Assembly (NCBI GenBank): GCA_976551045.1
Contig: CDPCPM010000363.1
Coordinates: forward strand, 2,170,001 to 2,234,000
DNA length: 64,000 nt
Source of the DNA: Glaucostegus cemiculus
Taxonomy: Eukaryota
Reading direction: 5' to 3'
Shown: piece after piece, positions 1-64,000 of the stretch
Position numbering within the stretch: position 1 is the first letter of the stretch
Layout: every line of letters begins with the position of its first letter
Position numbers and translations under genes: made by a program
The notes under the pieces: model-generated
What the model was told of the DNA's origin: nothing
Seen by the model: the letters and a program-made list of their open reading frames with translations, nothing else
Database searches by the model: none

Positions 1-169
1 ATTAATGAAGATATTAAGTGCTGAAAAGAGAGCATGAGCTTAAAATCTAAGCACAAAACTGGGCCTTTGGCCCACTATATCCATGCCAACCATTGCACCT
101 ATCCATATTAATCCTGTTGACGAATCAAGGACAGAACATGCTTTGTTTAAGGTTAAGCAAGAAGGGAAC

Positions 170-1430
170 TGACATGCTTTGGGATGTCCAATAGATTACT
201 GATGAAAGGCTCAAATCTGCAGAGAAATTAGAGTTGTATATGAACAATGCAGTGATATTAGGGGACTTTGATTTCTTCAACATTGATCAGAGTAATGTTA
301 GGGCAAAAAAGGGATAATTTCTAAAAGAGAACTTCATTGATATGCACGCTTTCAGCCCAATGATGAAGGGGGCATTGATGGATTTTGTTCAGCTCCACCG
401 ACCTCAGTTCCATCCTGACTTCTGAGTGGACCAAGTGTTAATAGGTAAGCAGCAAGAATCATTGTACCAGGGGATTAAAGAATGTCAGAGCGCTAATTTC
501 CGAGGGATGAGAGGAGATCTGGGACCCGAGGAAGGCAGGTAAAATAGAACAATGGGCAACCTGCAAAGAGATGTTCACAGATGTGGGTTTGGAACAATCC
601 ACAAGGGGAAGGAAAGGACAGAACATCCCAAGTCAGAACTTTGTGGTGAAGATAATAGAGAATGTGATGAAATAAAAATAAAGTAGGCATGATGATGATC
701 AGAAGGGTTCAAGAAAGAAAAAAATTAGGCAAATACTCTAAGCTGAGAAAGGATGTGGAAAATAAAATGAACATAAGGTGTGAATACAGAATGACTGTTA
801 ACATACAAGTCCTCGAGATATGTAAATTGCAAGCAGATAATGAGATGCTGGTCAGTGATAAATACAAAAGGGGATCTCTACAGAGGCCAAAAAGCATAGA
901 TTACATTTGAAATTAGTACTTTATCTCTGTTTCAAACAAGGAAGAAGAAGCTGCCAGAATCTCCATGAAGGGGAGGTGGTAGAGCTAATGTTTGGTTTGG
1001 AATTTGATAAGAATCAGGCACTAGAAAGGATACCTATGCTTTAAGTCACCTGGTTCGGGGGAATGCACCATAGGTCATTCAGGGAAGTGAGGGGTGGATG
1101 CAGAAAGGTTTACCACAGCTGTCAATCATACCTAAACCCAGAGGATTGGAAAATTGCATCTGTAACAGCTGTATATGAAAATGGGTTCAGGGGCTTGCCT
1201 AGTTCAGTGTCCCTCAGAAGGGGCGAGTCTTTGAGAAACAATTATCAGCAGCATTGCATTGACTTGTGAAGGAAAACTGCAGATGACTAACCAGGGAATT
1301 TTTTTTGATGAGTTAAATAAGTTTATGAAGGAAACACAAGAGATGTTGTCTACATAGATTTTCAGAAGGCAAATGATAAACTCCCACACAAGATGATAAA
1401 TTGAGGGCCAGTTAATACAGAGATCAATGG
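170..1430 (+). mobile_element. Highly decayed CR1-type LINE ORF2 fragment
   Basis: Residual motifs (ILGDFDF, PEDWKIA.VT) broken by many stops and frameshifts. Confidence 0.6.
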
Positions 1431-1733
1431 CAGCATGGAGAAAGCAATTAGTGTGGTTGCCTCACAGCTCCAGTGATCCAGGTTCAATCCTGATCCTGGG
1501 CGTTATCTGTGTGATTTGCATCTCTCTGTGACCTCATGGGTTTCCTCCCGCATCCCAAAGACATGAGGGTCATTTGGTTAATTGGGTGTTGTAAATTGCC
1601 CCTAGTGCTAGAATCTCTGGAGAGCTGATGGGCATGTTGGGAAATAAAATGGGATTAATGTAGGGTTACTGTAAATGAGTGTTTGGAATGGACTCAGTGG
1701 GCTGAAGGGCTTTTTTTCATGTTGTATGACTAC
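1430..1733 (+). mobile_element. HE1-type V-SINE
   Basis: tRNA-like head (GGTTCAATCC B box), V-domain GGGTTTCCTCC..CATCCCAAAGAC, CR1/HER1-like tail GGGCTGAAGGGC..GTATGACT. Confidence 0.75.
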
Positions 1734-1745
1734 TGTCACGGAGTA

Positions 1746-2353
1746 CAAAGATGCAAGTGGCTGCAGATGCAAAAAATAAACTGCTGGAGGAACTCAGCAG
1801 GTTAGGCAGCATCTGTGGAGGCAAAGGGATGGTCGGTCTCTCAGGTCGAGACACTGCATCAGGACTGAGTGTGCAGAGGTAAAATAACTGGTATAAAGAG
1901 GTGAAAGGGAGGGTGAAGCAGAGGCTGGTAGGTGATAGGTGGAAGCAGATAAGGGAGAGTTGATGGGCAAATGGAGACAGGTAGGGGAGGAGGAGAGGAA
2001 GGAATGGGAAAGGTGAACCACGGAGGAAGAAACCCAGATGGATAGATATGTGGGTGATAGGAAAATGGAACTGGGTGGATGGGAGGTGAGAGGAGGATAA
2101 CAGGTCTTGGTAATGGGGGGGGGGGGGGGGGGGGTGGGGGAGGTGGAAGAGATGGAAAGGCATACCCCCCAACCCCTTGTTCCTCTCTCACTCCCACCAG
2201 TTCAACCTCCTTCTCTCTCCCTTTGATCGCCTTTTCCATCCCTCATCCAACCTCTGCCAGTCCTGATGCAGGGTCTCACCCCAAAACGTCGACCACCCCC
2301 TTTGCCTCAACAGATGCTGCTCGATCTGCTGAGTTTTCCAGCTGCTTATTTTT
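1746..2353. mobile_element. Penelope-like inverted-repeat (hairpin) element
   Basis: ~98-bp inverted arms at ~1770-1868 and ~2258-2355; purine-rich then pyrimidine-rich interior; flanked by TGTCACGGAGTA (1734-1745) and TGTCACTGGAGTA (2354-2366). Confidence 0.75.
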
Positions 2354-3502
2354 TGTCACTGGAGTATCTTGGAATCCAAATCTGATCTCAAGTAATTTTG
2401 GAAGGAAAACCTTTGGAAGATTTTCTTCTTCCTCTGAACTCCTGTCAGATCTGTAACACGGCCACAGATAAAAGGGCAGCAATGCTTGTCCAGCAGTGAA
2501 TGGTGAGCGAGGTGGGAAAGCATGTGGCATTATCGGTTGAATGCCATGTGGACTGGCATCAGGTGACCTGTATTGGGATGAAATGTTGGGAGAAGAGATG
2601 AAACGTGATGATGTCACAGCCCAGAATTGGCAGAATTTGAGTGGGTCTCTGCCTTCTTCAATCAATGGCCTCACTGTAATGCACACTGACCTCAACACAG
2701 CTGGAATTACCTTTAAAATAAAAAATAGGAACAGAGTGAATACACCCTGTACAGTGTACAAATCTCAACTGGGACACAAAGGATGGCTTTATGTGAACTA
2801 AAGACTTGCCCACAAGCAAAATTGGCCTTTTCTATTAAGTGGTTGACTGCCTTAGCAGGCTTTGAATAATTGAGCGAACAGCCCTCCATGTAGAGTTGGC
2901 ACAGCAACAAGGTCCACTCTCTACCAAAGTACATCTAGCTTGACTAAGCTAACCTCACCTGCTTGTCTTGGAGAAAAGCAACATTTGACCAAAGGAGTGT
3001 GAGCGACTAAATTAAATATACACACTGCCCTGTGGAGAGAGAACCTGAAGTAGGGGAATAACATTGTGGACTTCTACTGGTAAAACTAAAGGAGACAGAC
3101 TGAGCTATGCAGGAACACGTGAAATGGTAGAAATGCCAATGACAAGACCATTTAAAAATTCAATACATACTATCACAGCATTGCCATTAATGAAACACAA
3201 AGATAGTATATTTGTGTAATGATAACGTCTAGGATATATATTAAAAAAATTGAAAATCACAAACATTTTGGAAGGTCAGTGATGTGGAGTTCTAATACTA
3301 GAGAAAGAGATTAACAGCAAATTGCACAGCAGCTTTTGGCACCTACACTGAACGTTCAAGGGAATGAGAATCTGCCCTGTCCCTTGAGAAGTGCAGCTAC
3401 CTTGGTATCTTGCTGAGAACCGGTATTCACACATGTCCAAAGGTTGATGATGCACCAGACATGTTACGCAATAAATGTGGGACAGGTGATCCAAGCTTGA
3501 AC

Positions 3503-4010
3503 TCAAATACAGGAAGGAGGTGGAAGCTTTGGAAAGGGTGCAGAAGTGGTTAATCAGGATGCTGTCTGGATTAGAGGGTATGAGCTATAACGAGAGATCG
3601 GACAAACTTGGTTTGTTTTCTATGGAGCGTCGAAAGCTGAAGGGAGACCTGATAGAAATTTATAAGATTATGAGAGGCATAGATACGGTAGACAGTCATA
3701 ATCTTTTTCCCTTGGTGGAAATGTCAGGTATGAGAGGACATGAATTTAAGTTGAGAGGGGGAAAGTTTAAGGGAGGTATGTGGGGCATTTTTTTTAAACA
3801 CAGAGTGGTAGGTGGCTGGAACTGTCTGCCAGGGGGAGTAGTGGAAGCATGTATGATAGGGGCATTTAAAAGGCTGTTAGACATATGAACATGCAGGGAA
3901 TGGAGGGACATGGATCACGTGCAGGCAGATGAGTATTAGTTTAATTTGGCATTGTGTTCTGTGCAGATGTTGTGGGCCAGGGGCCTGTTCCTGTGCTGTA
4001 TTGTTCTATG
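3503..4010 (+). mobile_element. CR1/HER1 LINE 3' fragment
   Basis: ORF 3520-3888 (LERVQ..SY.ER...LGLFS.ERR.L.GDLIE.YKIMRG..WN.LP) plus tail GGGCCTGTTCCTGTGCTGTATTGTTCTATG. Confidence 0.9.
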
Positions 4011-4379
4011 GTCAACAAAAGGCTTATGTTGCTGCTACAAATAGTGATAGACCAGAGGGTTGAGAGAATTTCAAAAACCATAGCAGAGTATTTATATTTT
4101 TTAGGCAGAGGTAGATTGAGTTTCAATAAGCAAGGAGCTGTAAGGTTACTGCAGTAGGGAGGAATGCCGCTGTAATGATACTGAAAGGTAGACCATTGTC
4201 AAGATGCCTAATGGCCAACTCATGATTCCTCATTACAATACAGAAGCAAGCCATTCCGCCTGTCAAGTCTATGCTAGCTTCCAGCAGAGCAATCCTATCA
4301 GTCCCACTTCCCCATTCCTTATTTCCCCAAATATTCTCTTGCACATCTATTCTTGTTCCTGTTTTGTTTGCAACCAGCA

Positions 4380-5650
4380 AAGGACTACTAACACACTGAT
4401 GAGGAGGTAAAATAGAACACGGGAATGAACTAGAAAAGAATATAAAAGGTGGATTTGAAGAGTTTCTATGTTTATATAAAGAGGCAGAAGTAGTCATTGG
4501 TTAATTTAAAGATGAGACTGGGGAATTAATAACAGGGCATCAGGAAATGGCAGTGATGATAAACACAATATTTTGTTGAGTTCTTTAAAGTTGGAAACAC
4601 ACCAAAAGTAGTTAACAAAGAGGCAAAAGATAATACAGAACTTAACCTTGATTATAAGTAGCAGATAAACTAATGAGCAGAAGGCCAGCACATCCTGAGA
4701 ATTAAAAAAAAAATCAGAAAACAAACTGCAGTTAATGGGAATCTGAAAGAAGAGAAAATGCTGAAAATACTCAATGGGTCAGGTTGTATCAGTGCAGACA
4801 CGAACAGAGTCAATGTTTCATGTTGAACAGACAGGGCCTCACCTGCTGAGTGTTTCCAGCAATATATGTTTTTTTGATTCAAGTCCTCAGACGTGATGGC
4901 CTGTCTTTTAAGGTTTGAAAAGTGATGTCTGCAGAGGTAGTAAATACATCAAGCCATTACTGCCCCAGATTTTGGAAAGGTTCTGACTGATTGGAAAACA
5001 ATAAATTTAAAACTAGTGCTGCAGAAAGGAGGGAGAGAAAACAAGGAACTGTGGACTAGTTAGTCAAACATCAATTGTGGGGAATACGCTGCAACCCATT
5101 GTATGTTTCTCTCATTTCATTCCGATAGAGAAAGAGGCCATTCAGCCCATTGACTTTATGCCAGCACTTAGAGCATGCCCACCACTTCCATGTCTCCACT
5201 TATTTCCTTGTCGCTATTCTCTCTCTCATAACCATCAACTTCTCCCACCACCCATCTACACTAAGGGGTAAATTACAGCAGTCAACTAACCTATCTTTGC
5301 CATTGGGATGTGGGAAGAAACCAGAGCATCCAGTAGGAAACCCACGTGGTCACAGGGAAAATGTGCAAACTCCGCACAGACAGCACTCAAGAGCAAGATC
5401 GAACCCAAATCTCTGGAGCTGTGAGGCAGCGGCTCTACCAGCTGTACCACTGTGCCGACTCTTGGAGATATTTGCGATATTTCATGCAGCATAAAATGAT
5501 TAGGGAGGCATTGCAGTATTAGGAGAGGGGAAATCATTTTAGGAGTTCGTTGACAATGTAACTGACAGGGTAGATCAAGGCAAGCGGGATATGGTATATC
5601 TGGATTTCGAAAAGAACACATATAAAGAATACTGCACAAGAGCTGATAGG
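4380..5650 (+). mobile_element. Decayed CR1 fragments interrupted by a Penelope-like hairpin (~4706-4880) and an HE1 SINE
   Basis: Residual CR1 ORF2 sequence (DWKT.N...LQKGGRE, DMVYLDF.K). Confidence 0.5.
5130..5456 (-). mobile_element. HE1-type V-SINE
   Basis: Reverse complement has GGCACAGTGGTACAGCTGGTAGAGCC..GGTTCGATC head, V-domain and CR1-like tail. Confidence 0.8.
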
Positions 5651-5684
5651 TCTGAGTGCAGCACATTCCTTTGGATTGTGGCTA

Positions 5685-5952
5685 ATGGACCACAGCCCGT
5701 TCACTTTAAGAACTATTTATTTATTTACTGGCCATTTTTAATTTAATCTGCGTAATAATTCAATCTCAATCTCCATAGCTTCTAATGTGTAATGTTTTGT
5801 ACTGTGTATTCTGCCAAGTGTGTATGTGTCTCTCTGTTGGTTGTTATGTTATTCTTTTTTTATGGGACGAGCACCTGAGGAGGACGGTATCTCGCTCCTA
5901 TGCATACTATGTATGTATATGGTTGTGACAATAAAACTGATTCTGATTCTGA
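5685..5952 (+). mobile_element. Rex1/Babar 3' UTR fragment (same subfamily as 56357-56938)
   Basis: Near-identical to 56725-56938, ending GTGACAATAAAACTGATTCTGATTCTGA. Confidence 0.75.
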
Positions 5953-6054
5953 AAGGAAGGCCAGGGACAAAATGACTCATTTTCAGGTTGGCAGGTTATG
6001 GGGTGCTTCAACAATTAGTGGTGGGATGCCAGCCATTTATATTCTATGTTAATT

Positions 6055-6262
6055 GCACAAAACATTGGAAATACTCAGCAGGTCAGGCCACATATGTGGG
6101 AAGAGAAACAGAGTTAATGGTTCAGTTTGAAGACCATTTGTCAGAACAGGATCTTCCACCTGAAATGTCAGCTCTGTTTCTCTACCATACATGCAGCCTG
6201 ATCAGAGTATTTCTTGAATTTTCTATTTTTATTTTAGATTTCCAGCATCTGCAGTTTTTTTT
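6055..6262. mobile_element. Short Penelope-like hairpin element
   Basis: TGGAAATACTCAGCAGGTCAGG..GAGAAACAGAG mirrored by CTCTGTTTCTCT..TTCCAGCATCTGCAG. Confidence 0.6.
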
Positions 6263-6714
6263 TTAATTTTTACATTCTACATTAATGTCTTATTAGACCT
6301 CCCAAAGTGTATTAGCTCATACTTACCAGGACTAAATTTCAAAGGCCATTGCTCTTCCCATTTTACTAATTGATCAGTATTTTCCTGTAGCCCAAGACTA
6401 TCCTCCTCGCTATGAATGACACCAACAACTTCTGTATCATCTGCAAGCTTTCCAATGATACCTCCAATGATGCCTGCTTGAAAGCAGTAACCTTAACATT
6501 GTGGCTTTAGTCTAGAAGGATATCCCTACGTTCCACAGAATAGATACAAAGCCAACGTCAGTGGTGGTGGGAGTGTGTGACTGGACGCATGGTCAAGGAG
6601 GGTCTCAGGGGTGAGAACCCCATTGATGGGCAAATAGCCAAAGTTAAAGGAATAATGTGGGAGAGAGAGGTTCAGGGAGGTGATGGGATAAGGTAGCGGT
6701 AATCAGGAGCCAGA

Positions 6715-7355
6715 GAATTATACAGCATGGAAACAGGGCCCTTGGCCCAACTCATCTATGATGACCAAGTTGCGTACTTTCACTAGTGCCATTTGCCCAT
6801 ATCCCTCGAAACCGTTCCTATTCCTGTATCTGTCCAAATGTCTTTAAATGCTGTCACAAGACCCGCCTCTACCACTTCCTCTGGCAGCTCGCTCCATAAA
6901 GCCACTACCCTTTGTGTGGAAAAACTTGCCCCTCAGGTCCCCTTTAAATCTTTCCCCTCTCACCTTAAAGCTGTGCCCTCTAGTTTTGGATTCTGCTACC
7001 CTAGGAAAAAGACTATGACTATCCACCTTATCCATGCCCCTCATGATTTTATAAACTTCGATAAGGTCACCCATCAGCCTCCTTTGCTCCAGGGAAAACA
7101 GTCCCAACCTATCCAGTCTCTCCTTGTAACTCAAGCCCTCCATTCCAGGCAACTTGTAAATCTTGTCTGCATCTTTTCCAGCTTAATAACATCCTTCCTA
7201 TAGTGTGGCAACCAGAACGGCACACAATATTCTGAGTGCAGCCTCACCAATAACATGTACAGCTGTAACATAATGTCCCAATTCTTGAACTCAGTGCCTT
7301 GAACAATGAAGGCAAGCTTGCCATATGCCTTCTTCACCACCCTGTCTACCTGGAT
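6715..7355 (-). mobile_element. CR1/HER1 LINE 3' fragment
   Basis: ORFs 7131-7340 and 6844-7152 (LVRLHSEYCVPFW, GLSYKERLDRLGLFSLEQRRL.GDLIEVYKIMRG, TRGH). Confidence 0.92.
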
Positions 7356-7711
7356 CGTCTGATATAAGTGATATAATCACGTATAACTGAGGGGGGAGAT
7401 AAAAGTGGGTGAGGAGCAAAAAGCAAAATGATCCAAGATGGGAAAGGCAAGATCATCTTGGAAATCATGAGAAGTCATGGGCATGATGGATGCTGTAGGG
7501 CACAGAATCTGGGTGGCAAAGTGTTGGAATGAAAACAAACAAAGCCAGTGGCATCAACAAGCCCACTGTGCTGCTGATCCAACAACATTAACTGCGGGTC
7601 TCAAACCAGACCATCTCACTGGAAGCACTCTCCTCTGACGCCTGGACTTTAACCAGGCATCCCTTCCATTGTTTTATTTATTTTATCCACTAAGCTTGTA
7701 GAAACTGTACA

Positions 7712-7985
7712 GGGTGGCACTGTGGGTAGAGCCGGGATCAATCCTGACCTCCGGTATTGCCTATATGAAGTTTGCACATTCTCCCTGGGATCACATGGCT
7801 TTCCTCTGGGTGCTCTGGTTTCCTCCCAATATAGATAACTTTAGATAGGTGATAGGTAGAATTGATGGGGCTGGGGGAGGGGGGAAAGAGTTGAGGAGAA
7901 AATGGGGAGAATAAAAATGGGATCAGTGTAGGATTAGTGGAAGGAGGTGCTTGATGGTCAACACAAGGGACCTGTTTCTGATTCT
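7712..7985 (+). mobile_element. HE1-type V-SINE
   Basis: Head, V-domain (TTTCCTCTGGGTGCTCTGGTTTCCTCCCA) and tail. Confidence 0.7.
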
Positions 7986-9162
7986 ATCCAAGCCAAAGGT
8001 GGCTGCAGAACTAATGTGGGGTTAATGTGGATATGTACAATGGCAGCCCTGGATACTGTGGGCAGAAGGGTGTGCTTCTGTGCTGTGACTCTCTAGAGCC
8101 CAAAGGAATCCAATGAAAAAAACTGCACATCTTCAAGCTTATAAACATAAGACTTAGGTACAGCCCATACATACGAGCCTTTGGGAGACCACCGGCAGCT
8201 GTGGGGCTGTAGGCACTTTCTGCCCTGTGGGAACTTGTTTGTGGCCGCATTTCTGATTTGCAAATTGTTTGGGTTACAAACAGTTCACAGAAATGGAACC
8301 CTGCCATAGCCTGGGGAGGACCTGTATTTCAACAGAACACTTCAGTGTTTTTGAAATGGAGTTACTGATATAATGAAGGAAAAGCAATACACATGGGATG
8401 CAGCAAGAGCAAGTCATGCTGCTTTGGGCTAAATACTGGCCAGGATTTCTGTAGAACTCCCCTGATCTTTGCAAGGAGCCGTGACGTCTCTCAGGCAGAT
8501 AGGCAGGACTTTGGTCCAATGCCACTTGTTCAGTTCTCCAGCAGTGTACCATTCCCTCTGTTCCCCAGGATAAATGTCCTCCCAGCCTCCAGTTGTCAAT
8601 CTTCCTCAGAATCATTTCATCTTATTTCAATAAATCTCTTTTCATTTTTCCCGAAGAGTATAACCTCATATTTACCTGCATTATACTCCATCTACCTAAC
8701 CTACTACCACACTCACTCATGAGTGATCTCAAGTGGGAGTTGAATGCAGCTCCTGATCACACCCAATACAGGTCTGCGGAGACTCAAGAGAAGCTGGGAT
8801 CACCGATATAGAGAGAAACTCAAAGGACTTGGCACTCTCCCTGAGGGACCAGACTCTTGAAGGTTTTTAAGGACTGGAAGACTCTGCAAAGTAAATTGAC
8901 AAGAGGAGGACATTATGGCTTCTGGTAAAATAAAGGAAGTTTTTGCTTTAAAAGGTACGGTTGCAACATGAATGCTGTACCCAATATTGCAATTCTATCT
9001 ATAAAAGAGCACACAAGTCCTTGAAAAAGGAAAAGGATACAGGGAACTGGGACAATTGGGACTAGGGTAGGAAGCCCCAGTTAAAGCGTTGATATTAGTA
9101 TGATAGATTCCTGTTAAAGTTGTTAGTTCTGCTCTTATAAAGTACATCAGTTTATCCTTTAC

Positions 9163-9393
9163 CTTTAAATAGGATCCAAAATATTTGGTTACATAAGGAC
9201 TATCACACTGGCTGAGGACTGTTATCTCCTGTTGAATATCTTCAATCTCATCCTCAGCTTCTTCTAGATCGATAATTTTGATAGCAACTACTTGTTGTGT
9301 CCGATTATCAATTCCTTTGAAGACTTCACCAAAAGACCCCTTTCCAATCCGTTCCAGTTTCGTGAACAGTCCTTCAGGGTCTGCCCGATGATT
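9163..9393 (-). CDS. STK26: STK26/MST4 second coding exon, kinase N-lobe (77 aa)
   Basis: [77 protein letters not shown]: Gly-rich loop, VAIK lysine, GCK-III signature. Acceptor TTTCTTCTGTCCTCAG|AAT and donor AAG|GTAAAG; 231 nt, phase 0/0. '[10 protein letters not shown]' and the first exon favour STK26 over STK24/STK25. Confidence 0.96.
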
Positions 9394-10892
9394 CTGAGGA
9401 CAGAAGAAAGACAACAATGGTAGAACTGACATTTGTTGCCTGGTGTGATAATCTGACTGATTTCCATCAAATACATTTACCACATCTCCCAAACCTGTGA
9501 CCTCCAACAGCAGGAAATCTAAAGGCATCGACTACCATTATCTTCAACTTCTCCTCCAAATTCACACTATCCCAACTTTGTACTGGTGTTCCTTCGTTGT
9601 TACAGTTCCAAGAATTTAAGTTTGTAATTTCTTAATTTACAAATTTTTGCCATAACCCTATTGACTCTTTGGGTTATGTGTTACAAATCCATTTCTCGCT
9701 CCAATGAGTAGGACCCAACTCACTGCCTGTTGGCATCACAGAGCTTTGGTGATTTTGTTACAGTTCATTTCCAGCCTCAAGCCTTGCTCGCAACACCCAC
9801 ATCGAAAAGCAAAGTAAAACACCCAATTTACAACTCCTGAAACAATGTGCAATATTTTACAGATGAACCAACGTACTGATTTTAACATACTACATTAATA
9901 GCACAGATACAAACTGGATCCAAACCCAACCATGAGGCTAAACACTTGAATTAACTATTCCAGCCAATTTAGACTCAAATCATCGGCTCCAACTCCAGTA
10001 ACCTTGAACCAATTAAGAAATGTAATTAATGCCTCACAATAGTTTGTTAGTGGCACATGGCAAGAGCTTATAAAAACTAATGTCAGAGAGATCAAAGCTT
10101 TTCATTGTTAAATTTGTACCAGCAGATGATCATGATGTGACCTTGATACACTAAAAGGATTCCAAAATTAAAGTGGCAACCTGGGAATTTTTCAATAAGT
10201 TTGGAAAGTGGTTGTAGAGTTTATAGAGTATGTTCCTTTCAGGTGGATGAAACAAGCAGAATAGCCTTGTTCATCTCCAATGATCTAGTGACCTGGTGAG
10301 TTTAGGCTTAAAGGTCACTGGGTGTTAGGTAGTGACATATGGAAAATGAATGCAGGAACATGAGCCCTGGCTGAGTCACAACTCTATCCACAGAACTGCT
10401 CACAAAGATAGAGGCGCCTTATCTCCTGGTGTTCAGGAGATCCCATTCTCCGACATACAGAGTTACCAAGGAAATTATAACCGGGGCGATCAGTTCCGAC
10501 TGTAACAATCTAGGAAGTGTGCTTGAACACAGAAGGTTTATTATGCTTTGACTGCAACAATTTTCTCCAGTGATGTTTCTGGTTGCCTTGTGATCAGGGT
10601 CATTTCCAAGGCCTCAAAACTTAAATGCCAATCACATTTTCTTTTCAAAATAGACAAACCACATAAAAACCTCTGCCCCAGAAGTAGATTGTACAGGCTT
10701 TAGAAAGGATGCAGTAAAGTACAAACACTGACTTTAAAAATGATGTTTGTTTTTGATAGATCACCAGCTGACAGAACCCATGCTTTAAAAAGGCAGGAAG
10801 AAGCGGAGTGCTTTCAGTAGGGAGGAGTGGAATGAGGACAAATATCCAGCGTACATGTGACTGATTGAGAAAAGGAGGGGGGAGCCAGAGGT

Positions 10893-11215
10893 TTGCACAG
10901 TGGCACAGTGGGCAGAGCTGTTCCCCCACAGCTCCAGTGATCCGTGTTCAACCCTGACCTCTGGTATTGTCTATGTGGAGTTTGCAGCTTCTCAGTGATT
11001 ATATTCACTTGTGCTCCAGTTTCTTCCCAAATCCCAATGACATGCGGGTTGGTAGGTCAATTGGCCACTGCAAGTTCCCTGTAGTGTGTACACTAGTGGT
11101 AGAATCTTGGGGGAATTGGTGGTAATGTGGGGAGAATAGGTGGCAGGGAGATTAATGGGGGAATGGAATTATTCTTTCAGCTGACTCAATAGGCCAAATG
11201 GCTTCCTTCTACACT
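10893..11215 (+). mobile_element. HE1-type V-SINE
   Basis: GCACAGTGGCACAGTGGGCAGAGCTG..GTTCAACCC head, V-domain, GGCCAAATGGC tail. Confidence 0.75.
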
Positions 11216-11554
11216 GGAAGGAGATATGGAATAACCTTTCCTACAAAGAGCTGGGGCTCTGATTTCACTTGTAGAAGTGTTGATCGAGGCCAGTGATGTC
11301 ACCACCCTTGAGTGCAGAGGTGGAAACAGAAAATGCTGGTTCAGGGGACGGGAATTACACTGAGCAGTGCATAATAGCAGCACGGACTGGCTGCATGCTG
11401 AACTTAATATGCATGCCAATAAACTGAGGGACATCAAGAAATCAAGCATTACACATTGAAGAAAGCAACACCTTTCCTAAAATGTATCAACCTGTACTCC
11501 CCAGGTCTATCCCTACACAGCACAGTCCACAAATCTGTTGGATTCTTCCTTTCA

Positions 11555-12400
11555 CAAGAAAATAGCAGGAGTAGGCTTCTTGGCCCCTCAAGCCTACTGC
11601 ACCATTCAGTATGATCATGGCTGATCTATGCTGGCCTCAACTCCTTTTCTGTGCCAGTTCCCAATAATCCTCAAGTCCCTGAACTTTCAAATATTTATCT
11701 ATGCCTGACTGGCCTCTTATAGCTATGTCCCCTTATTCGCAACTCTCCCACTACCAAAAATGTCGAGCCATCTTACGATCCGCCAATGTTTGAATAAGAT
11801 CATCCCTCATTCCTCTAAACTCCAAGGAATACAGACCCAAACTATCTAGCCTCTTTTGATGGGACAACCCTCTCATCCCAGGAATTAGCCTGGTGAATCT
11901 CCTTTGGACTGCTCCAAATACAACTGTATTGTTTTTTAGGCAAGGGGACCAAAACTGTACACAGTATGCCAGGTGTGTCCTCACAAACAACCTGTTCAAC
12001 TATAACAAAGCCTCCCTATTCTTAAACATCAACCCTTTCGCAATAAAAGTCAACATGTTATTTGCCTTCTTAACTACTTGTTGGACCTGCCTGCTAACTT
12101 TCAGGTGATTCATGCACTGGAACACCTAGATCCCTCTGAACTTTACTCATTTGCATTTCGTCTCTCTCCACTTAAATAATAATCCGCCTTTTGATTACCA
12201 AAGTGCAAGGCTGCACACTTCCCCACACTAAACTCCATTTGCCAGCTTTTCATCTAATGACTCCATCAATCTGTATCCCATTGCAGAATCACAATGTCCT
12301 CATCATAATATGCACTTCCACCTATTTTCATATCATCAGCAAACCTGCATTTTGTTCCCTCTTCCAGATCATTAATGTGAATAATGAACAGGTTGGATCT
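11555..12400 (-). mobile_element. CR1 LINE 3' fragment
   Basis: ORFs 12266-12466 (INDLEEG.KCRFADD.K) and 11751-11999 (VRTHLAYCVQFWSP..VQRRFTRLIPGMRGLS). Confidence 0.85.
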
Positions 12401-12419
12401 TGCAGAACAGACAAGGATG

Positions 12420-14120
12420 TGGTGATTTGGACTTTCAGAATGCCAGGCAAAATTAGAATGATACACAGGGTTAGAGGTACAGCAGCATGGATTGGTGATC
12501 GGATAGGAGGAAAAATGGGGTCATTTTCAGGAAGGAAAGCTTGGTGAATGTGGGACCATATGTAATACATCCAAGTCTGTCAATGATACAAAGCTGGTCA
12601 GCAGTGTGGGTTGTGAGGAGGATGCAGAGGCTTACAGGGGGGATCTGGGTGGGCAAGGACATGACAGTGCCGACATGGCAGATTGAATATAATGTGGAAA
12701 AATACAAGGAAATGCACTTTGGTAATAAAAGTGAAAGGTGTAGAAGTCTTTTCAGGAAAAAAAAGGAAAAAGACTGAATGGTGTTGCTGTTCAGAGGACC
12801 CAAATTTCCCTGTAAATGAGTCACTGAAAGTCAATGTGCAAGTACAAGCAAACAAGAAGGTAAACCATATGTTGGAGAGACAAGAGACTGCAGATGCTGG
12901 AATCTGGAGCAATACACATACTGCTGGAAGAACTCAGCAAGTCGGGAATTATCTGTGGAGGGAAATGGATAGTCGATGTTTTGGATTGAGGGCCTTCATC
13001 TGGACTGAAAAATAGGGGGGAGACAGCCAGCAATAGGATTTGTGCATACAATGATAGGCTACATTCTGCATTTACATAGAGTCTTGGTAAGACAGATATA
13101 GGGGAAGGGGTGGATCAAGAGCTGGGAAGCTATAGGTGGATCTGGGTGAGGAGGGGTGATAGGCAGATGGAGAAGGGAAGAATGGAAATAGCGACAGAGG
13201 CTGGGAGATGTTAGGTGGATGCAACAAATGGCTCCAGATGATGGAATCTGATAGAAAAGAAAGGTGGAGCATAGAACCAAATAAAGGAGGTGGGGAGAGC
13301 AGATGGGAACAGGGGTAGGGTCACAGTGGGAGGAGTGTGTGGGTGATGGGCAGATAGAGTGGATGGAGGAGAAAGAAACAGGGTGATGGGACATGGGGTG
13401 GATGTTGGACGAAATGGGTAGATCAGGAGCAGAGGAAAAAGGGGACAGAGGGGGAGCAGGTTACCTGAAACTGGAGAACTCAATGTTCCTGCTGTCAGCT
13501 TAGGGTTGACCGTATGTTGGTCTTCATTGCAATAGGATTTGTGCATATGATGATAGGCTACATACTGCATTTATATAGAGTCTTGGTGAAACCACATCTG
13601 GAATACCATGTACGGGTCTGACATTCTCATTTGTCATGGAGAGCAAAGTGAGGGTTCACCAGACAGGTTCCTGGGATGGAAGGTTTGCCATGTGAGGAGA
13701 GATAAGGAGATGGGATCTGTAATCTCCAGTGTTTAGAAGAACGAGAGGTGATTTCACTGAAACATAAACTTCTTCATGGGTTGACAGGGTATACGTGGGC
13801 ATGATGTTTCCACTGGCTGATGCGTCCTCAACCATGGGTCACTGTCTTAAAACAGGGGCTTAGCCTTTCAGCACCACAAGGAAGAGAAACGTCTTCACCC
13901 AAAGGGTGGTAAATCTTTGGAATTCTCTACTGCAGAGGGTGGTGGAGTCTTTGTCCCGAGTATGTTTGAGATGAATGCTGATAGATTTTTAGTTATTAAA
14001 GGAATCAAAGAATATGCATTTAATGCAGGAAAGCTGTGCTGGGGTAAAAGATCATTCACAGTAATATTTAATGGCAGACCAGGAATGGGGGCCAAATGGC
14101 CTCTGCTGCTTCAATTACCC
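12420..14120 (+). mobile_element. CR1 LINE fragment interrupted by a Penelope-like insertion
   Basis: WQIEYNVEK..MHFG, LV.PHLEY and WNSL motifs; 3' tail near 14090-14120. Confidence 0.75.
12876..13508 (-). mobile_element. Penelope-like element 3' end with 12-bp TSD
   Basis: On the minus strand the ORF end NIEFSSFR* (~13460-13487) is followed by a pyrimidine-rich repeat and a CTGAGTTCTTCCAGCA..CCAGCATCTGCAGTCTC tail. TSD ACCATATGTTGG (12864-12875) / ACCGTATGTTGG (13509-13520). Confidence 0.75.
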
Positions 14121-14721
14121 ATGTTAATACACTCCTGTCTACAAGAAGTTTCCAAGCATTCAACAAACATCTGTACAACTGTGTTCACACTGGGACTAAT
14201 GGGTGTTTGCTGCACTCATTACCTTCAAGCTGCAGGCAGAGTTTTGAATCTTTAACTGACTGCTTTGCCATTTCATTTTGTTCTACACCTCATTCATTTT
14301 CAACAAGCCTTGAATGCCTGAAGGTTAAAAGGAGGAAAACTCTATCATGTGGAAATAGGATTTAAAATGTCCTCTACCCTTCCCATTCTTCAAGACAGAA
14401 AAGAACTTTAATCTACACCACATGTTCTCGACCCAGGTTTCTGACTGTGTTACACCAGTTCTAACATAGGCCACACCTAAGGTGTCTGCCTGATTTTACC
14501 TCCCAGGTGCTCACACACACTATGTATTTCAAGAGTTTTGTTTATTCTCTTCCAGTTCTGTTCTTCTCCTTTTGCGCCCCTCCCCGAAACCATGCTCCCA
14601 TTTTATTTGGGTGAGACTTCAAGTTGTGGCTTGTTCAAGCAGAAATGCCGTCCCGGAAGGTGATACAACCATGGCTTCTGGGATGTGACGCACAAGTCTG
14701 CTCACATTCACTGGGAGGCGG

Positions 14722-15305
14722 ATAGTGCAACTCATGTTGCAGCCGTATGAAACTTTGGTCTCCCCACATTTGGATTATTGTACTCAGTTCTGGTCACTGC
14801 ATTACAGGAAAGATGTGGAAGCTTTGGAAAGGTGCAGAGGAGGTTCACTGGGATGCTACCTGGATCAGAGAGCATTAGCTAGAAGGAGAGATTGGACAGA
14901 ATTGGATTTTTTTTCTCTGGAGTGTCAGAGGCTGGGGGACACCCGAGAAAATTATAAAGTTATGAGAGGCATAGATAGGGTAGATATTCAGAGTATCTTT
15001 CCCAGGGTAGAAATGTCAAACATTAGTGGGCATAGCTTTAAGGTGAGAGGGGGAAGATGTTTCACACAGAGACCGGTAGGTGCCTGGAATGCACTGCCAG
15101 GGGAGGTGGTGGAAGTAGATACAATAGCAACATTTAAAGAGGCATTTGGACAAGCACATGAACAGGCAGGGGAATTGGGGGGGGGGGGGGGGGGGTGGAA
15201 TATGGATCACATGCAGGCAGATGGGGATTAGTTTCACTTGGCATCATGCTCAGCACAGACATTGTGGGCCGAAGGTCCTGTTTCTGTGCTGTACAGTTCT
15301 ATGTT
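14722..15305 (+). mobile_element. CR1/HER1 LINE 3' fragment
   Basis: ORF 14725-15231 (LVSPHLDYCTQFWS, YKVMRGIDRV, WNALP) and tail. Confidence 0.9.
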
Positions 15306-15704
15306 CTACCTCCAAAGGACCAAGTCAGAAACAGACTGACTTCTTTCTGTTGCTCATGCTCCCAAGCTGTGTTCTGGGAGTGGCCTCTGTGCCACTTCAA
15401 AGGTTGGGAACTCCTGATCCATACAAATGGAATATGCTGTCAGGAACTCTGCCCTTGTGGCAGTCTGCTCCAGAGAAAAGAAAGACAATAGGAAATGGGA
15501 TCTGATAGATGCCAGGAGGCAGGAGAGTTCTGTGTGACCCTGGAAGGGCAGATGGTTTGCTGGGAAGAGATCTCCATGATAAAGGAGCAGGAGCTCCAAG
15601 GGCCTGTGTATTGTGGTGTTTGGGACTGATCCTGTGAGGATGCGGAAATTTGTTTCTTCCTATTCAATTCCAAACCTGTTTATTTCATATATATTTCCTT
15701 GCAA

Positions 15705-15978
15705 CGTAGGAGGCTATTCAGTCCATTGAGTCTATGCCATTCCATTCTCCCAACATTCCCATCAATGGTCCCCCAGATTCTACCACTCACCTACAGACCA
15801 GGGGCCAATTTACTTACCAACCCACACATCTTTGGAATGTGGGAGGAAACCGGAGCACCCAAAGGAAACCCACACTGTGTCAGGGAGAACATGCAAACTC
15901 CACACAGACAGCAGCCGAGGTCAGCATTGAACCCGGGTCCCTGTGGCTGTGAGGCAGCAGATCTGCTGCGCCACTGTG
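15705..15978 (-). mobile_element. HE1-type V-SINE
   Basis: Well-preserved V-domain (plus strand TTTGGAATGTGGGAGGAAACCGGAGCACCC) and head. Confidence 0.85.
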
Positions 15979-16729
15979 AATTCCTAGGGCTCATTCTCAG
16001 ACAAGTGTGGGACGTGGAGGTGGGAAACTGCGCAGGCAACATTTGGAAGGATAACTGTAAAACTTGTTGCCCTGTCTCACTTTTCTTTATTCAGAACAAC
16101 TAAGGATCTTTCAAAAACAGCACCTAACCCTTAAACACCAACTCTGGACATTTCAATGAAGATGGACCAGAGGGTTTCTGGTCAATGAAGCTTGAATTAG
16201 AATAAAACAATGTGTGGCTTTAACATCTTAATGCACTTCAACTGAAGTGATAGAAAGAGAGAACAGGGGAAGGGATGGAGAGCTTGGGAAAAGTAGGTTC
16301 ACTACAGGGCAGAAGGAAAAGGGGGAAGGGGAGGTGGACACCTGCTCAGGAAGACAGTGGAACTTAAAAGACCAGTTAACAGGGATTATCAGGCCTTAGT
16401 GGGGATGGATTTGAAAGCATTGGAGGTTGTTTCAATGGAAGTATGGAGATGGTGGGAGAAGATGGGTGCAGAGATTGCAAGCAGTTCCAGGATGGGTAAG
16501 AAATAGGGGCCTTTGCAAAGGGTTAAAGAGAAGAGGAAACAGAGGTTTTATGATGATTGCCTAAATTTAACTTCAGGCAGGGCCAGATGCTGCAGGTCAG
16601 CACTACCAGAAATGGGTGTGTGCAGAATGTCAACCACAAACACTTTGGGTGGGGGGGATGGTGGCAGACAGGGATAAACTAACAGCAAGGGTGCAAGGAG
16701 GCAGATTAGGAAAACTCATTTCTAATGAC

Positions 16730-17050
16730 ACAGAGGGAGACCATTCAGCCCATCAAGTCCATCCCTGCTCTCAGAGCAATCTCATCAATCCTACCTGTCT
16801 CCATTACCCATTCTCTCCCATGTGCCCATCAACTCCCCCTTGATTCTCCAACCATCCACCTGTATTCAGAACAATTTACAGCGGCCAATAAGCTACAACT
16901 AGCACGTCTTTGGAGAAAACCAGAGTGCCCGGGGCCAACCCACACAGTTACGGGGAGAACATACAAACTCCACACAGACAGCACCTGAGGCAGGAGCTGA
17001 AGCTGGTCTCTGGACAGCAAGGTGCTGTCCACCTGCAATGTCACTGTGCT
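16730..17050 (-). mobile_element. HE1-type V-SINE
   Basis: Same V-domain and head, more diverged. Confidence 0.7.
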
Positions 17051-18699
17051 GTCCTTTTTCAGCAACCAGTTGCTGGAACAAGGAAATTTACAGCATGGTT
17101 AAGGCAGAAACTAACGCAAAGGAAAGGAGTCCAGATGATTGAAGGAGGACCCCTGAAGAGAGAGGAACAGTGGGACTAGTTTAACAGGGTGAGGGGGGTT
17201 GGGAGGGAAGCAGAAATTGTCAGAACACAAACAGCAGCAGGAGTAGGCCACCAGGTCCCCCAAGCCTGCTCCACCATTCAATATGATCCAGGCCTCAACT
17301 CCTCTTCTGTGCCAGTTTCTAACAGCCCTCAATTCTCCAATCTTTCAAACATTTATTTTCCTCCACCTTAAATCCTTCTACTGATCCAGCCTCCACACCC
17401 TCTGAGGTAAAGAATTCCAGAGATTCACCACCCTCTGCAAGAAGAAATTATAAGGCAATCCCATTTTAAGTTATCAGTCCTTTATCTTGTAACTACGACC
17501 TTTTGTTTGAGGAGGATTCATGTAGGGCTCTGAAGAGAGCACAGGACAGTAGGAGCAGGTTAGGTTTAGTACAGGGCTCTGGGGAACAGTGGGTGAATGA
17601 GGCTGGTCTTAAACATTCTCACAGAGAACTGGCAGTGCCCAATGAACACCTCCAGTGTGGTAAAGCCGTGATGGAGTGACCTGCTTATTCTTTGGAAATG
17701 GAGGGCTCTTTACTCCCCGCAAACAGCGCAAAGGGAACTCGGGCTAACACACTGAATGAAGAGATGGCTAGCCAACTCCAAGGCTGGACAAGGTAAAACA
17801 AGACAAATACTATAAATTAAAACATTAACCACAAGCTTTTTCCTATTCAACACCTTTCAAGAATTTCACTAAACTTCATTTTAAGCTGGAGTTAAGGAAT
17901 GAATTCACTCCACAAAATAGATCATTTGTAATGCACTAGCTTTGGCATAAAGAAGATTTTGTTTTCTTAAGAGAAGGTGTGGAACAAGTCGACTCAGAGA
18001 AAAAACACTGGAGGTGTTTCAGAATCAGTTGGCAACCCTGCTATAATTATTCAATGAGAGCTCTGTAATGAGGAAATCCGCCTCCCTACTTTCGATTTGT
18101 CGGGTGATATTCCAGCTGCTGTGATAAACTAAATACCAAATATAAACTTCAAGGTTTGTTTTCTTACGCCAACAATGTCCCCAGTCTCTGGGACAGAGTG
18201 ATCTGAATTATTAGCTCAAAAGGGAGGATTGTACTCTGTAGCCTTAGCCTGAGACAAGTTATTTTCTGTTCCTTTTCCCCCTTCCCCCATCCATTAGGAT
18301 CCCACTCCCCTTATCCTACAGTGCACACCACTCCTCAGTCAGAGGAGGCAGTATGCTAGCCATCTGCAAAGCCTCTGCTAATCTCCAAAGTGTGTTGTGT
18401 GCCAGAGGCTGTGGGAAATTGGTTGGATTCTCTCTCTCTCCCCATTTAACACACTCACCAGCTCACAAAATAAGCTGGTCAAACCTTTCAAAAGCTCCCC
18501 TCACAAACACTCATGTCTTATGTACCAAGGTCTGCTTCTGTATTAACCAGAGGTAAATGCACATGTCCAGGCAAGATTGGAGACTTTAGTACGTGACCAA
18601 TCCTGGCTGCAAACCAACTACTGCCTGGAGCTCCCCAGCACACTGCCAGTGTTCTACCTTGCTTCCATTACCTAATCAAACCAGATGAAGCCCCAGCAA

Positions 18700-18960
18700 T
18701 GGGATTTGCCAAACATCTTATCTTATTTCTGGGCACTTTGCAACCTTCCTAGAATGAACATTGAATGCTCCAACTTCAGGTAAACTGCTCTTTCATCATT
18801 TCCCATTATCGTGCTGATGTCCATTTCTCATCTCCTTTCTATAAAATGCCTCACTAATGGTCAATACTCATGCTCCATATCACCTAATTTGTCTGAACAA
18901 ATCTCCATCTCATCTTTAATTTCACTCTCATCTGCTTTGTAAACTGTAGCTCCTCCAGTT
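18700..18960 (+). mobile_element. Penelope-like ORF C-terminus remnant
   Basis: KHLILFLGTLQP..MNIECSNFR* resembles the C-terminal end of Penelope GIY-YIG ORFs; followed by pyrimidine-rich sequence. Confidence 0.55.
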
Positions 18961-18967
18961 CTTCCCC

Positions 18968-19590
18968 AGTATACAGTTAATGGCAAGACCCTTAACAGCA
19001 TTGATGTACAGAGGGACCTTGGGGTCCAAGTCTATACCTCCCTGAAAATGGCCATAGGATGACAAAGAAGGCGAATGGCATGTATGCCTTCATTGATTGG
19101 GGCATTGAGTAGAAGAGTAAGGAAGTCATGTTGTAGCTGTATAAAACTTTGGTTAGGCCACATTTGGGAGTATTGTGTGCAATTTTGCTTGTCCCATTAC
19201 AGGAAGAATGTGGAAGCTTTGGAGCAACAGACAAAATTCCGGAGGAACTCAGCAGGTCAGGCAGCATCTATGGAGGGAAATGGACACTTGATGTTTCAGG
19301 TCTTGATCAGAAGCTTTGCAAAGGTACAGAAGAGGATTACCAGGATGCTGCCCGGATTAGAGGGAGGTGTGCAGGGCAAGTTTTTTTCCTTTACACAGAG
19401 CGGTATGTGCCTGGAGCCAAGGGTACTAGTGGAAGCTGATACCAAAGTGGCAGTTAAGAGGTTTTTTAGATAGACACACGAGTATGCAGGGAATGGAGGG
19501 ATATGGATCACATGCAGGCAGAATAGATTAGTTTAATTCAGCATTGTGTTCGGCACAGACATTGTGGGCTGAAGCTGTTCTTTGTTCTGA
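18968..19590 (+). mobile_element. CR1 3' fragment with nested Penelope-like piece (19222-19309)
   Basis: LVRPHL.YCVQF motif and CR1 tail; nested piece flanked by a GAAGCTTTG direct repeat (19213-19221, 19310-19318). Confidence 0.8.
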
Positions 19591-20224
19591 GGAAAGTCCC
19601 TGACCCTAGGTCTTAAGCAGTTTCTCTTTCCACAGGTGCTATTTGACCGGCTGAGATCCTTCAGCATTTTGTTTTTGTGTCAGATATCAAACACCTTCCA
19701 TTTCTACGCATTTCCTTGTGCTGCGGTGACAGCATGCAGTTGAAGAACAGGATGCAGCATATACCTGACATCTGTAGGTGGAAACCCCTCTTGCCGAGAT
19801 CAGCCTTCTAACACAGGCTGTGGCCTACAGTCCTCATGCCAAGCTTTATAACACTGGCTTCACATGCAGAAAAATCAGGAAAAAAACTGCTCGGGAATTG
19901 CAGGTTTGGAAGAGGGAGCTGACTTCTTACATCAGGGAGCATCGTCAAAATATTAAAAGGCTAAACAAAGTCACGTTGCACCCACACAAAGACTGCCTGA
20001 GCAATGACTAAATCTTGGTTCCTCCCACATCCTAAAGATGTGCAGCTTGGTAGGTTGATTGGTCACTATAAATTGGTCCTCACTGTAGGGGAGTTGTAGA
20101 ATCTAGACAAGTTGTTAGGAATGGAGGGAGAATAAGTCACAGGGAGGTAATGTGAGAATGGGATTGTTCTGTGAGTGAGCAATGACTCACTGAATGGCCC
20201 CCCATGTTGCAAGGGAATATGAAA

Positions 20225-20420
20225 ACTGTTCCTTCAATGGAGAGCCTTTTAATCCAAACACCTACTGACTTTCAGGCAGGTGTGAGAGGTTCCATGGTTT
20301 ATTGAAAGAGCAGGAGAGCTATCCTTTGTGCACGACCCGAGAATTACTGTCCAATCAACCTCACACCAGAATCCTTCACCTGGTCATCATCATAGTGCTG
20401 TTTGAGGATGCTTACTGAAA
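20225..20420 (+). mobile_element. Deu-domain SINE (SacSINE1/AmnSINE1-like) fragment
   Basis: GAAAGAGCAGGAGAGCTATCC..CTGGTCATCATCATAGTGCTGTTTG resembles the Deu core; cut by a Penelope-like hairpin at ~20425-20575. Confidence 0.55.
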
Positions 20421-20949
20421 GTTAAACAGTAAAACAACCACAGATGCTGAAAAGTCTTAAATAAAAACAGAAAATGCTGGAAACACTCATGAGTTCAGGC
20501 AGCATCTATGGAGGGAGGGAATGAGTCTTTGCTCAGATGACCTGTTGTGCATTCTCAGCATTTTCCAGTTTTACCACAGACTTCTGGCTCAGCCTCCACT
20601 CCATTTGGTATAGAGCACTTCACCACAACCTGCAGCTCCAAAAAGCTCTTTGAGCTTACAAACCTTTCTTTACAGAATGCAAATGCATGGTCAGCCCACA
20701 TTGCATCAGCAGACTGAGCTGTGGACCAGGACCATTAATAGACTGCACACCTCACAAATAACTCCTGGTTTCTCTTAGCACTGGTGTTGATAAACAATAG
20801 TCTGCCATTGGCACTAGACTCCTTGAGCTGACTGGTGCATCCCCTATCTTTACTCTGAAGTGTCCTCTTATGTCATTAGAGGATAAGACACTACAGCATT
20901 AACCCTGAATGTACACCACACCCACAGGCTTCTTGCTTGATACAAAAAC

Positions 20950-21245
20950 ACTGCATAGTGCAGTGGTTAAGTTACTAGTCTAGTAATTGAGACTAACAAT
21001 CTAGAGACCCAGGTTCAAATCCCTCCACGTCTGCTGGACAATTTAAATTCCGTTAATAATCTGGTTATTAACAATAAACAGTTGGTATTAGTAACCATGG
21101 ATTGTTGCAAAACCTAACAGGTTCAAGGGAGGGCAGGAAGTCTACCATCCCTACCAAACTCATGACCCAGCTCTGAAATGGCTGAGCAAGCCATTCCATT
21201 CAAAGGTAATTAGGGATGGCCAATAAATACTGGTCCAGTCGCCAA
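20950..21245 (+). mobile_element. tRNA-derived SINE with L2/CR1-clade tail
   Basis: A box (TAGTGCAGTGG), B box (GGTTCAAATCC), tail AATTAGGGATGGCCAATAAATACTGG shared with the LINE ends at ~24200-24260 and ~59100-59165. Confidence 0.65.
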
Positions 21246-22200
21246 TGGCCAGATTCTGCTCTAACTCCATCTACAAGCTTGCAGATGATAGCACCTTTGT
21301 AGGTCATATCTCAAACAGAGATAAGTCAGAGTACAGGAAGGAGATAGAGAGCTTAGTGGAATGGTGTCATGACAATAACCTTTCCTTCAATGTCAACAAA
21401 AGAGCTGGTCATTGACTTTAGGAAAGGGGGGGGTGTACATGCATCTGTTTACATCAATGGTGCTGAGGTCGAGAGGGTTAAGAGCTTCAAGTTCCAGGAA
21501 GTGAATATCACCAACAGCCTGTCCAGGTCAAATCACGCAGATGCCACGGCCAAGAAAGCTCACCAGCACTTCTACTTCCTCAGGAGACTAAAGAAATTTG
21601 GGTTGTCCCTTTTGACTCTCACCAACTTTTACCAATACACCACAGAAAGCATCCTAGCTGGATGTATCATGGCTTGGTACGGCAACTGCTCTGCCCAGGA
21701 CCGCAAGAAACTGCAGAGTGTTGTGGACACAGCCCAGCACATCACGGACACCAGCCTCCCCTCTTTGGACACTGTATTTACCTCTCATTGTCTTGGTGAA
21801 GCAGCCAGCATAATCAAAGACCCCACTCATCCGGGACATTCTCTCTTTTCTCCTCTTCCATCAGGTAGAAGATACAGGTGCCTGAGGGCACATACCACCA
21901 GGCTTAAGGACAGGTTCTACCCCACTGTGATAAGACTACTGAACGGTTTCTTTATACAATGAGATGGACTATGACCTCACAATCTACCTTGTTGTGACCT
22001 TGCACCTCACTGCACTTTCTCTGTAGCTGTGACACTTTACACTGTACTGTTATTGTTTTTATTTGTACTACATCAATGCACTTTATACTAACTCAAAAGT
22101 AACTGCACTGTGCAATGAATTGACCTGTATGATCGGTTTGTAAGACAAGCTTTTCACTGTACCTCAGTGCAAGTGACAATAATAAACTAATACTAATACC
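21246..22200 (+). mobile_element. Rex1/Babar LINE, 5'-truncated
   Basis: KLADD, TKELVIDFRK, KKAHQ..YFLRRLKKF, LPSGRRYR.L...TTRLKD.FYP; 3' UTR ending CACTGTACCTC..GTGACAATAATAAAC. Confidence 0.92.
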
Positions 22201-23849
22201 AAGTGAACTAATTAAGAGAGGATGGTTCAACGCCATTCACTCAGTCCAGGATTCCGGCAAAGCAACAGTGGAAAGGATGGACATGGTCATGAAGGAGACC
22301 TACTGGGAGCCACCCAGCCCCACCAGGGGATTATCTGGTTTGGCCAGAAGAGCAGATTTTAGGAAACAAACCTCAGTCATGAAACAAATGATTGTCCTGT
22401 TTGGGGAGACTGAAGACAGCCTGGAGCCAAGGCTCAAGAGCAGGCACCCGTAATGAGGTTTGCAACCAACAGAAGGGGGAAGGAGGGGTCAGCTAGCCCA
22501 AGTGTGGGGTGGGGGTGGAACTGGTGGGTCTGCAACAAGTGAGTGGCTTGTTGGGAGTGAGCCACGTTGGTGTGGAGTTGGAGTCACCCACAGGCTGGAG
22601 TAGTCAGACAGGAATACAGCAACATATAGTCAATCCCAATTATCTGGTGGCAGTCTATCCGGTTTGCCATCCGAACCACCCATGACACACATCGTTTTCC
22701 CTGGATCTGACCTTCTGTTTACCTGTGCCGAAGGGAGGAGGGGAGTCATTCTCCTGGCCCCAGCCCCAGCCAAGTGGTCAACCCCTGGGGAAGAGAGTGG
22801 GGTGGATGACGATGAGAGGAGGACATAATCACTCTCCCAGCTCTGGTGTTGCTTGGGCAATCCTGGGGCAGGAGCTTTGGGGTGAGTGGTCATTCTCTTC
22901 CCTGAGCCCCAGAGATAGAAGGCCACTCTCTCCACTGGAGCCCTGTGTGGGTGACACCTCTCCTGTCTGCAGCCTCAGGAGGGTGATCTCTCTCCAGATG
23001 GACCCCTGGACCAGAGGAAATTTTAATGGCTGGTCAGTTCCAATCAGTTAAAGGCAGCTCCATGTTCATGAAATGTGCTCATTACAACTTTGGACTTTTG
23101 CAACAATAAAGTGTTTTCCCTGTGTTTCCTCCATCAGCCCCCCCCCCCCCCCCCCCCCCCCCAAGTAGAAGGACATAGGAAAGGTAAGGAAATCTTAAAC
23201 CAGCAGCTAAACTTAAACCTCCAGGAAAAAAGCACAAACTCTCTCCGTTCCACATACTGAGCAGTCCTTGCAGTTAGAGGGCTCAAAGTTACCAGAAGCT
23301 GCTAGAACGATTGGGAAGAAATAATACGATGCTTTTAGTAGTTACTGGGTCCACCCAACACCACACTGAATGGTGGCACTGTACACAGTCCCAGCCCAGG
23401 CATCCACTGGGAACCAGGAGACCAACAACGCGGTCTGACCGACCCTCAGTGAAGTGTTCAGAAATGACAGGGCCCAGAGGCTTGGTTTTTCCTGTTACAC
23501 TGCAGCCAAATTCCACTAGCCTGGGCAACAAAACACACACTATGTTTTCTACACAAAGGTCTGGACTGTATTTCAAAGCAAAGGCCAGTTTGGCTTGAAT
23601 GTACCTTTGAGCACAGAACAGCTCTGTGAAGACTCTGAGTTAGCTAGTGCATCTGATGAGAGAAGTGAACGAGACAGAAATAAGCAAGGGAGTGGCCCAT
23701 CCTGTTACTTGCCCGTCCTCCTTGTGGTTACACAATGAATAGAACATTTTTCTGGAGCCAGCAGAGGAAAAGACAACATTGTAGGTCAAAGTGTTTTAAG
23801 AAAATGACTGATGGATAGAGTAAACATCTGGCAGGTGATCACCCAGGCC

Positions 23850-24263
23850 TTCGATTGGATTCCATTCACTCACTCCTCCACCAACACACAGCAGCAGTAA
23901 TTTGTACCATCTACAGGATACACTGCAGCAACTCACTATGAATCCTTAAACAGCACCTTCTAAACCCATCACCTCCACTCAATAGAAGGACAAGGACAGC
24001 AAAAGCATGGGAACACCATCATTTAGAATTTGCCCTCCGAGCCACATACCGCCCTGACTTGGAAATATCTCACCATTCCTTCACCATCGCCAGGTCAAAA
24101 TCCTGGAACTCCCTCCCTAACAGCATTGTGGATATGCCAAATCCTCAAGGACTGCAGCGGTTCAAGAAGGCAACTCACCACCACCTTCTCAAGGACAATT
24201 TGGAATGGGCAATTAAATGCTGGCTCAGCCTTTGAATCCCACGTCACTTGAATGAATATAAAA
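23850..24263 (+). mobile_element. L2/CR1-clade LINE 3' end
   Basis: SFTIARSKSWNSLPNSIV..LQRFKKATHHHLLK, then GGGCAATTAAATGCTGG..TGAATGAAT tail. Confidence 0.7.
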
Positions 24264-24589
24264 CACAACTCAGGCTCATCCTAAGCTGAGCTTTCCTTGA
24301 CAAGGGTAAGTAAGCCATAAATAGTAGGAGATTAAAGGGAGCAACAGGAAACTGTGCAGTGGATGGATGACCAAGCAACAAATGGCTATCAATAGGATGC
24401 TGGGCTCAACATGTGAGGGGAATGCCTCTCCCCGGATACACTGGAGGTCCAGGCTTGGTTCTTGATTTTTGGAGGATGGGGGTGGGGGGGTGGTGTTAGT
24501 GAGAAAGCTAACCCTACCCTTGGATTACAAAAGAAACAGGTTATGAATCAGCCACTTAACCAGCAAGAGAAAGACATGCACTAGGAAAG

Positions 24590-25045
24590 GATAGATCTAA
24601 TGAAAGGGGTTGCAGTGTCCACCGCTGTTTAGGGAGGGACAATGATGCTGCACAGTCCTTCTGCCATTTGCGTGTAACCTCCACCTTCTCCCCTTGGAGA
24701 AAATGGAGGCTTCTCGGTGCCTTCCGGGGGCACCTTCTCCACCTTGAGTAGTCACAGGCCGAGGATTTCCATGAGTCAATGAGGACATGAGCTTATCTCC
24801 AAGGACACCAGGAAGGAATCCTTGAAGCATTTCCTGGAAAGCTCAGAGCGGCCATGTGGACCCACCCACCAGAACTGGTTGAGCGTGACCAGAGCACCAC
24901 TGGAGATGTTGCGCTGGGACAGGATGCCGACACTGGCTCAACTATCCTATCGATGGATTTGGAGTATTTTCCAAGACAGTGTTCATTGTGCTTCTGCAGT
25001 GCTGTGTGATGCTGATTGTATGCAGTCCTGGTGTCTGAAGTGCAG
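24590..25045 (-). mobile_element. Very decayed RTE-like LINE fragment
   Basis: Minus-strand KILQIH..D...VG.LSQ.NI motif, similar to the RTE at 61.7-62.6 kb. Confidence 0.4.
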
Positions 25046-26391
25046 AATAGAGAGGGGTGAGCGAGATAGTGTGTGGGGAAGGAGAGAGGGTGGTGGGACT
25101 GTGTGTAGAGAGAGGGGGACAGAGGCTGGTGGGACAGTTACTGGGGAGGGAGAGGAAGCAGTAGTAGAGGCTGGCAGGACACTGTGGCCCAGCAGACCAT
25201 GACTTTGTGCTTGATTTGAGCCCATCATAGCAACACAAAGCCAATCAAATTACTTAAAGAGGATTAACCTAGGTTTCAGCAAGCAAATACACATGGCCCT
25301 TCGAATAAGCATCAGACCACCAGAGACCAAACACATTTTAAGCACAAGAACTGGAATCTTTGTCAATACCGTGGGCTTTAAGGAGTGTCATAAAAGAAAA
25401 TGAGGAGAGCCTCCATGGGAAAACATAAGAATGTATGAAACAGAAGCTGTAGTCAGTCACTGAGTCTCTGGAGCATTCTTCACCATTCAACAAGATCATA
25501 GCTGCTCATCTACCCTGGCACCATTTTCCTCCCCTATCCCCTTGACGCCTCATAAATCTATCAATCTCTGTAATGAGCCCACAGCCCTCCAGGTTACAGA
25601 ATTCCAAAGATTCACCAGCCTGAGTGTATAATCTTCTCATCGTTTCAGTCCAAAACTGACCCTGCAACCACTGGCTCTCGCCCCGTCTGCCAAGGGAATC
25701 CTTTCCCCTCTTTTACCCTTCTAAACTCTCCAAAGAAGAGGGAATTTCCAAAGATTAGGGTAAGCAAAATGTGAAGGGTGGGGAGTAAATGCAGGAAGTA
25801 CAGGGGACAGTTGATACTTGCAACAAAGAAAGCCCAAGGTCAGGATCAAAGGTTGTTGTGTAACAGAGTTCACTGTAATGCCTACACCTAGAAAGCTCAA
25901 ATTCCAAGTGTCAGACAGGAGCAAGTTAACATCAATCTTCTGTCAGCTGTATCAAGTCCCAGCCCCCACCTGTGTTGCTGTACTGGCTTACTTAAAACCA
26001 GCTGAAAGGTAGTGCCTTCCAAACAGTGGGAATTAGTCAATCATTATCATACTCTGGGCACTGCAGGCAACAAAAGCTGAACAGCCAGCACGTCAACAGG
26101 CAACAGCTCCTGGAAGTAGTAGCTGCCTTTGCACCATTAGCTCAGTGTACACAACACTCCCTCACTTTTCTGGAAGGAACATTACACTGGATGGCCCGGG
26201 GGAAACTGAAACGTTGACAGCACAAAACTGTGCTTCTGTGGAGCTGTGGGGAGTGGTATCAGGGCCTATACCGAGCCTCACTTCATCACGAAAAGATGCC
26301 GTGATAAATTTTAAATCTAAAATGAGATAAATTTTAAACCAAAAGTGAGACAGTTACATTTGCCTCCAACTGTCCATTTGCAAATGTAACC

Positions 26392-26545
26392 CACTCCCCA
26401 CACATGATCGCATTAGCCCCTCTCCCCCACACTGTCCCACTAGCCCCTCCCCTCTCCCCCACACTGCCCCAGCAGCCCCTCTCCCCCCTCCCCACACACT
26501 GTCCCACCAGCCCCTCTCCCCCCTCCCCACATACTGTCCACCTCA
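26392..26545. repeat. C-rich low-complexity tandem repeat
   Basis: Repeated CCCCTCTCCCCC..CACACTG(T/C)CCC units. Confidence 0.7.
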
Positions 26546-27729
26546 CCAGAGCTCACAATGTCAGAAACCTTCCCTCTGCCCGGGGTTGTACCAGCCATTA
26601 CCAGTGCCAGTGATTGGGAAATGGAACCCTGCCTGGCAAAGGTCAATTGTCCCATTGGAAACAGAGCAAGCTCGAACAGTGAAAGAGATCAGCCTCAGGT
26701 GTGGTCTGTGGGGTCGCTTATCCCGTGCACTCGCAGCTTTACTGAAAAATTCCACAGCAGCCAAACCAAGTAACCGGGGTTGAGAGCGAGTCCTCTTACC
26801 TGGGTCCAAGTATCACAGATTCAAAGCTGCTCCAGTCAGCCACATCATGCCACTACCCCATCTGCCTCTCAGATGCATTGTAAGAAAGCCAACAGTACTA
26901 TTCAAAGCAGCTCCCACCCTAATACCCAGCACTACTAAACGAAGGATCTGATCACCATACATCGCTGTACACAAACTCTCTGCCAGGTCCCCACAACCAC
27001 AACTGTTCATTAAAACTAATTAAATGCTGCAAGCTCAAATGGGCCATCCTGAAGGAGTGAGCAGCAATGGAAGGAGGCAGAGGGAGACTAATTTTGTGGT
27101 TGTCTCACAGAGCCAGCAGAGGCCCAGTAGGCCAAATGGTCACTGCTTGTGTTGTCACTTCTTACAGATCCACATGAACGCAAGTTCTTTCCTTCCAGTA
27201 ACAGATGTGCGCCTCCGTCAAACGCCATGACGTATCTCGGATCAAGTCACCAGGATGCAAGGACGCAATAGAAATGCCACATAATTTCTCACTTCTTTGC
27301 GGCCTTGACTTTCATTGTACCCTGACTACAGGTCAAAGACAAATAAAAACCTAAGCTCTGCACTTTAGGGCTGAAGCCGTCAGCTCGGTTTCCCAGATCA
27401 GGCAATGCTCTGGCTTGTGGGAGGGAAGACGATACAAGGTAACTTCATTCGCTTTGTTCTACAGGGGCAGCGTCAGCATGAGTCAACATTGGTCACTGCT
27501 CACACAGCAGAACCGCCTTCCAGTGTCATTGAACAGTGCTGGTAGGCAAAGCAAGGTGACAGTACTGGTCAAACAACCCCATATATTTACCTAATAGGTT
27601 TAACTTGAACATATGTCACTTGTGCAAAACAGCAAGAAAGTTAATGTGAAGGTTTGTTTCAATTTAAAAGGAGAGAGAAAAAGGCAGCATTATTCCAAGC
27701 TGAGACAATCTGCTGTTATTTACCAGCGC

Positions 27730-28700
27730 AGGGTACACAAGGCCATTCAGGCCATTGAGAGTGTATATGCATCCACCAATCGCCCCCCCAGCACTATAAA
27801 TTACACCACTCATCCAATTGCCCTGTGATAGCTGACTGATTACTTTCACCAGCCTGCAGGCACAGAAGTCGAGCTCATAACCACTCTGTGTAAAAGATGA
27901 AGGCAAACTCTCCCCTGAACCTTTTGCCCATACCTTTCGAATCTGAGCCTCCAGGAACGTGAACTATTCACTAACATAATCACCTAAACCCATCAGGATC
28001 CGAGCATACTGCCCATTTGCTAAAGAGAATTACACCCACTGCTTCAATCCAAGGTTGCCGCTGAAATCCCTGCACCCATTCTTGTAAACTTTCCTGAACT
28101 GCCTCCAAGACATTTCTTTTCTTCCTATTGTGGTGACCAGAAACAGGTGCAATCTTCCAGTTTTGCCCCAATCACTGCTTAATAAAGGTTCAAAATGACC
28201 CCTCTGCTTTTGAAATCCACATCTCATTAAGAAATCCAACATCCCGTCTCCTTTACAAACTGCTCTATCAACATGCCCTGCCACTTTCAAGGATGTATGT
28301 ACACTGGCACTCTGGTTCCTCTGTTCCTGCACACCCTTCAAAACTGGGCCATAATTTTGCAAAGCTCAATAGTGTAGCTTTTATTAAGTAATCTTTAGTA
28401 TTAATGCCATCCTATAGTACCCTTAGTTTGACACAATCCTTTCCATAGAGTTCTAAGGGTGGTTTCCTTTTCAAACTCAGGAGATCGTTCTGCCGAAGAA
28501 CATCCCTTCTTACTTCCCTGCATCAAACTTCATTTGCCACTTGCCTGTTCTGTCTGACAGCCACGCATAATACCTTACTAACCTCTTTGATAACAGATCG
28601 CTTGCTTTGAAGACGTCTACAGATTCTGAAGTTTTACAAGCCCTATCCAAGCTGGTAATGTATCAAAGAAAAAGCAGTGGTCTTAACACTGAACTAACAT
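27730..28700 (-). mobile_element. Decayed CR1 fragment
   Basis: Residual VHTSLKVAGHVD and VLEAVQ motifs; CR1 tail near 27740. Confidence 0.5.
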
Positions 28701-29807
28701 TGAATTATGGGATCCACAAAATCCAATCCAAGAAATAACCATTAACCAATGCTCTCAGGACATTTGCCTGCGGTATCCATGCTACTACTGCTCCCATGGG
28801 CTTCAATTTTGCTAAGCAGAATTTTGTAACACTTATTGAAAACCCAGGTAGACAGCATCTCCTGTATTTCCCTCTTGAACATCTGTTACCTCAGTGAAAA
28901 TAAAGTCCAATCATGTTAGTCGCAAAAAAACAATTTGCCTTTAACAAATCTGCACCAGTTTGGATTCATCAACTCAACCTTTTCCAAGGGTTGACTAATT
29001 TTTCTCTTACCACTTTTGAAAAGCTTGCCCCATCAGGGAAAACCAACCAGCTGCTTGCACATGTTGGACCTCTGCTATTTTCCCTACCTCTGGCACCTCC
29101 TCTGTGATTTGAAGGTAATGGCAAGCCCTCCTGCAACCTCTAACCCCACTAACTCTTGGCAACCTATCCCTCAGCAACCAGACCATGCAGAAAAATTCAC
29201 ATTAAGCTCAGCTAAACTTTTTTTGCACATCCCCCATTACCAATTTCTATTCCATCCATTACCTCAACTATCTCCAATTCTGGCAACATCGCCTCCTTTA
29301 TAATGACTGACACAACATTCATTTATTCTGACCTTGACTGTGGCATCTATGCATAATTGCCCTCTTAATTACCCTAACATACATACCAATAAGAAGCTTG
29401 TGAGCTTCCTTTTATATTAACCTTCATTCTCTTCTCACATTCATCTTTTATCCACCTTATTTTCCTTTTCCCTCATGTCTGTTCAGCTTGGTTCTCACTG
29501 AAGTTGTTGGCCTGGTGTGCATCATACACCCCTTCAGAGAGCATTGCCAGGAACCCACAATTCTGGGACCTGTAGCCTGAAATCTCTCCTCCAGCCCAAG
29601 TATATCTGCTCTTCCCTCATTTGTGCTTTACACCACCATCCCCTTCAGTCTCTCATCTCCCAACATTTTTCCCAAGTCTGCCCTGCTCCATGGTCCAAAT
29701 TCTGAGGGAAATGGTCATCCTTCAGCACACACCTGTACAAAGACAAACAGGACATTACCCCCATCCTCAGGAGATGGGCAGCACTAGTGAAAAATAATCT
29801 CCATATT

Positions 29808-30315
29808 ATTTTTTAAGAAAGTTTATTTACATCTACATTAGGTGTATCATTCTCAATTCAGTTTTTACACATATACATCAAATTAAGACATGGCCACCCT
29901 TGTTCAGGATGTACTCAAGCCCCTGTGTTGCACAACGATCCTAGAAGGCCTCCAGAGAGTCAATGGACACTGTGTACTCTCTCTCCAGTGACACCCAGGC
30001 ACGGGCGAATACTTAGAAGAGAGGCAGGTAGTCTGCTTGGGTGGAACCCTTGACAGCCTGCTCCCCAGGCTTTTGAATGGCCAGCGAGGCCAGGCTCAGA
30101 AGCAGACCTACGAGGGCCCCCCACACAGGGCATCCAAAGATCAGGAGAAGGGGGCTGAAGTGCAACCAGATACACAAACAGGGGCTGTAAGCTCTCACAT
30201 TCCGCACCTATACGGAACATGGACTGCTCCAGTCCACGGAAATGGCAGGCAGCCTAGGTCTGTGAACCAGTTTAAAAACCTGCTGCGCAGGACTGCTCCA
30301 TGAAACATTCTCTTC
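29808..30315 (-). mobile_element. Tx1-clade LINE 3' fragment
   Basis: Frameshifted ECESLQPLF.., WLHFSPLLLIFG.PV..LVGLLLSLASLAI, DYLPLF..ARAWVSLEREY, typical of the Tx1 ORF2 C-terminus; AATAAA and A-rich end near 29808-29827. Confidence 0.7.
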
Positions 30316-31923
30316 TCTTTTGTCAGTCATCCATGGAACCTAAGCTTATTAATGGAAAAGCAAAAAAAAACTGCAGAGATGCTGGAAATCGAAAATAAGA
30401 ACAAGAAAATACTGGAAATACTCAGCAGGTCAGGCAGCATCAGTGGAGAGATAAGCAGTGTGAACATTTCAGGTGGACAACCTTTCCAAAGAATGTAAGC
30501 AGTAGGGGTATCCGGCCCTTAACGCCTGCTCCACCATTCATCAAGAAGATCTTGGTGATCATCTACCAGTTGTATCTCCAGATCCCTTTATTCCCTTGCT
30601 GCATAGAAATGCATCAATCTGTGTTTTGATTAAACTCAATGACTGAACCTCCAAAGCCCACTAGGGTAGAAAATTCCAAAGCTTCATGAATCTCTGTGTG
30701 AAGAAACTTCCCCTCATTTCAGTCTGAAACAGCTCAGCTCTTATCCTCAAACTGCGGCCCTTGCTCAGAAACATATCAGCCTGGGGAAACATCCTCTCTG
30801 CATCCAGTTTCACTGAGATCTGCTCACATTATTCTAAACTTCAGAGAACGAAGCCCCGGTTGGCTCAATCTCTCCTCATATGGCACACCCATCCCTGGAA
30901 CCAGTCTGGTGAATTGTCACTGTGCTGCCTCTATTGTAATTACGTCCTTCTAAAGTCCACAATACTTTGGGTGTGGCCTCAGCAGATCTTTCACCACTCC
31001 ACCTTAAGTGTCCTTCATCTCTCCCAAAGCTGCACCAGAAACATTTCCTCTTATCATTATGCTTTAGTCCAATCCATCCACATTAGGCTTCACCTAGCCA
31101 GAACCCCCCTCCTCTAATCCCACAGTAGTTAGCCCTCCATTCATGAAGTTCTAGGCTGCTCCCTGCCCTTCATTTCCATTTCAAATCTCCAAGTCAACAT
31201 TTACCCCACAATGTTCAGGACTGAATACAATCATAGTTTTCATTATACGCACTGCCAACTTTCCTACACTACATTTTAAAAGAACTTAGCAACAAGGGAA
31301 CAGATGCAGGAGTAGGCCATTCAGCCCTTTGAGTTCAGGTACAATCACAACATTTAAAAGACATTTGGACAGGTACATGGATAGGGAAGGTTTGGAGGGA
31401 TATTGGCCAAATGCAGGCAAATGGGACTAGCTCAGGTAGTCAACTTGGCCAGCATGGACATGTTGAGCACATGGTCTGTTTCCATGCTGCATAGCTCCAT
31501 ATTCAATGCGATCATGGCTGATCTTCTACCCCAGTTCCCTGGAGATCCATCCATCTCATTCTAAAGCACTTTGGAACATCCGAAGGTCATTAAATTCTAT
31601 ATAAATGCAAATAGCTATTCCTTCCCAGCAATTGCACTGTGTGACTTTAAGTGGGCAGATTGCCCTGAAAAACAGCACCCACCAGTTTAAGCACATTGTG
31701 CCACACACTGATCAAAATACTTCACCAGCTGACTCTTGCATTCTTTTGTAACACCCGGTGAGATTCCACAATGTGTTAGAGAAGTTCTGCAAATGTGACT
31801 GTCACACTCTTACAAAACACGAGAGAAGGAAATCCAATCATTTCCTCCTGGTTCTGTGTGATCTCATGTGAAAGTCATGGACTCAAAACAGTGGCTAAAT
31901 TGCAGGATTAACCTCAGGATGTG

Positions 31924-33107
31924 CCATTTATTGACTACAGCTCTGCCTTCAATACAATAATCCCAAATAAGCTTGTCACCAAACTCCGAGACCCAGGACT
32001 CAACACGTCCCTCTGTAACTGGATTCTTGACTTTCTAACAAACAGACCGCAATCAGTGAGGATAGACAGTAATACTTTGGGCATGATTATTCTCAACACT
32101 GGTGCCCCACAAGGCTGTGCCCTCTACTCTACTCCCTATACACTCATGACTGTGTGGCCAGATTCTGCTCTAACTCCATCTACAAGCTTGCAGATGATAG
32201 TACCTTTGTAGGCCGTATCTCAAACAGCAATGAGTCGGAGTACAGGAAGGAGATAGAGAGCTTAATGGAATGGTGTCATGACAACAAGCTTTCCCTCAAT
32301 GTCAACAAAAGAGCTGGTCATTGACTTCAGGAAAGGAGGTGGTGACATGCACCTGTCTACATCAACAGTGCTGAGGTCAAGAGGGTTGAGAGCTTCAAGT
32401 TCCTGGGAGTGAGCATCACCAACAGCCTGTCCTGGTCAAATCACATAGATGCCACGGCAAAAAAAGCTCACCAGCACCTCTACTTCCTCAGGAAGCTAAA
32501 GAAATTGGGTTTGTCCCCTTTGACACTCACCAGCTTTTATCAATGCACCTGAGAAAGCATCGCATCTGGATGTATCACGGCTTGGTACGGCAACTGCTCT
32601 GCCCGGGACCACAAGAAACTGCAGAGTTGTGGACACAGCCCAGCGCATCACGGAAACCAGCCTCCCCTCCTTGGACTCTGTATTTACCTGTCACTGTCTT
32701 GGTGCAGCAGCCAGCATAATCAAAGGCCTCACCCACCCAGGTCATTCCCTCTTCTCTCTTCTTCCATCAGGTAGAAGGTACAGGAGCCTGAGGGCACGTA
32801 ACACCAGACTTAAGGACAGCTTCTACCCCACTGTGATAACACCATTGAATGGTTCCCTTATACAATGAGATGGACTATGACCTCATGATCTACCTTGTTG
32901 CGTCTTTGCACTTTATTGCACTGCATTTTCTCTGTAGCTGTGACACTTTACTCTGTACTGTTATTGTTTTTACCTCTACTACATCAATGCACTCTGTACT
33001 AACTCAATGTAACTGCACAGTGTAATGAATTGTCCTGTACAATTGGTATGCAAGGCAAGTTTTTCCACTGTACCTCTGTAAAGTGACAATAATAAACCAA
33101 TACCAAT
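31924..33107 (+). mobile_element. Rex1/Babar LINE, 5'-truncated
   Basis: [41 protein letters not shown], then the same C-terminus and 3' UTR as 21246-22200. Confidence 0.93.
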
Positions 33108-33214
33108 TTACACCAGTTAAGTGTTTTGCCCTTAAAGGGGCAAAGGAGGTCTTGTGCTATAGCAGGAGAATAGTTGCAAGTTTCTCACTTCCGATGCCTC
33201 CATATGACACAGGA

Positions 33215-33440
33215 GACTGCCATCTGGCCCATCTGGACTCGCTGGCTCACAGAGCAATCCTATTCCCCACCAATTTTCCTTGTAACCTGTTCTCCCCACC
33301 TTCCCATCAACTCCACACCAATTATCCCACCAACTATTTAAGAAGAGATAATTTATAGCAGTCAATTAACCTCCCAATCAGAATGCCTTTGGGATATGGG
33401 AGGAAAATGGAGCATCCAGGGAAATCCATGCCGTCACAGG
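33215..33440 (-). mobile_element. Partial HE1-type V-SINE
   Basis: V-domain (TTTGGGATATGGGAGGAAAATGGAGCATCCAG on plus strand) and tail. Confidence 0.6.
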
Positions 33441-34679
33441 ACGGATATACCTCTCGAATTCTATCCATCTCTTCCCCTTTCTTTCAGCAGCCCACTGAAG
33501 ACTTCACTTGCTAATTTCTTCTAACCTCCTTCCTTAACGGCATTCCAACTGATTATCTTTCAGCCCAGTCACCAGCCCCCAACTTATCAGCTGTCTGGAA
33601 TTCAAGTGCTCTCAGGTATGGGAAGGAGTGAAGGCCTGTTTTCTTGTTTCTAAGTTCTTTCACAGTGTAGTCCAGGAAAACTGGCAGTGCATCAAGTGTA
33701 TAATGAAAAATGTGATGCAATAAATACTGGATTGTCAGTATTCAGTCCTGAACACTGTGGGACAAGTGTTGACTTGGAGATCTGAAATGGAAATGGATCT
33801 GAAATGGAAATGGATGGAGGTAGGGAGTAGCCTGGGACTTTTTCATGGTGGAGGGCTAACTACAGTGGGGTGGGAGGGGCAAGGTCTGGCTTGGGTAAGT
33901 GTAGCCTCACAGTGGAAGGAATGAAAGTAACAAGCCTAAGAAGGGTCCTGTTGTGAACTGTCTTACCTGCAAGACCCTCTACTGTTCTAACCCTATTGCT
34001 GCAGACTGTGGCCACAGTGACAATAGCCAACATATCAAGTACAGGGCCACAGACTGCACCCAACCCTGAAGCCCAAAGGAGGGGGAGGCAAGGGGGGGAA
34101 CGCCTAGTCTGCACAGCTTAGAACCACAGAGAGAGAAGCTCCTATTGCTAGCAGCAGCTCTTGTGAAAGCAGGTGGGGGGGGTGGGGGGGGTGGGGGGGT
34201 GGGGAGAGGGAATTTGCAGGAGTCCACCTGCAGGCTCTGTGCCCTTCAGGGCTCACTTGAACCAGCTCAGACCGGGTTTTGGTTGAACAAGTTCAGTTTA
34301 ACCAGCCTGGGGCTCAGTTTAATCAGCTCAAACTGGGCCTCGGCTGAATGAGTTCAATTTAATCAGTTGCGGCCTCAAGTTAACCTGCAGGTTATCCTTA
34401 GGAATATGAATGGTAATATTACATTGTGCTCACAGAAGATGGAAGGACAGCGATCACCCAGAGCTTCCCTCGGAAATATTTGTCCAAAAATTCTTCCAAC
34501 TGGAGATCACTCCATGTGGCTGCAGTCATGGGGTGTGACTCTTTACTCAATTCTAAAAGACGTACGGATAGGTTAATTTGGAGGTTTAAAAAAAATGGGC
34601 AGCGCAGACTTGTTGGGCCGGAAGGGCCTGTTACCACACTGTAAAATAAATTTAAAAAAATTAAAAAATTAAAAATTTG

Positions 34680-35455
34680 CAGTCACTCAACAAAACTGTG
34701 GCACTGTGAGTAGGGAGCAGGATGTAAGAAGGCTTCAAGGAGATATGGTCAAACTGTGGGAGCATATGGCAAATGGAATACAAAGTGGAAAACTGTGAAG
34801 ATATCCACTTTGGTGAACAGATCAAATGGTAAGTGAATGGACAATGCTGTTGTTCAAAGGATTCTTGTATACAGTTCACTGAAAGTCAACGTTCAGGCAA
34901 ATGGTACACTGGGCTTTATTAGATAAGGATTTGAGTGCTTTTAGGGGCTTCATAGACCACACTTGGAGTATTGTATACAGGTTTGGTCTCCATAGTGAAG
35001 AAAGGCTTTAGAGGCAGTGCAGCAAAGATTCACTGGACTGATGCTCAGAGATAGTAGAAGTTGCCTGATGAGGAGAGATTCAGTGGACTTGACCTGAATT
35101 CTCGCACAAAATTCTTACAGGACCCAGCAGGCTGGATGCAGGCAGGATGTTTTCCCTGGCTGAGGAGTCTTGGAGCAGCAATTACAGGCTCAGAATGCAG
35201 TTGGAGTGGTTTAGGACTGAGATAAGCAAAAACATCTTCACTTGAGAGGGTGGTGAATGGTAGAATTCCCCAGGGGGCTGTGGAAGCTCAGTCATCAGAT
35301 TCATTCAAATCAGAGATCAATACATTTCTGGATATTAAGGGAGTCAAGGGATATGGGGACCGAGCAGGAAAATAGCACTGAGACCAAAGATCAGTCAAGA
35401 TCTTGATGAATGGTGGAGCAGGCTCAAAGGGCTAGATAAACTACTTCTACTCCTC
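34680..35455 (+). mobile_element. Decayed CR1 3' fragment
   Basis: WQMEYKVENCE.IHFG, RPHLEYC.QVWSP, tail near 35410-35455. Confidence 0.75.
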
Positions 35456-35804
35456 ACACTCTTACAAATGCCCTTTAAGAATGTGAGTGAGGTGGGGGTC
35501 GAGTTGAGCCAATATCAGCGGTGCCCCAGTTGCAATAGGCCATCCTCAGAAAATGTGGGAGGTCCTCATTGTCCAGAGACAGCACACTACTCCCTGGGAG
35601 CCCACTACCATGACTCCCACACCAAAGACTAACATCCCAAATACAACCATAATAAAATCTGACAAACAAAATCACAGCAATGATGATTTAAGACAATCAT
35701 TTTCAATGCTTACCGCTCTAACTTATAAAATGGAAATCCTCAAGTTACATAAATGCCACGCTCTAAGTCAACTGATACAGAAACATTCCGAATTCTGAGA
35801 CATT

Positions 35805-36008
35805 CCGGTGCTAAGGTGAAGATGGTTGAGAGCTACAAGTTCCTAGGTGTAAATATCACCAATAGCTTGCCCTGGTCCAACCACATAGATGCTATATCCA
35901 AGAAAGCGCATCAGCACCTCAACTTCCTCAGAAGGCTAAGGAAATTCAGCATATCCCCATGGACCCCCACCAATTTTTACAGATGCACTACAGAAAGATT
36001 CCTATCCG
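35805..36008 (+). mobile_element. Rex1/Babar internal fragment
   Basis: VESYKFLGVNITNSLPWSNHI..KKAHQ.L.FLRRLRKF. Confidence 0.85.
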
Positions 36009-36569
36009 AAGAAGTCCTGTAGCGGAATTAAATCAGGGTGTCACTCAAAGCCCTAAAGCCTGCTGACCCAGCTTGGATCTGGCTTCCAATTCTCTGCCTG
36101 TTGTGTGTCCCATTAATCGTTTTTCTGACCTGCTTTGCTTGATTTATTTTTGGAAATCATGAGGTGGCCCAGCCGATCACAAGCCTGAGCTCCTGGCTCT
36201 GTGCCTTACAATTGACCGGGTTTAATCTGCCTCTGAAGTGAGGGCGTTGCTGCTAATTGGCTGTGGATCCTGATAACATGACTGCCTGCAGCCACTCAGA
36301 TGCGCATACATCCCCAACAGCCTGGCTGTCACACTGACCCATGTGAGAAAAGCCAAGGCTGGTGGTTTTGCATTCTTGCTCCAGTTCCCCCCCACCCCTT
36401 CCCCCAGGGTTACTAATGAGCATCCTGTACTACAGCAAACCTTCTTTACCACTCGTCTCGTCCCACTGCCCATACTTCCAAAGGAGCCTCACAAGGACAA
36501 CAAAAAGGGAAGATACGTCATCACTCCATTCCCGACATTCCTTTTTACAGCATGATCAGGAAAAATCAA

Positions 36570-37095
36570 GAGACAGAACCAAGAATAGACATTTAACCCC
36601 TCAAGCCTGTCTTGCTATTTAACAAGATCATCTACCTCCATCACCAATTCATGGTCTAAGGACATCTCCCTCGATTCCTATCTGATCCAGAAATCTGTTT
36701 TGAATGTAGTTAATGACTGAGACACCACAGCCTTCCAGGATAGAGACTGCAGAGGTTTAACACCGTCTGAGTGAAGAGATTTCTCCTCATCTCAGTCCTA
36801 ATTGGTATTCTCCTTACCTTGAGACTGACCCTTTGTTTTAGACTCCTCAGCCAAGGGCAACAACCTCACCATATCTACCCTGTCAAGCCCTCTGAGAACT
36901 TTCTATGTTTCATAGAGGTCATCTCTCATCTTTCTACTCAGTATAGAATGGAGGCCTAGTCTCTTCAACCTTGTCCTCATACAACAGACTACCCTTCCAG
37001 GAACCAGGCTGGCCAATCTTTGCTGCACTCTGTCCACACCAAGTAAATCCTTTCTTAAGGAGACTGAAATTTTACACAGGTCTCCAGGGATGGTC
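36570..37095 (-). mobile_element. Decayed CR1 3' fragment
   Basis: Reverse-complement CR1 3' region and tail. Confidence 0.6.
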
Positions 37096-37303
37096 TGGAA
37101 ACCTCCAACATCTTTCCACTTGCCACCGGAGATTATACCTCAAAAGAACTTGAACTTACAAAGCAACATTCACGTTCTTGGGATGTCCGCAAGAACTTTA
37201 CGGTCAATAAATCACCTGCTTACATTTGATCTCCATAGTAATGTGCTAAAACAGGATGACCATTTTCACATACCCAAGCAGCAGCTGGATAAATTACTGG
37301 ATA

Positions 37304-37579
37304 CAGTGAAACTCCGATAATCAGGTACCCAACTATTCGCAAGTTTAGATGGCTAGGCATCCAGCTCACCTTTTCAACTCCCTAGGGACCTGGTTCCCGT
37401 GCTCCCTTTATAAGCAAGCAGTTGACCAGACACTTTATTCTAATACCATGTAACATCTCAACAAACGTGAATTAAAAGTGTGTCGTGGTATTAATAGAAA
37501 TAGCAGCTAATGATTCGGAAAATCTGCCAGTCCGACACTGCCAAAGTCCAGAGCATGCTGGATTATCGGAGTTTTACTG
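37304..37579. mobile_element. Tigger/pogo-type (Tc1-mariner) MITE, 276 bp
   Basis: 19-bp TIRs CAGTGAAACTCCGATAATC (37304-37322) and GATTATCGGAGTTTTACTG (37561-37579), one mismatch; TA on both sides; no transposase. Confidence 0.88.
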
Positions 37580-40500
37580 TATTGTTTTTGGTGATATTGG
37601 AATAACATGGACATCAGGGACAACCCCCTCAGCCTTGACCTTGTGTTCACATCTCTGGAATATCCAGCAATCCAGGTCCTACATCAACACAGCTGACTCT
37701 CAACAACCCTTCCACATGGTCTGCATATGAAGCCACAACTGGGAGTTCAAGCCTTGCCTTCTCTGAGCATCGAGGGACAGTAGCGATTGCTGACCACGAA
37801 AGCCCACAATTCTAACTAAATGAAGATCCAGAGACACCCTCAGGAGATTTAACATACTTGTGCATCCTCCTAGGTGGCAGAGATTGGTTGTCCAATTGTA
37901 ATTCTATCTAGCAAGGAGAACTGACTCTTTTAAGCCTTCCGGCCCCCAAACTTGGACACAACTAGATATAGGAATGGGACGAATAAAACTGTGCTTAGAT
38001 TCAGGGCTTCCTCAGGGATGAATTGTGCTACAGCTGGTGAGCCAACTACTTTTTGCAGCTGAAAATGAAACCATTTATTTAGGACCAAGGAAATGGTCCT
38101 AAATGCAGAGCCCACTGTATTACAAACTCAGCAACCACCCCCTCATTCCTCTCCCTCTTCTTCAGCTGTCCTGGAGAGCAACAACTCCAACCATCCACAG
38201 GCCAGTCCCTCCCATCTTCACAGGGGAGAATGAAACCTTGGGAAGTGCAGATTGTCAACAAGGCCTTCTGAAACTCTTAACTGCAGCAAAATAAACACCA
38301 GTATCTAAGCATTGTCTTGCACTTTGAACTCTGCTGCACTTTGTCAGCGATAGTTTAATAAAAGAATACAGGCAAGGCCACAGAAACAAGGCTCTGCCAG
38401 CAACCAACGGGAGGAAAACCAGCAGTGTAGTTTAGACACGACTGGGAGTGGCAGCTGCAGAGACTTAGCAATGTTTCAAAGGCATAATTAATTGGCAGCC
38501 AACAGCACAGAACATGACTGGCAAGTTCAGCAGACTGAATGACAATGGTTTTAAAACCCAATGGCGTTAACCCGAGTCGCACTGTGAGCTTGCTCATTCA
38601 GGGAACCAATCAATAGCAAGCCAGCTCCCCATCTCCTGTTGCTCCACTTAAGTTATTCTGAAGGACTGGGGAGTTCTTCTTGTATCTCAGTCAATATTGA
38701 TCTCGCCACCAATTTATCTGTTCATCCTTTTTCCTTATCAAACCTTTTCACAGATTGGCTGCCATATACAATGATGACATTTTATTGGCTGAATGATGTT
38801 TTAATGAGGTTCTGAAGAGGCAAGAGATGTGTGAAAATTTCAGGAGATAGGTGTTATACAGGTGTATCACCCAATGGTTTACCTCAAACATCACTGAGAC
38901 TTGTCATGGTCCACTATTAGCGTGCCGTACTTGCTGGGATCGGTGAAGGGTGATGGCCTACAATAATAACCAGTATATTGCTGACAGAATGTACATATTG
39001 AAATACTGTAAATATAAGTGAATATAATGATATATTTGGTTCAGTATTGAGACAAAGCAATGTCATGGTTTGTGTTGTTATATATTTTCTGAATAAAGCA
39101 TTTTTTTTGGAAAATAAACAGTTGGCAAGTTGACAAGTTCTTTGTGTGAGCATTCTAGTGCAAGCAAGTGTACCTACAAACCAGAAAGTACACCAGTTAG
39201 CAGGTAGACTACAAAGTGAGACTGCCACAAAGGCTTCCAAAACTGCTGAGGGTCATGTTTACTTGTGAGAATAAACAGGAAAGCCTCAGTGACATCCAGA
39301 ACCAAGGACTTCTTCACCCCTCTATCACACACTGGGCCTGGCGCAGTGCAGGAGACGACCTGCTCAAAGTCACTCAGCAGTGCTGCCTTCTATCCTTTTG
39401 CCACGAAGCAAACAAGTAGATCTAGGATTCAAAGATAAGAGCAAGGCAGGGCCCAGCCAACAACAAACCCTGGCATAAGATAAAACTATGGGAGGCAATT
39501 CACATCTCAGCACCACTTGGCAATTCATGTTTTGTACCTAGTCAGTGAACAGCAAATATCCTGGGACTTCTTCGCAATCTTAGAGTCACAGTTACACAGC
39601 ATGGAAACAGGCTCTTCAGCCCAACTCACTCATGCTGACCAAGTTGCCTGCCTCAAGGACACACATGTTCTATCACCAAGCCGACCCAGGTAACGTCATC
39701 CAGACTTGCCCTTGCTGCCTGTTCCCAACACCCGAGTCCCTGCTTTTGTTGGACACAGGCTTGGCCAGCCACATGGTTTTATCCACCTGAAACTCCAGGC
39801 AGTCTGCACACCGCTCTGCTCACTTACCGCTCCCCGCTGAACCCCCTCCCTGTGATCACTGACTGACATTGGTTAATCCAAAGCTGCAGTTTTAAAATTC
39901 TCAAATCCCCCACAACCTCTTCCCTCCCTTTCTCCCCCGAGCACTTCAGCCCCCAGGTATCTGCAATTCTCAGAGTCAGCACAGGAACAGCTCCTACAAC
40001 CCAGCTGTCAAGCACCAATTTGCACTAATCCCATTTTATTCTCTCCACATTCCCATCAATGCCCCCCCCCCAGATTCTGCCCCTCACCCACACACTAGGG
40101 GCAACTTACTGCACGACATTTAATATTTGCATGATTTGCCCCTTGTTGTCAGTTAACTAGTTGCTAAAATGAAGTGTTTCTCTCTCCACAGATGCTACTT
40201 GATCTGCTGAGTGTTTCCAGCATTTCTAGTTTGATGCATGTGGGACTGAGGGCTCTCACTAACCTCACAGCTCATAGCACTAGCTGCAAGAGGGGAACAG
40301 AGGGCTCTGGCTGATACCTACACATTAACTAGCATCATTGAAGTGGATTATCTGCTTCTTATCAAACTGCTGCTTATGGGAGTAATCAATTCATAAACTG
40401 GTTGTCATGGTTCCTACTTGCAGAAGAAGAGGAGCAGGAGTCAGCCACTTGGCCCCTCAAGCTTGCCCTGCCATTCAACGTGAGCATAGCTGGCCTGCCC

Positions 40501-40959
40501 AAGCCTCAACTCCTCCTTTGTGCCAGTTTCCCACAGCAGCCAATTCTCTGATCGTTCAAAGTTTTGTTCAACTTCAAAGGGAAACTGCACTTCAAACAGT
40601 ATATCGCTGACCATCCTGGGGTCAAGAGGGGTGTTATGCGAGGGTACGTCCTTACCCTAAAGCACAGTAATTTGTTCCCCGGACCTCACTGCACCTACTA
40701 AACATGCATATAAACCAATGCGATAAATACCAGCACCTTGCAGCAGAATCAGACTTACAAGGGTCAGATAAGTGAATTTTCATTCATTGTAAATTGCATT
40801 TGGAAGCTCACAAAGGAATCAAAATCTTGCGCATGGTTGTTAGATTTACAGATTTCAGGTATGCTGTTGGGGTATGGGCTCCACGAACTCGGGCTTCACT
40901 TCTAGGCTGCCCCCAGCTGCTCCAAGGTGTGGCCCCCACTGCTATAGTGACAACAACAA

Positions 40960-41810
40960 CTTGCACTATCAGGGACAGAGTACAGGAAGGAGACAGCAGA
41001 GTAGCATGGTGTCAAGACAACTACCTCTCCCTCAATATCAGCAAACCAAAAGAGCTGGTCATTGACTTCAGGAAGTGGGGCACAGCACATGCCCATCTGC
41101 AATCAATGGTGCTGAGGTGGAGGTGGCTGAGACCTTCAAGTTCCTTGGTGTAAGTAGCACCAACAGTTTGTCCTGGTCCAGCCACGTGGGCATTATAGCC
41201 AAGAAAGCAGACCAGCAGCTCTACTTCGTCAGAAGGCTAAGGAAATTCAGCATGTCCCTGATGACTCTCACCAATTTTTAGATGCATCATAGAAAGCATT
41301 CGATCTGGAAGCATCATGGCTTGCTGTGGCACCAATCTTGGTCTGCCCAAGACCGCAAAAAAACTGCAGAGAATTGTGAACATAACCCAGTCCATCACAA
41401 AAACCAGACTCCTCTCCATTGACTCTGTCCACACTTCCCACTGCCTCGGGAAAGCAGCCAATATAATAAGAATCCCTCCCACCCTGGTCATTTTCTCTTC
41501 TCTCCCCCATTGGGTAGAAGATACAAAAAGTTGAGAGCATGTACCATAAACTCAAGGACAGTTTCTATCCTGTTATTATAAGACTTGAATCTCACACGGT
41601 AAAGATGAACTCTTGATCTCTCAACCTACCGCGTCATGGCCCTTACACTTTATTTGCCTATCTGTACTTTCCCTGTAATTTTAGCACTATATTCTGCTTC
41701 CTTTTGCACAACCTCAGAGTACTTATCTATGGAATGATCTGTCTGGATGACATGCAAAACAAAAGCTTTTCACTGTATCTTGGTACATGTGATAATAATA
41801 AACCAGTTAC
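40960..41810 (+). mobile_element. Rex1/Babar LINE 3' fragment (older or different subfamily)
   Basis: WCQDNYLSLNISKPKELVIDFRK, FKFLGV, LYFVRRLRKF; tail CTTTTCACTGTATCTTGGTACATGTGATAATAATAAACC. Confidence 0.88.
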
Positions 41811-42224
41811 CAGGGATGAACACAAAGTTGAACCAACGCAACGCCATTCCTGGAGTCCAGTCAAACCAGCTTCACCAAATGCAATGACCAGCTCCTCCTC
41901 TCTCATTTGCACAAACCTGTTCAGGTCCTTAACTAGTGACTACTATTTTACACCATCTACAGCTGTGGCTGGTTATAAAACTTCCCGACACTGCGCACTG
42001 TCCGAGTTAAATTCATCTGCCATTCATCGGCCCACTTTTCCAGTTGATCTTGATCCTGTGGTAATGTTAGACAACATCCCTCATTGTTCACTATACCATC
42101 AATTTTGGTGTCATCCACAAACTTACTAATCATGCCAACTACATTGTCATCTATATTAATGACCTGGATGAGAAAGTACCATAAGAATGTAAGAAATGAC
42201 AGGGTTCGTCTTACACAGAAAGCT

Positions 42225-42585
42225 TTACTAGATTGGCCTGTAGTCTCTGGAGTTTAAAACAATGACAGGTGACTTTAGTGAAACATGAATTCTTAATGGA
42301 GCTTGAAAATACAGACACAGGGATGAGATGACTGGGGTGTCCAAAAAAAATGGGATCAGTCTCAAAGTAAAGGGCTGGCCATTCAGGACTGAGATGAGAA
42401 GGTTGGTGAATCTTTGGAATTCATTACCCAAGGGGGCTGTGTTCCTGAGTCTATACCAGACTGAGATTGACAACTTTTAGATATTAAGGGAATATGCAGG
42501 TAAGTGGCACAGAGTTAAACGGTCCGTTGCAATTTCATTGAATGGTGAAACTTGCACGAGGAGCCATGGCTTACTCCTACTTTTC
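42225..42585 (+). mobile_element. CR1 3' fragment
   Basis: GLYSLEF-like and NLWNSLP motifs, tail. Confidence 0.65.
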
Positions 42586-43804
42586 TTTATTATCTTCTGC
42601 ACTTTTTAAACATTAAATACTTTTTAAATGCTTTGGGACTATGTTCAATCTAGTAGCCTCTCTCTCCTTTGCCAGTGTAAGGTGCACAAGTGGCCTTCTG
42701 GTTCAGATCGCTCCATAACCCTGGCCTGCATCAATCCTGGCTCAGTGCAAAGGTAGCCTCCTGCAATTATCCATGGTGTAACATGCCCAAACAGCCCAGC
42801 CAAGATCAACATGGTCATGGTCAGCATCACACACAACTTCATGCCTGATCATCAATGCTTTTCCACTGCTTTGCTTCTCAAGTTTCCCATCAGTTTCTGA
42901 TTGTACTCGTTCCTAGAACAAGGAAGTGGAAAATTCATCTCAAGACCAAGATTAGCACTTTTGATTAATGATCCTGTGCTCTTAAAAAGGTGCTAGTTTC
43001 AGCCTTACATGATGTGTTAAAACTCAGGTACAGCACAAGCAGCTTAGAAATTAGTTTCATTTCACGTCAAGGGCGTTTTGCCATTATGATTCGCAGAGGC
43101 TTCTTCCTGATCTACAATGCATGCAATTTCCTGTTGGTGGTTTGTACTGGGCTACAGCCTCCTGTTACAGCTGCAGGATCTTTCATCTTAAACCAGTGGC
43201 CGCATCGCTTCACAAACCATGTGCAGCCTCAAAGGAAGATAGAACCAGACACCACATGGGTCGGAACATGTGGCCTCTGGCTCTTCAGGAGGCTAATACC
43301 ACTGGATACTAATCAAGGTGACTAACATCATGTTTGTATTCATGAATAAACCACCTATAACTTCGTAAGATGTCCCAAGCGTGCCACTGAAAAATGACTG
43401 ATATCACGACATAGGAGATATTACAATAGCTTGACTATCAAGGCATTAAGGTTGTTTTGAAGGTGAGGAGGAGGGGGAGAAAAGGGAATTGGGCAAGTAC
43501 CAGGGGTTGGGATTGGGAGAGCCCTGTTTAAGGGCCGCCAATCTTTTCTCCATTTCTGTCCTATCCAATGTCACTGCTGTGTTAGCAAATTCCTCTGCCT
43601 CGGTGCAGATGAAAATACTCAAAATGCCTCACTCATGGCTTCAGCCAAGACACTAGCTCCATTTCTGGCCCGGATCACTCCACCTTCCTTCCTTCCTTTA
43701 TCCTTCCATTATTTTCTTGTTTTCAAATTCCAATTTATATGACTCTAACCTTCTCTGGTACTCTCTTTTAGCCCTCTAATTCCCACTTTAAGACTTGAAA
43801 TGCT

Positions 43805-44765
43805 TATGACTTGGAAGAAAATTCTTCATTTAGTTAATACATCCTCAATGTGTGCCAGACACTCATTGATACAGTTTAAAGTTCTGCACAGGGCCTATAT
43901 GTCCAAAGATAAGCTAGCTCGTTTTTATGATCGTATAAACACTATATGTGACAGATGTAAATCGAACGTGGCTTCTTTGTCGCATATGTTCTGGTCTTGT
44001 CCTTATTTGGAAAAATATTGGAAAGACATTTTTAATATTATTTCAGATGTATTGAAGATCGATTTACAACCTCACCCTATTACTGCAATTTTTGGATTAC
44101 ATGGATAAAGTCTGGCCATTTACCTGCTTCTGCTAATCATATGATTGCTTTTGTCACATTGATGGCCAAACGAGCCATTCTGCTTAAATGGAAAGATCCA
44201 ATACCCCCTACCACTTTTCAATGGTTCTCTCAAACTATATCATGTCTTAATTTGGAAAAAATTAGGAGCGGTACTGTTGATTCTTCGCTTAAATTTGAAG
44301 ATATTTGGAGTCCATTTATTCAATACTTTCATATGATGTAGTTTCCCCTTCTATAACTTTTTTTTAATTTAGAGAAATGGAGCTGATGACATTATATTGT
44401 TCTATTTCTATTGAAAATTTTAGCCCAGTTTTTTTTTCCTTGTTTTGTTTTTTTTTCTTCTTTTTTTTTTAAATTCATTTTCGGTTTAATTTACTCTATA
44501 TTATTATGATTTTTTAAAATTGATTTGGGTTTTATTTTTGTTTTTTCTAATTATATAACAAATCTTTTTCTTTTCTATCTTTCACATTACACTTATGAAC
44601 CGAGAGATTGTTGGAACTATTTTTTATATATATCATATTTTATTGCTTTTTTTAATGATTACCTACGATTTACTTGATATTTCTATAATACATGTGTAAA
44701 CATTGTTGTTATATATTTTAACCTGTAATGATTTGTTATCAATAAAAAAGATTGAAAAAGAAAGA
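43805..44765 (+). mobile_element. L1-clade LINE, 5'-truncated, with 15-bp TSD
   Basis: ORF2 C-terminal CCHC region (QFKVLHRAY..CDRC.....SHMFWSC..L..YW), T-rich 3' UTR, AATAAA plus A-rich tail; TSD AAGACTTGAAATGCT at 43790-43804 and 44766-44780. Confidence 0.92.
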
Positions 44766-44770
44766 AAGAC

Positions 44771-44979
44771 TTGAAATGCTGGAGGAACTCAGTGGGTCAA
44801 GCGGCACCCGTGAAAGAAAATGGACAGTCGATGTGTCGGGTTGAGACCCTTCATCCAGATGAAGGGTCTCAGCTCAAAACTCCAATTGTCCATTTACATC
44901 CAAAGATGCTACCTGACCCACTGAGTTCCTCCAGCATCTCGTGTGTTGTTCCAGATTCCAGCAACTGCAGCCTCGTGTC
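44771..44979. mobile_element. Penelope-like palindromic hairpin element
   Basis: TGCTGGAGGAACTCAGTGGGTCA..GAGACCCTTCATC mirrored by GATGAAGGGTCTC..TGACCCACTGAGTTCCTCCAGCA, centred at ~44856. Confidence 0.8.
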
Positions 44980-45074
44980 CCCACTTTAAAACTGCCTCTT
45001 CACCCACTTTGAGAACCAAGGGTCATCGTCTCAAAGTAAGGGCTTCGTCTCCCATCACAGACTTTCTTCGGAAT

Positions 45075-45334
45075 AAATCTTTGTAATGTCTTTAGGGTGT
45101 TTTTTTGGGTCTTTTTATTAAAACCAAACAGCTTCGGTTTTGGTAGTGGGGTTAGTTTTTTAAAATAATATGATTCTAATTTATTAATATTAATTAGTTA
45201 TCATTTTTATTAATATGAAGTATTGTGATTTCAAGTGTGATTCAATACAATGTATTTTGTAACATTTTGGTTTTTTCTTTTGTTTCATGTACTTTGTTTT
45301 TTTATTTGGAATTAATAAAAATATTGAAAAAGAA
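45075..45334 (+). mobile_element. Short L1-like 3' tail inserted in a CR1 fragment
   Basis: T-rich body ending AATAAAAATATTGAAAAAGAAA, like the 44740-44765 tail; CR1 sequence resumes at GGAATTCTCTACC. Confidence 0.55.
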
Positions 45335-46844
45335 AGGAATTCTCTACCTAAGGGGCTACAGACGCCAAGTTGCTGAGTATATTCAAAACAGATCAACAGT
45401 TAGCGCAGGAAAGTGTCACTGAGGTAAAACTTCAGCTGTGATGCCATGGAATGGCAGAGCAGTCGAAAGGAGCCAAAAGGCTCACTCCTGCTTGTATTTC
45501 TTACATTCTAATGTTATGCTCCTGTAGAGAGATGAGGAGCGCAAGGCCACAAAAAGATCTGAAGAAGAGAATAGTGAATCAAACCATTCCATGATGGGAT
45601 AAAATCTATGGAGGTAACCAAGAGAAAGACAGCATCTTGCAAGGATCCGATGTTTCTTGTGGATGATACACACACTTCTTGCAACATTTTTACTCAAACT
45701 GTTGAAAACAGCCCAAGTGTTACAAAATAGGGTAAAAACTTAGTATGAGCACTGCCACAAGTGGTGTAAATCTCTCTCTCTCTCTCTCTCACACACACAC
45801 TCAACAAGAGCCATTGATCAATATCCCTTCAGAATAAGCAGAGACAGAAGGAGCAGTCGATGTTATATACAGCGACAAAACACAGTTCAGATGCACATGA
45901 CATGAAGTTATGTGGAGCATCCATGCAAGGGAATTAATTCACCCTGCTGATAGTTCCACATACTTTTGCTTATTCTTACTTCAAAGTGTTCCATTGCTGA
46001 AGCAACGCTTCTCGGTTTCCAACCAAACTGTCATTTTTTACCAAATCTCTGTCGAATGCTCTAAACTGTTTTGGAAATTAAGCTGAAGGTTGTAGAATTG
46101 AGGAGAGTTGGCGTGCAGACTGAAAACAGTCCCACTGCTCACAGAACGCTCACAGTCCCACATCTTAACCGAGTGTGTTGTTATGTAGTTTGTGCATTCC
46201 TGGAACTGTGGTCACTGCCACAGCCAATATTCACACAGCAAGATCCCACCTATAGCAATTCACCAACAACCACTAGGGAGTCAAGGATGAGGGAAGAGAT
46301 AGCCCTCAGGATACTTGCGCCTTGTACTGGATTATTTACACCTCCACCCCAACCTCAAAATGGCAGAGACGGTCTCAGTGTTACTGCCCAATTCAGCTGA
46401 TGACCCCTCTGCCAGTACAGGACTCTATACTGATCAGATCTGCTGTCAGGTGCTTTTACAGAGCCAGCCACTTCCAACAGTGGGACAGATTACAGGCCAG
46501 ACCCCTCCACTGCTACTCAACATCAGCCTACTCTGCCTGTACTGCAGTTACCTGGTGACATGACATTACCTGTGCTTTGCCAACACTCTGGGGGCACTCA
46601 GAGTGACTACCCAAACACATACTTGTGCAACAGGAAGGGAGAGGCAAGGCACATTCCCCTTCACATCACCTATACAAATAAACCTAGCCAACAACTTTAA
46701 CAACTGCAGCTGCCTGGTTTGGATCTCCCAGTCCCAGCATGGGCCACAGGAATTCTTTCATACCCCAGCCACTCTTACACTGAAAGAAACACAGCAGCCA
46801 AGACAAGCACTGCAAGACTCCTGGAAGACGTGACTAGATAGTCG

Positions 46845-47243
46845 GAGTCTTAGTCAGAGATTGTTTTCTCAGGAGTGTTGAAGTCCAAGGGGCAACCTAA
46901 CTGAAGTATATAAAATTATGAAAGGCACAAATAGGGTAGATACAGCCTTTTTCCCAGGATGGAAATGCCAAATACTTGAGGGTGTAGGTTTAAGGTGAGA
47001 GGGGCAGAGTTTAAAAGAGAGTTATGTAAACAAAGAGAGTGGTAGGTGACTGAAACACTCTGCCAGAGGAAGTGATGGAAGCAGATGGCAACATTTAAGA
47101 GGCATTTAAACAGGCACATGAACAGGCAGGGAATAGTGGGATATAAGCCATGTGCAGGCAGAGACGTAACTTAAATTGACATCAAGGTCGGCACAGACAT
47201 CATGGGCCGAAGGGCCTGTTCCTGTGCTGTACTGTTCTATGTT
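46845..47243 (+). mobile_element. CR1/HER1 3' fragment
   Basis: GNLTEVYKIMKG; tail GGGCCGAAGGGCCTGTTCCTGTGCTGTACTGTTCTATG. Confidence 0.85.
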
Positions 47244-47664
47244 CTCCCTGGAAAAATACCCAAATAAACCACTGTTAATACAAAGATTTAAAAAATGCAG
47301 TGGATTTGGGAAATGTGAAATAAATACACAAAATGCTGGAAGATCAGACAGGCTCTGCACTGAGAGACAGTTTCTGTCACTTGCCTCCACCAGTGTATTT
47401 CACTCTGGTATTTCCAACAACCTATTTTGAGGGATAAATATTGGTTGTGACAGTGTGCTCTTTGACTACCACCCCATCACCAACCTAAGCACTCCTGCTC
47501 GACGCCACAGGAAGCTGCAGGTTGTACCATGTTTAAAATGCACCGCAGTTACTCTGACAGCACCTCCTAAACCCACCACCTCTCCCACCAAAGGGAAGCA
47601 GGTGCAGGGGAGCACCTTCACAGGCAGGGTCCCCTGCAAGCCATACATGACCACGACTTGTCAG

Positions 47665-47960
47665 CAACTAGCACAGCTGCTTCACAGGGACAGAGACCCA
47701 GGTTCCATCCTGATCTGTGTGGAACTTGCATATTCTCCCTGTGACTGTGTGGGCTTCCCCCAGGTGCTCCAGTTTGCTCCCACATCCCTAAGACGTGCAA
47801 GTTGGTTAAATGGTCACTGTAAATCATCCCTCAATGTAGATTAACAGCAAAAAGAATCAAAGGAGTTGATGGGTATGTGATAGGGAATAAGTTGCTGGAG
47901 GTAAGATGGGAGGAGAGCAGGGGGAATGAACTAGTAGCATTCCAGCATGGACCCAAACCA
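47665..47960 (+). mobile_element. HE1-type V-SINE
   Basis: V-domain GGGCTTCCCCCAGGTGCTCCAGTTTGCTCCCACATCCC. Confidence 0.7.
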
Positions 47961-49021
47961 GCATAGGAGGAGGCCACTTTTTTAGACTTGCAAATACATC
48001 ATCAGCCCTTTATTAATGCTAAATCTAATCCTGAAACTTCCTCCCCAACAGCATTGTGGGAGCACCTTCACCTCAAGGACCAGCCTTGCCAAAAGATGCC
48101 CACAAACCACAACTAAATGGAGAGAGAGAGGGAAAGAGAGAGAGAGAGAGAGACAAAAGAAGGAATGTTCTTTGAATAGTGCTGCACGACCTTTTACATC
48201 TAAGAATAACAAAAGGAAACTATAGGAATATGATAGTTAAAGGCAGTAAAGGGCAGAGACAAAACGCTGAACAAAATATTTTCCACAGCACAGAATGTGC
48301 CAACCCACTCTAATGGCAACCTTGCCACTCTTCCCACTGCCACTCACATCGAGGAGGCACAGAGGAGCACCACTTCCTGCAAGTTCCCCTCACAGTTACA
48401 CACCACACAGCCTTGGAGACAGATCACCGATCTTTCATCGTCAATGCACAAGCTCCACCATCCTCCTACCCAGATCCTACACATCTGGACAATCAACTGC
48501 TTTCTCTGGTCACCGCAGCACCCTAGGGTGCCGGCTGCTTCTGTACACTGTCCAATGCAATTTACAAAGGCACCTTTCTTTAACCCTGCGACAGCCAGCC
48601 TTGCCACCAGTCCCGCTGAAAAACTCTGGGCACCACAAGATGTAATGATTTGTTAGAAGGAGTCCAGGTGGGCAGAACTTTAAGTTACCTGGATAGACTG
48701 GAGAGGACAGGGTCGTTCTCCCTGGAACAGAGGAGGTAGTGAGAGGAATCAGATAGAGGTATTTAGAAGTATGTAGGATTAGGGCAGAATAGATAGAAAC
48801 TGCTCTCATTGGTGGAAGGGTCAAGAACCCTGGGCCACAGAATGAAGGCAATTGGTTAAAGGACCAAAAATGAAGAGAGGGGAGATTTTTTTTACATACA
48901 GTGATTGATCAGGATCTGAAATGGGTGTATTGGAGGCAGGTTCAATTGTAGTGTTCAACAGGGAGCGGGGTAAACATCTGAAAGGAAAGCATTTCCTAGG
49001 GCTGTTGACAGGGCATGGGAG

Positions 49022-49440
49022 GAGGTCACCAGAACCAGAAAACGTCAGGGGCTGAGGGGAGATTTGATGGAAGTTTCTAAAATTATGAGAGGCATAGATA
49101 GGGTAGATAGAGTCTTTCTCCCAGGGTAGAAATGTCAAATACTAGAGGTCATGCATTTAAGACAAGAGGGGGAAAAGTTAAAGGAGATGTGCGGGGCAAG
49201 TCTTTTTTCCCCCCCGCACACAGAGTAGTGGGTGCCTGGAGTGCTGCCAGGGGTGATGGCGTAAGCAGATACAGTAGTGGCATTTAAGAAGTTTCTATAT
49301 ACAGTAGGCACATGAATATGCAAGGAATAGAGGGATATGGATCATGTGCAGGCAGAAGAGATTTAGTTTAATTTGGCATCATGTTTGTGATAGACATTGT
49401 GGGCCAAAAGGCCTGTTCCTGTGCTGTACTGTTCTATGTA
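49022..49440 (+). mobile_element. CR1/HER1 3' fragment
   Basis: LRGDLMEVSKIMRGIDRVD..TRGH; complete tail. Confidence 0.88.
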
Positions 49441-49564
49441 ACTGTTCACACGTTGAGCTTCATTGAACTAGATAGCCAACTAGCCATGACCATTCTGTGA
49501 AATGTGTGGTCATTAATCCAAAGTGCCTCATAGGTTGATGACTGGTCAACAAAGGCTGGACATT

Positions 49565-50270
49565 GAGTCAGAGTTATACTGCACAGAAACAGGGCCTTTG
49601 GCCCAACTTGTCCTTGCTGATCAAATTGTCTACCTGAGACAGTCCCATTTGCCTGTGTTTGACCCATCTCTCTAGAAACCTTCTCTATCCGTGTACCTGT
49701 CCAAATGTCTTTTAAAGGTTGTAATTACACCTTCCTGCCTCTACCACTTCCTCTGGCAGGTCATTCCATATACCCACCACCCTCTGTGTGGAAAAACCTG
49801 CCCCTCAAATCTCCTTCATATGTTTCACCTCTCACCCTAAACCTATGCCCTCTAGTTTTACACTTCCCTACCTTAGGAAAAAGGCTGTGACCATTCACTC
49901 TATCTATGCCCCTCATGATTTTATAAACCTCTATAAGGTCACCCCTCAGCCTATTTTGCTCCAGGGAAAACAGGCCCAGCCTATCCAGTCTCTTCTTATA
50001 ATTCAAGCCCTCCAGTTCAGACAACATTCCTGTGAATCTTTTCTGAACCTCCAAGCTTAATTACATCCTTTGTACAGTACGGTGACCAGAACTGTCTCAC
50101 CAACATCTCGTCCAGCTGTAATGTGACATTCCAACTCTTGTACGCAATCCTCCAACTAAAGAAGGCAAGTATATCATATGCTTTCTTCACCATCCCGACT
50201 ACCTGCATCACCACTTTCAGGGAACTAAGTACTTGTATCTTTGGGTCTGTGTGTTCTACAACACTTCCCA
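49565..50270 (-). mobile_element. CR1/HER1 3' fragment
   Basis: ORF 49761-50054 VQKRFTGML..L.YKKRLDRLGLFSLEQ.RLRGDLIEVYKIMRG; tail near 49570-49620. Confidence 0.92.
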
Positions 50271-50924
50271 AAATGCCGTGGGAAGTTAAACCAGAATGCA
50301 GTTCTGGAATGCTTCCACAAACTGACCTCAATGTTTACTGCAGGGGTCAAAACCTGGCTGTTGCAGTGTGTTTTAGCTAGAATCCCCACCAATTCATCGC
50401 GGGCTTCAGACTTGACAATAATCTGCCCAGTTTAGTCTTCCTACAATAGTCTTCCTGAACTGGGATTAAAGTCAAGTGTGGCATAGCTGGTGCTTTCGTC
50501 AGGTCACGTTTTATTGTCCATCTGTCCGCAGGCGATGGACTAGGGGCTTCAAGCACCTGCAATCTTCAGAGTTTCCAGTTGGGAATATATGACAATATAT
50601 ATCAACAAGCCCAGGTTTGAAGGGACACCTCTTCTGTTTAAGTGGTACTGAGGAGAGGGATGGGGGAGGAAAAGAGGGGATGAGGAAGTGAACAAGGGGT
50701 TCAGGTGCAAGTGCGGAGGGAGAAGGGTTGGGTGAGGGACGTGTGGAAGTGAGGGCACGTGCAAGAGGGATGATGAGGAGGATCTGCAAGCCTGGAGGGG
50801 ATTTGAGCACAGAGGGGGAGCTGAAGGAGGCTAAAGAGGATTGCATCACTGAGGAAGGGGTGGTGAGAGAGACTGTGTGGAGAGTGTGTTCAGAGTAGGT
50901 ACTGGGGGTTGAAGGGAGAGTTGG

Positions 50925-51302
50925 ACAGGGTTGGGGGTGGTGGGAGTGGGGTAGAGTTGAGGGTGGTGGGAGTGGGGTAGAGTTGAAGTTGGTGGGAGTG
51001 GGGTAGAGTTGAGGGGGTGGAGTGTTGAGGGGGTGGAGTGGAGTGGAGTTGAGGGGGGTGGGGTGGAGTGGAGTTGAGGGGGGTGGGGTGGAGTGGAGTT
51101 GAGGGGGGTGGGGTGGAGTGGAGTTGAGGGGGGTGGGGTGGAGTGGAGTTGAGGGGGTGGGGTGGAGTTGAGGGGGGGTGGATTGGGGTGGGGTGGAGTT
51201 GAGGGGGGGTGGAGTGGAGTTGAGGGGGGGTGAGGGGGGGGTGAGGGGGGGTGAGGGGGGGGTGAGGGGGGGTGAGGGGGGGGTGAGGGGGGGTGAGGGG
51301 TG
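50925..51302. repeat. G-rich minisatellite
   Basis: Tandem ~24-25-nt units GGGGTGGAGTGGAGTTGAGGGGG(G)T, followed by (GnTGA)n units. Confidence 0.9.
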
Positions 51303-51309
51303 GTTGTAA

Positions 51310-51745
51310 ACAGACGAAGTGCTGCCGATATCTCAGCGACTCTCCCCGGGGAAGTGAGGGGAACTTGCCGCCCGCCCGCCCGCCCGCCATAAGTCGGCGC
51401 TGGGGAAGTTTGCAGCGCCGGATCCGGGCCTTACCTGCATCCCCGGCACCGCCACCGCCACCGGCGACTGAGCCATGGTCCGGAGCCCGTGCGGAGATGG
51501 CCAGGCCGGCGCGGCCGACGGGGGCAGCTCTGCTTCCTCCGCCTCTACCCCGCTCCGAGCCGACGCTGAACCGGTGAATTGCCCGATCCGCCGGGAGAGT
51601 CCCCGCTGTAAAACTTGTCCGACTTTGCCTCCTGTTTCGGCTGTTCGCCGGCGTGAGGTCGGTCTGTCCGTCCCCTTCACCCAAGGAGCTGTGGTGTGGG
51701 TGCTTACATGTTCCCTGTGTTGTCCTCACCCCCCCGCTCTAACGC
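51310..51745 (-). promoter_or_regulatory. STK26: CpG island / STK26 promoter and 5'UTR region
   Basis: The only CpG-dense, GC-rich stretch in an otherwise CpG-depleted window; GC-box-like CCGCCCGCCCGCCC at ~51368-51387; surrounds the start codon. Confidence 0.8.
51435..51476 (-). CDS. STK26: STK26/MST4 first coding exon (MAQSPVAVAVPGMQ)
   Basis: ATG at 51476 in strong Kozak context (GGACCATGG). 14 codons nearly identical to the human MST4 N-terminus MAHSPVAVQVPGMQ as I recall it. Ends in a phase-0 donor CAG|GTAAGG, inside a CpG-rich region. Confidence 0.93.
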
Positions 51746-51772
51746 CATGCTCTGCCTGCAGATGCCTGCCTG

Positions 51773-51804
<32 letters not shown>

Positions 51805-52185
51805 TGGGTGGAGTTGCAAACTCCAGGCACGTCACTGCGAGCTCACTTTCCCAACTCAGATCTTCACCCAGTAACAGGAGCAAACCTCTGGCCCCTCCCT
51901 CCTGCATCTCACCACCACCTCTGCAATGAAACCTCAACTTCCACCCCAATTCACACTTAACATGAATTAAAGTAATAAAATTGGATTAAAGTTTTGTAGT
52001 CTCTCCTTTTGATGCTAGCACTGAATAAATATTGATTGTGAAATGCCATTAGTAGGTGGAAGTGGTGTTTGAAGTAATTCTGCTGTTGCTTTGCCAGTGT
52101 CCAAGATGAAGAAAATTAATTTGCAGAATTGTCAGCGTGTTTCTCTGCTAGTGTGTGAAGAGGATTAAGGAACATCTTTCACACA

Positions 52186-52690
52186 GGCACAGTGGGATAG
52201 TTAGTAGAGCTGCTCGCTCATAGCACCAATGACCTGCATGAACTCATGAACATTACTTCCTTATTCTTCTTTTGCACTATTTATTTATTTACCTAACTCG
52301 GTAAGTTTTATGTCTTGCACTGTACTAGTACTGCAAAACAACAAATTTCACAACATATGTCAGTGATAATAAACTTGATTCTGATTTTGACCCCCGGGTT
52401 CAATCCTGACCTTGGGTGCTGTCTGTGTGGAGTTTGCACGTTCTCCCTGGGTTTTCACCCCCCACCACACCCTCCCTCACATGTTCTAGTTTCCTCCCAA
52501 ATCCTAACGACATGCAGGTCGGTGGGTTAATCAGCCACTGTAAATGTTTCCTGGTGTGTAGGTGAAGGTTAGAATCTGGAGGGAGTTGATGGGAATGTGG
52601 GGGGGGGGGGGGGGGGGGGGGGGGGAGTAGTGGAGGGGTGGAGAATAAAATGGGATTGGTGTAAATGAGTGGTTGATGGTTGGCATGGAT
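52186..52690 (+). mobile_element. HE1-type V-SINE interrupted by a Rex1-type 3' tail (52235-52387)
   Basis: SINE head breaks at TGACC (52230-52234) and resumes at TGACC (52388-52392); the insert ends GTGATAATAAACTTGATTCTGATT. Confidence 0.75.
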
Positions 52691-52709
52691 TTATATTTAC
52701 AAATTACAA

Positions 52710-52800
52710 AATACCTTTGAGATGTGGATTGGTGTAATGTAGGAAACATGACAGCCAAGTGTGTGCACAAGAAGATCCCAAGAATATCAATGTGATGACA
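52710..52800 (-). mobile_element. Deu-domain SINE fragment
   Basis: TGTAATGTAGGAAACATGACAGCCAA..GCACAAGAAGATCCCA..CAATGTGAT matches the reverse complement of the Deu core as I recall it. Confidence 0.55.
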
Positions 52801-54117
52801 AGACAATGGTTTAGAAATTGCTCTACAATGACATTTTGCTGTTAAGAATATTGTTTGTCACCCTAAAACTTTTTGCAGCCCCATTAAAAGTGTGAAGGTT
52901 AATTACATAAAGAAGAGTTTTTGGGTAATGCCACACTTTCCAGTCCGTGTGCTTTTGTTCTTTTGGAAAACCTCAGCTGCCGTCTCTCAGCCTAGCAGCT
53001 GTGCTCTCATCAGCCAACTCTTAAGGGGATATATGACAATTCAAGTGGCACTCTTCCATTTACTGGACATTAATTCTACTTCAAATAAATGATGGGGATT
53101 TGGGAGTAGAAGATGTAAGCTTGAAAATAATTGCTATGGCAAACAAAAATCCCATGAGGAAGTCAGGGATCCAACTCATGCACTGTGTTGGCCAACTCCA
53201 TATTAAGTGTATTTTAAGGAGCACAACACCTTTTGTTCCCCAAAGTAGTGCAAAGGAAAGTGTTTTAGTGACACCAACTGCAAGGGAAATATTGGCCTGT
53301 GTTCAAGCATGAACAGCCATACTCTTTTTTAAATGATATCACAAATCTTTTACATAATACCCGAGAGGACAGATATAATTCTAACATTGAAATGAAATAT
53401 GACATTTGGACTCATAGTCAATGCCTTCGACAATATCCTAAAAGCTTAGTGTTAGGAGCAAGGATTGAACCTGTAACCATCTGACTCAAAAGATGAGAGT
53501 GTAACCATACTGATCCACAGTTGACATATGCCAATACAAATGTTCCCTAAATCATAGTTATTATGGTAAATAGACAGAGCTGATGAATATGAACATTGCT
53601 CATCACCCACAACCCAACTACAATCATTGTTTAAAACTCTCATAATAAAAAAATGAATTTGAGTTATTCAGTCACTTTGAATCATAGGTCTGATTATAAA
53701 TGGCTGATAACATGGAGCGTAATCCTCAAAATAACAGTTAAAATTCCTGACATGCCAGATAACAAAAAAGCAATTTCTTTTACTCAGTCAAATGTACACA
53801 GTCGTGTGAGATAGAATGTACTAAAACTACAACATTGACTTAATGAAATATATTATCAAGAAATGGGAGAGAATTTCTTTTTTAAAATTTGTGGGTTTTG
53901 TCAATTGTTGTAAATTCTTAAAGTTTGTTTTTTCATCAAAGCAGTTTGATATAATCATGGCTTTGCCATTACTCTAAAGAGTGAATTGTTATTTATAAAC
54001 ATGCACATTCTAATTTTGCAAATTAAAAATCAAAAGACTTGTCTTTGAACAGACCATGTGATACACTACATCTCCTAAGCTTTATATCTCACTCCTACAT
54101 TCATCAATGATGCTGGT

Positions 54118-54465
54118 CAACATAGTGGTGCAGCTAATAGAGTTGCTGCATCTCAGCTCCAGAGACCTGGGTTTAAACCTAACCTCTGGTGTTGTCAGCG
54201 TGGAGGTGTGGAGTTTTCACATTCTGCCTGTGACTGTGTTGGTTTACTCCAGCTGCACCAGTTTCCTCTGCACATTCAAAGATATGCAAGTTGAAAGGTA
54301 AATTTGTCACTGTAAATTGTCCCAAGTGTACAATTGAGCTGTAAAATAGAGGGGGGGGGGGGGTGTTGATGGAATGTAGGGAGGATAAAATGAGATTAGT
54401 GTAGATGGGAGCTTGATGATAGAGATGTGCTTGGTGGGCTGTTCCCTTTGCATGACTCTGTGACA
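54118..54465 (+). mobile_element. HE1-type V-SINE
   Basis: Head, diverged V-domain, tail ending ATGACTCTGTGAC. Confidence 0.7.
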
Positions 54466-54844
54466 TACAGAAATACCAGGAACAAGAAAGTGTTTTGAAG
54501 AGTGTGTTCTATTTCTTTAACGTATTTATATAGAACTGTCAACCGGTAAAGCAACAAGCAACACAAGACACAAAGAGGATTGTAATCAGATCAAAGTTGA
54601 CTCAGCCTCATAAAGGAATGAGGGCAGGAAGAGACAAGTGGCAAAGAATGCATTTAACATGGTGGGAGTCAGTGGTGGTAGTAATAGAGAGACAGAGACA
54701 GAAAAGAGAGAGAGAGAGAATCGAGGACATAAACCAAAAGCACTAAGTTCTTCATTATCAGAAGAGAGGAGATAACAGGAAGAATGACAGGCCGGATATT
54801 TCATGATTTAAACTCTGTTGCAAAGTTCTGAGCCACTCTGATAC

Positions 54845-54972
54845 CGTTTCAGGGCTTCAACCCAACACATTGACAATCCATTTTCCCTCACAGATGCTGC
54901 TTGTCCCACTGAACTCCTCCAGCAGATTGTTTGTTGCTCCAGATCCCAGCATCTGCAGTCTCTTGTGTCTCC
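54845..54972 (+). mobile_element. Penelope-like 3' terminal fragment
   Basis: CACAGATGCTGC..CTGAACTCCTCCAGCA..CCAGCATCTGCAGTCTCTTGTGTCTC. Confidence 0.65.
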
Positions 54973-55849
54973 CTGGTTCAATCCTTGCACAGTACTGAGT
55001 TGGATGACCCTGGCCACCACATCACCAGCAATTCTAGAACAGTACTCAGTGAGAGTTGGATGAGGGAAAGGAAACATTTTTAAAAAGGAAGAGATTTATA
55101 GTGCTTCTTATCACATCTCAGAAACAACTTCTGGGTGGAACTTCATGTATGACAATCACTTCACTCCAGGGGCAGTGACTGAAGTTACCTGCAATAATAG
55201 TGCATTTGCATTTATCTGGAGCCTTTAACACAATAATGTATCCCAATGTATTTCATGAGAATGAAGTAAACACCCCAGTGAATGAAGAGGCAGGTGATGA
55301 GGAGGTTTTTAAAGAAGTGCCGAGATATAGGTAGCAACTTACAGGATTAGGGCCTGGTAGCTTATCTAATGTTCAGGAAGATCTCACAAATGCCAAGGAA
55401 GTGATTGGCCAGTTAGTTTGCCTTCTGGGGGTGACTGAGAAATGGTGGACGAAAATTCAGTTGAATTTCCTGCCCTCCAAGCTGGGCATGTGACACAAGG
55501 AATGTACCTCTAACTTAGTTTTGTCCTACAGCGGCAGCCATGAGTGGAGTTAAACTCATCTCCTTCTGGGGTAGACTGAGCCAAGTCATTCAGTGAGTCC
55601 CACAATGGAAACAGATAGTGTGAACTTCAGGTAGCAATGTAATTACACAGATTCACACAGAGCCAAGGCAGTCAATTTATACCAGAGTTCGTGATGCACA
55701 GGTTTGTCCTCCTGCTCCCATGGTAGTCCTAACAGATGATACAAAAGTGATGCAACATGGTCAGTAAAGATAATGCACTAGCAACAGCGCAAATTAGCTT
55801 AAGAGCCAATGCCTGGATTTGTATCTATATGCATTATATTCAGCTCCTC

Positions 55850-56160
55850 ATCATAAGATACAGGACAGAAATGGGCCCTTCAGCCCATCACATCCATGCT
55901 GACTACTTTGCCCATCTACACTGATCCCTTTTGCTTCCCCCCCCCCCTGTTAGGACTATCTATGGCTTGTCTATTTAGTGTCTGTTGAAATGCTTCTTAA
56001 ACACCACCTCTTCCCGCAGCATGCACCAGATATCAACCACACTCTCATCCCCTCAGATCCCCTTTAAAATTCTCAACTCTCACCTTAAACCCATGCCCTC
56101 TTGTTTTGATGCCCCTACCATGTGGAAAAGGTTTTGACTATCTGCCCTCTCTATGCCTCT
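55850..56160 (-). mobile_element. CR1 3' fragment
   Basis: Reverse-complement TRGHGFKVR region and tail. Confidence 0.7.
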
Positions 56161-56356
56161 CTTGGACCTTTTTTCTCATGTTTCTCATCAGCCAGATAGT
56201 TCTGATCCTCATTGTCTTTGACTTCAGCAAAAGACATTTCAGCTTCCATATACTTGACAATCAAATCCTGAATGACTACAAGATAAGGCAACCAGCCCAT
56301 TGCTGGTCTCTACAAACTCTTCAGACTTCTTAATGATAGAGAGGGGGATATAGACT

Positions 56357-56938
56357 TCCAGAGGCTAGTTATGAAGCACATTAGAGCCTCCCTCCCCCCA
56401 TCCTTGGATCCTCATCAGTATGCTTATCGGGCAAACAGGTCCACCGATGATGCAGTCTCCTCTGCCATGCACTCTGCACTACATCACTTAGAGAAGAAGG
56501 ACTCATACTGCCGGGGCCGACCCCTCTCACCCCTCCCACCACCTCTTCACAATTTTGCCATCAGGGAGGAGGCTTAAATGTATCAGGGCAAGAACGTCCA
56601 GGCTGAACAATAGCTTCTTTCGGCAAGCCATAAGAACTGCAAACTCTCTCATCCCTCCATCTTCCTTTGTTAACACTAGGAGATGCTAGGTGCACAGAAA
56701 TGCACCAGCACTTTAAATGCCTGACACCAGCCCGTTCCTTTAAGATCTATTTATGTAAGAACTAATGGGTAATGTTTTGTACTGTGTATTCTGCCAAGTG
56801 TGTATGTGTCTCTCTGTTGGTTGTTATGTTATTCTTTTCTATGAGACGTGTTCCTGTGGAGGACGGTATCTCGCTCCTATGCGTACCATGTATGTATATG
56901 GTTGTGACAATAAAACTGATTCTGATTCTGATTCTGAT
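56357..56938 (+). mobile_element. Internally deleted Rex1/Babar element
   Basis: [29 protein letters not shown] joined almost directly to [29 protein letters not shown]; 3' UTR with (GATTCT)n tail. Confidence 0.85.
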
Positions 56939-57825
56939 AAGACCCTCACCCCACATCCTTGAACAAAATATCCCATAAATAACACATCTTGTAAAGTGTA
57001 AAGAACTCCTTGCGCTGCTCCTAATAATTTCATCCATCTTAACAAGGAGGTTCTGGAAAGCTTCATGCAAAATTAGACAATAAAAAAACAAGGGATCATG
57101 AATACTTCAAAAAGTTCCCATTTTTGAATAGGTTTTAATCTTGCCTTCATAACAGTTTGTAACCACACTTCTAGTTTATTAATTCCTTTCCAGAACATTT
57201 TATCTAGATAACACTTAAATATTTCTCTGCCTCTCTAGGGTTAATAAAATCTCATGCACTCCACTTCATCTTCCATTTGTCAACGGTATTAAAAATAAAT
57301 GTCAGTTTTTTACTCCATGTAAAAACCCATAGTTTAAAGATATTTGTCTCATCTGTCTTTTTTACCAAACTTCTCTACAATCTTGAAGTTGTTGGACACA
57401 CCCTTGGTGAGAATCACTTACAAGAGCCACGTCATCAGCAAAATCAGGGTGGACCAATAAAAATCGCCTGTCGCCATAATCACAACATCCACATAACTGA
57501 GTTCATTATGTGGCATTCCGTGTAGTGTAGGAGAATGCTAATTATACTAAATATGCCTTTACATTTACACTTGGGGCACCAATTCTGATACACTTAGTTA
57601 GGACCTTGAGAAATGTTGAGTCAGAACATCTGAAAGGCCTTTAATCAGCAAGGCAGATCTTGTTTCACGCTCCAGATTCTAGCATCAAGCAACATTATCA
57701 GTGCACATCTTTCACTTTTCCATTTTCCTGATCTTGTCTCAGCCTGGCTGAGCTGACTCAAGATTGCAGCAATCAAAGTAGCCCTGTGACTGGCTGGCCC
57801 TTCCTCAGTTTTACTGGCGTGTACT

Positions 57826-58510
57826 CACATGTTTCACTCTCGAACTTACTCCATATACATAGATATCTCATTCAGTAAGTTACCCTACATACATGTGTAT
57901 TTTATTCTAAAAGTTACTCAATATACATGCATGTTTCACTATAAGTTAAGGTAAGATAAGGTATCTTTATTAGTCACATGTACATCAAAACACACAGTGA
58001 AATACATCTTTTTACGGAGTGATTTGGGGGGGGAGGTGGGGGCAGCCCGCAAGTGTCGCCACGCTTCTGGCGCCAACATAGCATGCCCACAACTTCCTAA
58101 TCTGTACATCTTTGGAATGTGGGAGGAAACCGGAGCACCTGAAGGAAACCCATGCAGATACGGGGAAGACGTAAAAACTCCTTACAGACAGTGGCTGGAC
58201 TTGAACCCCGGTCGCTGGCACTGTCAAGCATTACGCTAACCGCCACACTACCATGCCTGCACATAGGATAGTTACTCTATATACATCCACATTTCAATCT
58301 GGAAGTTACTTTCTATACATGCATGTTTCACTCTAGAAGTTACAATCGGTTTGCAAGACAAGTTTTTCACTGTACCTCAGTACAAGTAACAATAATAAAC
58401 CAAACCTGTACACACACGTTTCACTCTTGAAGTTACTCTACATACATGTCTGCTTCAGTGTAGAAGTTACTCCATATGCATACATGCTTTATTCTAGAGG
58501 TTATTCTATA
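57826..58510. repeat. Degenerate ~34-bp minisatellite with two nested insertions
   Basis: Unit ~ATGTTTCACTCTAGAAGTTACTCTATATACATGC, roughly 9-10 copies. Confidence 0.8.
57948..58257 (-). mobile_element. V-domain SINE of a second family (non-HE1 head and tail)
   Basis: Head GGCATGGTAGTGTGGCGGTTAGCG..GGTTCAAGTCC, V-domain, tail TTTCACTGTGTGTTTTGATGTACATGTGACTAATAAA plus (CTTA-like)n; retains many CpGs. Confidence 0.85.
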
Positions 58511-58899
58511 ACAATCAGGAACAAGAAAAATCCCTCAGTCATCTTTTTCCATTCTTTTAACCTGGTGATACTAAGATCAAATAATTCAGTATTATCCTGA
58601 CGCTGAAGCTGCTACTTTCCTCAGTTGCATTTTCTCTTTCACTGACCCATCTAACAAGGGACCTTTTTCAATGAAGAACTGTCTGCTTGCCTGCAGAGGG
58701 TGGTGGGAAGCTACAACTATCTTCTCTGAAAGGATTGGAGATGATGCAGGTTGATAGGAACATCCAAAAGATGTCGGTTGGGTTGGAGTATTAGCAGATG
58801 GAGGTGAAAAAAACAGCAAATTGGGTTGTTGATCTGGTGTGATACATATAGCCTCTCACTCCACCCAGGGCATATGGTAGCTGAGCTCTCCACAAAATT

Positions 58900-59170
58900 C
58901 ACCACAGTTCTTGCCAAGGCTCCCTCAACGGCACATCAAGAACCCAGAATGGGAACACCACCCCCTGCAGGCTGCGTGTCATCGCAACTTGGAAATGTAT
59001 TGTCGATTCTTCATCATCACTGGATCTAGATCCCGGAACTCCCCACTGTGGGAGCACCTTCATCAAAAGGACTGCTGGCGTTCACTACCATCTTTCCAGG
59101 GCCAATGAGGGATGGGCAATAAATGCTGCCCTTATCACTCCCATACCCATTTCCAGAATGAATGAAAAAT
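58900..59170 (+). mobile_element. L2/CR1-clade LINE 3' end (same family as 23850-24263)
   Basis: ATGGGAACACCACC..ACTTGGAAATGTATTG..GGGATGGGCAATAAATGCTG..GAATGAATGAAAAA. Confidence 0.65.
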
Positions 59171-59534
59171 GAACTGAAGAGGCTCAGGAGGCTGATGTAA
59201 CAACTCCCACACCTAGTGGTCCTGTGTGGGCACTTTTGCATTTAGACTCTTTCCGTCTACTAAGCAGTTGCCAAAATTGCCACAGGCAGCTTACAGGCTC
59301 AATGTGATCTCATTTATGGCTTTATCCTGTCTTTTGCTTGGAATAGAACCAACTGCTGGTAGGTGCTGGGAGCAAACCCCACTCCATTTTGACAGAGGTG
59401 TTAAATATACTTGTAAGTAAATAAAAGTATTGTGGAAGGAATTTGACTCTGGCCTGTTCATTAATGTTGTGCTAACAAAGTCATTTACCCCGCAACAACT
59501 GGGAGATTGTCAACTGTTCTCCAGCTCATGAAGA

Positions 59535-59860
59535 GATACAGCATGGAAACAGGCCCTTCAGGCCAATGAGTCTGCATTGACCATCAACCAGCCATTTACA
59601 TTAACCCAACACTAATCCATTCACCATACATTCTACCAACTTCCCCAGATTAACCAGATACACACCAGGGACAATTTGCAGTGGCCAATTAACCTATCAA
59701 CCCACATGTCTTTGGGATGGGGGAGGAAACTGGAGCACCCAGGGGAAACCCATGCACAGAGAGAACTTGCGAACTGCACACATACAGCAGCTGCAGTCAG
59801 GATTGAACCTGGGTCTCTGGAACTGTGAGGCAGCGAATCTACCACTGCACCACTCTGCCA
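59535..59860 (-). mobile_element. HE1-type V-SINE, near full length
   Basis: Head, V-domain (TGGGAGGAAACTGGAGCACCCAGGGGAAACCC on plus strand) and CR1-like tail. Confidence 0.85.
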
Positions 59861-60204
59861 CCCACATCTCTTGGTATAAAAGAAGAAAATTTATTCCACC
59901 TCTTAGAATACAAAAGGGCAAATGATATTTAAAAAGTAATAAAATTCTCACTCAAGACCACAAAAGCCATTTTAAGCACACAGGCATAGAGGTGTCCCAA
60001 CACAGATGCTTGAAGCCCCAGGACAAATTTCAGGACTAATGAGTGAAGCTCTCTCAGGGAATCCTATGGGTTGGACTTGACTGACATCTTTAAAGGAGGT
60101 TGTTCATTAAACACCCTCTAAATCAGTTCATTGATTCTTTTTGAACAAAAGAGATCAATTGCTTTTTCTGACTGGAATGCTGATGCATCTGGAAATATTG
60201 CTGC

Positions 60205-60455
60205 TAGGATTTGATTACCTACACCTATCTATGCCTCTCATAATCTTATATACTTCTTTCGGGTCACCACTCAGTCTCCTTCACTCTAGGGAAAACAGTC
60301 CCAGTTTATCTAATGTCTCGCCATAACTAAAGTCCTCCAATCCAGGTAACATCCTGGTGAATCTCCTCTGCACTCTCTCCCGTGCAACCACATCATTCCT
60401 ATAGAATTTTTTGTGACAGAAACACATGCAATATTTCAAGTGCAGTCTAACCAAT
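60205..60455 (-). mobile_element. CR1 fragment
   Basis: Reverse complement VQRRFTRMLPGLEDFSYGETLDKLGLFSLE.RRLSGD.KEVYKIMRG. Confidence 0.8.
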
Positions 60456-61461
60456 GACTCAGCCTCTGCTATCTTCTGTGGGAGAGAGCTCTACAAGTTC
60501 ACAGCCTCTGGTGTGAGTTCCCCTGGTTTCCCAGGTGGTGAGACTGCAGCTGGAATACAGTTTTGGTCTCTGTCTCAGGGAAGATGCTTGCCTTGGATAT
60601 GCCACAGACAGGGTTCACTAGCCTGGTTCCCTGACTGAGGGGATTGCCCAAAGAGGTGAGACTAAGCAAGGCTGCCCTGTGCTCAATGGAGTTCAGAGAA
60701 ATGCAGGTTGTTCTTCTCGAAGCGTGTAAAATTGAGGGTGATGCTGGTTAGCTGATTCCATGGGCTGGTGGAGAGTCCACAGGACTGAGGGTGGGGGGGA
60801 TGAAGGCATTTCAGGCTGAGTTTAGGAGACAATCCTTTACTCTGTATGTTGTACATTGCCAGACTGCTTCACAGATACATTGCATTGTTAGGGCTGAGAC
60901 TGATAACATTTGGATCTTCTTGGATAGGTGGGAAAGTGAGCTTGTGATTGGCCAGGATACTTTTGAAAGATGAAGCTGTCCTGGGGACTTGCAAGGTTCT
61001 CACCTTCCTCCAACTGCTACCGAACTCACAGCTCAGGGATATGTGACTTGAAAAGGGTGGGAGTAAAGTTTCAGAAATTGCTCACTCTCTTTTACATCAG
61101 AATTAAGGCTAAATGCTTACTGATATTGCTGACAGAAGTCTTCTGCCTCCACCAGGACAAATTTATGTTTCAGGTGTTCCCTTAAACATTCCAGTGATAT
61201 CAAAGTTGTCCCAGCATTTGATTTTATTCGTTCACAGTTTGTGGTGGTCAGCGGCCATGCCAGCATTGATTGTCCAGTCCAGATTCTCCCACAGCTGACT
61301 GGGGAAGGATTTCCTTTCCTGAGGGACACTCTTGGTGTTGAGGGCTTCAGTCCTTATGTCACTGGGCTGTTGGCTGTCCCTGTCTCCACAGGGAACCCAA
61401 ACATCTAAGGAAAGTTTCCCCTTCAAAAATTCTGTACTAGGTCTTCTGTAGCTGACCTCTG

Positions 61462-61516
61462 ACACACATAGTCACATATGTACACTGACACATTCATTCA
61501 CAAACACATACCAGCA

Positions 61517-61550
<34 letters not shown>

Positions 61551-61665
61551 TGCATGCATGCACACAAACACAAACATACATGCTTGCATGCACATACACA
61601 AACGCACACACACACACACATGTGCACTTTCACACAGAAGCACACACTCATTCACAGACACATAA
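61462..61665. repeat. Imperfect (CA)n microsatellite
   Basis: Direct reading. Confidence 0.9.
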
Positions 61666-61671
61666 ACAAGT

Positions 61672-62593
61672 TTTTCTCTTGTGCCAGTCCCTTGGGATGG
61701 AGGGTGATTTGTTCCCACTCAGGTTCAGTGGTTTCTGACTTGGCTGATTAGGCCAATGTGAGAAATGCAAACTCTTCCTAGGTGGGGCATGTAATGCCGA
61801 CAGAGCAGATGGGTGGGAGTTGGTGAGGTAGGGCGTTCCTTGCATCACTTACACAGGGCTTCTGTGTGCTCCAATTCCATGGCCCTGAGGTTCTCCATAT
61901 GGTCCTTTCCAATTTTCAGCAGTCACAAGCGAGACATTCCCAGGAGTCAGTGGAATGTGGGGTTTCTTCAGGGAGGTTTTGATCACACCCTTGAATCTTT
62001 TCCCCTGTACCCAACACAATGTAGGTGATGGAGAGTAACTCAGGCCCCAGTGTTGGGGATTTGTTGGCCTGGGAGAAGACACTGGCATTGGTTCACCTGT
62101 CCCCAGTGTATTTGGAGGACTTTGAAGAGACAGCATTGGTGGTATCTCTCAGATGCCTCGAGGTGCCTAGTGCTGGTAGTATAGGTCTCCGAAGCATAGA
62201 TGAGGGCAAGATTCACCCATTGACCGTAAGTTTTGTATCAGGTCTGAAGTCTCAGTCTTCAATTCCTCAATTAACCATAAACTGTGCTGACGCCTTGAAG
62301 GCATAGTCAATTTAATCGCTGATGCCTATCTTTCCAAGAGATTGCTCCCAAGATATGGGAAATGGTTCATGTTGTCCAGGATCCGCTGTGAACCTTTATT
62401 GTCAGAGAGCAGTGTGGTACAGTGGGGCTGGCAAGTGGAGGGCCTTGGTCTTGCAGGTGTTAAGGCCCATCCTCTCATTTACTTTGGTGAATGAGTCGAC
62501 AATGGCTTGGAGCTCAGCCACTGAGCATGCTCAAACACAAAAATTGCGCACTGCAGCTCAGCTACTGAGGCTTGAGTGACTTTGGTTCTGGAG
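61672..62593 (-). mobile_element. RTE-clade LINE 3' fragment, running into the gap
   Basis: Frameshifted AELQAIVDSF, HFPYLGS, KILQIHW, KRFKGVIKTSLK and terminal ..SHIGLISQVRNH motifs. Confidence 0.8.
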
Positions 62594-62745
62594 NNNNNNN
62601 NNNNNNNNNNNNNNNNNNNNNNNNNNNNNNNNNNNNNNNNNNNNNNNNNNNNNNNNNNNNNNNNNNNNNNNNNNNNNNNNNNNNNNNNNNNNNNNNNNNN
62701 NNNNNNNNNNNNNNNNNNNNNNNNNNNNNNNNNNNNNNNNNNNNN
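62594..62745. other. Assembly gap (152 N)
   Basis: Run of N. Confidence 1.
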
Positions 62746-62949
62746 GTCTCAGGGTATTTCGCACTCACATTCAGTTTGAGGGGGAGTCCAAGACCAATAT
62801 TTTAATCTCAAGTAAGAGGAGTTAGGAGGCTATATAATCAGAACTGGCTAAAGTGAACTGACAAATCGAGTCAAGGGATCAGTAGCAATATATGTGTCTG
62901 GGGTCTTTCAGAACACACAGAATTGATGAGTTTCAGTGTGAATGGAAAA

Positions 62950-64000
62950 TTCTAAGAGCTGGACCCACCATCTGTGGTTTACTGAAATAACTTAAAAGAA
63001 TACATATAATTGCAGAAAGACACTTGAGAGTTTAGAAGGTTGAACAGAATATAAAAAAGCAAAAAAAATTACAAACCAATTAATAAGGAAAAAAATAGTA
63101 CCAGAGAGAAAAACTACCTTGAAATGTGAAAACGAGGAGTACAAATTTCCACAGATGTTTATAAAGGAAAAGAGTCAACAAAGTGAGCATTGGTCAAAAA
63201 GAAAATATGTCTGGGGAATTAATAATGGAAAATAAGGAGATGACAAATGAATGAAACAAGCATTTTGCCTCAGTCTTTACTACAGAGGATATATTGAGTA
63301 ACATGCCAGATATAGCTGTGAATCAGGAATTAGAGGGGAAGGAGGGACTCAGGAAAATTACAGTCACCAGGGAAGTTGTCCTGAGGAAATTGTTGGGACT
63401 GTAGGATGAGTTCCAATGGATTTCACCCTTGAGGTGGCTGTTGAGACAGTTGATGCATTAGTTATAACTTTCTAAATGCTCTCAGTCCAGGGAAGGTTCC
63501 ATTAGATCACAAAATAGTGAACGTTATTCAAAAAGGAAGGGAGACAGAAAACAGGAAACTATGGGCCAGATATGAGACTATGGATTATATATCCTAATAT
63601 ATGTCACAGGGAAAAGTATTAGAAGCTACTATTACAGATGTTATATTAGGACACTCAGAAAATTGAAAGTAACAGGCAGAATCAAAGTGTTGTGAAAGTT
63701 TTTCCAATGAAGGAGGTGATTTGTGTTTGCCACTTGTTCTATTGTAAATCAGCTGCATGCAGATTACCACAGGGAGAGACATGGGTCAGTTAATAACTTC
63801 TGGGACACCCACAGCAGTTGTGCTGTGAGTTTTGTGAGCAAATATGGTGTTGTAAAAGGGAATCACGTTCGACCAGTTTACCAGAGTTCTTTGAAGAAGT
63901 AACACGTGTGTGGATAAAGGGGAACTGGTAGATATACCATACTTAGATTTTCAGAAGAGGCTGGCAAACATGCTGCATGAAAATGTGGGAAATAAATGAT
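62950..64000 (+). mobile_element. Decayed CR1 ORF2 fragment
   Basis: N..FASVFT, FKKEGRQKTGNYGP, LPEFFEEVT..DKGELVDI.YLDFQK. Confidence 0.75.

Follow-up and report, generated by a model that had tools for sequence, protein, structure and literature searches.

The feature at positions 1746-2353 of the window (the whole stretch of 64,000 nucleotides of Glaucostegus cemiculus DNA that was analysed) is an inverted Neptune-type Penelope-like element (PLE) insertion that was dead on arrival and carries relics of the minimal hammerhead ribozyme; it is mostly ordinary. Two 5'-truncated copies of the 3' end of the element, a left half of approximately 415 nt (1746 to about 2160) and a right half of approximately 193 nt, meet head to head within it (Table 1). 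The insertion is a single one, with a target-site duplication (TSD) of 12/13 nt at its edges; the limits given in the original prediction coincide exactly with this TSD, which was not mentioned there. The inverted-repeat arms that had been described were recovered, the left arm matching the right arm in reverse (1770-1880 against 2355-2250) with 78% identity over 112 nt (E 6e-18), and the arms are nested, one lying within the extent of the other. The right-arm motif is present as it had been written, with CAGTC at 2258-2262, CTGATGC from 2263 and AAAAC-GTC-GAC up to 2293; it has a C at core position 9 (2269), an A in place of G12 (2283), stems I and II of 3 bp each and the cleavage-site equivalent at 2290/2291. 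In the left-arm hammerhead both the GAAA box and the cleavage triplet are broken, and the first codons of the open reading frame (ORF) are the sole coding part of the left half. In two copies of another subfamily (L294 and L206, subfamily B), the ATG matching that of the right arm opens a frame that runs, interrupted by stops, into the N-terminus of the ORF. The copy at 1746-2353 is predicted to be inert.

Table 1. Features of the 1746-2353 insertion and sister copies in the window. Positions are those of the window.
Feature	Position	Strand	Remarks
Sequence of the insertion
TSD, left copy	1734..1745	+	12 nt; read from the sequence directly
Left half, Neptune-type Penelope 3' end, 5'-truncated	1746..2160	-	From about -293, counted from hammerhead C3, to the long tail end
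Left-arm minimal hammerhead, decayed	1830..1867	-	C3 at 1862; C at the A9 position
TATA-like box	1892..1897	-	Read from the sequence directly, function inferred; putative promoter of the pseudo-LTR (pLTR); the A at 1866, at which short family copies begin, lies 31 nt downstream
Head-to-head junction of both truncated 5' ends	2155..2164	.	Locus-specific
Right half, 5'-truncated 3' end	2161..2353	+	Spans about -100 to +90, counted from C3; short end, tail lacking
Decayed minimal hammerhead, right arm	2258..2295	+	C3 at 2263
Likely first ORF codons	2314..2353	+	ATG at 2314; the same ATG runs in frame in L294/L206
TSD, right copy	2354..2366	+	13 nt, one inserted base; read from the sequence directly
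Sister copies
Arm, oldest subfamily D	6051..6151	-	First pair of stem I is U-A, not C-G
Copy, older subfamily A	12875..13503	-	Longer 3' end
Fold-back insertion, subfamily A	44769..44974	.	Both arms begin at the hammerhead 5' edge; long end on the right only
Arm grouping with subfamily C	54841..54976	+

The sister copies that had been listed proved to be real (at 12968-13008, 44769-44974 and 6051-6151), and a profile scan of the window gave 13 arm matches. Other debris was also observed in the window: 3' ends of LINE-like reverse transcriptase (RT) sequences (21246-22197, 32155-33107, 40976-41590 and several others), LINE-like open frames (21357-21962, 3490-3888 and 14689-15231) and a second abundant short repeat (for example 15812-15911 and 58092-58191), which we take to be likely CR1/L2-type and SINE debris.

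Genome-wide searches for the hammerhead motif were carried out on 2.85 Gb using the reversed pattern as a control. The exact intact core was found in 357 copies, a count slightly inflated by some arms of loci L001-L006 and L083-L092 that carry exact intact core boxes, and in 0 copies in the control, and a loose minimal descriptor gave 8,712 matches against 112, bearing out the minimal type-I hammerhead layout that had been proposed. A 32-nt word from the downstream tail gave 8,287 genome matches against 0. The absence of a fully intact core from the window also stood: the box pattern matched three times there, never at an arm, with 1.79 matches expected by chance. Scanning the window with Rfam yielded no hammerhead and four weak matches of other families at E of at most 1, a silence that is no evidence against a motif so minimal and decayed. 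Many arms of loci L001-L006 and L083-L092 (contigs C1, C3 and C4) were seen to read CAGGC for CAGTC in helix I, and several of these loci have 0.8-1.5 kb of flank in common (L004-L006 on both sides), which likely reflects a single insertion copied along with the duplicated segment around it; the downstream sequence common to L001-L006 was considered as the start of the ORF and rejected, some of these loci sharing both flanks. A different repeat, seen at L088 (G000:C1:6820152) and in two similar C3 matches, has both hammerhead boxes with a different helix II and no obvious helix I, and lies outside the Penelope family described here.

Four subfamilies (A, B, C and D) were delineated by clustering 421 arms, a sample biased by the choice of search. 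For subfamily A, 33 copies were selected via a match to the endonuclease protein, one of them being the query locus, which the motif had initially picked out. At every core position these 33 copies have a canonical majority base, with a helix I of 5 bp, a helix II of 4 bp with an extra A before it and an ACGT palindrome, and five of the copies, the query included, are intact. The by-eye consensus of the original prediction equals this majority; however, it mixes three subfamilies and is not the ancestor of 1746-2353. The family masters A and B both have the CUGANGA and GAAA boxes, the NUH triplet, helices I and II and the palindromic helix III of a minimal type-I hammerhead. Helix cells were paired in 80.6% of cases in 15 hand-picked copies, as compared with 13-39% when slid, and covariation in the same set was no better than in shuffles (159/500); the clearest double helix change, C-G to U-A, is a single event in subfamily D. 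When single motifs were folded, stems I and II formed while the core paired in an alternative way, and the catalytic dimer form did not appear. Changed cells among the 33 subfamily-A copies numbered 26 of 66 at core CpG, 23 of 328 (7.0%) at core non-CpG positions and 324 of 3,396 (9.5%) in the flanks, and decay of these copies after insertion has been roughly neutral. The CpG decay that had been invoked for the changed cores is thus apparent in the subfamily-A copies, but it does not account for the C in CTGATGC, which belongs to subfamily C.

Both arms of 1746-2353 cluster in subfamily C, in which a C stands in place of the A after G8 and helix I has 3 bp. The best match of the left half is the 3' end of the subfamily-C copy L159 (79% over 377 aligned nt), and its identity to copies of subfamilies A and B is 69-75%. 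When the same degenerate pattern was used for both, 2,189 genome matches were obtained for the C-type core and 4,332 for the A-type; because of the 2,189 C-type matches, the C at position 9 must already have been in the parent, and the C in CTGATGC, being inherited from the subfamily, is therefore not decay. Subfamily C lacks both the A9 directly after G8 and the 4-5-bp helix I of the canonical core. A C at position 9 is expected to disable cleavage. By analogy with other altered cores the subfamily-C ribozyme would likely have been weak or dead even in the parent, while the extra nucleotide before stem II might allow the next A to serve as A9. Core changes usually cut hammerhead activity strongly (PMC3088659; the portion of that paper available contains no position-9 C variant).

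The family has many features in common with the minimal hammerheads of PLEs (PMC4209133), namely the type-I layout without a helix III loop, the short helix I, the extra nucleotide separating position 9 from position 10.1, the G10.1-C11.1 pair, the palindromic 15.2-16.2, the thousands of dispersed copies and the opposite-strand pairs 100-700 bp apart. It differs from them in the helix II of 4 bp and in subfamily C, with its position-9 C and 3-bp helix I, where the main text of that paper describes a U3-A8 variant and not this one. PLE hammerheads are described as cleaving poorly, as needing dimers, and as occurring in Xena, Poseidon and Neptune of fishes; cartilaginous fishes are unnamed in the main text, and its supplements may list such families (PMC4209133). 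Earlier papers (PMC4209133, PMC8557442, PMC3846280) already describe the motif together with the inverted layout and the tail on one side. A literature search on sharks and PLE hammerheads, with supplements outside its scope, returned only a review and a retrozyme preprint as relevant.

The Penelope origin that had been proposed was supported by parent copies carrying an RT together with a GIY-YIG endonuclease (EN) at the C-terminus. A GIY-YIG domain and RT motifs lie upstream of the arm in the longer copies, every one of which is broken, and Pfam scores for RVT_1 (22.6 bits) and GIY-YIG (18.3 bits) are both below the curated cut-offs. The first endonuclease search gave 51,938 candidates, 150 of which were scored. 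In 19/19 protein-selected loci besides the query, the arm follows the GIY-YIG match on the same strand at a distance of 220-330 nt (17 distinct; three of the 19 are near-duplicates), and it was also present in 16/16 longer stretches, one of which overlaps the first set and one of which has a deletion. Three upstream walks by protein and DNA yielded truncated or internally deleted copies and no intact full-length element, the best copy being L294. In this deleted subfamily-B copy an inverted truncated copy is followed by a pLTR with a hammerhead, the ORF start, a deleted RT, the endonuclease and a second pLTR, and the ORF runs in frame from an ATG approximately 21 nt after the cleavage site; L294 provides the sole pLTR-to-ORF junction seen. 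The arm is accordingly the pLTR end plus the first ORF codons, as in rotifer and anole PLEs. Among other subfamily-B copies, L186, L189, L195, L201, L202 and L294 were observed to have pieces of the ORF N-terminus fused to the 3' pLTR at differing points, and these fusions are internal deletions or template jumps; in L227 (about 1400-1560) and L206 the ORF N-terminal region has a tandem unit of approximately 50-60 nt with several repeats.

Judged by the domains of these other copies, the source of 1746-2353 would be an endonuclease-positive PLE with an RT plus a GIY-YIG domain at the C-terminus. A CX4CXXC linker lies between RT and EN in subfamily-A copies and in L159, where the C-type end follows the linker and the GIY-YIG domain. 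A CX2-5CxxC linker in this position is the mark of Neptune and Nematis (PMC8557442), and this Zn-finger-like linker and the C-terminal GIY-YIG are shared with the Neptune clade as described there. Assignment to Neptune depends on the linker motif, which Nematis has too, and is to be regarded as probable. Similarities to the Poseidon element PAc of Anolis (PMC11167929) include the hammerhead at the pLTR-ORF junction, the lack of RNA reads ending at the cleavage site and two 3' end points approximately 35 nt apart inside the ORF start, whereas PAc belongs to another clade and has its ATG before the cleavage site, the likely ATG here lying approximately 21 nt after it.

The formation of the inverted pairs was analysed using the first 90 of the 8,287 tail-word loci, representing 86 distinct events. 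An inverted partner was present at 36/90 loci by a loose criterion, and an abutting partner in 29 distinct events. TSD-like repeats scoring at least 8 flank 31/86 family insertions but only 1/86 swapped controls. The tail is on exactly one arm in 29/29 inverted pairs (p 2e-9 against independence), as judged with a tail threshold of 120 that was set after both modes had been viewed and with two pairs borderline. The 3' ends fall near +95 and at about +130 to +135, junctions vary by locus from -607 to +64, and many of them use short complementary words. Endonuclease-positive PLE insertions likewise show 5' truncation, an adjacent inverted 5'-truncated copy, a TSD, a tail of 30-40 bp at one end and a pLTR running into the first ORF codons (PMC8557442, PMC3846280); pLTRs at both ends of the ORF together with an inverted copy are seen here in the family (L294) rather than in 1746-2353 itself, neither half of which, unlike the insertions in the published accounts, exceeds the first ORF codons. 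The count of the one-sided tail (29/29) and the clustering of copy 5' ends at the edge of the hammerhead go beyond the material available from these two papers.

These ends are likely explained by a model in which the enzyme of the element would cut both DNA strands at staggered positions, the RNA would be copied from each cut end, one copy starting at the far site (about +130, with the tail) and the other at the near site (about +95), and the two unfinished copies would then be joined, this order of two-strand priming being deduced from the genomic ends. The protein of the anole PLE acts on both strands, cutting and extending them, and starts reverse transcription at two internal sites; in vitro it has no need of hammerhead cleavage (PMC11167929). 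The original prediction regarded the hairpins instead as non-autonomous Penelope derivatives, and one rival reading makes them a self-propagating MITE- or retrozyme-like unit that is transcribed and reinserted as a whole. The pairs are indeed common and have TSDs, their opposite-strand joints are seen among RNA reads, three loci share the junction type +40/+4, and non-autonomous PLE derivatives exist: non-LTR retrozymes, which are like the present copies non-coding, hammerhead-bearing and related to PLE pLTRs, have been reported in the single chondrichthyan sampled (bioRxiv 10.64898/2026.07.22.740005). However, retrozymes are tandem direct repeats, whereas 1746-2353 consists of one inverted pair whose cores are broken, and no sign of amplification of the unit was seen; none of 50 non-self matches (40 of 499 candidates scored) crosses its junction, the spread of the junctions from locus to locus is wide, and the recurrent +40/+4 junction lies on short microhomology. 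This reading is therefore quite improbable, and the hairpins are by-products of integration with no family of their own. Somewhat less improbable, although still unlikely, is a fold-back by self-priming (snap-back) on one template, which was proposed for rotifer PLEs from palindromes at inverted junctions (PMC3846280) and with which the complementary words at many junctions and the nested arms of 1746-2353 itself would agree. It predicts that the second arm is nested in the first, whereas in L054, L060, L247, L258 and L281 the short-tailed arm extends further 5' than the long arm and each arm has private sequence; the arms of these five loci are unnested and simple snap-back of one cDNA is therefore ruled out there. 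Joining of two unfinished copies remains the preferred account of the pairs.

A sharp 5' boundary was identified close to the hammerhead, with 18 of 59 copies that reach this region having their 5' ends within -10 to -1, as compared with 12/225 in four neighbouring 10-nt bins (p 6e-7). In truncated-looking copies, in sets that include motif-selected loci, an A is present at -4 in 15/18, 5/6 and 14/19 copies of subfamilies A, B and C, respectively, while a match at -5 is present in 6/18, 3/6 and 8/19. Few copies start at the cleavage site (+27/+28), and the boundary is distinct from it. An AT-run starts 31 nt before the -4 A in most copies of subfamilies B and C, the distance in A being 29 nt, and no TATA-like run was found in four extending copies of the oldest subfamily, D. 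The -4 A, four bases before the core, is likely to be the RNA 5' end, or transcription start, with a TATA-like box 29-31 nt upstream, and in that case run-off would account for the most frequent class of short copies. A TATA box and an Inr-like motif have been described in a rotifer pLTR (PMC3846280), and an internal promoter in D. virilis Penelope (PMC2377424). In all four subfamilies the motif is preceded by a pyrimidine tract and CAG, which would also suit a boundary set by a 3' splice site or by some block connected with the spliceosome, with the AT-run as the branch point; in D. virilis Penelope the end of an intron maps to helix I (PMC4209133), that intron lying 46 bp after the start site (PMC2377424). 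Against this, the truncated copies have by eye no common upstream exon, target DNA adjoins the arm directly in the TSD-defined loci L072 and L241, no GT..AG joint at the -4 site is among the RNA joints listed and the AT-run is at the usual TATA distance, so that a splice-related boundary is rather doubtful and a transcription start is favoured. The origin of the upstream flank by splicing of a host exon was rejected where TSDs adjoin the arm.

With the -4 A as a transcription start, it is conceivable, though still short of probable, that a core-inactivated Neptune subfamily spread to thousands of copies, its motif being retained for its place at the promoter, where its bases are transcribed first, and as the region of RT docking rather than as a ribozyme, and that the commonest insertions are strong-stop-like run-off cDNAs. 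The literature search, with most subscription papers and supplements outside its scope, returned no paper testing a position-9 variant and none on the run-off idea.

Activity at the locus was considered using RNA reads from three runs of one study, chosen by species label and possibly not from the species of the window. Family arms are abundant in these reads, with both strands covered, and reads that pass the tail into the ORF start are approximately 1000-fold rarer than reads on the arm. No pile-up of read starts or ends on the arm, whether at the cleavage site or at a -4 start, was seen in the three runs, which is weak evidence on self-cleavage because passive transcripts dominate. A kinase exon of the STK24/MST4/STK25 group was identified at 9160-9378 on the reverse strand (best E 7e-40), because of which the 1746-2353 element may be intronic; a GC-rich stretch near 50-52 kb was also noted and might be the promoter region of the kinase. 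An intronic ribozyme or regulatory RNA hairpin at this site could draw on that exon, on the long hairpin of -272 kcal/mol into which the whole 1746-2353 unit is predicted to fold (calculated on its own sequence only) and on the plentiful arms in the RNA of a relative. However, both cores are broken, decay at core non-CpG positions and in the flanks of subfamily A is about alike, the reads lie on both strands with no pile-up of ends and the arm-to-arm mismatches have no A-to-G skew (3 vs 3), making an active relic highly improbable; RNA editing of the hairpin was rejected for want of such a skew. As a whole, the evidence is best explained, with high confidence, by a single decayed head-to-head Neptune insertion within a family that includes a core-altered subfamily, the copy at 1746-2353 being predicted to be inert.

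The locus itself matters little, as it is decayed retrotransposon debris, and the remaining interest is at the level of the family, which offers a large natural collection of products of Penelope integration, with a core-altered yet amplified subfamily, a one-sided tail and a likely transcription-start boundary. The strict one-sidedness of the tail and the sharp 5' boundary limit the ways in which the RNA may start and the two cDNAs may be primed. The role of the PLE hammerhead has been called unclear (PMC8557442), and the amplification of canonical (A and B) and altered (C) cores in one genome makes it testable; if the spread of a core-inactivated subfamily is true, it would constitute a natural in vivo test showing that Penelope can transpose without hammerhead cleavage.
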